Part shown: positions 1 to 64,000 of the stretch, piece by piece
Position numbering within the stretch: the stretch's first letter is position 1
How the letters are laid out: every line of letters starts with the position of its first letter
Source: a virus
Lineage: Duplodnaviria; Heunggongvirae; Uroviricota; Caudoviricetes
Reading direction: 5' to 3' (one strand)
Length of the DNA: 64,000 nt
Virus record (IMG/VR): IMGVR_UViG_2875697941_000001
Made by a program: the position numbers and the translations under genes
The notes under the pieces: model-generated
What the model was told of the DNA's origin: nothing
Seen by the model: the letters and a program-made list of their open reading frames with translations, nothing else
Databases searched by the model: none

Positions 1-12219: not shown

Positions 12220-13482
12220 ATGAGCACTTCAGCACAAAACCAATCAATCGAAAATGTATCTATCCCTGATGTCCTGAATGCCGGTATCCCGGCCATTATC
12301 CAGAACATCCGGGCCGCGCAACGCCGCGTTAGTTGTGATGACCTCACAGCACGTTTTTTTGATAATGCGGTTCAGTCAGCGGAGATGCTTCACGCACAGC
12401 TTATTGATGTTTATAACGCAGAAGCTGATAGCCATAACTCCCTGGTAGATGCAGCTGAAAATATGCAGTTGGATCTCGGTCTGAAGGGTAAAGAAATTGA
12501 AGAGCTTCAGCTGGAAATTGAACATTTGAAACGCCAGCAACAGGACGCGATCGACGATGCGACGCATGACGCCAACCAGCGTGCTGATAATGCCGAACGT
12601 ATAAGCATTGAGCTGGAAACAAAACTCAATGAAATGACCGCGATGGTTGAACTGCGGAACTCACAGATTTCAACGCTAAAATCTCAATATAAAGAGATCA
12701 TGAAACTTGATCCTTTTAACCTTGAGAAACGCTATAACAAAGCTAAAAGCGAGCGACAGGAACTGCGTAAGCAGGTCGCCGACCTTAACCAACAGCTCAA
12801 AAAAACTATTAAAGATGCAAGCGAGGCGCGCGTGGCATTTGCTAATAAAAAAGCAGAGGTTACCGCGCTGGTTAATGAGAATGCCAAATTTGCGACGCTC
12901 AAGAAGGAAATGTATGGCATTACTGAGCGCCGTTTCCCTGCAAGCAAACTTCATCCGACGTTAGGGCAAATCTCCTTCTTCCCGCGCCTCCTGGCTTATG
13001 GGATCTCATCGCCTAAAGAGTTCAATAACGAGCGTCCTTATATCGTTTCTAAGCTGGACTTTGCTTATCAGTTCTGCTGCGACATGGGCTATGCCATTGA
13101 TATCCGAATCAACGAATGGTTGATGCCAAACTTCCAGCCGTTGGCAATTTTCCGCGAGTTCCAGCCGGAAGGTTGGGTAGAGTTCTTCCATGAATTGATC
13201 TGTAAAGAGATGGAAAGCCGCCGCCCGGAACTGGTCCGTCGAGTTGAGTGGGCGCAAGAGGTTATGTTAGCAGATGCAGAGCTGCCGTTCGAACCGGAAT
13301 TCATTGATGATCTGGCAACTAAAGGGCTGCATACCCTGTTTGATGTGGTTACCCGCCGTCATGAGCAGTTGGTTGTCGAATTGGGTTTAGAGGAAACTGC
13401 GGCAAGAAGACTTCTCGATGTTTGCTATGCACGTAGCGATGCATGGGAAAAAGAGAACGGCGGCACTATTTACGTTCGCTGA
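12220..13482 (+). CDS. coiled-coil protein of unknown function
   Basis: 420-aa ORF; residues about 60-230 heptad-rich and charged (EIEELQLEIEHLKRQQQ...), globular C-half. Confidence 0.6.
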   Translation: MSTSAQNQSIENVSIPDVLNAGIPAIIQNIRAAQRRVSCDDLTARFFDNAVQSAEMLHAQLIDVYNAEADSHNSLVDAAENMQLDLGLKGKEIEELQLEIEHLKRQQQDAIDDATHDANQRADNAERISIELETKLNEMTAMVELRNSQISTLKSQYKEIMKLDPFNLEKRYNKAKSERQELRKQVADLNQQLKKTIKDASEARVAFANKKAEVTALVNENAKFATLKKEMYGITERRFPASKLHPTLGQISFFPRLLAYGISSPKEFNNERPYIVSKLDFAYQFCCDMGYAIDIRINEWLMPNFQPLAIFREFQPEGWVEFFHELICKEMESRRPELVRRVEWAQEVMLADAELPFEPEFIDDLATKGLHTLFDVVTRRHEQLVVELGLEETAARRLLDVCYARSDAWEKENGGTIYVR

Positions 13483-13554
13483 TAGTTACAGTGTCACTTT
13501 TAATGCTGGTGGAGTGCTCCCACCAGCATTTTTTTCGTCCAATGAGGAGGGCAT

Positions 13555-13909
13555 TTGAGTATTTTCAATAAACACGCACACCAGGAACGTCCGTACATCG
13601 TCATAGTCGATATTGATGGAACAATATCAGAGGCAACTGAAGACAGACTGCATTTGCTTCCGCCACCAGGTAAAGGTGCATTAACAAAGGACTGGAACGA
13701 GTTTAATCTCGCCTGTGACACCGATACTCCCATACACGGCAGATGATGTATTGGAGCTTGCCAAAATAGCGTTAGCGCCTTGCAAGGATGGTAACGCTAT
13801 GACACTGATTGACTTTTTAGTGAAGGAATTATCTAAGGGGGCTGGATGGCCTGATGGAAAAGATTTTTGGGTAGAGCCTCCAATCGGTAGAACATGTATT
13901 TTTCAATGA
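13555..13909 (+). pseudogene. HAD-like hydrolase remnant, frameshifted and 3'-truncated at IS boundary
   Basis: YIVIVDIDGTI (DxDGT motif I) in ORF 13555-13746; continues in another frame (13715-13909) whose tail reads into the IS1-family end. Confidence 0.35.
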
Positions 13910-14635
13910 AGGAACCGATGACTTTTTCGTGGATTTCCACGGAGCGCGAGAAGCAGAGTGTTTTACGTGTCAGCCGCTTAATGCGGGTGGTAGGGTCAGG
14001 TTGTTACGTTCAATTCGCTGCGTGAAGATTTTTCCGGTCAGGTGTTTCTTCTTCGGCACTTCTTTGGCGTAGCTCCCCCAGTCATCGGAGGTCAGCATTC
14101 CAATGTTAAAGGGCGCGAGTAACGCCAGTAATTCACGACAGGTTTCATCGGTACGTGGACCAAAAGTGTAGGCCAGCACGCCCCCCCGTTTTGGTGTTGT
14201 ACGCATACCAGAGCCAGTGCTGCCGGGCTTTACTGCCAACGAAGCTCCATTGCTCATCAAGTTCGCAGATAAGCGCCACATCAGCATGTGCAACGGGTGA
14301 GGAGGTTATTCGCTTCGGGGAGAGTTTTTTTAAAGTTCTGATGACGGTGTTGATGCCAACCTTCAGTGTTCTGGCGGTATCACGGACACCTGCGCCGTTA
14401 TGAGCCATTTCAACGATCTGCTCCTTCACGCCGGGCCTTCAGGCTTCATAAGAGTAATCGCTCTGGAAAACACGTTTACATGAGCGACAACGAAAGCGCT
14501 CATGCCTGGAACAACTACGACCATGTAGATAAACTTTATCTGAATTACAACGCGGACAATGAACAGTAACGGTAGCCATGGCAAACCTAAAATACCAATA
14601 GACTATCAGAAGTTTCTATCTATCGAGAGCATAAC
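13885..14635 (-). mobile_element. IS1-family insertion sequence, divergent and apparently inactivated by frameshifts
   Basis: minus-strand InsA-like N-terminus MATVTVHCPRCNSDKVYLHG...C..C stopped after 46 codons; InsA C-part (MAHNGAGVRDTARTLKVGINTVIRTLKK) fused to InsB N-part; InsB core ...RTDETCRELLALLAPFNIGMLTSDDWG...TQRIERNNLTL and C-terminus in further frames; about 750 bp. Confidence 0.65.
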
Positions 14636-14804
14636 CGATTAGATATTAACTTAGGTGCCAACCAAAATAAGAATACCCTCATATGTAGCTGTCAAAGCTT
14701 CAGTTTTCTTGCTGGACAAATCGAGGTGGTTTTGATAAAAAATGATTTTTTTGCTTTGGCCTTTGTGAATGATCTTGTGTAGGGCTCACTGGTGAGGGGT
14801 TACA

Positions 14805-16661
14805 ATGAGCAATATTAAATATCGTAAAGATATTGATGGTTTGCGTGCGGTAGCAATATTGCCTGTATTGCTTTTTCATGTTGGGTATTCTGGATTTAGT
14901 GGTGGATATGTTGGTGTAGATATATTCTTCGTTATCAGTGGGTATTTAATTACAAAGATTTTAATAAACGATATTAATAATGGAACCTACAGCCTGTTAA
15001 CCTTTTACGAAAGAAGAATTAGGCGGATAATTCCGGCGCTAACCTGCGTTATTTTATTTGTTTTGATTGCATCCCCTTTATTCCTTGCCCCGGATAACTA
15101 TTCCTTTCTACCAAAAGAAATAATAGGGACTCTTCTTTTTGCTTCGAACATTGTCAGTTTCTTAAAGTCTGGTTATTTTTCGACTGATGCAGAACAAAGA
15201 CCTCTACTTCATACATGGTCTTTGGGCATAGAAGAACAGTTTTATATTATATCCCCGATCGTATTATTTTTATCATTTAAATACTTTAAATCAAGAGTGG
15301 GTTTAATTCTTTCGCTATTTGCTATTGTATCTTTTGCGTTCAGCGTAATTCTTACAAAGAACCATCCTACAGCATCATTCTACCTTATTCCTACAAGGTA
15401 TTGGGAGCTGTCTTTCGGTGCTCTTGCAGCTGCTGGCGTATTCAAAAAAGCGAAAGGGAGGCGCCAAAACGAGGTGCTTTCCATTCTTGGTTTGTTGCTA
15501 ATATTATTTTCTATATTTACATTTACATCGAAGACTGTTTTCCCAGGTTACGCCGCACTTCTACCAGTGCTTGGCGCAACCCTTATTATACTGAACGCAG
15601 AGGATACCCTCGTTGGGAAAATGCTAGCTTTAAAACCGTTAGTCTTTATCGGTGTGATTTCTTATTCCCTTTATTTATGGCACTGGCCGCTGGTAGTCTT
15701 TTCTCATGATAAATATATAATAGATCTCAACTTATCAAGAGAGATGTTGGTTGTTTTATCGATTTTAATCGCCTGGTTTTCAACAAGATTTATTGAGGCA
15801 CCTTTTAGAAACAAGCAGTCATATGATAGAACGAGAATTTTCAAATATTCTAGTGTTGCATATTCATTACTATTTTTAACCTCGTTAGCAATATGGCCTC
15901 TTAAGGGATGGACAGATAGACTTAGTGATGAAAAAGCATATATTTTATCCTCAACCAAAGACTACAGCCCTGTAAGAGACAAGTGCCATTTCAGTTCAGG
16001 TGTTCCGGAAACTACGCAGTATTGTATTTTAGGTGTAAAAGATATTGAGCCAAGCTTGTTTGTTTGGGGTGATAGTCATGGGGCCGAGATATCCTATGCG
16101 CTGTCTAAATTGACAAGCGTGTATACAGCCACTTACTCAGCGTGTCCGCCAGTAGTCGGATTCACTTCAACCGAAAGGCCGGAGTGTCAAGCTCATAATA
16201 TGCGCGTTCTTGATTTTATTCTAAATAATAAAAAAATTAAAAATGTAGTTCTTGCAGCCAACTACAACAAGTATGAAGGAGATGAGAAATACAGTGGTTT
16301 TGTAAAAGGTTTTGAAAATACAGTAAAGAAACTTACCGACGGTGGTAAGAGAGTAACAGTTTTAGACCAGATTCCATCTCCTGGCGTAAACGTACCCAAC
16401 GATTTAGCAAATGCAAAGTTCATAGTTAATAAGAGTTTCGCTTATGATGATACAACCTTTAAAAAGATTGAATTTGAGAACGGTGTAAATATATTCCATT
16501 TTGAAAAATACTTATGTGACCGTGATTCTTGCTCTATGATGTATGAAAATTACCCTGTCTTATTTGACGACAATCATTTATCTTTAACTGTTGCTAAGAT
16601 TATGGCTCCTCACATATATGAAATGATTAGTGATAATAGAAAAGAAAATGAGAGGTTTTAA
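14805..16661 (+). CDS. carbohydrate O-acetyltransferase (acyltransferase-3 membrane domain + SGNH domain; OafA/Oac/OatA type)
   Basis: N-terminal DGLRAVAILPVLLFH and about 10 predicted TM helices typical of AT3; C-terminal VWGDSHGAEISY SGNH block I; GC far below backbone; own promoter-like AT-rich leader. Confidence 0.85.
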   Translation: MSNIKYRKDIDGLRAVAILPVLLFHVGYSGFSGGYVGVDIFFVISGYLITKILINDINNGTYSLLTFYERRIRRIIPALTCVILFVLIASPLFLAPDNYSFLPKEIIGTLLFASNIVSFLKSGYFSTDAEQRPLLHTWSLGIEEQFYIISPIVLFLSFKYFKSRVGLILSLFAIVSFAFSVILTKNHPTASFYLIPTRYWELSFGALAAAGVFKKAKGRRQNEVLSILGLLLILFSIFTFTSKTVFPGYAALLPVLGATLIILNAEDTLVGKMLALKPLVFIGVISYSLYLWHWPLVVFSHDKYIIDLNLSREMLVVLSILIAWFSTRFIEAPFRNKQSYDRTRIFKYSSVAYSLLFLTSLAIWPLKGWTDRLSDEKAYILSSTKDYSPVRDKCHFSSGVPETTQYCILGVKDIEPSLFVWGDSHGAEISYALSKLTSVYTATYSACPPVVGFTSTERPECQAHNMRVLDFILNNKKIKNVVLAANYNKYEGDEKYSGFVKGFENTVKKLTDGGKRVTVLDQIPSPGVNVPNDLANAKFIVNKSFAYDDTTFKKIEFENGVNIFHFEKYLCDRDSCSMMYENYPVLFDDNHLSLTVAKIMAPHIYEMISDNRKENERF

Positions 16662-17231
16662 ATATTACTAAAAATTAAGTAAAATAGTTAAATCACCCAC
16701 AGGCCGCGTTTTGGCGCCAGTGGGTGATTGTGAAGTTTAACATTTATGTATGCAATTAAAATTCTCTTTTATTTTTCCTAAGAAGTTATTCCTAATTTTC
16801 TTTAACATATAATCCAGAGTTTCAATGCGTTATGTTAGGGCGGCAAGTTGATAGGCGCGACCTCTCTTGATCTGCCTCCCAGATAAAACTATTATATTTG
16901 CAACCAGTATTAACCAAGAGACTACTGTACTCCTTTATTCAAATTGATTAGATTGTTACGAAAAGAAATACCATCCTGAACCACTCCATCGAACTCGTGC
17001 AAGGGAGTAAAATATGAAACTGTTTCGTTTACATTCACGGACGAGTTATTAGATTTCACTGTGATGGTTTTCATTCCGAATATTTCGAAATCGATCTCCT
17101 GGCCTGCCGTGAGGTTTGTGGTTGGTAGTATAATGATAAATTCTGATGTGTTATTGTTTATTAAATATGATGCATAATCTGGTGATGCTTGAGGTGTACT
17201 GGCAATAGCAGACACTACCATTTGTTCTTTT

Positions 17232-17830
17232 TTAAGCAGCTATCTGATGATATTTTTCCCTGAAGGCTGCCGGGGAGATATTCCCCAGACGAGAGTGACG
17301 ACGCTGACGATTGTAGAAAATCTCAATGTATTCCCGTATTACTGAGATGGCCTCATCCCGGCTATTAAAACGATAGTGGCTCAGGCTCTCATTTTTCAGC
17401 GTTCCCCAGAAGCTTTCCATCGGAGCGTTGTCGTAACAGTTACCTTTACGCGACATTGATGTTTTCAGACCAAACTGCTCCTGTATGACCCGGTAATCGT
17501 ATGCGCAGTACTGTGAACCTCGATCGGAGTGGTGGATTAGCCCGGCAGGTGGGCGCTGGCTCCTGAGCGCCATAAACAGGGCTTTACCTGTCAGCTCTTT
17601 TGTCATGCTCACAGGCTTCATCATAGTTATTTGCCAAACCAAGCACGGATGGACGGTCCCACGCGCCACCATTCAGACAATAAACAACAATTTTCCCGTC
17701 ATGTTCTGTAACCCCATAGGGATGGTCCCACCAGGCGTCCAGCTGAGCTTTAGAGCGTTTCTCGTTAGGAGTGCAGTCAAAATTTTTGGGCAATACAGGA
17801 TCGAGAGGAATGCGGGCAGGCATAGCTAAT
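17232..17830 (-). mobile_element. IS3-family transposase remnant (3' part of orfB, 5' part missing/frameshifted)
   Basis: GLIHHSDRGSQY ... SMSRKGNCYDNAPMESFWGTLKNE ... FYNRQRRHSRLGNISP: DDE integrase core and C-terminus of IS3-family OrfB; no orfA upstream. Confidence 0.55.
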
Positions 17831-17958
17831 TCCTTATTAACTGATTGGCAACGAGGTTACGCTGATCCGTTGGTGATGAATAGTAGCAAAGAGCACAAAA
17901 TCATCAGCGGTGGTTGATGTACGTAACGCGTTTGCACCAAAGGTGTCTCTTTAATGTA

Positions 17959-17978
17959 TACTGTATAAATGAACAGTA
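17959..17978. promoter_or_regulatory. LexA (SOS) box upstream of humD
   Basis: TACTGTATAAATGAACAGTA fits CTG-N10-CAG consensus, 19 nt upstream of humD ATG. Confidence 0.7.
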
Positions 17979-17997
17979 TTATTGAGGTGAAAACGCT

Positions 17998-18387
17998 ATG
18001 GGCTTCCCTTCTCCTGCGGCGGATTATGTTGAAAGCCGAATTTCTCTTGATCAGCAACTAATCAGGCATCCATCAGCAACCTACTTCATGCGGGCAGCTG
18101 ATAGCCATCACCGTGAGGGAATATTGCAGGGTGCTTTGCTGGTGGTTGATTCCTCGCTTACTCCGGTTGATGGTTCTCTGCTTGTGTGCGCTATGGAGGG
18201 TGAATATCGCATAAAGAGATACAGGAAGTATCCGCGCCAGCACCTGGAGGATTTAAGCACCGGGAAGAAAGAGGCGTTACCAGTAGATGACGATGGATAC
18301 ACGGGCAGTAATGCTGTTTTTGGTGTGATCACTCATGTCATCAATGATGCCAGAAGTGGGGAGTTTGATGATTGTCCGGTTATTTAA
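17998..18387 (+). CDS. humD: UmuD'-like SOS mutagenesis protein
   Basis: GFPSPAADYVE...QHPSATYF...VFGVITHV matches UmuD/LexA S24 peptidase domain lacking the N-terminal cleaved arm. Confidence 0.85.
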   Translation: MGFPSPAADYVESRISLDQQLIRHPSATYFMRAADSHHREGILQGALLVVDSSLTPVDGSLLVCAMEGEYRIKRYRKYPRQHLEDLSTGKKEALPVDDDGYTGSNAVFGVITHVINDARSGEFDDCPVI

Positions 18388-18428
18388 GCTGCAAAGGGCT
18401 GGTGCTTTATGCCTGTGAAGTTTATAAT

Positions 18429-18450
18429 TGTGTACACATAACGAGTACAC
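18429..18450. promoter_or_regulatory. phd-doc operator-like palindromes
   Basis: GTGTACAC and GAGTACAC palindromic repeats overlapping putative -10 (TATAAT at about 18423), immediately upstream of phd. Confidence 0.4.
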
Positions 18451-18459
18451 GAGGTGTTT

Positions 18460-18681
18460 ATGCAATCCATTAACTTCCGTACCGCGCGTGGCAACCTTTC
18501 TGAAGTGCTCAACAATGTTGAAGCCGGGGAAGAGGTTGAAATCACCCGCAGAGGCCGTGAGCCAGCAGTAATTGTCAGCAAGGCTACTTTCGAAGCCTAC
18601 AAAAAAGCGGCGCTGGATGCTGAATTTGCATCCCTGTTTGACACCCTGGACTCCACCAACAAGGAACTGGTTAACCGATAA
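18460..18681 (+). CDS. phd: Phd antitoxin
   Basis: [49 protein letters not shown]... recognised as P1 Phd; stop overlaps doc start (TAATG). Confidence 0.9.
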
Positions 18682-19061
18682 TGAGGCATATATCACCGGA
18701 AGAACTTATTGCGCTTCATGATGCGAATATAAGCCGCTACGGCGGCCTGCCGGGAATGTCTGATCCGGGTAGGGCAGAGGCCATTATCGGGAGAGTTCAG
18801 GCCAGAGTTGCCTACGAAGAGATCACCGACCTTTTCGAAGTCTCCGCCACCTACCTGGTGGCTACAGCGAGAGGGCATATATTCAATGATGCCAATAAGC
18901 GTACCGCGCTAAACAGTGCGCTGCTATTTCTACGCCGTAACGGGGTGCAGGTATTTGATTCACCTGAACTGGCAGACCTTACCGTAGGCGCTGCGACTGG
19001 CGAGATATCTGTATCTTCTGTCGCCGACACGTTACGTAGATTGTATGGTTCTGCGGAGTAG
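18681..19061 (+). CDS. doc: Doc toxin (Fic-fold kinase)
   Basis: Fic-like [11 protein letters not shown] motif; 126 aa; coupled to phd. Confidence 0.9.
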
Positions 19062-19245
19062 ATTAATGGCACGCAAATACAACAAGTTGTCCCGTGAAGC
19101 GTTAAAGATGCTTCTTGATGGCGTGAGTCGCCGCAAGGTAAAGCAATACCTGGTTGGTAAGCAAATTGGTGCCAGGACAGCTATTGCTGTGTTATGCCGT
19201 CAGGAAATGGTTGTGCTTAAACAGAGAATGCCGGGCAGCAGATAA
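19045..19245 (+). CDS. small basic hypothetical protein
   Basis: 66-aa ORF overlapping doc end; P1 pdcA position. Confidence 0.4.
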
Positions 19246-19272
19246 AGCCCAATCAGTGATTAAAGGTGTGAT

Positions 19273-20316
19273 GTGAAAGCCGTAATTACTCCATTTGTAC
19301 AGAAAGAGCTTGGCCTCGCCACGTTCAAAGTGGATCAGGAGGTCAGAAAGCTGGTGGAGGCTGGCCGTAAATTTATTATGGAGCCGGTGCCGCGTGAGTT
19401 AATCGAGCACATGGAAGACGGCCTCGTTGTTACCGAGCAAACCATGGCAACAAATGAGGCGTTGCAGCCGTTTTTTAACAGCGATGAACTGTTTCGCCGT
19501 ATTGGTGGAATTGACGCGCTGGTGGCGTGGTTGCGTAGGAAAGAGGGTCAATGCCAGGCCGCAGATCGTAGTTGGTGTGACAACCATATTGTCCACGCTG
19601 AACGAGACAATAGCGCGGTGTTGTTGTGCTGGCATCACGATAACCATTACCGGATGCGTGGTTTTAATGAGCTGAAAGAAACGCTGCACAATAATCGCGT
19701 TAACTGGATACTGGATGTCGCCCGTCAGGAAATGGGCCTTTCAAATAGCCATGATTTAAGTATTCAGGAGCTGTGCTGGTGGGCTTTCATGCGCAACATG
19801 ATGCACCTGATGCCGGAAGAAGTCTGCCGCATATCAATAAATAAGATGAAGGCTACTCCGCAGGATAGCGGACCTCTGAAAGAGGCGGATATTCGCCCGT
19901 ATGACGATCGCGCTACAGCATATGTTCAGATGATGGAAGAACGCGCCGCGCCGATGCGTGCAAAAGTATGCCCTGTGGATGTTGACTCCGACCCTGGCAT
20001 GGCGCATTTCAAAATACCAAAACTGCAATCGCTAAAATTACCTGAGTACATGGACTTTGTTGCTTCCCGTCCATGCTGTGGGTGTGGAGCTGCGGGAGCT
20101 GGCGCTCACATTACGCCTTATATCGTTCGTCATAGTCGATTATGCGCGCATGACATTTACGCAATTCCTCTGTGCCAGTCATGCCAGCGTGATATTGAGC
20201 GTGACCGCGATAATTGGGAGAAGACGCACGGTAGGTTGGCGATGCATCAACGATTGTTCTTTGATTACGCGCTTGGAGTGGGCGTTATCACAAGTCATTC
20301 GTCGAGTGTTAGATAA
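19273..20316 (+). CDS. hypothetical protein with C-terminal Cys cluster
   Basis: 347-aa ORF; [12 protein letters not shown]...CQSCQ motif; P1 pdcB position. Confidence 0.6.
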
Positions 20317-20317
20317 A

Positions 20318-20334
20318 ATTGCTCTAATGTATTG
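20318..20334 (+). promoter_or_regulatory. C1 repressor operator upstream of lpa-like gene
   Basis: ATTGCTCTAATGTATTG, 1 nt after upstream stop. Confidence 0.6.
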
Positions 20335-20404
20335 CTATTTCTTTAATCGAGGGTATTATATTCCACGTTGATTAGTTGACATGGGCTAATCAGTAGGTGA
20401 CAGG

Positions 20405-20857
20405 ATGTTACTTAACTGGCAGGGACGCCACTTCATGGAAATAAATCACTCACGAATAACATCGTACGAGATTGCGGATTACATGATCCGCACTAAATCT
20501 CTTCTATCAGCGAAAGAACTCGCAGCAATTCTTGAAAAGGAATACCCGCATCTGGATGTCGATAAGCGCGATGTTTATCTGCGCTTAAAGGCTATCGCTG
20601 TGTCTAAGTATTCGTCTGTTTTGATAGATGACAGTACACGCCCACGTAGATTTCAGATCCACTCTCTGAATCCTGAATTCTTTCGCCGTAGCCGCGCTCC
20701 GCGCCGGTTTGATGAAAAACTCCAGAACGAACTCTATATGACGCAGGACGAAAAGGAACGCCGGGAGCACCAGCCTTGGGTAATGGCGCGTCAACTTTTC
20801 AATAAGGTGGCCCGTCAGCACCGTCATTACGGTAATGCCACATCCGCACGTATCTGA
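20405..20857 (+). CDS. late promoter activator-like protein (P1 Lpa position)
   Basis: 150-aa basic protein downstream of C1 operator and upstream of pacA; identity by position only. Confidence 0.5.
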   Translation: MLLNWQGRHFMEINHSRITSYEIADYMIRTKSLLSAKELAAILEKEYPHLDVDKRDVYLRLKAIAVSKYSSVLIDDSTRPRRFQIHSLNPEFFRRSRAPRRFDEKLQNELYMTQDEKERREHQPWVMARQLFNKVARQHRHYGNATSARI

Positions 20858-20942
20858 TTGATTGCTTGCCCGTTCCGGGCCTTTTGACATGTGACTTTCG
20901 TTACCCTCGCGTCAAAAAGAGTTTTTACGAAAGGAAGCATAA

Positions 20943-22136
20943 GTGACCTGGGACGATCACAAGAAGAATTTTGCTCGCCTGGCGCGAGATGGTGGTTACA
21001 CCATCGCACAGTATGCCGCCGAGTTTAATCTTAACCCTAATACCGCACGTCGTTATCTCCGTGCCTTCAAAGAAGACACCAGGACTACGGACAGCCGCAA
21101 GCCAAATAAGCCAGTCAGGAAGCCACTAAAAAGCATGATCATTGATCACTCTAATGATCAACATGCAGGTGATCACATTTCGGCTGAAATAGCGGAAAAA
21201 CAAAGAGTTAATGCCGTTGTCAGTGCCGCAGTCGAGAATGCGAAGCGCCAAAATAAGCGCATAAATGATCGTTCAGATGATCATGACGTGATCACCCGCG
21301 CCCACCGGACCTTACGTGATCGCCTGGAACGCGACACCCTGGATGATGATGGTGAACGCTTTGAATTCGAAGCTGGCGATTACCTGATAGATAACGTTGA
21401 AGCGCGGAAGGCCGCGCGCGCTATGTTGCGTCGGTCCGGGGCCGATGTTCTGGAAACCACTCTTCTGGAAAAGTCTCTTTCTCATCTCCTTATGCTGGAG
21501 AACGCCAGGGATACGTGTATTCGCCTAGTGCAGGAAATGCGCGATCAGCAAAAAGACGATGATGAAGGTACTCCGCCTGAATACCGTATCGCGAGCATGC
21601 TAAACAGCTGTTCCGCGCAGATAAGCAGCCTGATCAACACCATTTACAGCATCCGGAATAACTATCGAAAAGAAAGCCGGGAGGCGGAAAAGCACGCTTT
21701 ATCTATGGGGCAAGCTGGCATTGTTAAGCTGGCATACGAACGAAAGCGTGAAAATAACTGGTCAGTGCTGGAAGCGGCTGAATTCATCGAGGCGCATGGA
21801 GGAAAAGTGCCGCCCCTGATGCTGGAGCAAATCAAAGCCGATCTGCGTGCTCCTAAGACCAATACCGATGATGAGGAAAACCAAACAGCATCTGGCGCTC
21901 CATCACTTGAAGATCTGGATAAAATCGCGCGAGAACGGGCCGCCAGCCGCCGCGCTGATGCGGCATTGTGGATTGAGCATCGTAGAGAAGAAATTGCCGA
22001 TATCGTCGATACAGGTGGTTATGGTGATGTCGATGCGGAAGGCATATCAAACGAAGCATGGCTTGAACAGGATCTGGACGAAGACGAGGAGGAAGACGAA
22101 GAAGTTACCCGCAAACTGTACGGGGATGATGATTAA
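20943..22136 (+). CDS. pacA: terminase small subunit PacA
   Basis: GTG start; [31 protein letters not shown]-like N-terminus; contains pac site; acidic C-terminus; recognised as P1 PacA. Confidence 0.85.
21136..21295 (+). other. P1-type pac site (headful packaging initiation) inside pacA
   Basis: four TGATCA hexamers at 21136-21176 and three TGATC(A/G) at 21266-21295 flanking about 90-bp core; GATC = Dam sites. Confidence 0.75.
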
Positions 22137-23620
22137 TGGCCAGAAGTTGCGTAACGGACCCACGTTGGCGCGAGCTGGTGGCGCTATATCGTTATGACTG
22201 GATTGCGGCCGCTGATGTGTTGTTTGGGAAGACACCAACCTGGCAGCAGGATGAGATCATTGAGTCCACGCAGCAGGACGGCAGTTGGACAAGTGTGACC
22301 TCCGGCCATGGTACTGGTAAATCGGATATGACGAGTATCATTGCAATACTCTTCATCATGTTTTTCCCCGGCGCTCGCGTCATTCTGGTCGCTAACAAAA
22401 GACAGCAAGTCCTTGATGGTATTTTCAAATACATAAAGAGCAATTGGGCTACTGCTGTTAGCAGATTCCCGTGGTTGTCGAAGTATTTCATTCTTACAGA
22501 AACGTCTTTTTTTGAGGTGACTGGCAAGGGTGTTTGGACAATATTGATAAAGTCCTGTCGCCCCGGAAATGAGGAGGCGTTGGCTGGTGAACACGCCGAT
22601 CATCTCTTGTATATCATCGACGAAGCGTCGGGTGTGAGTGATAAAGCATTCAGTGTGATAACAGGTGCGCTGACCGGTAAGGATAACCGTATTCTGCTTC
22701 TTTCCCAGCCTACGCGACCTTCAGGCTATTTCTACGATTCACACCACAGACTAGCTATTCGCCCGGGAAATCCTGATGGATTGTTTACTGCGATAATACT
22801 GAATAGTGAAGAATCTCCGCTTGTAGATGCAAAATTTATACGAGCAAAACTTGCGGAGTATGGCGGTCGTGATAACCCCATGTACATGATCAAAGTACGT
22901 GGTGAATTTCCCAAATCTCAAGATGGCTTTCTTCTTGGTCGTGATGAGGTTGAGCGGGCGACGCGGCGAAAGGTCAAGATTGCCAAAGGATGGGGCTGGG
23001 TTGCATGTGTTGACGTTGCTGGTGGCACAGGACGAGATAAGTCCGTTATTAATATCATGATGGTGTCCGGCCAGCGAAATAAACGCCGTGTAATCAACTA
23101 TCGTATGCTGGAATACACAGACGTTACAGAAACGCAGTTAGCCGCCAAGATTTTCGCAGAATGTAACCCAGAACGGTTCCCGAACATAACCATAGCTATT
23201 GATGGCGATGGCTTGGGGAAATCGACGGCTGATCTAATGTACGAACGCTATGGCATTACCGTCCAGCGTATCCGCTGGGGTAAAAAGATGCACAGCCGTG
23301 AAGATAAAAGCCTTTATTTCGATATGCGCGCTTTCGCGAATATTCAGGCGGCAGAAGCTGTAAAATCAGGGCGTATGAGGCTTGATAAGGGGGCTGCGAC
23401 TATAGAGGAAGCATCAAAGATACCGGTAGGGATAAATTCCGCAGGTCAATGGAAGGTGATGTCAAAGGAAGATATGAAGAAAAAACTCAACCTGCACTCA
23501 CCGGACCATTGGGATACATATTGTTTCGCTATGTTGGCGAACTATGTTCCCCAAGATGAAGTGCTTAGCGTCGAAGACGAAGCGCAGGTTGATGAAGCTC
23601 TGGCATGGCTTAATGAATAA
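22136..23620 (+). CDS. pacB: terminase large subunit PacB
   Basis: 494 aa; start overlaps pacA stop; ATPase-like GHGTGKSDM and nuclease-like acidic motifs. Confidence 0.85.
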
Positions 23621-23645
23621 CAATTTGACCATGCCGGATGGAAAA

Positions 23646-24497
23646 CTATTGCGCGCTTTCGGGGTTGCTGTTTACTGGCTGCCCCTTCTTAGTTTTACGG
23701 CTGCGCGTAACTGATGCGGCTGATTTGACCTTTTTCTCTTCGCGAGTGATGGCAATTTGTTTTTTTACATTTTCAATATCTGCCAGGCGATATATTTTTG
23801 CCTGCGGCCAGCGGTCGCAGATGATCGGTTCTATAGAGTCATAAAGGCTAAATTTTGCTTTCTCGAATTCACCGTTGATGATGATTCCATCACGGAGAGT
23901 TTCATCGCAGATAAACACACCACACAGCGGCACATGGTAACTAACTGATTTACCATCATTGTAGTTAGGGCTACTGGAAATGTAATGGACGCGCAGCATT
24001 GTTTCGCTAAAGCCGTGTACACGCATACGGAATTTTTCATCCTCCGGGTACTGCTTCATTAGCTCTTTTGTTGCTTCCAGGTTCTCTATGTATTTCGCAC
24101 TGTGCTCATTGATCCCCGCGCTTTTCTGGATGCGAATGTCCTTATCAATCAGATGAATAATGCGGCCAGCGGTCATGTTGACGCTGTTCACAGCTTCTGT
24201 CTGATAAGTAGTAACCTTACGCACACCGCGAAGGATGTTAGGCACTGGATATAAAATAGTCTTTGGGATATTGAGGTCTGGGTACTGTTCCAGTTCCCGC
24301 GCCATTAAAGTCCATTTATCAATTTCAGCCTGAATGCTGTCCGTTTCTTTGAACGGCAGAACGACAACCGGGCGAACAGGACGACCGTCGCTGGCGGCAT
24401 CAACGTGTTGGGCGCGTGCAACAGCTTTTTTTAGAAAGAGATCCCTGAAGCTGACGAACTCCTGGTACAGTTGTTCGCCGTAGACATAATTTATCAT
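23646..24497 (-). CDS. c1: C1 repressor of lysis
   Basis: 283-aa ORF in immC position next to coi and loxP; target operators present throughout window. Confidence 0.85.
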   Translation of the reverse strand: MINYVYGEQLYQEFVSFRDLFLKKAVARAQHVDAASDGRPVRPVVVLPFKETDSIQAEIDKWTLMARELEQYPDLNIPKTILYPVPNILRGVRKVTTYQTEAVNSVNMTAGRIIHLIDKDIRIQKSAGINEHSAKYIENLEATKELMKQYPEDEKFRMRVHGFSETMLRVHYISSSPNYNDGKSVSYHVPLCGVFICDETLRDGIIINGEFEKAKFSLYDSIEPIICDRWPQAKIYRLADIENVKKQIAITREEKKVKSAASVTRSRKTKKGQPVNSNPESAQ

Positions 24498-24592
24498 TGA
24501 TCCTCCTCCAGAATTGACATGGCCAACAACTCACAGCGGATTACACTGGGAGTTGTTGGCCACCATTATAGAAGGATCCAACGAAAATAATA

Positions 24593-24609
24593 GATTTATT
24601 AGTGCATTT
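24593..24609. promoter_or_regulatory. C1-operator-like site between c1 and coi
   Basis: GATTTATTAGTGCATTT, about 2 mismatches to reverse-complement consensus. Confidence 0.4.
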
Positions 24610-24817
24610 ATTGTGAGTCTGGCTGGTTAGTGGCCATGAGATATTCGATTGTGTCAGTGAGATCATCCAGGTCGTCTTGGGTGATGCGGTACTCCTGATT
24701 GGATATCTTTGAGTAGTGTTCAGCAATGGCGCGGGCAGCGTCGGTTTCGGCGGGGTCTACAGATAAAGCGTTAGAGCAATGTCTAACGTCGTCGATGGTT
24801 GGTGGAATGAAAGCCAT
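24608..24817 (-). CDS. coi: Coi (C1 inactivator)
   Basis: 69-aa acidic ORF immediately upstream of c1 on same strand. Confidence 0.75.
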   Translation of the reverse strand: MAFIPPTIDDVRHCSNALSVDPAETDAARAIAEHYSKISNQEYRITQDDLDDLTDTIEYLMATNQPDSQ

Positions 24818-25056
24818 AATTATGCCTCACTGTATTGACAACACAGAGCCTGAAGCTCTGACCTACTGTTTCACCCATGATCCATGCTGGGGTAATCTAA
24901 CAACATTGCGCTGTGTGTAAGATGAGCAATGCATAGCTGTAATGCCGTTGTATAAGGTTTCCCTGTTTGCTCATTTCCTTCTGAGCCGCTCTACAACGCT
25001 GAAGACACATTAAATAGTGAATCCAAAGTCGTATTACGAAACGGCGGCAAAACTAT

Positions 25057-25073
25057 AATTTATTAGAGCAATT
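25057..25073 (-). promoter_or_regulatory. C1 repressor operator
   Basis: AATTTATTAGAGCAATT, reverse complement AATTGCTCTAATAAATT, near-perfect consensus. Confidence 0.7.
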
Positions 25074-25138
25074 GTCAAACAACTATGAAAAACAATCCAG
25101 TTTTTGGCTGGTGGAGTGGGATTTTTCTCTCAAAATTT

Positions 25139-25155
25139 ATTGCTCTAATAATTAT
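25139..25155 (+). promoter_or_regulatory. C1 repressor operator
   Basis: ATTGCTCTAATAATTAT, 44 nt upstream of loxP. Confidence 0.65.
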
Positions 25156-25198
25156 TGATTTTTATGCGCAGCTGGACGTAAACTCCTCTTCAGACCTA

Positions 25199-25232
25199 AT
25201 AACTTCGTATAGCATACATTATACGAAGTTAT
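25199..25232. other. loxP recombination site
   Basis: exact ATAACTTCGTATA-GCATACAT-TATACGAAGTTAT: 13-bp inverted repeats around 8-bp spacer. Confidence 0.97.
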
Positions 25233-25412
25233 CTAAAGGGTTATTGAACATGATCAATTTACCTGTAAATCCATACAGTTCAATACCTTACAGGTCAAAT
25301 AGTGATCATTTGATCAAGGTTGCGCTACGTAAAATCTGCGAAATGTTGGCAGTGTTAGTGCTCCAGATTTCGCGTAGCGCACTTAGCACCACCAATCAAT
25401 CAGAGGTGAAAA

Positions 25413-25634
25413 ATGGGATATTCAGCTGCTAAAGTGTCCACTCATCTTGAGCTTGAGAAAAACCGTGGTTACTGGCGGGCAAAAGGGTTTGATCGTGATA
25501 GTTGTCAACTGTCATTATCGCGCGGTGAAGAGAAAATAGAACGCACGCGCGGTCGCTGGCGTTTCTATGACGAGAACCATAAACAGGTAAAGGCAGAGCC
25601 GATCCTGTACACTTTACTTAAAACCATTATCTGA
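25413..25634 (+). CDS. small hypothetical ORF in loxP-cre spacer
   Basis: 73-aa ORF with GAGG RBS ending 8 nt before cre; may be spurious (cre promoter region). Confidence 0.3.
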   Translation: MGYSAAKVSTHLELEKNRGYWRAKGFDRDSCQLSLSRGEEKIERTRGRWRFYDENHKQVKAEPILYTLLKTII

Positions 25635-25641
25635 GTGTTAA

Positions 25642-26673
25642 ATGTCCAATTTACTGACCGTACACCAAAATTTGCCTGCATTACCGGTCGATGCAACGAG
25701 TGATGAGGTTCGCAAGAACCTGATGGACATGTTCAGGGATCGCCAGGCGTTTTCTGAGCATACCTGGAAAATGCTTCTGTCCGTTTGCCGGTCGTGGGCG
25801 GCATGGTGCAAGTTGAATAACCGGAAATGGTTTCCCGCAGAACCTGAAGATGTTCGCGATTATCTTCTATATCTTCAGGCGCGCGGTCTGGCAGTAAAAA
25901 CTATCCAGCAACATTTGGGCCAGCTAAACATGCTTCATCGTCGGTCCGGGCTGCCACGACCAAGTGACAGCAATGCTGTTTCACTGGTCATGCGGCGGAT
26001 CCGAAAAGAAAACGTTGATGCCGGTGAACGTGCAAAACAGGCACTGGCGTTCGAACGCACTGATTTCGACCAGGTTCGTTCACTCATAGAAAATAGCGAT
26101 CGCTGCCAGGATATACGTAATCTGGCATTTCTGGGGATTGCTTATAACACCCTGTTACGTATAGCCGAAATTGCCAGGATCAGGGTTAAAGATATCTCAC
26201 GTACTGACGGTGGGAGAATGTTAATCCATATTGGCAGAACGAAAACGCTGGTTAGCACCGCAGGTGTAGAGAAGGCACTTAGCCTGGGGGTAACTAAACT
26301 GGTCGAGCGATGGATTTCCGTCTCTGGTGTGGCTGATGATCCGAATAACTACTTGTTTTGCCGGGTCAGAAAAAATGGTGTTGCCTCGCCATCATCCACC
26401 AGCCAGCTATCAACTCGCGCCCTGGAAGGGATTTTTGAAGCAACTCACCGATTGATTTACGGGGCTAAGGATGACTCTGGTCAGAGGTACCTGGCCTGGT
26501 CTGGACACAGTGCCCGTGTCGGAGCCGCGCGAGATATGGCCCGCGCCGGAGTTTCAATACCGGAGATCATGCAAGCTGGTGGCTGGACCAACGTAAATAT
26601 TGTCATGAACTATATCCGTAACCTGGATAGTGAAACAGGGGCAATGGTGCGCCTGCTGGAAGATGGCGATTAG
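25642..26673 (+). CDS. cre: Cre tyrosine recombinase
   Basis: 343-aa protein MSNLLTVHQNLPALPVDATSDEVRKNLMDMF... with R-H-R-Y active-site context, adjacent to loxP. Confidence 0.97.
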   Translation: MSNLLTVHQNLPALPVDATSDEVRKNLMDMFRDRQAFSEHTWKMLLSVCRSWAAWCKLNNRKWFPAEPEDVRDYLLYLQARGLAVKTIQQHLGQLNMLHRRSGLPRPSDSNAVSLVMRRIRKENVDAGERAKQALAFERTDFDQVRSLIENSDRCQDIRNLAFLGIAYNTLLRIAEIARIRVKDISRTDGGRMLIHIGRTKTLVSTAGVEKALSLGVTKLVERWISVSGVADDPNNYLFCRVRKNGVASPSSTSQLSTRALEGIFEATHRLIYGAKDDSGQRYLAWSGHSARVGAARDMARAGVSIPEIMQAGGWTNVNIVMNYIRNLDSETGAMVRLLEDGD

Positions 26674-26690
26674 CCATTAACGCGTAAATG

Positions 26691-26707
26691 ATTGCTCTAA
26701 TTCTTTG
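26691..26707 (+). promoter_or_regulatory. C1 repressor operator
   Basis: ATTGCTCTAATTCTTTG, 17 nt after cre stop. Confidence 0.6.
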
Positions 26708-26723
26708 ATATTTATGGCGACAT

Positions 26724-27035
26724 ATGAGAAAGAATTTCAACATCGACGGAAAATATGTAGTGCTGTCAGTGAGCACTAATATTCAGTCGCCAGCCGTCAT
26801 TGTCACTGTAAAGCTGAGCGATAGAATGCCTGATATTGACTCAATATCCGTTGCGTTCCCTGTCAGAAGTATGCGTAGTGCTGAACATTTCGTGATGAAT
26901 GCCACCGAGGAAGAAGCACGGCGCGGTTTTGCTAAAGTGATGTCTGAGTTTGGCGAATTTTTGGGGCACGTTGACAAAGCCCTCTCAATCAGTTCAGCAA
27001 GGTCCAAAGCATTAACAGCTTCCATGATGAAATAA
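26724..27035 (+). CDS. hypothetical protein (P1 cra position)
   Basis: 103-aa ORF downstream of cre and C1 operator; followed by GCCTGGC-AAGGA-GCCAGGC hairpin at 27041-27059. Confidence 0.5.
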   Translation: MRKNFNIDGKYVVLSVSTNIQSPAVIVTVKLSDRMPDIDSISVAFPVRSMRSAEHFVMNATEEEARRGFAKVMSEFGEFLGHVDKALSISSARSKALTASMMK

Positions 27036-27166
27036 AAAAAGCCTGGCAAGGAGCCAGGCTGCACAAAAGAGCGGGTTTGTATTCCGCATCCAATCAATCA
27101 AGAAGGAGTATAGCACACAGGTACTGAAGTGAAAAAATGTGATTCGCGATAAACAAAATATCTACC

Positions 27167-27196
27167 ATTGCTCTAATTGATTGCTATAATTGAGCC
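27167..27196 (+). promoter_or_regulatory. tandem overlapping C1 operators with embedded -10 (ref promoter)
   Basis: ATTGCTCTAATTGATTG and ATTGCTATAATTGAGCC, second contains TATAAT. Confidence 0.65.
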
Positions 27197-27250
27197 GCAG
27201 TTTTTGTCAACTACGAAGACGTTGCCATTACTTAACTCCTTGACATCATT

Positions 27251-27276
27251 GGCGGCCATCAGGCCGCCTTTTTTTT
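27251..27276 (+). terminator. intrinsic-terminator-like hairpin in ref leader
   Basis: GGCGGCC-ATCA-GGCCGCC followed by 8 T, ending 5 nt before ref ATG. Confidence 0.5.
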
Positions 27277-27281
27277 GCCAT

Positions 27282-27842
27282 ATGAAAACAATCGAACAAA
27301 AAATTGAACAGCACCGTAAGTGGCAGAAGGCAGCCAGAGAACGAGCGATCGCTCGGCAACGGGAGAAGTTGGCTGATCCGGCCTGGCGAGAATCTCAATA
27401 TCAGAAAATGCGGAATACTATCGACCGCCGTATCGCTAAACAGAAAGAGCGCCCACCAGCCAGCAAAACGCGGAAAAGCGCGGTAAAAATAAAATCTCGT
27501 GGCTTGAAGGGACGAACACCGACGGCGGAGGAGCGGCGCATAGCCAATGCTCTTGGTGCTCTCCCCTGCATTGCCTGCTATATGCATGGAGTAATATCTG
27601 AAGAGGTGTCTCTGCACCATATCTCCGGTCGTACCGCGCCTGGTTGTCACAAAAAGCAATTGCCACTTTGTAGATGGCACCACCAGCATGCAGCACCGGC
27701 TGAAGTAAGAGAAAAATACCCCTGGCTGGTCCCTGTTCATGCCGATGGTGTGGTTGGAGGCAAGAAAGAATTCACCTTGCTGAACAAGTCAGAGATGGAG
27801 TTGCTGGCTGACGCTTATGAGATGGCAAACATCATGCACTAA
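27282..27842 (+). CDS. ref: Ref (recombination enhancement function, HNH-type endonuclease)
   Basis: 186 aa; basic N-terminus, CIACYMH...HHISGRTAPGCHKK...CRWHH HNH/zinc motif; recognised as P1 Ref. Confidence 0.85.
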   Translation: MKTIEQKIEQHRKWQKAARERAIARQREKLADPAWRESQYQKMRNTIDRRIAKQKERPPASKTRKSAVKIKSRGLKGRTPTAEERRIANALGALPCIACYMHGVISEEVSLHHISGRTAPGCHKKQLPLCRWHHQHAAPAEVREKYPWLVPVHADGVVGGKKEFTLLNKSEMELLADAYEMANIMH

Positions 27843-28031
27843 TAAATATATTATTTTTAATCTGAAATAATTGACAACTGACAAGTGACTTCAGTCAGAA
27901 TCATCACATGCCCGGTACGGATGGATCCCTTTTCAAATATTCCATGGACGGCACAGTCTGAGTACCGGGCGCTACCTTCAGTTGTATTGCTAAGCCGCCG
28001 CTGGTGGCTTTTCTTTTTTATAAGGGGCGCT

Positions 28032-28673
28032 ATGGATAAGAAAATATGCGTTGTTTCGATGAGCGTCGGCAAACCGGCGTCAATGACTGCCGCATGGATC
28101 AACAATGAGCTGATAATGGCTGAGCGGACCAGCTACCCTGAACGCCGCCGCGATATGGAACTCCAGCTGCTGCGCGAATTGCAAGAAAAAGAGGAAAAGG
28201 GTTTTATCGTGCTGGTGGAAGAGGAAAACAGCTTTATTACGGGTCGAGTTGGCCAGCGTGTAAGGTTGCGCGATCCCTTCATGAACGGCAGGCCGGTACT
28301 AATTGAAGCAATGCAGATTTACAAGGAGCTGGAACGCCAGAAAGCGATCAAGTTACCGCGCAAAGAATCCGGCAAATACATCCTCCACCAAAGCATCTTC
28401 GATTCCGAACACGACAAAAAAGGCGATGAATTTTTCAACATCAACTGGAGCGAAATAACGACAGAGCACGTTCTGTCGTTGTTATGCTGCTTCGCAACGG
28501 AATATAACAACGTTGCAAGCGCCGACTACATCAGGGCAATGGCTGGAGAAGTTGAGGCCCGCCAGGAACCATCGTTACTAAGCCCTCTGATTAACATAAT
28601 TCGCGGAACCCAATGTCTAGCCGACAAGCGAGTTCCTCAAGGCTTACTTACCGGCAAAGAAAACTATTTATAA
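28032..28673 (+). CDS. hypothetical protein (P1 mat position)
   Basis: ATG 28032 preceded by AAGGGG; track ORF extends in-frame upstream to GTG 27885, start not resolvable by eye. Confidence 0.55.
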   Translation: MDKKICVVSMSVGKPASMTAAWINNELIMAERTSYPERRRDMELQLLRELQEKEEKGFIVLVEEENSFITGRVGQRVRLRDPFMNGRPVLIEAMQIYKELERQKAIKLPRKESGKYILHQSIFDSEHDKKGDEFFNINWSEITTEHVLSLLCCFATEYNNVASADYIRAMAGEVEARQEPSLLSPLINIIRGTQCLADKRVPQGLLTGKENYL

Positions 28674-28763
28674 TTAATTACGTCAGTAGCCAATAGAGAT
28701 TTTTGTTGTGGAACAAAAATATATATTTTACAATCTAGTAACTTTGGGTGGAGGATTATTACA

Positions 28764-29804
28764 ATGATGAATATTAAGCCGCTGAAAATTAGGAACAAGG
28801 TCATGAAGCCTCATAAAGCATTATTAAACCCTGACCTAACCGCAAGGAATGTACTTACATACAGTCATTGGGATTTTGTCGAACTCTGGTTAAAGCGAAA
28901 CGAAAAAGATGAGGCTCTTTTTTATTGGGAGCAAGCAAAAGTATTTAATCAGGCGGCCAATGGTTTACCCAACCAATCAGCCCCACTTTTGCACTATTAT
29001 TCATTCATGAATGCAGTAAAGGCGTTACTTTCATCTCGCAATATAAACTTCAAACAGCATCATGGTGTTGCTAGGGGTGAAAATACAGCCCAAATTGATA
29101 ACTTATCTGATATAAAAGTAAAAATAAAAAATGAGGGTATACTTCCGTCTTTTTCAAAATATATTGACGGCACCTCTCATGAGGGGGTGTACAATATAAA
29201 AAACCTTTTTTCTGGATTGCCATATATTCATCGTACATATTGCCTTACTTATGATGTAACTGATGATATATTTATTCCACTGATCGATGCTGAGTTCGTT
29301 TTGAATGAGTCAGACAATAGCCTGTTTTTCACTGCGATTTTATCCAAGGATTTTCGGTTCGACACAGTTTTCGACATTCTACCGCCAGCGTTCGAATTGT
29401 TTGAAAGAGAAAAGTACAAAATAAAATCAGTAGAATCATTACTTGATTTTAATGAAAATCAATCGTCCAACATGCCGCAATTAACTGAATTTCATCAAAA
29501 AATAAGAAGAGATCTTTACTATATCAATGGCGCAGAGACTCTTTGGTATCTCAAACGTAAAAACAATCAATCTGAGCATACTTCTGTTTCAATATCGCCA
29601 TTGGTTATAACCCTAGCAGCTATGCATCGATTAAGTGAGCTATGTCGGTATGACCCACTTAAGCTAAGACAGTTACTAAATGAAAAAGAAAACTGGATTA
29701 TTGCTGAATTTATTCAACAATCTCCGTCACAGTTTATAGATGCAATTTCATCTGAAATTACTGGACACCAATTTCTTATCCCAAACGTAAGGTCTGCTTC
29801 TTAA
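28764..29804 (+). CDS. uncharacterised 346-aa protein, first gene of low-GC cassette replacing res-mod
   Basis: GGAGG RBS 9 nt before ATG; strongly AT-rich codon usage unlike flanking backbone; only a weak R-x6-H (RNINFKQH) motif noted. Confidence 0.75.
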   Translation: MMNIKPLKIRNKVMKPHKALLNPDLTARNVLTYSHWDFVELWLKRNEKDEALFYWEQAKVFNQAANGLPNQSAPLLHYYSFMNAVKALLSSRNINFKQHHGVARGENTAQIDNLSDIKVKIKNEGILPSFSKYIDGTSHEGVYNIKNLFSGLPYIHRTYCLTYDVTDDIFIPLIDAEFVLNESDNSLFFTAILSKDFRFDTVFDILPPAFELFEREKYKIKSVESLLDFNENQSSNMPQLTEFHQKIRRDLYYINGAETLWYLKRKNNQSEHTSVSISPLVITLAAMHRLSELCRYDPLKLRQLLNEKENWIIAEFIQQSPSQFIDAISSEITGHQFLIPNVRSAS

Positions 29805-30313
29805 TGAATATATATATCGCATGCGCTTTAACTCATGTTCCAAGGGAAATTTTCCATGAGTACAGTAATTGGATTCACAGCCTTGCAAAAGGTCTATCTC
29901 AAAATAACAACGTAAAATATGCTTTGATAAATAGTGACCCAGAATTATCAAAGCGCCCTGAAAGTAACAAATCTAGACTTTGTTACATTTGGGACAGAGA
30001 TATGGTTGAGAAATCTGATGTAATAATTGCAGAATGTAGTTTTCCATCAACAGGGCTAGGAATAGAGTTGCAGATTGCTGAACAGAAGAACATTCCTGTA
30101 ATCATCTGTTATAAAGATTATGGGATAAATAAAACTAAAACCATTGAATACGTGAATCCAGATGAGACTACCCATAATCTACAAGTTGGCGAGGGTTTCA
30201 TTTCTCATATGGTATTAGGACTACCAAACATCCTTGATGTCATATTATGTAAAGATATTGATAACACATGCAGGAAGCTAAAAATACTGTTAGATATGAT
30301 TAACCATAATTAA
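29804..30313 (+). CDS. nucleoside 2-deoxyribosyltransferase-like (NDT/DNPH1-fold) protein, second gene of cassette
   Basis: start overlaps upstream stop (TAATG); MNIYIACAL N-terminal strand and SDVIIAECSFPSTGLGIELQIAEQKNIPVIICY resemble NDT-family catalytic region. Confidence 0.75.
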   Translation: MNIYIACALTHVPREIFHEYSNWIHSLAKGLSQNNNVKYALINSDPELSKRPESNKSRLCYIWDRDMVEKSDVIIAECSFPSTGLGIELQIAEQKNIPVIICYKDYGINKTKTIEYVNPDETTHNLQVGEGFISHMVLGLPNILDVILCKDIDNTCRKLKILLDMINHN

Positions 30314-30371
30314 AAATTAACACCCACTTAAGATGTCTAAACCAGCCCGGTATTAACCGGGCTAGACAAAC

Positions 30372-30620
30372 TTAATCAGCATTCAGGAGCAATGCATTAT
30401 CTATGATGATTTGCTCCCATTCTTCGAATGCCCGGTCGCGGACGCCCTGGGGAACGCTGTTAGTTTTGAAATCGACGACCGTACGCCATTTCCCGTCCGG
30501 GCGGTACATGCGCAGAGCTTTACTTCCCCCTTCCCTGCGCACCTCAACGTTATGCTTATCAGCAAACTCTTGTAATGCTCGTAGCGTCCCATGCTTTACT
30601 GTGTAGTATCGCTTTTTCAA
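30372..30620 (-). CDS. small hypothetical protein (P1 lxc position)
   Basis: 82-aa ORF overlapping upstream gene by 4 nt. Confidence 0.5.
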   Translation of the reverse strand: MKKRYYTVKHGTLRALQEFADKHNVEVRREGGSKALRMYRPDGKWRTVVDFKTNSVPQGVRDRAFEEWEQIIIDNALLLNAD

Positions 30621-31057
30621 GTTTTCTCTCCAGCCTGTGCCAAGGCTTCAACTTCCAAATCGTAAGACTCAAATTCATAGTCCTGGTCGTCAACTTCTTC
30701 AGGCACTGGCAGTAAATGCCAGGCTGAGTATATCTGACCATTATCAAAACGCTCCTGGCTGTAGAGCGTCGCGGCTATGAGTGTTAGAGCCGGGCGGTCA
30801 TAACGGTAAATTTTGCGAACGTCACGGTCAACGAGACGACCGAAATTACCATAACCGCGCTCCAGTAATAATTTTTTAATTTCCGGCCAGTATGGACCAT
30901 AGCTGCGGTACAGGCGGGGATTTTTCAGTAATCGCCCGCGTAGCCCTGACAGGAAGAAATCAACGTATTCGTCTTCTGTCTTTCCTAACAACGCTGTACG
31001 GAGTACCGCCTCAAGATATGTTTTATTCGGTTTTATTGTATCAGATAGTGTGGCCAT
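30617..31057 (-). CDS. hypothetical protein (P1 ulx position)
   Basis: 146-aa ORF immediately downstream of darB on same strand. Confidence 0.55.
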   Translation of the reverse strand: MATLSDTIKPNKTYLEAVLRTALLGKTEDEYVDFFLSGLRGRLLKNPRLYRSYGPYWPEIKKLLLERGYGNFGRLVDRDVRKIYRYDRPALTLIAATLYSQERFDNGQIYSAWHLLPVPEEVDDQDYEFESYDLEVEALAQAGEKT

Positions 31058-31090
31058 ATTATGCGACGCCCGGCGAACCGGGCGCTCCTG

Positions 31091-34000
31091 TTATGCGTAT
31101 TGTTGGATGACGGCCAGAACGTCCGCCACGTTGTGTTTTGTCTCGATAATCCACCAGTTACCCGGGAAATCGCTGTTCTTCGCCTTCGCTGGCAGCCAGC
31201 GAGCGCCGAATTTCGCCTTGATTGCGTCTTTCGCACGGAAAAGAACGCCTTTCATGCCTGAGGCTTCCTGAAGCCCAAATACCTCGCCAGCGGCGAATTT
31301 CGGTGCGTACATCATCTTCAGGTCGGCGGTGGATACGCGATAATTCAGACCAAGAGACTGAGCTATGCTGGTGGCATCACCCTGTATTGATGATAACTCT
31401 TCTTGTTTCTCGTTTCTGGCGGCAATTTCTTCCTCCGTGATGTTGCCAAGGGCCAGGTTTATCCGATCAGCGTCGGCCTGTTTCTCTTCATCGGTGCGCC
31501 CGGCAAGAACCGTGTTAATTCTCTGCAATATCTCCACATGATTCTTGCGCATGCTGAGCAATTCCGGCGTAACCTCGTTAAGATCCACCAGCCCAAGGAT
31601 GGCAAGGTCGGAAAACATTGATACCAGGTTGTAGGTCATGCGATAGCTGAGTTGGCCATAGGCTGATGGCAACTGCACCGCATCCATTTGATAGGCATCC
31701 ATAAATTTAGAGCCGGCGTTTACGACATCCGCAATTGCAGGTGTGATTTTCCCTGTGGTGGCGGCCTCCCTGATTGCTGTTACCCACGATTGAGTCAGTG
31801 CGGCGACTGCATGATTCAGATTGGCTTCCCGTTCTGCTGCGATGCGCGCGTTTGCTGCGTCCATTGCCTGCTTGATCTCGGCTTTATTGCTGTAAATGCC
31901 AATGGTGCCAAACTGTGCTGTGGTGATCTCATAATCTGACGCCCGGAACTCATGGGTACCGAAAATGGCATTGGTGACCTCAAGTTCAGAATCCCCGTTA
32001 CGAGTAGCCCCCTGGCTTGTTTTCTCCGGCATTTTTGCGATCGCATCCGCTATTTTCTCCTGAATTGCTTCAGGGGATAGCGTATCTCCGTATGACGCGA
32101 TTACATCGCCATAATTGGAGCCAAACAATTCAACCAGGAATGTTTCTGCCGAACGGATCTGGCGGTTATTCCCTTCCGACATCATACCAAGCACCCATTT
32201 TGCAATTGACGACTTCAGCGCGCCGTCACGGCGATCCGGGTAAACCGCATGCTTCAGTGGGTCCGTATAGGTACCAACAAAATCAATGCTATAGCCTGAC
32301 TCTGTAGTCTGAACGCCGTATGAGTCAGTGATTTTGATCATGCCGCGCTGCTGGAAACGGTAGAAATCGTCACAGGAAATGATGTCGTTAATCCCGGCGA
32401 TGGAGACGCCACCACTGATTTTCTGCATAACAGCATCTTCATCGGGAGTTACATCCACCTGTTTATCCAGCGTCTTCACATCCCAGTTACCCGATTTGGT
32501 GCCTCTTAAGGTAAAGATGATCTCCACGTCTGCGCGCTGGCTGTCGAAGTCCAGCGACTTAATGCGAACGATATCACCGGCACAATCGTAGTATTGGCCT
32601 ACACGCCATGAGCGATCGCCGATAACAAGGAACTCATTCGCATGGTTAACCAGATCAGGATCAACATCCAGAATGCCTTTATTTATTGCATCCTCCACCA
32701 GCGGGCGCAGGCGTTTGATATCCGTCGCGGCCTTCTGAGTACGGTTCAATAATTTCTCATAGCGGGAGATGGCCTGAGAGATATTAGCCTTGCGCTGAAT
32801 GGCGCTTTTCAACGACGCGCGATACTGTGCTAACAACATACGGTCTGTGTGATGGACACTCCCCCAGCGGGCCTTCCAGTCTGCGTTATCCGCTGCCTTG
32901 GCCATTGCCGCCTGTTTGAATTTAGCTACCTCGGCGGTGGTCTTTTCAAGTTCCGCTTTGCTTCGCTCTAATTCAGCGGTAAGTACCTCCACATCCTCGC
33001 CAGCTGCGTGCTGCGCCTTGATGTAGTTCTGAAGGTCGATAGTAGCCTGTTCTTTCTGGCGAGCGCGTTTCGCAGCTTTCGCCTTATCCATTTGAACCTG
33101 CATCATTGCCAGACGTTCGCCGTCATCCTTCGCGGTATACATCTGCATTTCGATCATGTCATTGGCGTCGGCGTTCTCCATTTCTGACTTATCTGAACGG
33201 AGGATATCGGAGATCCAGCCTGCTTTACGCTTCAGCGTCTTCAGTCGGTATTCATCGAAAGACCCCTTGCCGCAGTAGTAGTGAACGCGAACGCTTGCAC
33301 GGTTGGAACCAACTCGGGCACCGCGACCGTTACGCTGTGCGATACTGGCTGGTGTCCACGGCAACGTCAGGTGGTGGATATCCGTCGTTCCTCGATGCAG
33401 GTTGATACCCACCTCTGCCTTTTTGTTGCAGATGATGATCGGAGTCCGGCCCTCCTGGAAGTCGGCTGCAATCTTTTCCAGACCGCCCAACGACATTTCA
33501 TTTTGCTGCGCGATATAGGCGTCATACAGAGCCATTTGCTCGTTGTATTTCGCTATCTGTGCATCTGTTGGTTCATCCGGTAGCTCTTTCGGCGGTTTAA
33601 CCGCTTTCAGTTTCTTACCGGTTTTACCTGCCTCGGCAACCGTCTGAGCATTCAGGATCCCCACCTTTGAAGGTTCAAGGTTTAGAGCATTGCAGATAAT
33701 GCGCTTGAGCTTCTGGTGCTGCGTTTTTTCATCGGTGAAGATGATTTGCTTACCTTCCGGGAAAAACTCCTTCAGCGTGGCGATCAGCTTCGCGTATTTG
33801 GGCGTAACGGGGTGAGTTACGGTCTGTTCGTCAATGCCAAACCTGGCCAGGCGCTTATTCACTTCCTGCTCGAACGCTTCCGGAACCTGCAACTGAATAA
33901 ACTCGCCCTTATCTATCAGGGAGTATTGCGATTGCTGCGTGATTGAATCATCACTGTCGTCGTCTTCGCTGGTGGCTTGTTTAGGCAAACTGTCCGCCAG

Positions 34001-37000
34001 CTGCTGCACCGCATCGGCGTACTCCGGCAGGAAACGATAGGTGATCCGGCGATAGTACAGGTCCATGTCAGTACATACGCGGTCCATATCCCTGATTATT
34101 GAGAAGATCGGACGGGCTTTCTCGTGCTCAATCACGCCGTCTTCATTGACCGAGGTCGTTACGCCATTGTTGGCTTTGGCCGCCGCTTCCGCCTGCTGAC
34201 GCAATTCTTCATACGCCGCCAGTTGTTCTTCAGTAAGTGGTGCATCCTGCTGGTGTTCGTCCAGCTCCGGGATCTCCACGGTATCCTTAACGTCTTCCGC
34301 CGTTTTAAGCGTTACCCAGCGATGGAATATACCGCGCAGCGCATCAAGGTTTTCAAAGCCCATCAGCGCCATTTTTTCTTCAACTTCACCGCTAATTTTC
34401 TGTACCGTTTCCAGCCTGGTCTTGCCGAAGAATTTAACGAAGTCATCAGGACCGTAGATCCCCATGTTCTGCCAGTATTCCTTCGGCAGAACATGAGAAA
34501 GCATGTTGTATGCATCGATCGGGGTGTTAACGACTGGCGTTGCAGTCAGGAGAACCGGCCCGCGCCCGCCATTCTTTTTCATCAGGTACGCGTTTTTAAT
34601 TGCCATATCTCGCGCCGATTGCGCCACCGCGCTGGTGGGCAGATAGGCCAGTTGTGACGCTTCGCGACCATTTTTATAGCTATTGCGGTAGTTGTGACCT
34701 TCGTCAGCGATCACACTATCGAAGCCCATATCCTCAAAGTACGGATACTTCTCTGCTTTTTCGGTGCCGGTATCTGAATACTCCGACAATACCCGGCGAC
34801 GCGCGGCCTCTTTGCGGTGGGAGTCGGAGTCCATTGCGCTGGCTACGCGTCCGGCGGCAACGAAGTCATAAAGCATATCCTGTGCATGCTCATCTACGGT
34901 GTCATCACGTAGCGGAATGCGGGCGTATTGTTCTTTGGTAAACACGACTGCACGGTAATTTGAGTGCGGGATCGCGTTCATCCGCGCCGTGATAGTGGCT
35001 TCATCTGCCAGTTTTAGGGCATCGCGCATAACTGGAGTGCCATCAGTACCAAGAACAGGTTTACCGTTCTCATCGAGCACCGGCACCTGGCGAATCTGAT
35101 CGCCATCCATCAGCACATCAAGACCGACGAACAGGTAGTTACTGAATGCCTCTTCACTCAGGAATTCTTTTGCTTCGTAATACCAGTTTTCCAGCACTGA
35201 TTTAGGCACTACATACGCAGTACGGGTGGAGCGACCGTTCTCATAGTTGAACGCCTCAAGCGCCAGCGCGGTCGTGGTTTTACCCAGCCCGGTGCCGAAG
35301 CCCAGGATGCCGCGCCCATCTTCGGACAGTCGGCGCACCTCGCTATTCTGGTAATCAAATGGCTGGCGCTTACCGCTTAATCCCTTCAACCCAAGCGGAT
35401 CGCCAGAGTGTTCATACGGGATATTGCTATTGAACACATCGTTGTATTTGGCAACCAGCTCATCGTAGCGATCGTGCGTCTTGATCCACTTATTGAACTG
35501 GTCCTCAAGCAGTGCCATCTGCTCGCGGTAGCCGTTCGCCGTCGCGCTATCTTTGCCACCGATACGCGCACCATTGAGATACTTTTCCAGCTGTGCCGGG
35601 AACCCGGTCGCGTTTTCACCTGATTTACGGTCCCACTCGTAGCGGATCTCGCCTGTTTCTTTATCCTTACGCTGGACGACACCGTATCGGTGCCCGACGA
35701 ACAGACCATCACCACCGTGATAGGTGTCAGAAACCATTTCGTCGCCTTCCAGCTGCACTGACTGCACATAGCGCAGATCCGGATAGCCGTTTTCCTGCAA
35801 AAATTCCAGAATGACGGAACGGTCGAACCAACGGCTATTGAGCTTAAACCGGATATTCTCTGCTGGCGTCTTGATGCGCTTCTCTTCGATCGCTGCCAGC
35901 TGATTAAGGACGTTGTTCTTTACTGGACCGTCGGGGAGCGTGGCGAGGAATTCCTGTTTTGGAGCCACTATCTCGTTAATGTCGCCGCTGGTGGCGCGGG
36001 CGAACGGAACAATCCCGCCATACGGTGAAACCGCAATGCCAGGGGTGCTGGCCAATAAATTAAGCAACTCGTCATCACTGGCTGGCAGTTCGCCGGTAAA
36101 CGCAAGGCGGAAATCATCGAGCTGGATTGGATCGCGAGTGAGATCACTGTAGAGATAACGCAGGGTGTCCTGATAGCTGGTAGAGTCATAACTGGCGCTG
36201 GAATCATGCGTAACCAGTTTTCCTGTCAGCTCGTCAGAAATAGTGCCATCCAGCTTAATTGCACCACGGAAAGCAAACCAGGCGCGCGCACCGCTCCCCG
36301 ATAATTTCGCTATCGGACCGCGACCGGGGTTACCAAAACGGTCAATCTCTGCCTGCAAACGGGATACCAGAGAAAGGCGCTGCTGTTCGATTTGTTCAGC
36401 ACTATGCCCGGCGGCCTTCATATCCTGATATTCAATTAACATCCGGCCAATCATCGCTCCACGATACAAGCGTTCACGGTATTTTTCAGGCTGGCTGTTA
36501 ATCCAGTCCACCAGCTGCACCATATCGTCGCTGATTGATGTGGTGTACTTATCGCGGACATTTGCCATCTGGGTAAATGTCATACCGAGACGGCCTTCTG
36601 TTGTAGTCAGGTTACGCTGAAGAGCCTCCCAGCTATCCGCGCCATAACTGGCAACCTCAATCTTCAGCTCCTTCCCGGCATCAGCTTCAATCCAGCGACC
36701 ACCAGCATATTTTTGCCATACGCCATTAATCAGGCGCATTTCCCCTTCATCAACAACATCTGCGGTCGGTGACGGTTCAGCCATATCGAGCAAAGACCAG
36801 TCGATACGGCTTTCGAAACGATGAATCAGCTTCGCTTTAAGAGCCTGGTTATCAATCTGACCGTCGGCACGAACCTCAATACGCCCCTGGAAGCCCTTTT
36901 CCTGGGTGCCATGAACAAACCGGCGGCCATCCTTTTCAAACCACTTGCCAGAAATAAACGTTGGCCAAAGCACATTTGCCGATTCAAGAGTGCTCTCATC

Positions 37001-37858
37001 CACCAGGGGGATTTTCTCAGCCATCTCCGCCGGATGTTTGCGCATCAGCACCACGTCAACGACCGTACTGGTCCCGTTTGCGTCAAAAGTACCGGTAGGC
37101 AAGCGGTGGGCACCAAGAAATTCAGCTTTACGGGATAGGCGCAGGCGTAACCGCTTCATGTTTGAACCTGAAACAATGGACGGCGGCACAATCACGCACA
37201 TGAATCCGCCAGGCTTTATCTTGTCCAACATGCGGAGCATGAAGTAAGACCCCATGTCCGTTTCTTCTGCGTAAGGCTTATCGATGTTGCGTGTGTTATC
37301 ACGACCGCCGAACGGAACGTTACCCACAACATGGTCGAATGAATCGTTAGGCGTGCTTACAGCCAGTTGTTCGAACGGGGAAATTTGTACGCTGTCTTCC
37401 GGATGTAACAGCTGGTTTATACGACCGGAAACACTGCTGATCTCAGTCGCGGTCATCACCGTACCAACCGGTTTTGTCTCATTAAAAACGCCGGTTCCCG
37501 CCGATGGTTCCAGAGTGTTACCTACGTCCGCGCCGTAGAGCTTCATGATCTCCCAGACACCTTCAGCGATCGGCTTTGGTGTGTAATATTCGGAGACGGA
37601 CCCGCCAATGCCGCCTTCACCGGTGTACCCAGCCAGGATCTGGCGCTGTTCATCTGTCAGTGTCGCGCCGTCCACCAGCGAATTAAGCAAATCTATCGCC
37701 TTCTGATTCGCCTCACGGCGCAGTCGGTCATAGCTTTTGCCTTCCACCTTTTCCACGCCGTATTTAATCGGCGCTCGGTGAGATGTTATTGCCCTAATGT
37801 ATTTCAATATTTCGCTGACACTTGAACAGCGAAACACTCCCATAGATAGCTTGTTCAT
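31091..37858 (-). CDS. darB: DarB-like giant N6-adenine methyltransferase / SF2 helicase fusion (anti-restriction)
   Basis: 2255 aa; N-terminal SAM motif LEPSAGTGVF and catalytic VGNVPFGG; helicase motif I GFGTGLGKTTTA and motif II DEGHNYRN; size matches P1 DarB. Confidence 0.9.
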   Translation of the reverse strand: MNKLSMGVFRCSSVSEILKYIRAITSHRAPIKYGVEKVEGKSYDRLRREANQKAIDLLNSLVDGATLTDEQRQILAGYTGEGGIGGSVSEYYTPKPIAEGVWEIMKLYGADVGNTLEPSAGTGVFNETKPVGTVMTATEISSVSGRINQLLHPEDSVQISPFEQLAVSTPNDSFDHVVGNVPFGGRDNTRNIDKPYAEETDMGSYFMLRMLDKIKPGGFMCVIVPPSIVSGSNMKRLRLRLSRKAEFLGAHRLPTGTFDANGTSTVVDVVLMRKHPAEMAEKIPLVDESTLESANVLWPTFISGKWFEKDGRRFVHGTQEKGFQGRIEVRADGQIDNQALKAKLIHRFESRIDWSLLDMAEPSPTADVVDEGEMRLINGVWQKYAGGRWIEADAGKELKIEVASYGADSWEALQRNLTTTEGRLGMTFTQMANVRDKYTTSISDDMVQLVDWINSQPEKYRERLYRGAMIGRMLIEYQDMKAAGHSAEQIEQQRLSLVSRLQAEIDRFGNPGRGPIAKLSGSGARAWFAFRGAIKLDGTISDELTGKLVTHDSSASYDSTSYQDTLRYLYSDLTRDPIQLDDFRLAFTGELPASDDELLNLLASTPGIAVSPYGGIVPFARATSGDINEIVAPKQEFLATLPDGPVKNNVLNQLAAIEEKRIKTPAENIRFKLNSRWFDRSVILEFLQENGYPDLRYVQSVQLEGDEMVSDTYHGGDGLFVGHRYGVVQRKDKETGEIRYEWDRKSGENATGFPAQLEKYLNGARIGGKDSATANGYREQMALLEDQFNKWIKTHDRYDELVAKYNDVFNSNIPYEHSGDPLGLKGLSGKRQPFDYQNSEVRRLSEDGRGILGFGTGLGKTTTALALEAFNYENGRSTRTAYVVPKSVLENWYYEAKEFLSEEAFSNYLFVGLDVLMDGDQIRQVPVLDENGKPVLGTDGTPVMRDALKLADEATITARMNAIPHSNYRAVVFTKEQYARIPLRDDTVDEHAQDMLYDFVAAGRVASAMDSDSHRKEAARRRVLSEYSDTGTEKAEKYPYFEDMGFDSVIADEGHNYRNSYKNGREASQLAYLPTSAVAQSARDMAIKNAYLMKKNGGRGPVLLTATPVVNTPIDAYNMLSHVLPKEYWQNMGIYGPDDFVKFFGKTRLETVQKISGEVEEKMALMGFENLDALRGIFHRWVTLKTAEDVKDTVEIPELDEHQQDAPLTEEQLAAYEELRQQAEAAAKANNGVTTSVNEDGVIEHEKARPIFSIIRDMDRVCTDMDLYYRRITYRFLPEYADAVQQLADSLPKQATSEDDDSDDSITQQSQYSLIDKGEFIQLQVPEAFEQEVNKRLARFGIDEQTVTHPVTPKYAKLIATLKEFFPEGKQIIFTDEKTQHQKLKRIICNALNLEPSKVGILNAQTVAEAGKTGKKLKAVKPPKELPDEPTDAQIAKYNEQMALYDAYIAQQNEMSLGGLEKIAADFQEGRTPIIICNKKAEVGINLHRGTTDIHHLTLPWTPASIAQRNGRGARVGSNRASVRVHYYCGKGSFDEYRLKTLKRKAGWISDILRSDKSEMENADANDMIEMQMYTAKDDGERLAMMQVQMDKAKAAKRARQKEQATIDLQNYIKAQHAAGEDVEVLTAELERSKAELEKTTAEVAKFKQAAMAKAADNADWKARWGSVHHTDRMLLAQYRASLKSAIQRKANISQAISRYEKLLNRTQKAATDIKRLRPLVEDAINKGILDVDPDLVNHANEFLVIGDRSWRVGQYYDCAGDIVRIKSLDFDSQRADVEIIFTLRGTKSGNWDVKTLDKQVDVTPDEDAVMQKISGGVSIAGINDIISCDDFYRFQQRGMIKITDSYGVQTTESGYSIDFVGTYTDPLKHAVYPDRRDGALKSSIAKWVLGMMSEGNNRQIRSAETFLVELFGSNYGDVIASYGDTLSPEAIQEKIADAIAKMPEKTSQGATRNGDSELEVTNAIFGTHEFRASDYEITTAQFGTIGIYSNKAEIKQAMDAANARIAAEREANLNHAVAALTQSWVTAIREAATTGKITPAIADVVNAGSKFMDAYQMDAVQLPSAYGQLSYRMTYNLVSMFSDLAILGLVDLNEVTPELLSMRKNHVEILQRINTVLAGRTDEEKQADADRINLALGNITEEEIAARNEKQEELSSIQGDATSIAQSLGLNYRVSTADLKMMYAPKFAAGEVFGLQEASGMKGVLFRAKDAIKAKFGARWLPAKAKNSDFPGNWWIIETKHNVADVLAVIQQYA

Positions 37859-37925
37859 TGGTAATCCTTAACAAGTGACTAGTGTTAAATTTCCGTTCAA
37901 ACACGATACGAATTATTCTAATTAA

Positions 37926-40656
<2,731 letters not shown>

Positions 40657-40668
40657 CCACCAAAAATA

Positions 40669-40688
40669 ACCCCGGCGAGTGCCGGGGT
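40669..40688. terminator. bidirectional intrinsic terminator between convergent pro and lysis genes
   Basis: ACCCCGGC-GAGT-GCCGGGGT hairpin; U-tract on minus-strand side (CAAAAATA upstream), TCTCGTT on plus side. Confidence 0.55.
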
Positions 40689-40700
40689 TCTCGTTAACTA

Positions 40701-40955
40701 TTATCGACTTCGCCTGCGTGCCATATATTTGCGCACCGCGCGGCGTGGACAATCTGAAGCGGTTTCTTTCTGCTGCATCAATCTCGCGGCCATGCTCAAA
40801 AATGTCAGGCACAGCCGAAGCCCGGCATACAATAGCGGTTCCAGTGGCCACGTTTCATTAAGCACATATACCGCCATGAAAATCGAGTCGAAAACTATCG
40901 CTGCCAGCGATAACTTCATTGTCGAAAGTCTGCGGAGCTGCCGGAGTTTATTCAT
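40701..40955 (-). CDS. small membrane protein downstream of lysozyme (holin/spanin-like?)
   Basis: 84-aa ORF, hydrophobic segment SLAAIVFDSIFMAVYVL, overlaps lyz stop. Confidence 0.4.
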   Translation of the reverse strand: MNKLRQLRRLSTMKLSLAAIVFDSIFMAVYVLNETWPLEPLLYAGLRLCLTFLSMAARLMQQKETASDCPRRAVRKYMARRRSR

Positions 40956-41505
40956 TGACCAGTCCCGTCAGGCAAAGCTGGCGTTCTTTTTCACGGCGAA
41001 TCTTTAAACCTCGCAGGGGCACGCCGTTACTGTTCACAAAATCAGGGAGATGGTTACACATATTCACCCATTCCCCTTTCTGCGCCCACTTGTGGATGGA
41101 CGTTTCGACTCGCATGCCTCGCGCTTTGCTGTAGTAGGTCCGTAAGCTATTGCATCCCATATTGAATGCCGCGCTTGTCATTGCACTAAAGGCATTATCG
41201 GGCATGTCTTTGCCCCGGAAGTGCTGATTAATACAGCGTTCAGCGATCAGGATATTCTTTTCCCAATCAGCGGCGATTTGCTGGTCGGTTTTTCGCACAC
41301 CCGGCGTTACCCCGTGTGTATTACCGATCCCGTCAGTCCATACCCCCGCCGGGCACATGTATGGATCACGTCGGCAACCTTCAGCGTTACCAATCAGCTC
41401 AAGCCCCGCCTGGTTGGTTCGCACATTGCCATTACCCATTACGATGGTAATCATCACCGCGATAGCGCAAATTGCACCGCCTCCTGCGGCTGTTTTTCCC
41501 TTCAT
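40948..41505 (-). CDS. lyz: SAR-endolysin (T4-lysozyme-like, GH24)
   Basis: N-terminal signal-anchor GGGAICAIAVMITIVMG then E-x8-D/C-x5-T catalytic triad context (LELIGNAEGCRRDPYMCPAGVWTDGIG); recognised as P1 Lyz. Confidence 0.9.
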   Translation of the reverse strand: MKGKTAAGGGAICAIAVMITIVMGNGNVRTNQAGLELIGNAEGCRRDPYMCPAGVWTDGIGNTHGVTPGVRKTDQQIAADWEKNILIAERCINQHFRGKDMPDNAFSAMTSAAFNMGCNSLRTYYSKARGMRVETSIHKWAQKGEWVNMCNHLPDFVNSNGVPLRGLKIRREKERQLCLTGLVNE

Positions 41506-41637
41506 AAAGACCTCATAAGCGAATTTTTACGCTCCAGGACAAACACCCATTCACAGCCAATACCGACTGACTCGATCCCTTTAGAAGGCACAGGATAATG
41601 CAAATCACTTGTTAGCTACGTTTCAAAGATATACATT

Positions 41638-41654
41638 ATTGCTCTAATCATTTT
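41638..41654 (+). promoter_or_regulatory. C1 repressor operator upstream of ssb
   Basis: ATTGCTCTAATCATTTT, 19 nt upstream of ssb GTG. Confidence 0.6.
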
Positions 41655-41673
41655 ATTTTATTAGGTAAGATAA

Positions 41674-42162
41674 GTGGCACAACGCGGTGTAAACAAAGTC
41701 ATCCTGATTGGTACCCTGGGGCAAGACCCGGAGATCAGGTATATACCAAATGGCGGAGCGGTCGGAAGACTAAGCATCGCAACAAATGAATCATGGCGCG
41801 ACAAGCAAACGGGCCAACAGAAAGAGCAAACAGAATGGCATAGAGTCGTTTTGTTCGGGAAACTTGCTGAAATTGCGAGTGAGTATTTACGAAAAGGTTC
41901 TCAGGTCTACATCGAAGGGAAACTTAAAACCCGTAAGTGGACAGATGACGCCGGTGTAGAACGTTACACGACGGAAATTATCGTCAGCCAGGGCGGCACC
42001 ATGCAAATGATCGGCGCTCGCCGTGACGATTCACAGTCCTCAAATGGCTGGGGGCAATCGAACCAACCTCAAAACCACCAGCAATACAGTGGTGGCGGTA
42101 AACCTCAGAGCAACGCCAATAACGAACCTCCAATGGACTTTGACGACGATATTCCGTTTTAG
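41674..42162 (+). CDS. ssb: single-stranded DNA-binding protein
   Basis: OB-fold N-domain ([20 protein letters not shown]...[12 protein letters not shown]), Gly/Gln-rich linker, acidic tip DFDDDIPF. Confidence 0.92.
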
Positions 42163-42364
42163 AGTTTATGAGTAAAAAACGACTGAAAGAAAAGCGGTGG
42201 TCAAGACGCCGACAAAAGCACGAACTCGCAAACAAACGCCAAAGTTGGCAATGGCACGCGCTTTTAACGAATAGAACACCCCGAGATATTGCTTTCGCTG
42301 GTGGGAAAACATTCCTAACCAACCTGAAGGCGCAATACATCAGTTTTTAAGCAGAGAAAAGACT

Positions 42365-43159
42365 ATGACAGCACAAAATACTAAAACCATTCAATACCGC
42401 CTGCGTAATGGCCAGAGTGTAGAAGTGACCATCAATAATGATGGTGTACCTGGCGAAAAGGTTTCTATCTCTGATCTGGCTATCGAAAAAACCATCATGT
42501 GCCACCTTGGCTTTACTGAAGAAGTGAGCAAAAAGCATGGTGTAGCTATCTGGCGCACAATGGATACTGGCATGCGCAGATTCATTACTGCTCGTACCCC
42601 TGGTATGACCATGATGGACCTCATACAGATTGCGCCGCTGTTTGAGTGTGAACCTTTGGATGTATTCAGCAATCCAGCTATCTGCCAGCAGTTATATGGT
42701 GAGATGAAACTCGCGGTTACCCCCATTGTGCTGCATGAAGGATCGCTTGCTGGCGTATGGAAAGTAGAGCGAATTTCAAGCTACATGCCATTCCACATCC
42801 ATGTCAACGGCGTAATCGCAGGTGAAAATCAACCTGTTTCCGTTATAAAGTCAGACCTCAATCGCGCAATTCTTGAAGCAAGTTGTCGAGTTATCGGCCT
42901 GGGCAAACAGTCTTATGTTTCCTTCCCGGCTGGTCCTGAAGGCCCGGCAGAAATTCTGATTATGGATGCTGATCTGCTCTGGCAAATACAGTTTCTGATT
43001 GGCAAAAGCATCATCCGTGCTGAAGAACTCGATCAGTACATTACCTGCACGATGACGGATGAAGTCAAAAGTGTGGCTATAGCCAATGCCCGGAACCTGT
43101 GTCGTGCTGCATTAACAGAACCGCAAGAAAACATTCCAGAAGAAACAGAAAGTGACTAA
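42365..43159 (+). CDS. hypothetical protein (264 aa)
   Basis: ORF with RBS-like AGAGAAAAGACT leader; no motif recognised; immediately upstream of HipA-like gene. Confidence 0.55.
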   Translation: MTAQNTKTIQYRLRNGQSVEVTINNDGVPGEKVSISDLAIEKTIMCHLGFTEEVSKKHGVAIWRTMDTGMRRFITARTPGMTMMDLIQIAPLFECEPLDVFSNPAICQQLYGEMKLAVTPIVLHEGSLAGVWKVERISSYMPFHIHVNGVIAGENQPVSVIKSDLNRAILEASCRVIGLGKQSYVSFPAGPEGPAEILIMDADLLWQIQFLIGKSIIRAEELDQYITCTMTDEVKSVAIANARNLCRAALTEPQENIPEETESD

Positions 43160-43356
43160 TAAAAACCCCGTCAGTTGGCGGGGAACTCCACGTCAAATGG
43201 CCAATTGTTATGTCAGCTAGCAGTTAAAGCGCCTAGTCATCATCTTTTAAAGAAGTCTTTTTAACTTACCTAAATTAGTGACACCTCCCGTTTTGCTTGC
43301 TATTGTACGCATTCATGAATCTATTCATTAATCTATTCACAATAGTAATTAAAACT

Positions 43357-44661
43357 ATGGCTATACATGCAACAACAATCCGTAATTTGCTCAATCAAGG
43401 TCCTATGACACCAAGACAATTGGTTGAAAGACTAGGTGTTAGCCAACCAACGATATCTAGAGCATTAAGAGATCTTGGTGATGAAATCGTTAGGATCGGA
43501 AATGGAAGATCTATTCAATATGCTTTACGAGACTCTTTTAGAGGATTCGAATCAGTCCCCATTTATCGTATAACTGAAGAGGGGTGTATTTGCGTTCTTG
43601 GTACTCTCATTCCGGTGAGGCCAGAAGGCTATGTTATGGTTGAGGAAGGGAAAAATAACAGGCATAGCGATGGGTTACCTTGGTGGTTATTTGATATGCG
43701 TCCACAAGGCTTCCTTGGAAGAGCATATGCATCAGCATATGCTCTTGAACTTAACCTTCCCTCAAATCCAGAGCAATGGTCAGATACTGACGTGATCAAA
43801 GCCTTACTTAAGCATGGGCATGATGTTGTTGGTAATTTGTTAATTGGAGAGCAAGCACGCACGCATTTTTTAGAGATGCAGCCTCCTGTTCCTGTTAATC
43901 GTGAAAGTGAATATCCTGTATTAGCTTTAGCTGCTGGTGAAGGTGATGTGCCCGGTTCATCTGCTGGAGGTGAACAACCCAAATTTTGTACTTTCACAGA
44001 GCGTGGACATGTATTAGTGAAATTCTCTGCGCCTAACGACACCCCTATAAGTGAGCGTTGGAGAGATCTCTTGTTTGCTGAACATCTCGCATTAAAAGTT
44101 CTGGGGGTAGAAACAGAAGTTTTTGATTATAACGGTCAGAGATTCTTGGAAATTCCCCGATTTGATCGTGTTGGTCAACTAGGTCGGGTAGGTGTATTCT
44201 CACTTCGTGCACTTGATGCAGAATTTGTTGGGAATGCAAGAGCAACATGGCCCTTGCTGGTTAAAGAGTTGGTAAAAAATAAGTGCGTCCATCCTGATGC
44301 GATTATTATAGCAACAAGGCTATGGTCTTTTGGTTTGCTAATAGGCAATACCGATATGCATAATGGTAACCTATCGTTTATTAGTAGCCACGGACGCCCA
44401 TATCATATTGCTCCAGCCTATGACATGTTACCTATGGGTTTTGCTCCACGCTCTGGGGGAGCAATATCTAATGAGCTTAGAAAAACAGCACTACCAGACT
44501 TTGTAAGTCGAAAAATATGGGATGAATCTCTTGAATTGGCTGAAAAATTTTATGCATTGGCCTGTGAGTCCGACAAATTCTCAGCTAACTTTACTCCATG
44601 TTTAGAAGCGCTACGCATCCACCTAGATGATTGTAAGATACGCATAGCCCGCCTGGCATAA
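43357..44661 (+). CDS. HipA-family Ser/Thr kinase with N-terminal HTH (YjjJ/HipH-like toxin-type kinase)
   Basis: HTH MTPRQLVERLGVSQPTISRAL; P-loop-like SSAGGEQPKF; catalytic GNTDMHNGNLSF (D-x-H-x-x-N); low-GC; ATG 43357 chosen over upstream in-frame ATG 43297. Confidence 0.8.
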   Translation: MAIHATTIRNLLNQGPMTPRQLVERLGVSQPTISRALRDLGDEIVRIGNGRSIQYALRDSFRGFESVPIYRITEEGCICVLGTLIPVRPEGYVMVEEGKNNRHSDGLPWWLFDMRPQGFLGRAYASAYALELNLPSNPEQWSDTDVIKALLKHGHDVVGNLLIGEQARTHFLEMQPPVPVNRESEYPVLALAAGEGDVPGSSAGGEQPKFCTFTERGHVLVKFSAPNDTPISERWRDLLFAEHLALKVLGVETEVFDYNGQRFLEIPRFDRVGQLGRVGVFSLRALDAEFVGNARATWPLLVKELVKNKCVHPDAIIIATRLWSFGLLIGNTDMHNGNLSFISSHGRPYHIAPAYDMLPMGFAPRSGGAISNELRKTALPDFVSRKIWDESLELAEKFYALACESDKFSANFTPCLEALRIHLDDCKIRIARLA

Positions 44662-44668
44662 ACAACAA

Positions 44669-44694
44669 ATCCCGCCGATTGGCGGGATTTCTTC
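44669..44694. terminator. bidirectional intrinsic terminator
   Basis: ATCCCGCC-GATT-GGCGGGAT hairpin followed by TTCTTC; on minus strand followed by TTTGTTGTTT. Confidence 0.6.
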
Positions 44695-45001
44695 AATATA
44701 CGATCTGGTCTGCATGATCACCAAAATCATCGTCGTCGTCCTCATCGCCACCATCTACTGCTGGCCAATCAACAAACCAGCCAGCGTAAAGATGCAGCGT
44801 TCGGAGAACATCACTTGCGGGAGCATCAAGGGTGTTAACGAATCCCATATAGCTATTGGGATTTGCCCCAGCTATGGCTTCAGCGATCATGTCCTCGGTA
44901 ATGTCACCGGAGATAATGCTTAAACGCCCGGAAACTTCTTCATTATCATCAAATTCGATAATGGCATCTCCGCCTAATGGCGCTGCGATTTTAATCTGCA
45001 T
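44693..45001 (-). CDS. hypothetical acidic protein
   Basis: 102-aa ORF with poly-Asp C-terminus, last gene of minus-strand dar-type operon. Confidence 0.45.
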   Translation of the reverse strand: MQIKIAAPLGGDAIIEFDDNEEVSGRLSIISGDITEDMIAEAIAGANPNSYMGFVNTLDAPASDVLRTLHLYAGWFVDWPAVDGGDEDDDDDFGDHADQIVY

Positions 45002-47978
45002 TATTTAGCTCCTTTGCCACACCTAATAACAGTTCCAGCAATCCGTCACCATTCATCAGTGATGCGGCAGCGGCCTCTTTGTCATGATACAACTGAAGAG
45101 CCATAGAGAATACTTCCGTTGCTGACGTTTTGGAAATAGTCGGTGATTTCTGCCGAATTTTCCCGGTGTTACTTACTGAGGCTGGCGGGTATACCTTCGC
45201 CATATAAATATTACTCAATCGAGATCTGAAGCACCATTCAGGCTTGCCACGCCCACCGATATTAACGAAAGATGGCTTATCCCCTTCAACATTGGCCTTC
45301 AGGAATGACCGGGCTTTCTCTAACAAACCAGGGTTACTGTACTCAAGATGATGACCCAGCTCGTGCCACAGTGCACTTGCATTTTCATCGTTCAAATTGA
45401 CAGCAACAACACCATTAAGATTTGCATATGCCCTTCCCTGGTGGTGAACCACCTTTGATAAGGTCGATATTTTCCCGCCGGTCAGGCGATAAATATCAGC
45501 AAGTTCCTTGCGCAGGTCTATCCCACCACTCTGTCCAGCGCGGGCTTCTTCCACTTCTTCCGTGATAAAAGAGTCGGCCCACTCAAGAGCTTTTTCTTCA
45601 GATACGGATGAGTTGGCTATCGCACTATTCATGGCAGATAACACTTTCTCGTGGACCGAACCCATACTTCGCTGATTCATTTGCCAGCGTGTCTGCGGGT
45701 TATATGAGAATCGCTTAAGTAGTTGGTCAAGATGCTCAAGTTCTTCTTCGCTGACATACTTTTTAGCCTCACCAATAATGCCGGGGAGAATATTGCCGTT
45801 AGGATTAAACGCTCGCGAAAGGAAGAGTTTCAGCGCCCCCATGCCCTCCGATGCTTCAATATCACCAATAACACGGTTAACAATGGCCGCACTCTTCGGA
45901 TTAGCATCCGCCAACGCTCTGGCTACGATTTGCAGGGACGATACGACCTCACGCTGCATATCAGTCCTGATCTCATCAATAAACTCTGGCGTTATGCCGT
46001 GCTCTTTAAGGATATCCCTGCCTTCCGCCGTTACCCCATCGATATCACCGACATGTTTATTAACCTGACTTTGCAATGCCTTAAATGCCTTCAGAATTCC
46101 ACGGGCATCATCAGCTTTACTAACGGCCTTCCTGAATGCTGGCAAGAAGTCAGAGTTAACCTCATTTTGTTGATCGGCCCACTGAATGGAGGCTTCTTTC
46201 ATCTCGTCCAGAGTCAGATCACCCAACGCGGTATGGTCTGTGAATATGAGCGACAACCTCTGAACCATTTCTGCCAATGGTGATGCCGAATGCGCCGCGC
46301 TAAGGAATGCTTTCACCCTGGTTGGGCGAATGGAAAACCAGTCAATAGCTGGTGGCATATCTCCGTTTTTTATCGCCTGCGCTATCTCGTCAAAGCCATC
46401 GCGCCCAAGGGAGGATGCGTGATTTAACAAGCCGCGAAGTAACGAATTGCTGATACCGAATAATCGGCACCATTTTTTCACGTCGGCAACAGGCATTCGA
46501 ACAAAATGCGCAAGCACTTGTACAAGCTGTTCATCCTGGGGATCTGTGCGGGAAAGCAGCCTGATCAGATGAATAATGTCTTTGATGCCGGATGCCCGAT
46601 GTAATAGCAAACTGGTATACGGAGCAACACCGTTGTAACTACCGCCGGAAACGGACTCGAAAAGACCGCCGGATATCCCTTGCATGCCTTCGTTTTCCAG
46701 TTCCTGAGACACCTGGCGAAGGATATCCTGTAACGACACATCACCACCGCCAAACATATCCCCCAGCGCCTGGCCCTGGTGCTGTAACTCATCATTGATA
46801 CGTTGAGCCATCAATTTAAAGGCGGTGGCCATACGCTTCGCGCTACGGTTATTCGCGACGATGAACAACGCGAGCGCTTTCACTTCCGGGGCTGTTTCGC
46901 TGAACATATCCCCCTGAGCAATAACATCGATAATATGTTGGTCTGACTCCTTCGATTGCCTTACCAGGTCTACCGCATCTTTCAATGCCGCCAGCGCCTT
47001 TTTATCGAGACTATCCGCTGTCTCAATACCATCAACAATAGTTGTCACAGCCTGCTTGTGCGCTTCTCCTGATAAAGCCTGCATCTGGACAAAATCATTG
47101 GCTGCCGCATTAAGCGCCGTCAGAACATTACGCATATCCGGATCAGGTTCTTCTGCAACCATCCTTACCAGGCGCGCATCCTTATATGCCTTGGCAAAGA
47201 TCGCGTTTTGTATACGGTCTACAAGTTGCCGTGTTGGTCGCCCATCTTCCGTTACAAGGCCAGCAGCCTGTGTGGCACCAACTTGCGTCATGAATCCGCG
47301 AATAAACGCGTCATTACTGCGGCTAAGCAGATCTCCGCTTTCTGATGGGTTAAACAGCGTCATCATCGCCGGAGTTATGCTGTCAGCATCAACAAAAGCC
47401 TTTTCACTGGCTGCCATTTCCTGAAGATCAGAAATATTTGAGTCCTTGGCAAACTGAACGCGGTCAACCTTAGTTAACCGGCGGCGCACCAGTACCGGAG
47501 CCGCCATTGATTCAACCTTTTCAGGTCGTATGCCGAATTCGGTCGCATGATCAATCAGGTACTCACGATACCGATCCGCATTGCCGTCCTGATAGGCTTT
47601 GATGATCCCCATGGTCCGTCCATTACCTGACTCAACGGCATTGTCCTCACCAATTATCGGCGCGCCATGGCTGGATAAACCGGAATCGGTAAGCTGGGCA
47701 GGACGCAAATCCTTGGATATCTGGTTGACCTGAAGAAGACTGGATGCGCGGGTCCGGTCGCGCGGCTGAAGTTCCTGGGGATAGTCAGGGTTAATTTTCC
47801 CGTCCAGAGTATTGGATACCAAAAGAGCTGAGGCATCGACGATATCAAACGCTGTTTTTACCTCGTCTCCCTTCGCTGTCACCACATACGAAACCCGCCC
47901 GTAATTGGGCAGGTTTTTTAGCAGCTCGATCAGCGTTTCTATGCTGGTGGCCATTACCACCTGATCGCTTAAGCTCAT
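44991..47978 (-). CDS. large virion-associated protein (P1 ddrB position)
   Basis: 995-aa ORF in operon with darA-like genes; C-terminal HExxH-like WHELGHHLEY motif. Confidence 0.65.
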   Translation of the reverse strand: MSLSDQVVMATSIETLIELLKNLPNYGRVSYVVTAKGDEVKTAFDIVDASALLVSNTLDGKINPDYPQELQPRDRTRASSLLQVNQISKDLRPAQLTDSGLSSHGAPIIGEDNAVESGNGRTMGIIKAYQDGNADRYREYLIDHATEFGIRPEKVESMAAPVLVRRRLTKVDRVQFAKDSNISDLQEMAASEKAFVDADSITPAMMTLFNPSESGDLLSRSNDAFIRGFMTQVGATQAAGLVTEDGRPTRQLVDRIQNAIFAKAYKDARLVRMVAEEPDPDMRNVLTALNAAANDFVQMQALSGEAHKQAVTTIVDGIETADSLDKKALAALKDAVDLVRQSKESDQHIIDVIAQGDMFSETAPEVKALALFIVANNRSAKRMATAFKLMAQRINDELQHQGQALGDMFGGGDVSLQDILRQVSQELENEGMQGISGGLFESVSGGSYNGVAPYTSLLLHRASGIKDIIHLIRLLSRTDPQDEQLVQVLAHFVRMPVADVKKWCRLFGISNSLLRGLLNHASSLGRDGFDEIAQAIKNGDMPPAIDWFSIRPTRVKAFLSAAHSASPLAEMVQRLSLIFTDHTALGDLTLDEMKEASIQWADQQNEVNSDFLPAFRKAVSKADDARGILKAFKALQSQVNKHVGDIDGVTAEGRDILKEHGITPEFIDEIRTDMQREVVSSLQIVARALADANPKSAAIVNRVIGDIEASEGMGALKLFLSRAFNPNGNILPGIIGEAKKYVSEEELEHLDQLLKRFSYNPQTRWQMNQRSMGSVHEKVLSAMNSAIANSSVSEEKALEWADSFITEEVEEARAGQSGGIDLRKELADIYRLTGGKISTLSKVVHHQGRAYANLNGVVAVNLNDENASALWHELGHHLEYSNPGLLEKARSFLKANVEGDKPSFVNIGGRGKPEWCFRSRLSNIYMAKVYPPASVSNTGKIRQKSPTISKTSATEVFSMALQLYHDKEAAAASLMNGDGLLELLLGVAKELNNAD

Positions 47979-47990
47979 CCCTGTTACGCC

Positions 47991-48356
47991 TTACTCTGCC
48001 TCTTTAATGTTGGCGGCTATCCATGCCGCCGTGTGCTGTTTAACCTGGTCCAGATCGATGTATGTGCCAACATATTGACTCAAGTCCTGCAACGTACCGA
48101 TAAATGCATCGGTGCTCTGATCGACGAATTTATCAGCCAGGAAATCAGCAACCAGTTTTGGCACACCATCATGTACCGAAGGTTGTTTTTCCTCGCCACT
48201 ACTGCCGCCGGACACACCGTACCCCATCTGTTGCATGATCTGGTCAATTTCATCGCTGATATCCAGCAACTCCATGCCACTCGCGGTAGCCGCTTTGGAC
48301 ATCAGAGCATCCAACTTATCGCTGAGATCCATTAACTCAATAGCTGATAGTGTCAT
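47991..48356 (-). CDS. small acidic protein (P1 ddrA position)
   Basis: 121-aa ORF, start overlaps upstream gene stop. Confidence 0.5.
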   Translation of the reverse strand: MTLSAIELMDLSDKLDALMSKAATASGMELLDISDEIDQIMQQMGYGVSGGSSGEEKQPSVHDGVPKLVADFLADKFVDQSTDAFIGTLQDLSQYVGTYIDLDQVKQHTAAWIAANIKEAE

Positions 48357-50272
48357 GCCGCTACCCCCGCTTTCTGGATTGCTACCAACAGATCAGCCAG
48401 GTGGCGAGCTGCGCCGTTAACCAGCTCTTCGTTTTCCTCAAAACGTCCGGCAGCCTGAAGGGCTGCAATCGCTTCCCGGACATTGCCCCGGGCGTTACGG
48501 ATCTCCGCCATGTCAGTGCTTTGTATATCCATCACGTTATTGAGATATTCAATGGCTTTATTAGCCTCTGCATCTGCTTCGCTAACCGTTTCATCAGGCT
48601 GTGCCGGGGCCGGTTCTGGCTGAGTAATCTCACCGACTTCGGCCTGCAATGCATTGATCATGCTCTGCACCATTTTCTCGGTGCCAGCGCCCCCAGGAAA
48701 CGCAATATTGGGGAAAGTTTTTTGAAACTGAGTTTTCAGCATTACGCGGAACTCGTCTGGTGAGCTGGTGGCCAGCTCCAGAGCTTTTTGTGCATATTTG
48801 CCAAACGGACCATTAGTAAGTGTCTTCGCCAGGAAGTCGAAAGAATCCTCGCGAGGCAATAACTTCAGGTCGTACTCACTCATTTGCTGATCAGAAAGCG
48901 GGGTATCGTAAGTAGCAATGCCGTAGCGTGCATATTCATAATACGGGTCACCTTCATCAGGGCGCGGCAGAATTGCTTTGTTACCTTCAGGTATTGCGCC
49001 AGGGGCCGCCGGACGCATTTGCAAGGCATATCGATATGCACCTACAGAGACTTCTGGTTCAGGCGAAGAGCTACCGGTATCCTCCGCTGGTTCAGGTTCG
49101 ACGTTTTCCGGTTTATGTTCTTCTGGTTGGACCAGATATTCCGATACATTACCCGCTTTGTAGGCTTTAAACAGCTTGCCGATCGCATCTGCCATGTCCA
49201 CACCCTGTATGGATTTAGCCTTGATCATGTACACGCTGCCATCCGAATCGGTTAACTGGATATACCCTTCGCCGTCCTCAATGAATTGCTTCATTGATGC
49301 TCCATTACTGAGCGTCACTTCCCCGTTCATATGCATACGATTTTTGATACTGGCAAGGCGATCCGTCAGCGCGCGCGAGTGCCCACCAGTCATCCCCGCT
49401 GGATCAATGGTATCGCGCCCACCTGTGCGATTGAGCTGATCAATCTCCGTCTGCAAACGCTCATTCTCTTCATAAAGAGAATCCGCTTCCGATGCAACAG
49501 CGTTAATTTTCTGCTCCAGATCTACCTTCTGCCCTTCTACCGCTGCCACCTGATCCGCGAGGTCGCTCATGGCATCCTCTTTCTGGTCACTGTCAGCCTG
49601 TAGTTGGGTTATTTCATCAACCAGGGCTTTTTTCTTCTTCTGCGCACGCTGGAATTTTGCCGAGTTTTTCTCTGCAAGGTTGGCAAGTTTCATGGTGACC
49701 TGCGCCAGCGTCATATCACGTCCACTCATCGGAGCAACGGTGTGAGTAACGTCTTTTTTATTCAGTAAGAACTGGAAAGCAACCAGCGTATCGCTATTGG
49801 TGATCCGGTTTTCCGCTGTCGGGCTATGAAACAGAATGCTGATAGTCTGACCATCACTGAGCGGAATAATGGCTGGCAGGACCGGCAGCCCGTTAACGTT
49901 ACGTGCCCGGCCAATTTCAGCACCGCCGATCGCGCGCGCGCCGCTCTGGGCCACCTCCCCCGTTTTATCACTCCCCGCAGAGATTCCGGTACCATTCAGC
50001 TTCTGGTTCAATGCCCGGACAAATGCCTGCATGGTCCGGTGTAACTGCAAACGAGTAGAACTAATCGCCTCCAGTAAATCCGTAGCACACCAGTGGATCG
50101 GCGTGTCATAGAAGAACGTAGCCTCGATTTCCTCCAGGGTGTTGGATTCCGTCATCAGATAGCGGTCCTCACCGGCCATTAATGCGCGATATTCATCATC
50201 AGTCACTGGCGGGGGAAGCACGTCAAGCCCAGGCTTGATCGTCACCCCTTTATTGATATTTAACTGTTCCAT
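48353..50272 (-). CDS. DarA-like internal head / anti-restriction protein
   Basis: 639 aa, central coiled-coil (QLQADSDQKEDAMSDLADQVAAVEGQK...); size and position match P1 DarA. Confidence 0.65.
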   Translation of the reverse strand: MEQLNINKGVTIKPGLDVLPPPVTDDEYRALMAGEDRYLMTESNTLEEIEATFFYDTPIHWCATDLLEAISSTRLQLHRTMQAFVRALNQKLNGTGISAGSDKTGEVAQSGARAIGGAEIGRARNVNGLPVLPAIIPLSDGQTISILFHSPTAENRITNSDTLVAFQFLLNKKDVTHTVAPMSGRDMTLAQVTMKLANLAEKNSAKFQRAQKKKKALVDEITQLQADSDQKEDAMSDLADQVAAVEGQKVDLEQKINAVASEADSLYEENERLQTEIDQLNRTGGRDTIDPAGMTGGHSRALTDRLASIKNRMHMNGEVTLSNGASMKQFIEDGEGYIQLTDSDGSVYMIKAKSIQGVDMADAIGKLFKAYKAGNVSEYLVQPEEHKPENVEPEPAEDTGSSSPEPEVSVGAYRYALQMRPAAPGAIPEGNKAILPRPDEGDPYYEYARYGIATYDTPLSDQQMSEYDLKLLPREDSFDFLAKTLTNGPFGKYAQKALELATSSPDEFRVMLKTQFQKTFPNIAFPGGAGTEKMVQSMINALQAEVGEITQPEPAPAQPDETVSEADAEANKAIEYLNNVMDIQSTDMAEIRNARGNVREAIAALQAAGRFEENEELVNGAARHLADLLVAIQKAGVAA

Positions 50273-50273
50273 G

Positions 50274-50885
50274 TTAATTTCCTGCTTTCAGTTGCTTAAG
50301 ACGACGTTTGAGTTCGCCATTCCGTGCCTTTTCGTTATTGAGTCGGCCCGTCTCCTTATCCAGCTTCGCCCGCAAATCAGTGATCTGCTGTTGATTGAAA
50401 GACACCGAATTCTGCGCGGACTTATAAGCGGCAACCACCTGAGCATTCCGCTGTTTTGCTTCTTGCAGGCGCTGAAAGTTGGATTTAACTGCCGGTTTCT
50501 TGTCTACCGGATTGGCAACACGCTTCGCTTTGGCGATCAGTGATTTCTGGAATTTTGCGGAGTTTTTGCGGGCCGCCTGTCCCATGACGGTACCAAGCGT
50601 CTTGATATCCGGCGACTGAGCGTTAGGAATAGCTTTTCCATTCAGTTTCACAGACGATATATCGCCAGTATCGTTTACCTGTATGGCAAGAATTTGTCCG
50701 TCGTTAAGAACCAGCTTTGCGGTTTTAACTTTAACGCCATCTTTCGTTGTTGCGCGGTTGCTGGAGTCAACCTCAATTACCGTAACACCGGTTTTATTGA
50801 TCGCCGCGATAAGGGATTTCAGCCCCTTTTCATTAACCTGGTCAAAATCGACCGTTGCATACTTATTTTTCGTCATCTGACACAT
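50274..50885 (-). CDS. Hdf-like protein (first gene of darA-type operon)
   Basis: 203-aa ORF directly upstream of DarA-like gene; basic C-terminal coiled coil. Confidence 0.55.
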   Translation of the reverse strand: MCQMTKNKYATVDFDQVNEKGLKSLIAAINKTGVTVIEVDSSNRATTKDGVKVKTAKLVLNDGQILAIQVNDTGDISSVKLNGKAIPNAQSPDIKTLGTVMGQAARKNSAKFQKSLIAKAKRVANPVDKKPAVKSNFQRLQEAKQRNAQVVAAYKSAQNSVSFNQQQITDLRAKLDKETGRLNNEKARNGELKRRLKQLKAGN

Positions 50886-51306
50886 CCTGTGCGAGATTTA
50901 TTACGTAACTTCTGCGGATTTGCTGAGTAACAGGGAAAATCCGATACAACGGGTTAATGAACGAGTCGCCATGCGTAACCATGATGTTGAAATGCCACAG
51001 TCGCTCTCCTTTACCCATATATTCAGTGGGTATGTACAACCATTCACTGTTTTCGCCCTGTTCAGCCGACGTCAGACAACGTTGTTCACCTTCAATCACT
51101 GTCGTCGGCTTCTGAACATCGCGGATCCAATATCTGACCGTTGCGCCGCGCAAAAACGGGAATTTAGACCGGTACTTGAACGGCACCCGGATGAAACCCG
51201 GTTTAATTTCCACATCACCAAGTTCTAAATGCGTGATGTCCTTGCGTTTTAGCAAATAGCGATCGGCTAAGGCTAACGCAAGAACGCATACACCCCAGCC
51301 AATCAT
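50863..51306 (-). CDS. hypothetical protein (lyd-region)
   Basis: 147-aa ORF overlapping neighbours on both sides. Confidence 0.5.
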   Translation of the reverse strand: MIGWGVCVLALALADRYLLKRKDITHLELGDVEIKPGFIRVPFKYRSKFPFLRGATVRYWIRDVQKPTTVIEGEQRCLTSAEQGENSEWLYIPTEYMGKGERLWHFNIMVTHGDSFINPLYRIFPVTQQIRRSYVINLAQDVSDDEK

Positions 51307-51632
51307 TTCCCGCCTCCCTTTTTCACCAAACTTGTAAGAACATTCAGAATGCTATCGATATTCACTCGTTTCATCCCTGAAATCACCTCATGACCGTTAT
51401 TGCTGGCTATCGTTACCATTAAGTACGTAATTGATAACTCCCAGCCCTCGTGTTGCCCCAATAGGTACGCCACCGCGCCAGCTGTCACTGCAACAAAGAT
51501 CTCCGTAACCAATCCCAACAAATTGCCAGACTGGCGACCGTCTCGGACATCCATCAGGAACGTGCCTATCCCACCAATTACTGAAAGCAGGAGCGCAATA
51601 GCAACTGGAGCTAATTCCTGTGTGTCAAGCAC
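51303..51632 (-). CDS. small membrane protein, holin-like
   Basis: 109 aa, two to three hydrophobic helices; paralogous to 51700-51981. Confidence 0.5.
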   Translation of the reverse strand: MLDTQELAPVAIALLLSVIGGIGTFLMDVRDGRQSGNLLGLVTEIFVAVTAGAVAYLLGQHEGWELSITYLMVTIASNNGHEVISGMKRVNIDSILNVLTSLVKKGGGK

Positions 51633-51699
51633 AAGTTCCCTCCTACGTTGTCAGGAGGTAATGGTATGCAAAGTAACTTCTCAACCGGTCATTTGTTGC

Positions 51700-51981
51700 T
51701 TAAGAGGCATTTCTATTGAGGTACGAATCGATAATCCTTTGTAACTTTTCAAGAATGAGCCTGTTATTGATGCTGCAAATAATAGTCACGCAATTCTGAA
51801 GACTTTCATCCATACCCTTATATTCCGCGAAATACATGCCTATAAAGCCTGCAAGTACGGCAGCAATACACTCGGCCATCAATTGCCTGTATGACGCTTC
51901 GTAACGTTTTTCACGAACCCCATTCAGAAACGAATGCACCCCGCCAAGGATGGAGAGGAGCATTATTGTGAAATCACACAT
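51700..51981 (-). CDS. small membrane protein, holin-like paralogue
   Basis: 93 aa; aligns with 51303-51632 product (LSxxGGxxxFLxxVRxxR...AxxAGxxxxYxxxxG). Confidence 0.5.
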   Translation of the reverse strand: MCDFTIMLLSILGGVHSFLNGVREKRYEASYRQLMAECIAAVLAGFIGMYFAEYKGMDESLQNCVTIICSINNRLILEKLQRIIDSYLNRNAS

Positions 51982-52108
51982 AACTATTTCCTTAATAGTG
52001 AATTAAATATCATTGGGAAACGGTATGTACTTTGTGATTTCCACACATACTGGTTTTTGTTAATTAAAATCCGCAGCTTGCTATAAATAACGATAGTGAG
52101 CAGAAAAT

Positions 52109-52410
52109 ATGCTAATAGGCTATGTACGCGTATCAACAAATGAACAAAACACTGCTTTACAACGAAACGCTCTTGAAAGCGCAGGATGTGAGCTAATTTT
52201 TGAGGACAAGGCGAGTGGAAAAAAGGCTGAACGACCAGAGTGAAAAAGGCTTTTGATAGGTAAACTCTGGTCGTATGAAAGTTAAATTTGCGTGGGTGCA
52301 GCATGCGCTCACTCTTGAGGCATGAACGGTAATCATCTGATAACTTGTAGCTCGATTATCCGGACGCACTGGAACCAGTCGATGCTTCCAGCGATCCAGA
52401 TATTTCATTA
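52109..52410 (+). pseudogene. cin: cin-type serine invertase pseudogene
   Basis: first 43 codons intact ([43 protein letters not shown], catalytic Ser in VRVST) then stop; downstream homology (KKAFDR, TLVV, KLNLRGCSMRSLLRHER) scattered over three frames; C-terminal DNA-binding half absent. Confidence 0.8.
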
Positions 52411-52416
52411 AATGGA

Positions 52417-52827
52417 CTACGCCTCCGGGAACGCTGGCCAATTGACATCTGGTGCAGTGCTGGTATCCGTTGCGGTCACCGCATCGATATAATCCAGCAC
52501 AGCGTTAAGACGGGTGGTTTCAGCCTGCGTAAGATTCCGCCCGGCCTGTAATTTCAGTTGAATAAGACTAATGGAAGCCATTGCGGTATCAATCAGCGAC
52601 TGTTTTTTCTGTTCAGCGTCAGCTACCAGTTCATCATGAGAACGTTCCGGAGTGGGTGGCGCAGTAAATCCCCCGTCTGAATACACCCAGCCGATTCCGG
52701 GCTGCTCACTGATATCAGAAATATTAATGAGCTGCTGATTATCCGGCACTGTGAATTCAGCCTCGCCATCCCAGACAATGACATTCACAACCATCCCATT
52801 TTCAATAACTGCATATGATGTATTCAT
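52417..52827 (-). CDS. tail-fibre assembly protein (U / Tfa)
   Basis: C-terminal RLNAVLDYIDAVTATDTSTAPDVNWPAFPEA matches Tfa signature; start overlaps S stop; track ORF extends to 52851. Confidence 0.8.
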   Translation of the reverse strand: MNTSYAVIENGMVVNVIVWDGEAEFTVPDNQQLINISDISEQPGIGWVYSDGGFTAPPTPERSHDELVADAEQKKQSLIDTAMASISLIQLKLQAGRNLTQAETTRLNAVLDYIDAVTATDTSTAPDVNWPAFPEA

Positions 52828-55800
52828 TATGCAAACTCCTCGATAATACAAATCCCTGCAGCGCCTTTCCCGCCCGTCATACTGGTTCCGCTATAACCGG
52901 CATCGTATGCACCACCGCCGCCCGAACCATATGCCCGACCGATAACGCCACCGCCAGCGCCTGCGCGACCACCGCCCCCCCAGAACGATGATCCTCCTTC
53001 ACCACTGACGCTGATATTTCCGGACTGACCGTCACCTCCATGCCCACCAATAATGCGGACATCACCAGTATTCGGCGCGCCTCCATTACCACCGTTCGTG
53101 TTTGTGACTCCTACTTTCCCGCCGCCTTCACCGCCAGGGGCTATTACCGTTCCGAACGAGCTATCACCGCCCTTGAGGCCGTTCGTCGCACCAACACCGC
53201 CGCCCCCACCTGCGCCGATAGTGACTGGATAACTATTCTGTGTCGGGGTCATTATTGAAATTATTGTCCCACCGGCCCCACCGCCAGCACCGAAAAACGT
53301 CTCGTTATTGGATGTAGCCTGGCAGCCACCACCTCCGCCACCGCCGCCCGTAATTGTGACCCTGATTCGTTTTGTTCCTGGCGTCGGGGTATACGTACCT
53401 GATGAAGTGAAAACCCGGGTATTCACCAAACGCCCAACATATCCGCTTGAATCGCTCAGGCCAAGGTTAGCAGCAGTTAAAGTAATATTTGCAGAACCAT
53501 CAAACTTAACACCGTTGATAGTGCGTGCAGTCTGTAGTTTCGTTGCGGTTGCGGCATTACCGGTAGTGCTCTGATTACCTGCTTTATTCACGCCCGGCAG
53601 GTCGATATTGGCACTACCATCGAATGACACTCCGCCTATTGTGCGTGCTGTTTGCAGTTTTGTTGCAGTTGCAGCATTGCCGGTAGTGCTCTGATTACCT
53701 GTTTTATTCACGCCCGGCAGGTCGATATTGGCACTACCATCAAATGACACCCCGCCGATTGTGCGTACTGTTTGCAGTTTCGTAGCGGTTGCAGCATTGC
53801 CGTTCAAACTACCATTGATGCCGCCAGTAACATTGAGTCCATTACCGATCGTAACAGTACCATTGGCATTGTTAATGATAAGCGGCCTTAAATTATTATA
53901 GGTTCCCAGGCTGTTACCCGAATTGGTCAACATGAAATATGTGTTTGAACCATCGTTTCGGATAAAGAATCCGTAGTTTCCGTAGGCAATGCGCAGACCA
54001 TTCGCCGATTTTGAAATGATCTCACCAGTAGCCGTTAAACCGCCGTTGAGATTTCCTCCGGTTATTGGTAATGCGCCGACATCCGTGGCGGTCGGTTTAA
54101 TGTGCGAACTGTAAATTACATATACAGTTCCATCTGTCAGGCCTGTTGGTTTATTCGCTGTATAAGATGGTGATGTATGAATCGTTACGCTGGCGTTACT
54201 GGTATAATCCCACTGAATATTAACACGTGTGGTGTAATTACCTATTTCAACATAAACATCATAGGTATCACCGGATGTATTCACCCATGCAAAATTAGTA
54301 AATCCAACCGATGTCCGTCGCCATAACGCACCAGTAAGACCTTTTGGATTCCCATTTCCCGCACGAAGAACAAGTTCAGATATACCAGCCTGCATAGGGG
54401 AGTTAACATTATATCCAGAACCACCAATCAGGCTTATGTAAACCACGGAACTGGACTGTGGCATGGTTACAGTTGCCAGCTTGAACCATCCAGTACCACC
54501 ACTAAAAGACATTGTTGTTGAGTTGATCGTGCCTATAGACCTTGGAGTTAGCTCAATGTTTTTAGAACCGTCAAACAACACCCCATTTATAGTTCTAGCG
54601 GTTTGTAACTTGGTCGCTGTCGCTGCATTACCGGATGTATTCTGATTACCCGCAACGTTAACACCAGGTAAATTAATATTCGCAGTACCATCAAAGCTAA
54701 CTCCGCCGATAGTTCTTGCCGTCTGTAGTTTTGTAGCAGTTGCCGCATTGCCAGTTGTATTCTGATTGCCAGTGGCATTCACACCAGGAATGGAGTCCCT
54801 TGATGTATATACCTGCGCCCACGCTGACCATGCCGCATCAGTGTGATCTCTTCGGGAGCGAATGAAAACCGGCGCATGTGCACCGCTCGTACCACTCCAG
54901 CCAATAAGCAACTCGCCCTCACCAGCAGCACTCGCACCTTTCATGTGCAATACGTTGCCATACGCGGTCGGGTAGCTATTGTTGTACGCCTCATACATCT
55001 GCAATCCAGTAGCAGCACCTTGTGTTGTATCGGTGAGCGCAGTAACACGCCCTCTGGACGTAATTGTTGGTATCGAAATGTTCGCAGAACCATCAAACTT
55101 AACACCGTTGATTGTGCGTGCTGTTTGCAGTTTTGTAGCAGTTGCAGCATTGCCGGTAGTGCTCTGATTACCTGCTTTATTCACGCCCGGCAGGTCGATA
55201 TTGGCACTACCATCAAACGACACTCCGCCGATTGTGCGTGCTGTTTGCAGTTTTGTGGCGGTGGATGCATTACCTGTCAAAGATCCACTAAGAGCCACGG
55301 CACTAAGAGACTTAACACTTACATCCTGACCCCATCCGGAAACAACAACCTGACTCCACGCTGTCCAGTTTCCATTAACAACAAAGCGAACGTATATACG
55401 TTTTGTGTCGCTGTTAATCAGCGTTTGCATGTTCGCATAATCTGATCCCGTAGTCTTACGAATCGACTCTACACGAACCAAAAAGTTACCGCTTACGCCG
55501 TCAGGCTTATTGGTAATATTTGCACCACCTGCGACAGTTTTGCATTGATAGTATTTAACGGATCCAGCTTCTGTATTAGCAATAATCAAGTCGTTTAAAT
55601 CAATAGCCCGGCCGTCAATGGCTTCCGGCTCGATGGCTCCTGCTATCCCGGCACTGAATGTAGCAGCGGCTGAAAACGCTGTCTTACCTTTGAAAGTCTG
55701 TTGAGAACTCCAGGTATTAGCTGTGCTCAACAGGGGGATCTTTTCGCCGCTGGTTCCGATTTCTCTTAAACCAAGGTATTGGATAACAGCCAGTGTGCTT

Positions 55801-57134
55801 GTTTTAGCCAGGATATCGCGACCGACTGACGTTAAATCAGTCTGGGAAACAGTGTCTGTACCGGTAAAGTACGGCAATTTATTTGCGCCTGTCGCAAGAC
55901 CAGCAAGCGCGGTTAAAGTTGCATCCAGAGGCTGTTTGCCTGCCAGCGCATTTGTCATTGTTGTCGCAAAGTTCGGGTCATTGCCCAGTGCTGCTGCAAG
56001 CTCATTCAGGGTATCAAGAGCTTCAGGTGATGAGCCGACCAATGCAGAGATAGCAGCTCTTACATAAGCGGTCGTAGCAATCTGCGTGTTATTCGTACCC
56101 TGTGCAGCGGTAGGCGCAGTAGGTATTCCCGTTAATGCAGGACTTGCTAAAGGAGCTTTAAGAGCCAGAGCATTGTTGATAGTTGTGCTGAAATTCGGGT
56201 CGTTATTGATCGCAGCAGCTATTTCTTTAAGCGTATCCAGTGTGCCAGGTGCACCGTTGATAAGTGCCGTTACAGCTGCCTTAACAAAGGCTGTATTTGC
56301 GATCTGCGTGCTGTTTGTACCTTGCGCTGCCGTCGGCGCGGTTGGCGTTCCTGTCAGACTCGGGCTTTCTATTGGCGCTTTGGTATCAGCCAGCTCTTTT
56401 ACAGACTTAACGGCTTTAGGGGTAGCCGCCATTGTTTCGCTGTCGCTGTTAGTTGCGCTACTGAGCTGAACTAATCCCTTTTGTGTTGTGCTTGCATCCT
56501 GCGCCGTATACTTGCTTTTAGCCAGATCGTAGGCTTTTTTAACCGCCAGCGAACTTGCAGCGACATCACTTCTGGTACTGGTTACAGAGTCGGAAATTTC
56601 AATGCCTATCGCGAGATCGATGCGGTCGGATACATCTATCATTTCCTTAGTAATAGCAGATACGCCAGCAGGGATATTCACCGTACAAACAAGCAGTTCC
56701 CCATCTCCTAACTGATATGAATCGGTATAGGTTCTGGCAACAAATTCAGCCGCATGAATATGTGACGCGGTATTAACCTGATAAGAATCTTCTCCAAGGA
56801 GGTATCTTCCCTTCAGCACAATTGCATATTTCTTACCTGCGCTAAGTGCAAGAGAAATATCCTTACGCTGCTGAATAGTTACCTGGTAGAATTCACCAAT
56901 ATTCACTGACGCCGCGCCAGCGGTTTTATCACCATCCACTGAGGTGATTAACAGGTTCATCCCACCGCCAGGCTTAGGAAAAAAACCGGCATAAAATCCA
57001 GGGTCAACAATTCCCCTGAATTTTCGGTTTAGCGCGGCTGACAGATATGGTTCGTGGTATTGCACATCAGCCACCAGAGCCAACGACTCGGGTGATGGGT
57101 AAGTAACCGATGTGACAACTGTAACGTCATTCAT
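52827..57134 (-). CDS. tail-fibre protein S (constant N-part, long variable part with repeats and Gly-rich C-terminus)
   Basis: start taken at in-frame ATG after R-like stop (track ORF extends to 57221); cix-like site at codons 479-487; three blocks of about 34-aa repeats; C-terminal 170 aa about 45 percent Gly. Confidence 0.85.
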   Translation of the reverse strand: MNDVTVVTSVTYPSPESLALVADVQYHEPYLSAALNRKFRGIVDPGFYAGFFPKPGGGMNLLITSVDGDKTAGAASVNIGEFYQVTIQQRKDISLALSAGKKYAIVLKGRYLLGEDSYQVNTASHIHAAEFVARTYTDSYQLGDGELLVCTVNIPAGVSAITKEMIDVSDRIDLAIGIEISDSVTSTRSDVAASSLAVKKAYDLAKSKYTAQDASTTQKGLVQLSSATNSDSETMAATPKAVKSVKELADTKAPIESPSLTGTPTAPTAAQGTNSTQIANTAFVKAAVTALINGAPGTLDTLKEIAAAINNDPNFSTTINNALALKAPLASPALTGIPTAPTAAQGTNNTQIATTAYVRAAISALVGSSPEALDTLNELAAALGNDPNFATTMTNALAGKQPLDATLTALAGLATGANKLPYFTGTDTVSQTDLTSVGRDILAKTSTLAVIQYLGLREIGTSGEKIPLLSTANTWSSQQTFKGKTAFSAAATFSAGIAGAIEPEAIDGRAIDLNDLIIANTEAGSVKYYQCKTVAGGANITNKPDGVSGNFLVRVESIRKTTGSDYANMQTLINSDTKRIYVRFVVNGNWTAWSQVVVSGWGQDVSVKSLSAVALSGSLTGNASTATKLQTARTIGGVSFDGSANIDLPGVNKAGNQSTTGNAATATKLQTARTINGVKFDGSANISIPTITSRGRVTALTDTTQGAATGLQMYEAYNNSYPTAYGNVLHMKGASAAGEGELLIGWSGTSGAHAPVFIRSRRDHTDAAWSAWAQVYTSRDSIPGVNATGNQNTTGNAATATKLQTARTIGGVSFDGTANINLPGVNVAGNQNTSGNAATATKLQTARTINGVLFDGSKNIELTPRSIGTINSTTMSFSGGTGWFKLATVTMPQSSSVVYISLIGGSGYNVNSPMQAGISELVLRAGNGNPKGLTGALWRRTSVGFTNFAWVNTSGDTYDVYVEIGNYTTRVNIQWDYTSNASVTIHTSPSYTANKPTGLTDGTVYVIYSSHIKPTATDVGALPITGGNLNGGLTATGEIISKSANGLRIAYGNYGFFIRNDGSNTYFMLTNSGNSLGTYNNLRPLIINNANGTVTIGNGLNVTGGINGSLNGNAATATKLQTVRTIGGVSFDGSANIDLPGVNKTGNQSTTGNAATATKLQTARTIGGVSFDGSANIDLPGVNKAGNQSTTGNAATATKLQTARTINGVKFDGSANITLTAANLGLSDSSGYVGRLVNTRVFTSSGTYTPTPGTKRIRVTITGGGGGGGGCQATSNNETFFGAGGGAGGTIISIMTPTQNSYPVTIGAGGGGGVGATNGLKGGDSSFGTVIAPGGEGGGKVGVTNTNGGNGGAPNTGDVRIIGGHGGDGQSGNISVSGEGGSSFWGGGGRAGAGGGVIGRAYGSGGGGAYDAGYSGTSMTGGKGAAGICIIEEFA
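53472..53810 (-). repeat. coding tandem repeat block 3 in S (about 3 x 102-117 bp)
   Basis: repeated GNAATATKLQT(A/V)RTIGGVSFDGSANIDLPGVNK(A/T)GNQSTT units, residues about 1138-1250. Confidence 0.7.
54546..54779 (-). repeat. coding tandem repeat block 2 in S (2 units)
   Basis: same repeat family, residues about 815-892. Confidence 0.65.
55062..55274 (-). repeat. coding tandem repeat block 1 in S (2 units)
   Basis: same repeat family, residues about 650-720. Confidence 0.65.
55761..55786. other. cix/gix-like 26-bp crossover site inside S
   Basis: TTCTCTTAAACCAAGGTATTGGATAA resembles Din-family sites (gix/hix type, half sites around central AACCAAGGT); lies at S constant/variable junction. 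Confidence 0.6.
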
Positions 57135-57145
57135 CAAGCATATCC

Positions 57146-57580
57146 TTATGCTGTAGTCGTGTTTATGGCCATAACTGCGGTATATGTTTTGCCCACATAC
57201 AGCGAGTCTTCCTGGACACAAATAATGGCGATTGGCTTGTTCTCGTTATCCAGAACAACCAGAGTGTTGAATGGGTAGTTTTTCCCTTTCTGCAACTGGC
57301 TTTGATCAAGGTCCATTCGGACAGTAATTATCCCGCCTGAGTAGGTTGGGACGAGGTTGATGGTGCAAAATTTACTGGTCAGTTCTGCCAGATCGAAAGC
57401 CTTTGGCAGTTCTCCAATCTCATAAGTGCCATCTCCTTTCTTAGTAACCAGTGAACTGGTACCGAAAACGGCCTTGCTGATTAAAAATCGAGAGCCTTTG
57501 TTAATGGACGATTCAGCGCGCCGCTGATAGTAATAGTCCAACAACTGACTCTTATAGAGGTTTGTTGAGACGTCAGACAT
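57146..57580 (-). CDS. tail-fibre-associated structural protein (P1 R position)
   Basis: 144-aa ORF directly upstream of S. Confidence 0.55.
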   Translation of the reverse strand: MSDVSTNLYKSQLLDYYYQRRAESSINKGSRFLISKAVFGTSSLVTKKGDGTYEIGELPKAFDLAELTSKFCTINLVPTYSGGIITVRMDLDQSQLQKGKNYPFNTLVVLDNENKPIAIICVQEDSLYVGKTYTAVMAINTTTA

Positions 57581-57658
57581 GATTTTCCCTAATCAATGTT
57601 GTGAAGCCTCATTGTAAGAAAAGTAACTTGTCACCCCGCCCTGCGGACGGGGTGATTG

Positions 57659-58498
57659 TCAGGCGTCGCTATCCAGCAACAAATCATCTGCGCGTGTGCG
57701 ATCAAACGTAGGTGTCGCTTTCACAATAGTGCCACCAGGCGTTGCGGTGATCGGGGCGCTAATCGACGTAACTCCAGTAAGCGAAGTTGTATCCGAAGTT
57801 TCAAACCAGCAGTACGCTTTTTCGGTATCAGAAATCTCGTTCAAAGTGATCATGTCGGCCTGTTCATTCACAACAACCGACAAATAGAGCGTAAGCCCAT
57901 CAAACACTATATGCAGTGGCAGTAGAGGCTTTACGAACTGATTAAACTTTCTGAGAATTTCTTCTGTAATTGCGGACTGATCTATCGTGCCAGTAATACC
58001 CATTGTCCGGGCCAGGTCGTTTATGGGAATACTGATCATCCCTCTGGAAGTCAGAAACATCTCGCCGAATGTGCCGCCGGTAGTTTCCAGTGTGCTTTCT
58101 GGTATTAGAACTGTGCCATAGGGATGACGTTCAAGGTCCACCGGTGCATATATCGGATCCCATAAAACAGAAATACCATTAAATTCGCGGTAAATTGTCT
58201 GGTTTATAGGGCGTTCAGTCCCCTTAAAGTGAATCTCATCAAGCCGCTGTTGTAACAACATCGGAACGGAAGATGAGTTTGAGGTTCTGATAGTAAAGAA
58301 CTGGCCAAGTTCATTTGTCCTGGTCTCCAGATCCTCCTTGCTCATGGAAAAAATAGACTTCCGGTTGGTAATTCGCTCCAACCATGGGTCAACAAAGGTG
58401 TCCATCATTGACTGAACCAAATCAGCCAATGATTTATAGAGCAATGACTTTTGCTTAGCTGATGTAAGCCGATTATTAAACCAGGAACGTTGCATCAC
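57659..58498 (-). CDS. baseplate/tail structural protein (P1 gene 16 position)
   Basis: 279-aa ORF, start overlaps upstream gene. Confidence 0.6.
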   Translation of the reverse strand: MMQRSWFNNRLTSAKQKSLLYKSLADLVQSMMDTFVDPWLERITNRKSIFSMSKEDLETRTNELGQFFTIRTSNSSSVPMLLQQRLDEIHFKGTERPINQTIYREFNGISVLWDPIYAPVDLERHPYGTVLIPESTLETTGGTFGEMFLTSRGMISIPINDLARTMGITGTIDQSAITEEILRKFNQFVKPLLPLHIVFDGLTLYLSVVVNEQADMITLNEISDTEKAYCWFETSDTTSLTGVTSISAPITATPGGTIVKATPTFDRTRADDLLLDSDA

Positions 58499-59928
58499 TC
58501 CTCCTCATACGAAATATTAAAGGTGGAGTTTTCTGTATCCAGATAAACGAAATCGTAAAAGCCGTTGGACTCATTCCACTCGACAAATTCCAGATAAAAG
58601 TCGCGGAAATAACCCAGCGTTTCGATAAATGCCCAAACGTCTTTTTTCTTGATCAGGATGTACTTGCCGACACCGTTCGGATCAAAGAAATTTGAGTCGC
58701 GCCCAAATTTTGTTTCCAGTGCCGACTTCAACTCATCAGTCACGTTCTCAATAGTCAGGCTTGCCGATATCCGCCCGGTGATGGTTATCTTAAATGGTAG
58801 TTTTCTGACCTCTTTATAAGAGAATTTCTTGTTCAGTTCATTCGGTACCTTCTTAAAGGCAGTCAGGATCATTTCTTCAAGCTCTGACTGGCTTTTATTT
58901 GGATGCCATCCTGAAATAAATATCTTATTGATATTCTGAACATTATAAGCACCATCTAATTTCTCTTGCTGGCCTTCGCCCCATGCCTTTACCCAGGACA
59001 GCCCCGGGATGTTACGAACCAGAAAATACGTATAGTCCCCGCCCCATACGACCTGATCATCATAGGCAAGGTAATATTGTGCACGGTTACGTGTGATCTC
59101 CGTTGTTTCAGCATCGGTACCTGCGGTTATAGGTGTCGTTGTCTTAACTGAAATCAAATTAGCTAAATTAGCCGCAGAATCGACAGGCGTCAGGTTTTGG
59201 CCAGCAACCAGGGTTATATCGCCGTTGGTGCACCATACCTTAAGCGTAATTGTCGAACCTTCTGGCGGTATTTGCCCAATTAGCCCATCGCCGAATCGAA
59301 CCCCCAACTGCTCGGATGGTTTATAAAACTCAACGTAGACCTGGCTTTTACTACCGGCTAACCGGAACATAGTGCTGGAAGACCACTGCGTGGTCTTACC
59401 ATCGGTCGTCACGAATACTTCCAGCTTATAGCAGACAGCAGTAAGAGCCTTTGATAACACGACTTCCAGAAATTCTTTGGCTGCCGTAACGGTATATGTC
59501 ACCTCCTGGATTTCCAACTGTGCCACTTCTACCGTACCGGTGCCGTCAACCAACCTGCATACATCCATAGTCATGTAAGGGTACTGGTCGTCAGATATTA
59601 AAGGCATGTTTTTGGGGATTACCGCTGGGGCATCTTCACTTGTGGCGGTGATCTCAATCATCCCCGATGACGGTGTTGGCTTGGTACCAACGTAACTATT
59701 CGTTTCTGCCGCTGCCAGGATAGAGGAACGCCGCGTCGCGGTCGATATAAAGCCTTCAGCCAGCGCCGCATCGGCATACTGAAAGCACCTGTAGACAATC
59801 TGGGTAATAAACAATGTCAGCATCGAGACAAATTGAGAGCCGACAAACTTCGACCAGAATGAATCTTTCTCGACAAGCTCTTCAAACTCTGCACGAATAC
59901 TGTCTTTAGTCGGTGTTGTTTTACTCAT
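58495..59928 (-). CDS. baseplate protein (P1 bplA position; gpJ-like wedge)
   Basis: 477-aa ORF in tightly overlapped structural operon. Confidence 0.6.
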   Translation of the reverse strand: MSKTTPTKDSIRAEFEELVEKDSFWSKFVGSQFVSMLTLFITQIVYRCFQYADAALAEGFISTATRRSSILAAAETNSYVGTKPTPSSGMIEITATSEDAPAVIPKNMPLISDDQYPYMTMDVCRLVDGTGTVEVAQLEIQEVTYTVTAAKEFLEVVLSKALTAVCYKLEVFVTTDGKTTQWSSSTMFRLAGSKSQVYVEFYKPSEQLGVRFGDGLIGQIPPEGSTITLKVWCTNGDITLVAGQNLTPVDSAANLANLISVKTTTPITAGTDAETTEITRNRAQYYLAYDDQVVWGGDYTYFLVRNIPGLSWVKAWGEGQQEKLDGAYNVQNINKIFISGWHPNKSQSELEEMILTAFKKVPNELNKKFSYKEVRKLPFKITITGRISASLTIENVTDELKSALETKFGRDSNFFDPNGVGKYILIKKKDVWAFIETLGYFRDFYLEFVEWNESNGFYDFVYLDTENSTFNISYEEE

Positions 59929-60284
59929 AGCACCACGTCCTGTGTGATAGTTATATCCCTGATACGAATGGATATTTTCAACTTATCAAAAGCATCTCCC
60001 TCGGCTACTGACAAGCCAGAAATCGGTATGTCAGGTAAATCTACCGTCAGTTTTTGCAACAGCATTGCCTCAACCGCAATTTGAACATGCGACAAGTTGG
60101 TCGGTTCGTGTTTAAACTGCGGTAAAACATTGCCCCATGACGGATCTCCGTATACCTCACCCTGATAAGTGTTTAGCCACTCATATAAACGAGCGCCCCA
60201 GGCCTCCTCCTGGGACTCATACGTTTTTACGCCGGATAACTCCAGCGTCAGCAAAGGATCAATTTCGTTATTGTTGGCCATCAA
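59925..60284 (-). CDS. small structural protein (P1 pmgA position; gpW/gp25-like?)
   Basis: 119-aa ORF overlapped on both sides. Confidence 0.5.
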   Translation of the reverse strand: MMANNNEIDPLLTLELSGVKTYESQEEAWGARLYEWLNTYQGEVYGDPSWGNVLPQFKHEPTNLSHVQIAVEAMLLQKLTVDLPDIPISGLSVAEGDAFDKLKISIRIRDITITQDVVL

Positions 60285-63200
60285 TCAACTCTCGCGTAGT
60301 CATTCATCAACGGATCATCAATTGACAGTGGTACCGTGCGCATAACGCCCGGCTGAGGCGTGCTGACCTTTACGACAGTTCCCTGGCCTTTCGCCGAGTC
60401 TTTGGTGTGCTCTTCAATCCTGGCAAGCAATGAGGTCATCTGCGCAAACAGCCGCTTCGTTTCACCATCAAGTGAAACGGTATTATCAGCCAACTGCATT
60501 GTCGGCTTGGCACCGGAACCGCCAAGGTCACTAATAACCTGCCCGTCTATCTGCATACGACCGGTTGGTTGCTGCAAATCGTTGGCGGCAGTCGTCACCT
60601 TGGACGTGGAGGCTGGTTCAGTCGCATTATTTTTCCGCATCCCCGGCGAGTTGCGGAGTTTATCGAATAGTCCATCAATCCCCATTTGTGCGCCGAGTTG
60701 GTCAAAGTAACTTGAGTTGCTGGCCACCGGACGCGCCTCTTCAACTGGCATCGGAGTATCAACATACACATTGCCAGCTGCTGTTGCGGTCCCCTTCCCT
60801 CGTGCACGTTCTTCGAGCGTTCCCTGAACGACTTCCCGACGCATACCCCGGCCATTCATGAATTTGTTGACCAGATCGTTAACGCCAACAGCATTACCTA
60901 TTTTGTCTACCAGACCGCCTTTCTCAAACGGGCTATCACCATGGGTAAACGCCAGGCCAGTAGACTGATCGATAACAGCGTTATCAGGCAGTGGTCCCCT
61001 CACTCCATATTGCGCCCCACCCTGTGCTCCTGCTCCAGGTGTATAGATGTCACCACCTAAATAGCGAGCACGATGAGTATTGACCTTGATCGCGTACTCA
61101 CGGTTTTCTTTCGATAAGTCACCGGTGCCTTTTTTCCACTTATTAATAGTGCCAAACCCAGCGTTATATGCAGTTATAGCCTCGTTTAAATCTCCATTGG
61201 CTTGCTTCAGATACTTGCTCATGAGAAGAGCCGCAGCTTCTGCCGATTTCACAGGATCAAATGCATCCGGTTCCGATATCCCAGTCTCTTTACGAGCAAT
61301 ACTCGTGAACTGGAACATCCCGAGTGCGCCACCACTTAACTTTCCATCTGGTGATCTTGTAAGCGGAGACTTTGCGTTAGGATCCCCTCCTGATTCAGTT
61401 GCAGCAATCGAGTAAAGAGTGCCTTCTGGAAGGCCATATTTATTCTCTAGTTCAGCAAAATACGGTGCCAACTTATCTAGATTTGCCTTACCTTCAGCAC
61501 CAAGATTTCCGACTTTTACATCCAAGTTGCCATTGTTGTAGGTATCCGCTGCTTTCTGAATGTCATTCCTGGTGCCAGTGGTATTAAGCGACGATGATGA
61601 CGAGCTATTTTGTCCAATAGCATTATCAATTTTCTGCAACGCGCTATTGCCCGTTTCTACGGCATTTGCATTGATAATCTGATTAGCAGTTTCTTTAACT
61701 GTTTTATTGCTATCTTTCGCCGTGTCCAGTGCCGCATTTATCACGCGGGTAACAATATTAGTCTGTTTGGCATCGGATTCAGTTTTAGAATCAGATGTCT
61801 CCTGGTGGCTATTAACCGGAGCTTTTAACTCTGGAGTGATTTCTTTCGCATTAGCCTCGCCGATCGGATTGGGTATTTTTGATACAATCATTGCCGCAGG
61901 GGTATTTTTAACGGCATCAACCGCTGCATCTAATGCTTTACCAGGTAAATTTTTAACCCCATCCCAAATATTACCAGCCGCCTCTTTAATGTGTTTCCCT
62001 GGGTTCTTAATGAAATCAATTGCACTATCAATTGCATCACTGAAAACCTGTTTCAGGTTATCAACAGTAAAGAAGTCTTTGATGGCATCCAGCTTTTCAA
62101 GCAGCTTATTAGATGTATCGCTAAACCATGCTGAAACAGCATCACCAATCTTTGCTGTGTAATCTTCGAACTTGGTAGAAATGGTGTCGCCAAGGTTAGA
62201 AATATATGTTTCTAAGTTGGTAATCCCACTATCAATGGCCTGGGCAATACTTTCCGTCGAAAATGATTGCAACATATTGCCGATATCCTCAAATCCAAGT
62301 GATTTGATAACCTCACCAATGGCGCTGCTAATACCAGATACCAGTCCCCCCATATCAAGAACATTGGCTAACGTATAAGCGGCTTTTTGCTGGAATGATG
62401 GATCTTGTCCTGATTTAAGCCCAAACGCTCGACGTTGCGCTTCTGTATCATTCCAACCGGTTACCGCATCATAAATACCTCCAGCCACTGTGCCGACTAA
62501 GGGAATTGCGCGTAACGCCCCTTTACCAACTGCCTTTAATCCAAGTTTACCTGCTGCCCGGGCAGCCAAATCTCCACCTTCATGGGCGATAGTCTTCTTG
62601 CCACCACCGCGTAGCATTCCTACAAGTTTCTTTGCCCCCAGAGCGCCAAAAGCGAGTGCTCCAGCTTTTTTCAGCATGCCACGCCCCATTAACAACGACG
62701 CGACGCCACCGGCCCCCTTCCCTAACAGGCTAAATAGTTTGGACAGCAAGCCGCCCTTCTTTTTCCCGGTGTTTTTGGCTATCTGATCAAGGGCGCTGAG
62801 AATCTTGTCATTGCCCTCTTTAATTTCGCTGGTCTGCTCCTGAAGTTCCTGAACTGTCCGTTTTTGGGTGTTAACCTGAACGACATCGGCACTATTTTGC
62901 GATTTACGCCTAAAAAAACCTTTTCTACGGCTGTTATCGTCATTGCCACGAATCACATCGGCAATAGACTTTCTGGCACCATTAAGCGATCCACCAACTT
63001 CTTTTGATATCCCGCCAAGCTCCTTCCCTGCTGCCCACAATGGACCAGCAACGGCATAACCTAACGCATCAACGGCACGAGTCTCTGAAGGGTTACCTAT
63101 GCCTTCAGCTACTTTTGACAGTTTTTTTAATAAACCTGATTCAGCATTTAGACGCTCATCATCCTCTTTGTGCCTGGCCTTTTCAGCACGTTCAGCACGG

Positions 63201-64000
63201 GCATCTTCCGCTGCGGCCTTACTCCCTGACTTTCCAATAAAACGACCACGCGCATCGCGTTGGTTTTGGCTTTTTTGCGCACCGCCTTTTTGATCGAACA
63301 TTTCGCGAGCGTGTTCGGCTGCTTCGGTCCGTTGTGCCTTTATATCCTCTGGTATAGCCTTCCTGCGTCGTTTTTTACCCTTTGGTGTAGTTGATTTGGC
63401 CTGCTGTTCCTGTTGAGCAATGCCCTCCTGAACTACACGAGAAACGTCCCCTAAATTAAGCCGTTTCATTGCGTCAACAATAGGGTCCACTGATGGCGCA
63501 TTGGCCACAAAGTCTGGCCGGGAATTTTCGATTGTTCGATTTAATGCCGACACACTGCGAGATACTGGGTCAACCGTTGCAACGCGTTCCCCTTTCAAAT
63601 CACGAGCGAGTTTGACCGTTTCTAACCGCTGTGCTTTAACATCCTCTGTTATTGCCTCTCTTCGTCTATTTGGGGGATTGTGCGCTGTTGGTGCAGCCTG
63701 CTGTGCACGGTTAGTGACTTTGTCCTCCCGTATACGAGAAACGTCCCCTAAATTAAGCCGTTTTATTGCGTCAACAATAGGGTCCACTGATGGCGCATTG
63801 GTCACAAAGTCAGGACGTGAATTTTCGATTGTGCGATTTAATGCCGACACACTGCGAGAGACAGGATCAACAGTTGCAACTCGTTCCCCTTTCAAATCTT
63901 CAACAGCTTCCCGAATACCTGCAAGCTCTTCCAGCTCTTTCGCGCTGGCGGTTTCAACTGTCCTTATAACATCGTCAATATTGGCGTTTTTTCTTTCCAT
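60281..64000 (-). CDS. sit: Sit-like injection transglycosylase / tape-measure protein; start codon at window edge
   Basis: 1239 aa; lytic transglycosylase (SLT) motif ...YSIAATESGG...GALGMFQFTS...AYNAG; Gly-rich tape-measure-like middle; N-terminal 99-aa tandem duplication; ATG at 64000-63998. Confidence 0.85.
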   Translation of the reverse strand: MERKNANIDDVIRTVETASAKELEELAGIREAVEDLKGERVATVDPVSRSVSALNRTIENSRPDFVTNAPSVDPIVDAIKRLNLGDVSRIREDKVTNRAQQAAPTAHNPPNRRREAITEDVKAQRLETVKLARDLKGERVATVDPVSRSVSALNRTIENSRPDFVANAPSVDPIVDAMKRLNLGDVSRVVQEGIAQQEQQAKSTTPKGKKRRRKAIPEDIKAQRTEAAEHAREMFDQKGGAQKSQNQRDARGRFIGKSGSKAAAEDARAERAEKARHKEDDERLNAESGLLKKLSKVAEGIGNPSETRAVDALGYAVAGPLWAAGKELGGISKEVGGSLNGARKSIADVIRGNDDNSRRKGFFRRKSQNSADVVQVNTQKRTVQELQEQTSEIKEGNDKILSALDQIAKNTGKKKGGLLSKLFSLLGKGAGGVASLLMGRGMLKKAGALAFGALGAKKLVGMLRGGGKKTIAHEGGDLAARAAGKLGLKAVGKGALRAIPLVGTVAGGIYDAVTGWNDTEAQRRAFGLKSGQDPSFQQKAAYTLANVLDMGGLVSGISSAIGEVIKSLGFEDIGNMLQSFSTESIAQAIDSGITNLETYISNLGDTISTKFEDYTAKIGDAVSAWFSDTSNKLLEKLDAIKDFFTVDNLKQVFSDAIDSAIDFIKNPGKHIKEAAGNIWDGVKNLPGKALDAAVDAVKNTPAAMIVSKIPNPIGEANAKEITPELKAPVNSHQETSDSKTESDAKQTNIVTRVINAALDTAKDSNKTVKETANQIINANAVETGNSALQKIDNAIGQNSSSSSSLNTTGTRNDIQKAADTYNNGNLDVKVGNLGAEGKANLDKLAPYFAELENKYGLPEGTLYSIAATESGGDPNAKSPLTRSPDGKLSGGALGMFQFTSIARKETGISEPDAFDPVKSAEAAALLMSKYLKQANGDLNEAITAYNAGFGTINKWKKGTGDLSKENREYAIKVNTHRARYLGGDIYTPGAGAQGGAQYGVRGPLPDNAVIDQSTGLAFTHGDSPFEKGGLVDKIGNAVGVNDLVNKFMNGRGMRREVVQGTLEERARGKGTATAAGNVYVDTPMPVEEARPVASNSSYFDQLGAQMGIDGLFDKLRNSPGMRKNNATEPASTSKVTTAANDLQQPTGRMQIDGQVISDLGGSGAKPTMQLADNTVSLDGETKRLFAQMTSLLARIEEHTKDSAKGQGTVVKVSTPQPGVMRTVPLSIDDPLMNDYARVD
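63320..63913 (-). repeat. tandem duplication (2 x about 297 bp) in 5' end of sit
   Basis: residues about 30-128 and 129-227 near-identical (LKGERVATVDPVSRSVSALNRTIENSRPDFV(T/A)NAPSVDPIVDA(I/M)KRLNLGDVSR...). Confidence 0.6.

Follow-up and report, generated by a model that had tools for sequence, protein, structure and literature searches.

The DNA analyzed here is a window of 64,000 nt of viral sequence, and the region under study covers the S tail-fibre gene of a P1-like phage-plasmid over its distal two thirds. We found that S in this window is an ordinary P1-type fibre of known kind. Its architecture is best explained, and very probably correctly so, as a fibre of interchangeable modules joined by repeats that carries a glycine-rich tip of the Pam3 type together with the chaperone U, within a C segment that is locked.

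Modules and repeats of the S gene

S is an uninterrupted minus-strand ORF of 1435 codons plus stop (52827..57134), with its stop codon at 52827-52829 and its ATG at 57134, directly after the R stop. The same start is called by PGAP in relatives, and TTG 57221, the mechanical start of the ORF, was rejected in its favor. The backbone is 98.8% identical to P1, and the gene order, R-S-U-(cin remnant)-lydC-lydA-lydB-hdf-darA, matches that of P1. The constant N-terminal part, Sc (aa 1-449; 55787..57134, minus strand), has gp34/gp12-type Phage_fiber_2 repeats (PF03406), is encoded between R and U as in P1-type S, and shares 96% aa and 94% nt identity with P1 Sc. In a Pfam search, Phage_fiber_2, Gp34_trimer and Gly_rich_2 were found in S and Caudo_TAP in U, while an NCBIfam search of the two proteins named neither. 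Approximately 981 codons of S lie 3′ of the crossover point, against ~977 in the original prediction. In P1, Sv comprises 534 codons and Sv′ 519, and the variable part here is thus ~1.8 times as long as that of P1, against roughly twice in the prediction. Its description as unusually long holds against P1 itself but not within the family, in which relatives range from 573 to 1566 aa, the Sc homologue listing (only proteins below ~800 aa, many of them partial) giving the lower length range only.

Following the P1 constant part, the fibre is composed of four globular modules, A, B, C and D, separated by repeat blocks, and a presumed receptor-binding tip. There are seven 40-aa (120-nt) repeats in three blocks (2+2+3), starting at S residues 621 and 661, 795 and 835, and 1112, 1152 and 1192, and all seven are direct and in frame. 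Block 1 (aa 613-700; 55035..55298, minus strand) has two repeats here and three in relatives; block 2 (aa 787-868; 54531..54776, minus strand) also has two and is the most divergent in DNA; block 3 (aa 1104-1221; 53472..53825, minus strand) has three here and four in CP119005. DNA identity is 87-90% between blocks 1 and 3 and 70-77% between block 2 and either of the others, and block 3 has a TRF score of 474. Twenty of the 41 aligned positions are invariant among the seven copies, and the likeness of the repeats is far beyond chance. While three blocks of near-identical repeats had been correctly predicted, the period is not ~34 aa; it is 40 aa, with a core conserved over ~30 aa. The motif is GNAATATKLQTARTIxGVxFDGSxNI, with the general form NAxTAxKLxTxRTI...FDGSxNI.

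No Pfam model matched the repeats. The only solved structure matched by a profile of the seven copies was phage L Dec (6e3c, E 1e-5), and the match falls on the poorly resolved C-terminus of Dec, which was only modelled (PMC6449081). By tblastn, the repeat region was found in 1290 phage records, among them P1, P7, SSU5, Goslar, 9g and phages of Shewanella and Prochlorococcus. Our analysis flags a very common fibre repeat that has neither a Pfam model nor a resolved structure. A monomer AF2 model of S aa 484-1004, covering modules A-C and repeats and built on a 25-sequence alignment, had a mean pLDDT of 48. In the protein, the repeats probably form thin trimeric shaft segments between knobs.

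Module A (aa 484-612; 55299..55685, minus strand) is a globular insert that P1 Sv lacks. Its two alleles share 78% identity, and its dN/dS (0.40) is the highest within S. Module B (aa 701-786; 54777..55034, minus strand) is common to P1 Sv and Sv′ (79% aa identity). Module C (aa 869-1004; 54123..54530, minus strand), also globular, corresponds to PHROG tail-fibre families and is found in Yersinia phages of 37-49 kb with 84-88% aa identity. Searches of Pfam and PDB returned nothing for A, B or C, and a relative carrying these modules is named 'pyocin knob domain-containing' by NCBI. Module D (aa 1005-1103; 53826..54122, minus strand) is of the Gp34_trimer type (PF21446; 99.3 bits, cut-off 27), a type it shares with domains of P1 Sv, Mu S and T4 gp34. 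It is 82% identical to residues 756-823 of P1 S, and it matched Mu S (5yvq, E 4e-30) and T4 gp34 (4uxe/5nxf, E 3e-20) in the PDB. The module boundaries, marked by the 40-aa repeats and by an LGL motif where the tip begins, are exact and in frame, and could serve directly in designing chimeric P1 fibres for transduction or delivery vectors.

The same modules occur in related plasmids, in proteins of 983-1566 aa that differ in repeat counts, lack modules, or have one extra module. The maps of these relatives include r3/r2/r3 and r3/r2/r4 arrangements; others lack B or B+C+D, or carry an additional module, E. One plasmid, CP097097, has one extra copy in block 1 and is >99% identical to the window elsewhere; CP119005 has extra copies in blocks 1 and 3; P0123 lacks B, and P0124 lacks B, C and D. 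Every architectural difference among the relatives compared falls at a repeat block, and megablast alignments break at ~53484, where block 3 ends, and at ~55262-55277, where block 1 begins. By these comparisons, the repeats do act as recombination joints, in agreement with the original prediction that they are recombination substrates. In DNA, the repeats supply in-frame homology at which recombination adds or removes repeats, deletes or inserts whole modules, and swaps the tip cassette. At least 24 complete E. coli genomes have the same architecture. Errors of assembly could account for some of the copy-number differences; such differences are, however, also seen among closed, complete plasmids.

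The glycine-rich tip and its chaperone

The tip (aa 1222-1435; 52830..53471, minus strand) starts at NLGLSD and is a TNF-like and glycine-rich domain (Gly_rich_2), presumed to bind the receptor. It matched PF21722 over profile positions 2-224 of 226 (41.6 bits, gathering cut-off 24.3), and the Gly_rich_2 domain is C-terminal in nearly all of the 150 matches listed, of 8215 representative clusters. A ~170-aa domain with ~45% glycine had been predicted; the C-terminus is indeed glycine-rich, but glycine makes up 36.5% of the last 170 aa and 38% of the richest 170-aa window, with values of 44-46% confined to the densest 50-100 aa. The AF2 model of the tip had a pLDDT of 90.9 overall and of 95-99 in blocks across the domain, and in a Foldseek search it matched the fibre of cyanophage Pam3, 7ypx (E 8e-9, TM 0.65). 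The fold of the model, a beta-sandwich plus a lattice of extended glycine-rich strands, is superposable on 7YPX. Conserved glycine motifs with variable loops between them were seen across 127 family representatives, and these loops most likely contact the host receptor. The Pam3 fibre has a TNF-like and glycine-rich receptor-binding domain (39% Gly), for the assembly of which a chaperone resembling Mu Tfa is responsible (PMC9608196). From its homology with Pam3 gp24, the tip is presumed to be a chaperone-associated receptor-binding module, as had been proposed from the sequence of the window.

Two other assignments were considered and rejected. The tip does not correspond to a T-even gp38-type adhesin, as represented by S16 gp38 (polyglycine sandwich, separate small cap, 6F45). 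Short glycine-rich matches on P1-sized contigs, considered as Sv′ cassettes, are partial gene calls. P0003 is a fragment truncated by the end of its contig.

U (136 aa; 52417..52827, minus strand) is a tail-fibre assembly chaperone (PF02413, Caudo_TAP, E 3e-22) whose ATG overlaps the S stop (TAATG), and a Tfa-type chaperone gene is therefore located directly downstream of the Gly_rich_2 tip. A PDB sequence search with U returned only noise. U most likely folds the tip, brings about its trimerisation and afterwards leaves it, as has been demonstrated for the chaperones Pam3 gp25 and Mu Tfa. It is 87% aa identical to a 138-aa chaperone adjoining a 308-aa glycine-rich fibre in L008, and positions 53468-52436 of the window share 88% DNA identity with the genes for this 308-aa fibre and 138-aa chaperone in E. 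coli prophages, where they sit after Mu-type baseplate genes. In a DNA search of the phage collection, the whole tip and U cassette was found only in phage Goslar (69%). This DNA identity to genes of an otherwise unrelated type of prophage shows that the presumed receptor-binding module is exchanged, which bears out the modular exchange of receptor-binding domains that had been put forward. The 308-aa fibre of E. coli/Shigella prophages is often mis-named 'carbohydrate kinase'; the mis-annotated cassette can now be recognized as the fibre tip of widespread prophages.

The C segment and competing explanations

A solitary 26-bp cix-like crossover site (TTATCCAATACCTTGGTTTAAGAGAA; 55761..55786, minus strand) encodes IQYLGLRE and is located at the same Sc/Sv codon as P1 cixR. 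The crossover sequence is shared, according to the PinQ/e14 paper. Because it has no partner site, the site is a relic: a second cix was not found within the region, where the next-best match was only 17/26, and there are no inverted repeats of at least 18 nt in 51500-57300. The cin pseudogene (52109..52313, plus strand) has 43 codons identical to P1 Cin, followed by a frameshift and a stop at 52241-52243; the remnant comprises 44 codons, and homology to P1 stops at Cin codon ~72. This remnant also appears in the annotation of relatives and had been pointed out for pSvP1 (PMC6906374), and Venturini et al. regarded the switch of such plasmids as impaired. In the window, cixL, Sv′ and U′ are deleted and the Sv-U unit is single. 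Given the cin remnant and this deletion, the C segment is locked; in place of an invertible Cin/cix segment there are one cix-like site and one Sv-U unit, without an intact serine invertase. In MH422554, which has an intact invertase, Sv is long too (S 1149 aa), and the Sv′ ORF is 826 aa.

It is conceivable, although we hold this only tentatively and think it unlikely, that the repeat blocks are a contingency locus in the cin-less lineage, at which recombination varies fibre length, modules and tip. Such recombination would be homologous and would join blocks either of a single plasmid or of the plasmid and prophage fibre genes residing in the cell with it, and the LGL-coding tip boundary would be a fossil of the crossover site that first mobilised such cassettes. 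If true and frequent within a population, this would functionally replace the lost Cin switch.

The original prediction raised the possibility of a fusion of formerly alternative fibre segments. On this reading, the Sv and Sv′ of an invertible C segment would have been joined head to tail, and the repeat blocks would mark old boundaries. The start of the tip at NLGLSD, the Gly_rich_2 tips joined directly at cix (..IQYLGLGDASGYVGR) in the P1-like plasmids P0305/L011, and the near-complete crossover-like 26-mer at the prophage junction make the tip and U look like a former invertible-segment cassette. However, the cixL-Sv′-U′ half and the greater part of cin have been deleted, not joined on, no second cix or P1 Sv′-specific sequence is present, and the order of repeat, B, D and tip already exists in the single Sv of P1. 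In addition, MH422554 has long segments on both sides with its invertase intact, the tip junction of the window agrees at only 13/24 half-site positions with a palindromic crossover site constructed on the right half-site of L011, and the module boundaries lie at 40-aa repeats, not at crossover sites. We therefore consider such a fusion quite improbable. Site-specific inversion could also have been still active, with an invertase re-assorting segments at several internal crossover sites, as in the p15B Min system or a shufflon. The close P1 relative p15B reportedly has a multiple-inversion system, in work attributed to Sandmeier, Iida and Arber (1992), and the repeats of the window superficially resemble segment boundaries. 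This explanation was nevertheless rejected for the window and has almost no probability in our judgment: both an invertase and several crossover sites are lacking, with cin reduced to its 44-codon remnant and a single cix-like site, and the seven repeats are all direct and in frame in a region devoid of inverted repeats of at least 18 nt.

The long ORF might instead be a pseudogene in decay, or an artefact in the assembly of a defective plasmid prophage, as some RefSeq annotations of relatives ('incomplete', 'pseudo') suggest. In CP083706 and CP034959, S is marked by PGAP as a pseudogene, and U is marked as 'missing N-terminus' in all relatives; in addition, cin is dead, with the switch regarded as impaired. 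Yet S is an intact ORF both here (1435 aa) and in the two 'pseudo' records (1566 aa), U has its full length when compared with the prophage chaperone of 138 aa, and many plasmids that were closed independently share the architecture. Furthermore, dN/dS is 0.11-0.26 for shaft, tip and U (S 0.26 vs. CP083706; U 0.18), which indicates purifying selection and a functional gene. Given the intact ORFs and these dN/dS values, decay was rejected as highly improbable. The internal modules A, B and C could also be extra lateral receptor- or carbohydrate-binding domains, making the fibre multivalent, with the repeats serving mainly as spacers that set reach. The 'pyocin knob' label given to the relative is in line with this, the divergence of the A alleles and their top dN/dS would fit selection by host surfaces, and modules are gained and lost between relatives. 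On the other hand, A, B and C have no family or structure match and were modelled at low pLDDT, comparable knobs are structural in T4 gp34 (PMC5537660), and B and D are conserved in P1, in which specificity is attributed to the distal part. A multivalent fibre seems doubtful to us on this balance, and we favor the reading of a locked C segment with repeat-joined modules and an exchanged tip.

Under the favored reading, the window illustrates in detail, for a single plasmid lineage, how a tail fibre is rebuilt. It also identifies the tip of a common E. coli P1-like plasmid group as a presumed Pam3-type glycine-rich receptor-binding domain with its own chaperone. The practical value is modest, and the current understanding of tail-fibre evolution is unchanged.

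Comparison with known systems

The closest known system is P1 gpS, which has the same operon position, cix at the same codon, and the first ~30 codons after cix in common with the window. One 40-aa repeat, B (79%) and D of the Gp34_trimer type (82%) are shared with P1 Sv, where they are arranged as in the window. The window differs from P1 in lacking a functional cin, a second cix and Sv′/U′, such that the segment cannot invert; in a variable part 1.8 times that of P1, with modules A and C added and seven repeats instead of one; and in a tip and 136-aa U that are unrelated to the Mu-like tip and 175-aa U of P1.

The tip is instead comparable to Pam3 gp24/gp25 (7YPX/7YFW), with a similar glycine content (39%, vs. 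37-38% in the window), conserved glycine motifs with variable loops, and a Tfa-type chaperone gene directly downstream in both. However, at 280 aa, Pam3 gp24 is a minimal fibre whose shaft is alpha-helical, whereas the domain in the window caps a 1220-aa composite shaft; sequence identity between the tips is low (phmmer E 0.7), and host and receptor are unrelated. The E. coli/Shigella prophage cassette is close in sequence, with 87% protein identity for tip and chaperone, 88% DNA identity over 1033 nt, the same boundary at LGL(G/S)D, and the same TAATG-type stop/start overlap as S/U. Unlike S in the window, the prophage fibre carries its tip on a ~95-aa N-terminal baseplate adaptor, without shaft, repeats or knobs. 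T4 gp34, a triple beta-helix with globular P domains, has the same knobs-on-a-shaft design as S; its Gp34_trimer domain matches module D (4uxe, E 3e-20), and its alpha-beta repeats (PF03406) are also in Sc. In contrast to S, it does not bind a receptor and has no glycine-rich tip, and the 40-aa repeats of the window are not detectable in it by sequence.

Mosaic tail-fibre genes, including T-even gp37/gp38, P2 H, Mu S, lambda Stf and p15B, reportedly recombine at conserved motifs (Haggard-Ljungquist 1992, Sandmeier 1994, Tetart 1998). As in the window, conserved in-frame motifs flank variable modules in these genes, natural variants are motif-bounded swaps, duplications and deletions, and a distal cassette moves together with its chaperone between unrelated phages. 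What sets the window apart is that the motif is a specific 40-aa repeat and that the comparison set is one plasmid lineage, in which copy number differs among plasmids that are >99% identical over this region.

Anatomy of the S fibre in a P1-like backbone

The element that carries this fibre is a P1-like phage-plasmid of E. coli. By megablast, positions 1-25000 of the window were 98.8% identical to phage P1 across the aligned 85%; the remaining ~15% had no megablast match in P1, so that one or more segments must have been inserted or replaced by comparison with it. A single tRNA gene with a CAT anticodon (701-776, plus strand) lies in this backbone and was called as tRNA-Met, an Ile2-type being possible. 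The minus-strand gene order is that of P1 (16, R, S, U, cin remnant, lydC, lydA, lydB, hdf, darA) and, together with the backbone, identifies the region as the variable part of the S tail-fibre gene, on the minus strand. The S frame runs uninterrupted from 57221 down to a stop codon at 52827-52829. Its true start is the ATG at 57134, directly past the R stop and equivalent to the start called by PGAP in relatives, giving a product (MNDVTVV...) of 1435 aa. A 26-bp cix-like site (TTATCCAATACCTTGGTTTAAGAGAA; 55786..55761, minus strand), encoding IQYLGLRE, occupies the codon of P1 cixR. About 981 S codons lie beyond it, compared with 534 in Sv and 519 in Sv' of P1. The original prediction of an S variable region reaching this stop, with three repeat blocks, a glycine-rich end and some 977 codons past the cix-like site, well beyond P1 Sv, was borne out, with corrections to the repeat period and the glycine content.

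We mapped the modules of S by combining Pfam, PDB and pairwise comparisons (residues in S numbering). The constant part Sc (1-449), which contains Phage_fiber_2 repeats of the gp34/gp12 type (Pfam; PMC5537660), and a linker common to P1 (450-483) are followed by module A (484-612; window 55299-55685), repeat block 1 (613-700; 55035-55298), module B (701-786), block 2 (787-868; 54531-54776), modules C (869-1004) and D (1005-1103), block 3 (1104-1221; 53472-53825) and the tip (1222-1435). Blocks 1 and 2 have two repeats each and block 3 has three. In P1, Sv has one repeat copy, then B and later D, so that the window fibre has the same order as that of P1, expanded. Module D is a Gp34_trimer domain (Pfam, 99 bits) with solved relatives in Mu S (5yvq, E 4e-30) and T4 gp34 (E 3e-20). 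Modules A, B and C had no match among Pfam models or, by sequence, in the PDB.

Loss of the inversion switch

Starting in lydC, homology to P1 continues across the cin promoter and into the invertase gene cin, where it ends at about Cin codon 72. In the resulting pseudogene (52109-52313, plus strand), the reading frame shifts after 43 codons identical to P1 Cin and terminates at 52241-52243. The same remnant and deletion are present in all close relatives examined, and a truncated cin was previously noted in pSvP1 (Venturini et al., PMC6906374). The cixL site, Sv' and U' are absent, so that the cix where Sc meets Sv (55761-55786) stands alone; there is no second cix-like site in the region, where the best other match is 17/26, and no inverted repeat of at least 18 nt in 51500-57300. 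The C segment is locked and its alternative half has been lost. It had been proposed that the long variable part reflects fusion of formerly alternative fibre segments. We rejected this explanation because the region has lost cixL, Sv' and U' and retains one cix with no such inverted repeats, and because MH422554, which has an intact invertase, is long on both segments (S of 1149 aa, Sv' ORF of 826 aa), indicating that long segments need no fusion. The alternative half was lost and not joined.

In L011, a P1-like plasmid with intact cin, the C segment is very small (8256-9215): S is followed by a 60-aa ORF and then by an inverted 143-aa Caudo_TAP gene, after which an alternative Sv' would have only ~365 nt before cin begins. 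The switch is far more compact than that of P1.

Repeats as probable joints of recombination

The three repeat blocks stood up to analysis, although the period is 40 aa instead of the ~34 aa first reported. The seven copies, at S residues 621, 661; 795, 835; and 1112, 1152, ~1193, share 20 invariant positions among 41 aligned (consensus GNAATATKLQTARTIxGVxFDGSxNI). At the DNA level, identity between blocks 1 and 3 is 87-90% across ~200 nt, and that of block 2 to either is 70-77%. The repeat region was matched by tblastn in 1290 phage records, including P1, P7, SSU5, Goslar, 9g and Shewanella, Acinetobacter and Prochlorococcus phages. When the seven repeats were combined into a profile, it matched phage L Dec, a decoration protein, in its C-terminal spike (E 1e-5). 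Dec is the sole PDB sequence relative and is poorly resolved there, and a Pfam search found no model for the repeat; this is thus a very common fibre motif without a defined fold.

At least 24 complete E. coli genomes contain 80% or more of the window's S variable region, and variation among relatives is bounded by the repeats. In CP097097, which matches the window at >99% identity across this region, block 1 holds three repeats (1475 aa), and CP119005 has 3, 2 and 4 repeats in blocks 1, 2 and 3 (1515 aa). Some of these copy-number differences may be assembly errors, yet they recur among closed plasmids. CP083706 and CP034959 carry an extra module E of ~125 aa between block 3 and the tip, in intact ORFs of 1566 aa (L004 3430-8127 and L006 2951-7648, respectively) that RefSeq/PGAP nevertheless marks as incomplete pseudogenes. 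Two further S proteins lack modules: P0123 (1405 aa) is without B and has blocks 1 and 2 joined as one run of five repeats, and P0124 (983 aa) is without B, C and D and reads Sc-A-four repeats-tip, the outcome expected of recombination between blocks 1 and 3. Where megablast alignments between plasmids break, they do so at window ~53484, where block 3 ends, and at ~55262-55277, where block 1 starts. These break points and module and copy-number differences support the proposal that the repeats are recombination substrates. Judging from sequence, fibre length, module content and tip would change when homologous recombination takes place within the in-frame repeats or at the tip's LGL boundary. 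That the repeats form a recombination-based contingency locus standing in for the lost Cin switch seems to us improbable.

Comparison with CP083706 gave dN/dS of 0.26 for S residues 1-1221 and 0.11 for residues 613-1221, and against a prophage tip-chaperone cassette the tip had a value of 0.22 and U one of 0.18. Such values point to purifying selection acting on the intact 1435-codon ORF. Module A is the least constrained part of S (dN/dS 0.40). It occurs in two allelic forms with only 78% protein identity, within fibres otherwise 97-100% identical, a pattern that points to replacement of one allele by another or to diversifying pressure on the knob.

The tip, its chaperone and their origin

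The final ~215 aa of S attain the Pfam gathering score for Gly_rich_2, a family of 8215 clusters (50% identity) at E below 1e-3, in which the domain is C-terminal in nearly all of the best 150. Glycine makes up 36.5% of the last 170 aa and 38% of the best 170-aa window; the ~45% originally ascribed to the whole ~170-aa domain was too high, values of 44-46% being reached only within the densest 50-100 aa. The next gene, U (136 aa), whose start overlaps the S stop, encodes a Caudo_TAP chaperone (E 3e-22).

Tip and U (window 53468-52436, 1033 nt) are 88% identical in DNA to a prophage fibre-chaperone pair, supporting the suggested modular exchange of receptor-binding domains and establishing transfer of the cassette. 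The nearest tip relatives beyond P1-like plasmids are 308-aa prophage fibres, widely misnamed 'carbohydrate kinase', whose genes in E. coli prophages follow Mu-type baseplate genes (gp45, gp46, Baseplate_J, gp48) and precede a 138-aa Caudo_TAP gene, an acyltransferase and an integrase. U is 87% identical to the whole of this 138-aa chaperone and is therefore complete, despite the 'missing N-terminus' label (RefSeq/PGAP) on homologues in L001, L002 and L004-L006. The homology with the prophage begins exactly at NLGLSD/NLGLGD. In L008, E. coli prophage DNA, the tip junction (CTCTCGAAAACCTTGGTTTGGGAGAT, about 7268-7300) is a near-complete crossover-like 26-mer, of which the window junction (53455-53480) is a degenerate version; no invertase gene lies within 7 kb either side of the L008 fibre. 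In a further group of P1-like plasmids with an intact invertase, represented by L011, a different Gly_rich_2 tip is attached to Sc directly at cix (..IQYLGLGDASGYVGR), with cassette boundaries at 7571-7596 and about 9198-9223. Wherever they are attached, tip-chaperone cassettes thus share one boundary, a Din-type right half-site that codes for the motif LGL(G/S)D.

An AlphaFold2 model of the tip, built from an alignment of 126 family representatives, had a pLDDT of 90.9 overall and of 95-99 in blocks across the domain. Its top Foldseek match in the PDB was the cyanophage Pam3 fibre (7ypx, E 8e-9, TM 0.65), followed by Bxb1 tail-tip proteins and ALK/LTK glycine-rich domains; S16 gp38 was absent among the matches listed for the tip in either search. 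Published work on Pam3 describes a fibre domain of TNF-like plus glycine-rich type, 39% Gly, whose glycine motifs are conserved and whose distal loops vary and are the proposed receptor contacts; a Mu-Tfa-like chaperone not present in virions folds this domain and brings about its trimerisation (PMC9608196). The window tip likewise has conserved glycine motifs and variable intervening loops. By analogy with Pam3, Mu and T4, S would trimerise, its 40-aa repeats would form thin shaft segments between knobs, U would bind and fold the tip and then leave, and the tip's variable loops would bind a surface receptor.

For Gly_rich_2, both the fold and the dependence on a chaperone have already been solved, and cin-less P1-like plasmids have been described. 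Our literature search found no published account of this particular fibre architecture, but it is of a known type: mosaic tail fibres recombining at conserved motifs have reportedly been recognised since the early 1990s, by Haggard-Ljungquist in 1992, Sandmeier in 1994 and Tetart in 1998.

Follow-up and report, generated by a model that had tools for sequence, protein, structure and literature searches.

A tandem repeat of 99 amino acids, variable in copy number, at the N-terminus of Sit, the presumed tape-measure protein of P1-like phages

Background

In phage tails, the C-terminus of the tape-measure protein lies in the baseplate and its N-terminus marks the end of tube growth, with each ring of the tube adding a rise of roughly 4 nm. 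Work on lambda gpH by Katsura and on T4 gp29 by Abuladze in 1994 is said to have shown that the length of the tape measure alters the length of the tail, and in-frame length changes in Afp14 do so as well. In TP901-1, deletions of repeats within the tape measure shorten tails linearly, and the N-terminal 154 amino acids of the protein, which lie apart from this repeat ruler region, are essential for infectivity (PMC5099701). It is accepted that tandem repeats account for part of the length variation of tape measures (PMC13585406).

Phage P1 is a classical model, and resistance genes are widely carried by P1-like phage-plasmids. The identity of the P1 tail ruler was long debated, with gp6 and Sit as the candidates; Sit is a virion protein by mass spectrometry and is now regarded as the tape-measure protein (PMC9024508). 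In the cryo-EM structure of P1, in which the tail comprises 52 tube rings and 53 sheath rings, Sit was assigned this role but was not resolved in the map (PMC12810830), so that the position of its N-terminus is taken from other phages. The protein also carries a lytic transglycosylase (SLT) domain at residues ~750–900 of 1140, ~240 residues from the C-terminus (PMC9024508, PMC12810830).

Here we describe a tandem repeat in a sit gene that stands at the end of a 64,000-nucleotide stretch of viral DNA (IMG/VR record IMGVR_UViG_2875697941_000001; hereafter, the window). The two-copy Sit of the window is real, in-frame, and old, and multi-copy forms are carried by roughly 30–40% of natural P1-like elements. 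As in the tape measure of TP901-1, lambda gpH, T4 gp29, and the tape-measure units of mycobacteriophages, the repeat consists of in-frame tandem units whose number differs among relatives. Unlike those systems, in which the repeats are central, the unit in Sit is 99 aa long and lies at the extreme N-terminus behind a cap; it also belongs to a contractile tail and shows a one-, two-, and three-copy polymorphism within one species-level gene pool. The Sit repeat is therefore a new instance of a known phenomenon—length variation of tape measures through tandem repeats—that stands out for its frequency in relatives of a model myophage. None of the papers searched describes the repeat, but the proteins are already in RefSeq.

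Results and discussion

The sit gene and the architecture of its repeat

The start codon of sit, an ATG, forms the final three bases of the 64-kb window. The gene and its parts are as follows:

60281..64000, minus strand: sit, tape-measure / injection transglycosylase, 1239 aa plus stop (from the list of open reading frames and the translation)
61103..61462, minus strand: SLT lytic transglycosylase domain, aa 847–966 (Pfam PF01464, E=4e-24, 84.9 bits)
63899..64000, minus strand: N-terminal cap, aa 1–34, MERKNANIDDVIRTVETASAKELEELAGIREAVE; unique, and retained ahead of the repeats whether an allele has one, two, or three copies
63734..63898, minus strand: core of unit 1, aa 35–89; 53/55 aa and 154/165 nt identical to core 2
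63602..63733, minus strand: linker 1, aa 90–133, IREDKVTNRAQQAAPTAHNPPNRRREAITEDVKAQRLETVKLAR; diagnostic of multi-copy alleles, with 61% nt identity to linker 2
63437..63601, minus strand: core of unit 2, aa 134–188 (from the repeat search, offset scan, and core comparison)
63305..63436, minus strand: linker 2, aa 189–232, VVQEGIAQQEQQAKSTTPKGKKRRRKAIPEDIKAQRTEAAEHAR; orthologous to the sole linker of P1 Sit, with 7/132 nt differences

By sequence identity and gene order, the window gene is the orthologue of P1 sit, as its preliminary description as a Sit-like transglycosylase had proposed. It is 96% identical to P1 sit at the nucleotide level, and its first 1201 nt are ~96% identical to the DNA of P1, P7, RCS47, and SJ46. 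The protein matches PHROG 2533 (E=0), with profile positions 34–133 matched twice; its SLT domain scores far above the Pfam cut-off for PF01464 of 21.3 bits, and the motifs ATESGG, GMFQF, and AYNAG can be read in the translation. A pmgA-sized open reading frame lies directly downstream in the window, as in P1, and the order pmgB–sit–pmgA–bplA is seen both in P1 and in the identical plasmid pEC258-2, the upstream side lying beyond the window. This plasmid encodes the identical 1239-aa protein (RefSeq WP_094320453.1), with 100% identity over the 1201-nt query.

Three approaches agree on the tandem duplication of ~99 aa that had been noticed at the N-terminus. Self-comparison of the first 300 residues of Sit gave 75 identities at an offset of 99, versus no more than 28 at all other offsets from 50 to 150; a direct-repeat search recovered a 212-nt repeat (63390–63601 and 63687–63898) at a spacing of 297 nt and 85% identity; and BLASTP aligned the two units without gaps at 71/99 identical residues (72%, E=3e-49). 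The homologous stretch spans aa 35–232, which sets the best register at aa 35–133 (63602–63898) for unit 1 and aa 134–232 (63305–63601) for unit 2, placing the repeat 15 nt to the left of the span first proposed for it (63320–63913). The 297-nt repeat was missed by Tandem Repeats Finder at a minimum score of 30. The two units differ at 63 of 297 nt.

These differences are unevenly spread, and the initial impression of near-identical copies is accurate for the 55-aa core (DLKGERVATV...LNLGDVSR; 165 nt) but not for the 44-aa linker. The 11 nucleotide differences between the cores comprise nine synonymous and two non-synonymous changes, whereas the linkers share 43% of their amino acids. Each linker has a variable, proline-rich start and a conserved basic end (RRRxAIxEDxKAQR), the residues conserved between the two being found mostly in the second half (RRRxAIxEDxKAQRxE...AR). 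In the cap, 26 of 34 positions are invariant in an alignment of nine sequences that includes a homologue only 49% identical to Sit. Scans with Rfam and for promoters and terminators found nothing relevant within or antisense to the repeat. A 13-nt palindrome inside sit, ACGCGCATCGCGT (63248–63260), has a terminator-like score on both strands, probably by chance.

Comparison with other Sit alleles

P1 Sit (YP_006507.1) has 1140 aa, so the excess of about 100 aa that had been noted for the window protein is exactly 99 aa. In a global alignment, the two proteins are separated by a single gap that corresponds precisely to window aa 35–133, with 41–50 identities per 50 aa elsewhere. Since the linker of the lone P1 unit is of the linker-2 type, what the window has in addition is the unit carrying linker 1. 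The orthologues of P1 and P7 thus resemble the window protein in being ~96% identical and collinear outside the repeat and in sharing its SLT domain and gene order, and differ from it in having one unit, where the window has an additional core and linker 1 inserted after aa 34.

In most natural relatives, the unit is present once. Among named elements, P1, P7, RCS47, and SJ46 have one unit, so that two copies are not a feature of all homologues; the window, phi456, and 673R5 have two; and pEC2_5 and 813R1 have three. The Sit proteins of phi456 (WNL49372.1) and pEC2_5 (WP_250663835.1) show the same repeat architecture as that of the window. Database entries for multi-copy Sit are labelled merely “transglycosylase SLT domain-containing protein” or “Sit,” and the multi-copy form is under-represented in profiles and annotation derived from laboratory P1, among them the single-copy PHROG 2533.

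The three-unit sit of pEC2_5 is an intact, annotated coding sequence of 4023 nt. In vB_EcoM-813R1 (ON470617.2, 3899–7911), the gene is split into five coding sequences by frameshifts, which are probably sequencing errors, because a three-copy Sit is encoded when the locus is read across frames. Two places matching linker 1 were counted in ~8 PLSDB records and nine E. coli genomes, counts that are approximate and include one confirmed three-copy allele; none of the 470 E. coli genomes with sit had more than two such places.

The sit gene is also mosaic outside the repeat. Relative to phi456 Sit, blocks of the window protein at aa ~400–500, 650–750, and 850–900 drop to 24–34 identities per 50 aa, and there are small indels, including one of 10 aa within the SLT region. 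Further upstream, in pEC258-2 and phi456, the sim superimmunity region that precedes pmgC is replaced by a DUF5384 gene and a hypothetical gene. Across the loci compared (L005–L085), this variable sim/DUF5384 region lies ~2.2–2.5 kb upstream of sit, beyond the window.

Age, selection, and recombination

Core 1 and core 2 differ by a dS of 0.25 and a dN of 0.017, and judged by the resulting dN/dS of ~0.07, both cores are under purifying selection. The linkers have diverged much further (dS ~0.94, dN 0.47), with a dN/dS of ~1 in the first half and ~0.2 in the second. By comparison, the window and P1 alleles show a dS of only 0.043 and a dN of 0.008 over the 1500 nt downstream of the repeat. The contrast between 0.94 and 0.043 means that the extra unit either far predates the split of today's P1-like sit alleles or entered from beyond the pool that was sampled; either way, the suggestion that the duplication arose by recent slippage does not stand against these values or that of the cores.

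To trace how copy number changes, we surveyed core and linker haplotypes in 84 loci and the window. Two-copy alleles are spread over at least four flanking backgrounds, each of which also holds one-copy alleles. Linker 1 is nearly invariant among its carriers (0–2 differences in 132 nt), linker 2 shows as many as 14 nt differences, and none of the surveyed alleles has linker 1 as the only linker of a single copy. Clean hybrids between unit-1 and unit-2 core haplotypes occur, and a few one-copy alleles bear a linker 2 of the type seen otherwise only in two-copy alleles, a pattern that deletion revertants would produce. In pEC2_5, the core of the middle unit is of unit-2 type at its 5′ end and of unit-1 type at its 3′ end and is followed by linker 1, which is the product expected of an unequal crossover between misaligned two-copy alleles. 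Taken together, the hybrid cores, the one-copy revertants, and the three-copy allele with its hybrid middle core indicate that the 165-nt core is the site of unequal homologous recombination that shifts copy number.

The additional unit could have either of two origins. In unit 2, the 3′ half of the core resembles the core of one-copy alleles, and the 5′ half has synonymous variants specific to multi-copy alleles; the P1 core is of unit-1 type at its 5′ end and of unit-2 type at its 3′ end. Compared with one-copy alleles, what sets multi-copy alleles apart is a contiguous block of 297 nt—the 3′ half of a core, linker 1, and the 5′ half of the next core—with a switch point between core nt 65 and 80. 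This block fits equally well with an ancient duplication that the P1 lineage later lost by deletion and with the import of a diverged unit.

Searches for a donor found linker 1 in no other context. A degenerate, back-translated pattern for linker 1 recovered only standard two-copy P1-like sit from IMG/VR and JGI metagenomes; matches among GTDB species-representative genomes were confined to Escherichia and two tiny contig ends; and tblastn against phages and plasmids showed linker 1 in no allele with a single copy. At the protein level, a one-unit HMMER search of 1.84 billion representative proteins gave five matches, four of them P1-like Sit proteins or fragments (one chimeric, P0019); the fifth, a repetitive surface protein (P0022), was rejected as spurious, so that the search detected no relatives of the 99-aa module outside P1-like Sit. 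A word-indexed protein search returned mainly partial Sit fragments, together with one distant homologue that has a single copy (P0017, the 49%-identical sequence in the cap alignment). The N-terminal region of Sit matches no Pfam family, and a sequence search of the PDB was empty.

Possible consequences for tail length

Since Sit is regarded as the P1 tape measure, an effect of the repeat on tail length is a reasonable hypothesis. With the units placed between a conserved cap and the remainder of Sit, it is most simply supposed that each of them lengthens the ruler. We give about an even chance to this reading, in which each 99-aa unit would extend the ruler, and hence the tail, by about 15–18 nm. 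The module would be part of the ruler, the cap would represent the head-proximal end at which tube polymerisation stops, and an extra unit would move this stop signal outward. At 1.5 Å per residue, 99 aa would correspond to ~15 nm, whereas scaling on 52 tube rings per 1140 aa would give ~18 nm, or ~4 (about 4.5) extra tube and sheath rings per unit; the length per residue is uncertain, because an AlphaFold2 model of Sit aa 1–350, itself of low confidence (pLDDT 44.6), shows short helices split by proline-rich coil and not one long helix. Alleles with one, two, and three units would then yield a series of discrete tail lengths.

Two sets of figures exist for the P1 tail itself: the 2022 proteome paper argues from a tail of 120 nm (PMC9024508), whereas 52 rings at a typical rise of 4 nm come to ~200 nm, for which Sit at 1.5 Å per residue is too short. 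That the rings at ~4 nm exceed 1140 aa at 1.5 Å suggests that the whole of Sit is required to span the P1 tail, with little to spare. The papers on phi456 and JL22 give no tail-length figures.

It is conceivable, if rather unlikely, that the alleles with one, two, and three units produce tails that differ in steps of ~4 rings, that unequal recombination converts one allele into another, and that the alleles persist at intermediate frequency because the favoured tail length depends on the host or envelope. Under such an allelic series, the one-copy allele of laboratory P1 may have arisen by deletion from an older two-copy form, as its core, of unit-1 type at one end and unit-2 type at the other, would suggest. 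The natural one-, two-, and three-copy alleles offer a ready test of Sit as the ruler, of the length per residue in a contractile tail, and of the share of the N-terminus in the measured length.

A less probable but still serious alternative is that the module is a tolerated, length-neutral expansion: a flexible, head-proximal segment outside the measured part of the ruler, in which additional copies add binding sites or slack. Such a module might, with similar tentativeness, dock to the presumed chaperone PmgB, to the tail terminator, or to the DNA end by way of the basic RRRK stretch. The strong purifying selection on both cores is what would be expected of an interaction module, and this conservation suggests a specific role in binding or folding over that of a plain spacer. 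The low-confidence model, only partly helical and with proline-rich breaks, is also in keeping with this alternative, as are the essential N-terminus of the TP901-1 tape measure, distinct from its repeat ruler (PMC5099701), and the position of pmgB, encoding a proposed tape-measure chaperone, immediately upstream of sit (PMC9024508). Against it, viable in-frame length changes altered tail length in tape measures that have been tested experimentally (TP901-1, PMC5099701; also lambda, T4, and Afp), and P1 Sit, already short for a tail of 52 rings, leaves little room for segments that are not measured.

It is improbable that the module acts instead in infection, after ejection into the envelope (in forming a channel or piloting DNA, for instance), with its copy number and divergent linker kept by diversifying selection. 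The pressure would be, for instance, escape from superinfection exclusion of the Sim type or from another host barrier, a proposal to which we likewise attach a low probability. The dN/dS of ~1 in the first half of the linker and the intermediate frequency of the polymorphism across many backgrounds are compatible with this, the neighbouring sim region is highly variable (PMC9603915), and two-copy alleles are enriched beside the DUF5384-type upstream variant (10/20, versus 8/59 for one-copy alleles). However, the association is incomplete, with two-copy alleles also found beside simC-type and other variants, and confounded by linkage over ~2 kb, to which it is likely due; and the near-invariance of linker 1 is unlike the product of ongoing diversifying selection.

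Distribution of multi-copy alleles in sequence databases

Multi-copy sit recurs in several sequence collections. In PLSDB, three independent complete plasmids match the 1201-nt sit query at 100% identity, and 86 match it at 99% or more; linker 1 is present in 137 of the ~480 records that carry the sit 5′ region, and linker 2 was matched in 456 records. Among complete E. coli genomes, 198 of the 470 carrying sit have linker 1, as do 19 IMG/VR contigs (of 93 sit-bearing stretches) and 12 contigs from JGI metagenomes. Linker 1 is also present in 3 of 20 GenBank Punavirus records. The phage phi456, with two copies, makes plaques, so two-copy Sit works.

An assembly artefact, or a very recent replication slippage unique to the window genome, has a negligible probability: short-read assemblies do break at the repeat and many database Sit proteins are partial, but with 63 differences in 297 nt the copies cannot be a single one read twice, the identical sequence recurs in three complete plasmids, carriers of the repeat number in the hundreds across three collections, and the linkers have diverged to a dS of 0.94.

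The repeat appears to break short-read assemblies: a series of partial proteins (P0003–P0015) and two contigs, one of 337 nt ending at Sit aa 34 (L088) and one ending at aa 26 (L089), stop at or near it. Sit fragments in an “Acinetobacter idrijaensis” assembly and in a Bacillota metagenome-assembled genome are probably contamination. Two database proteins are fusions. P0019 (1009 aa) begins within linker 1 and continues through unit 2 and ~100 more Sit residues before passing, after “...AAGKELGGI,” into an unrelated long sequence. In P0018 (493 aa, from Logan assemblies, with four members), the first 28 residues of Sit (63917–64000) are joined to a remainder that is 96.8% identical to a protein encoded ~31 kb away in the window (31094–32494, minus strand); it could be a variant with a large deletion or rearrangement, or a chimeric contig.
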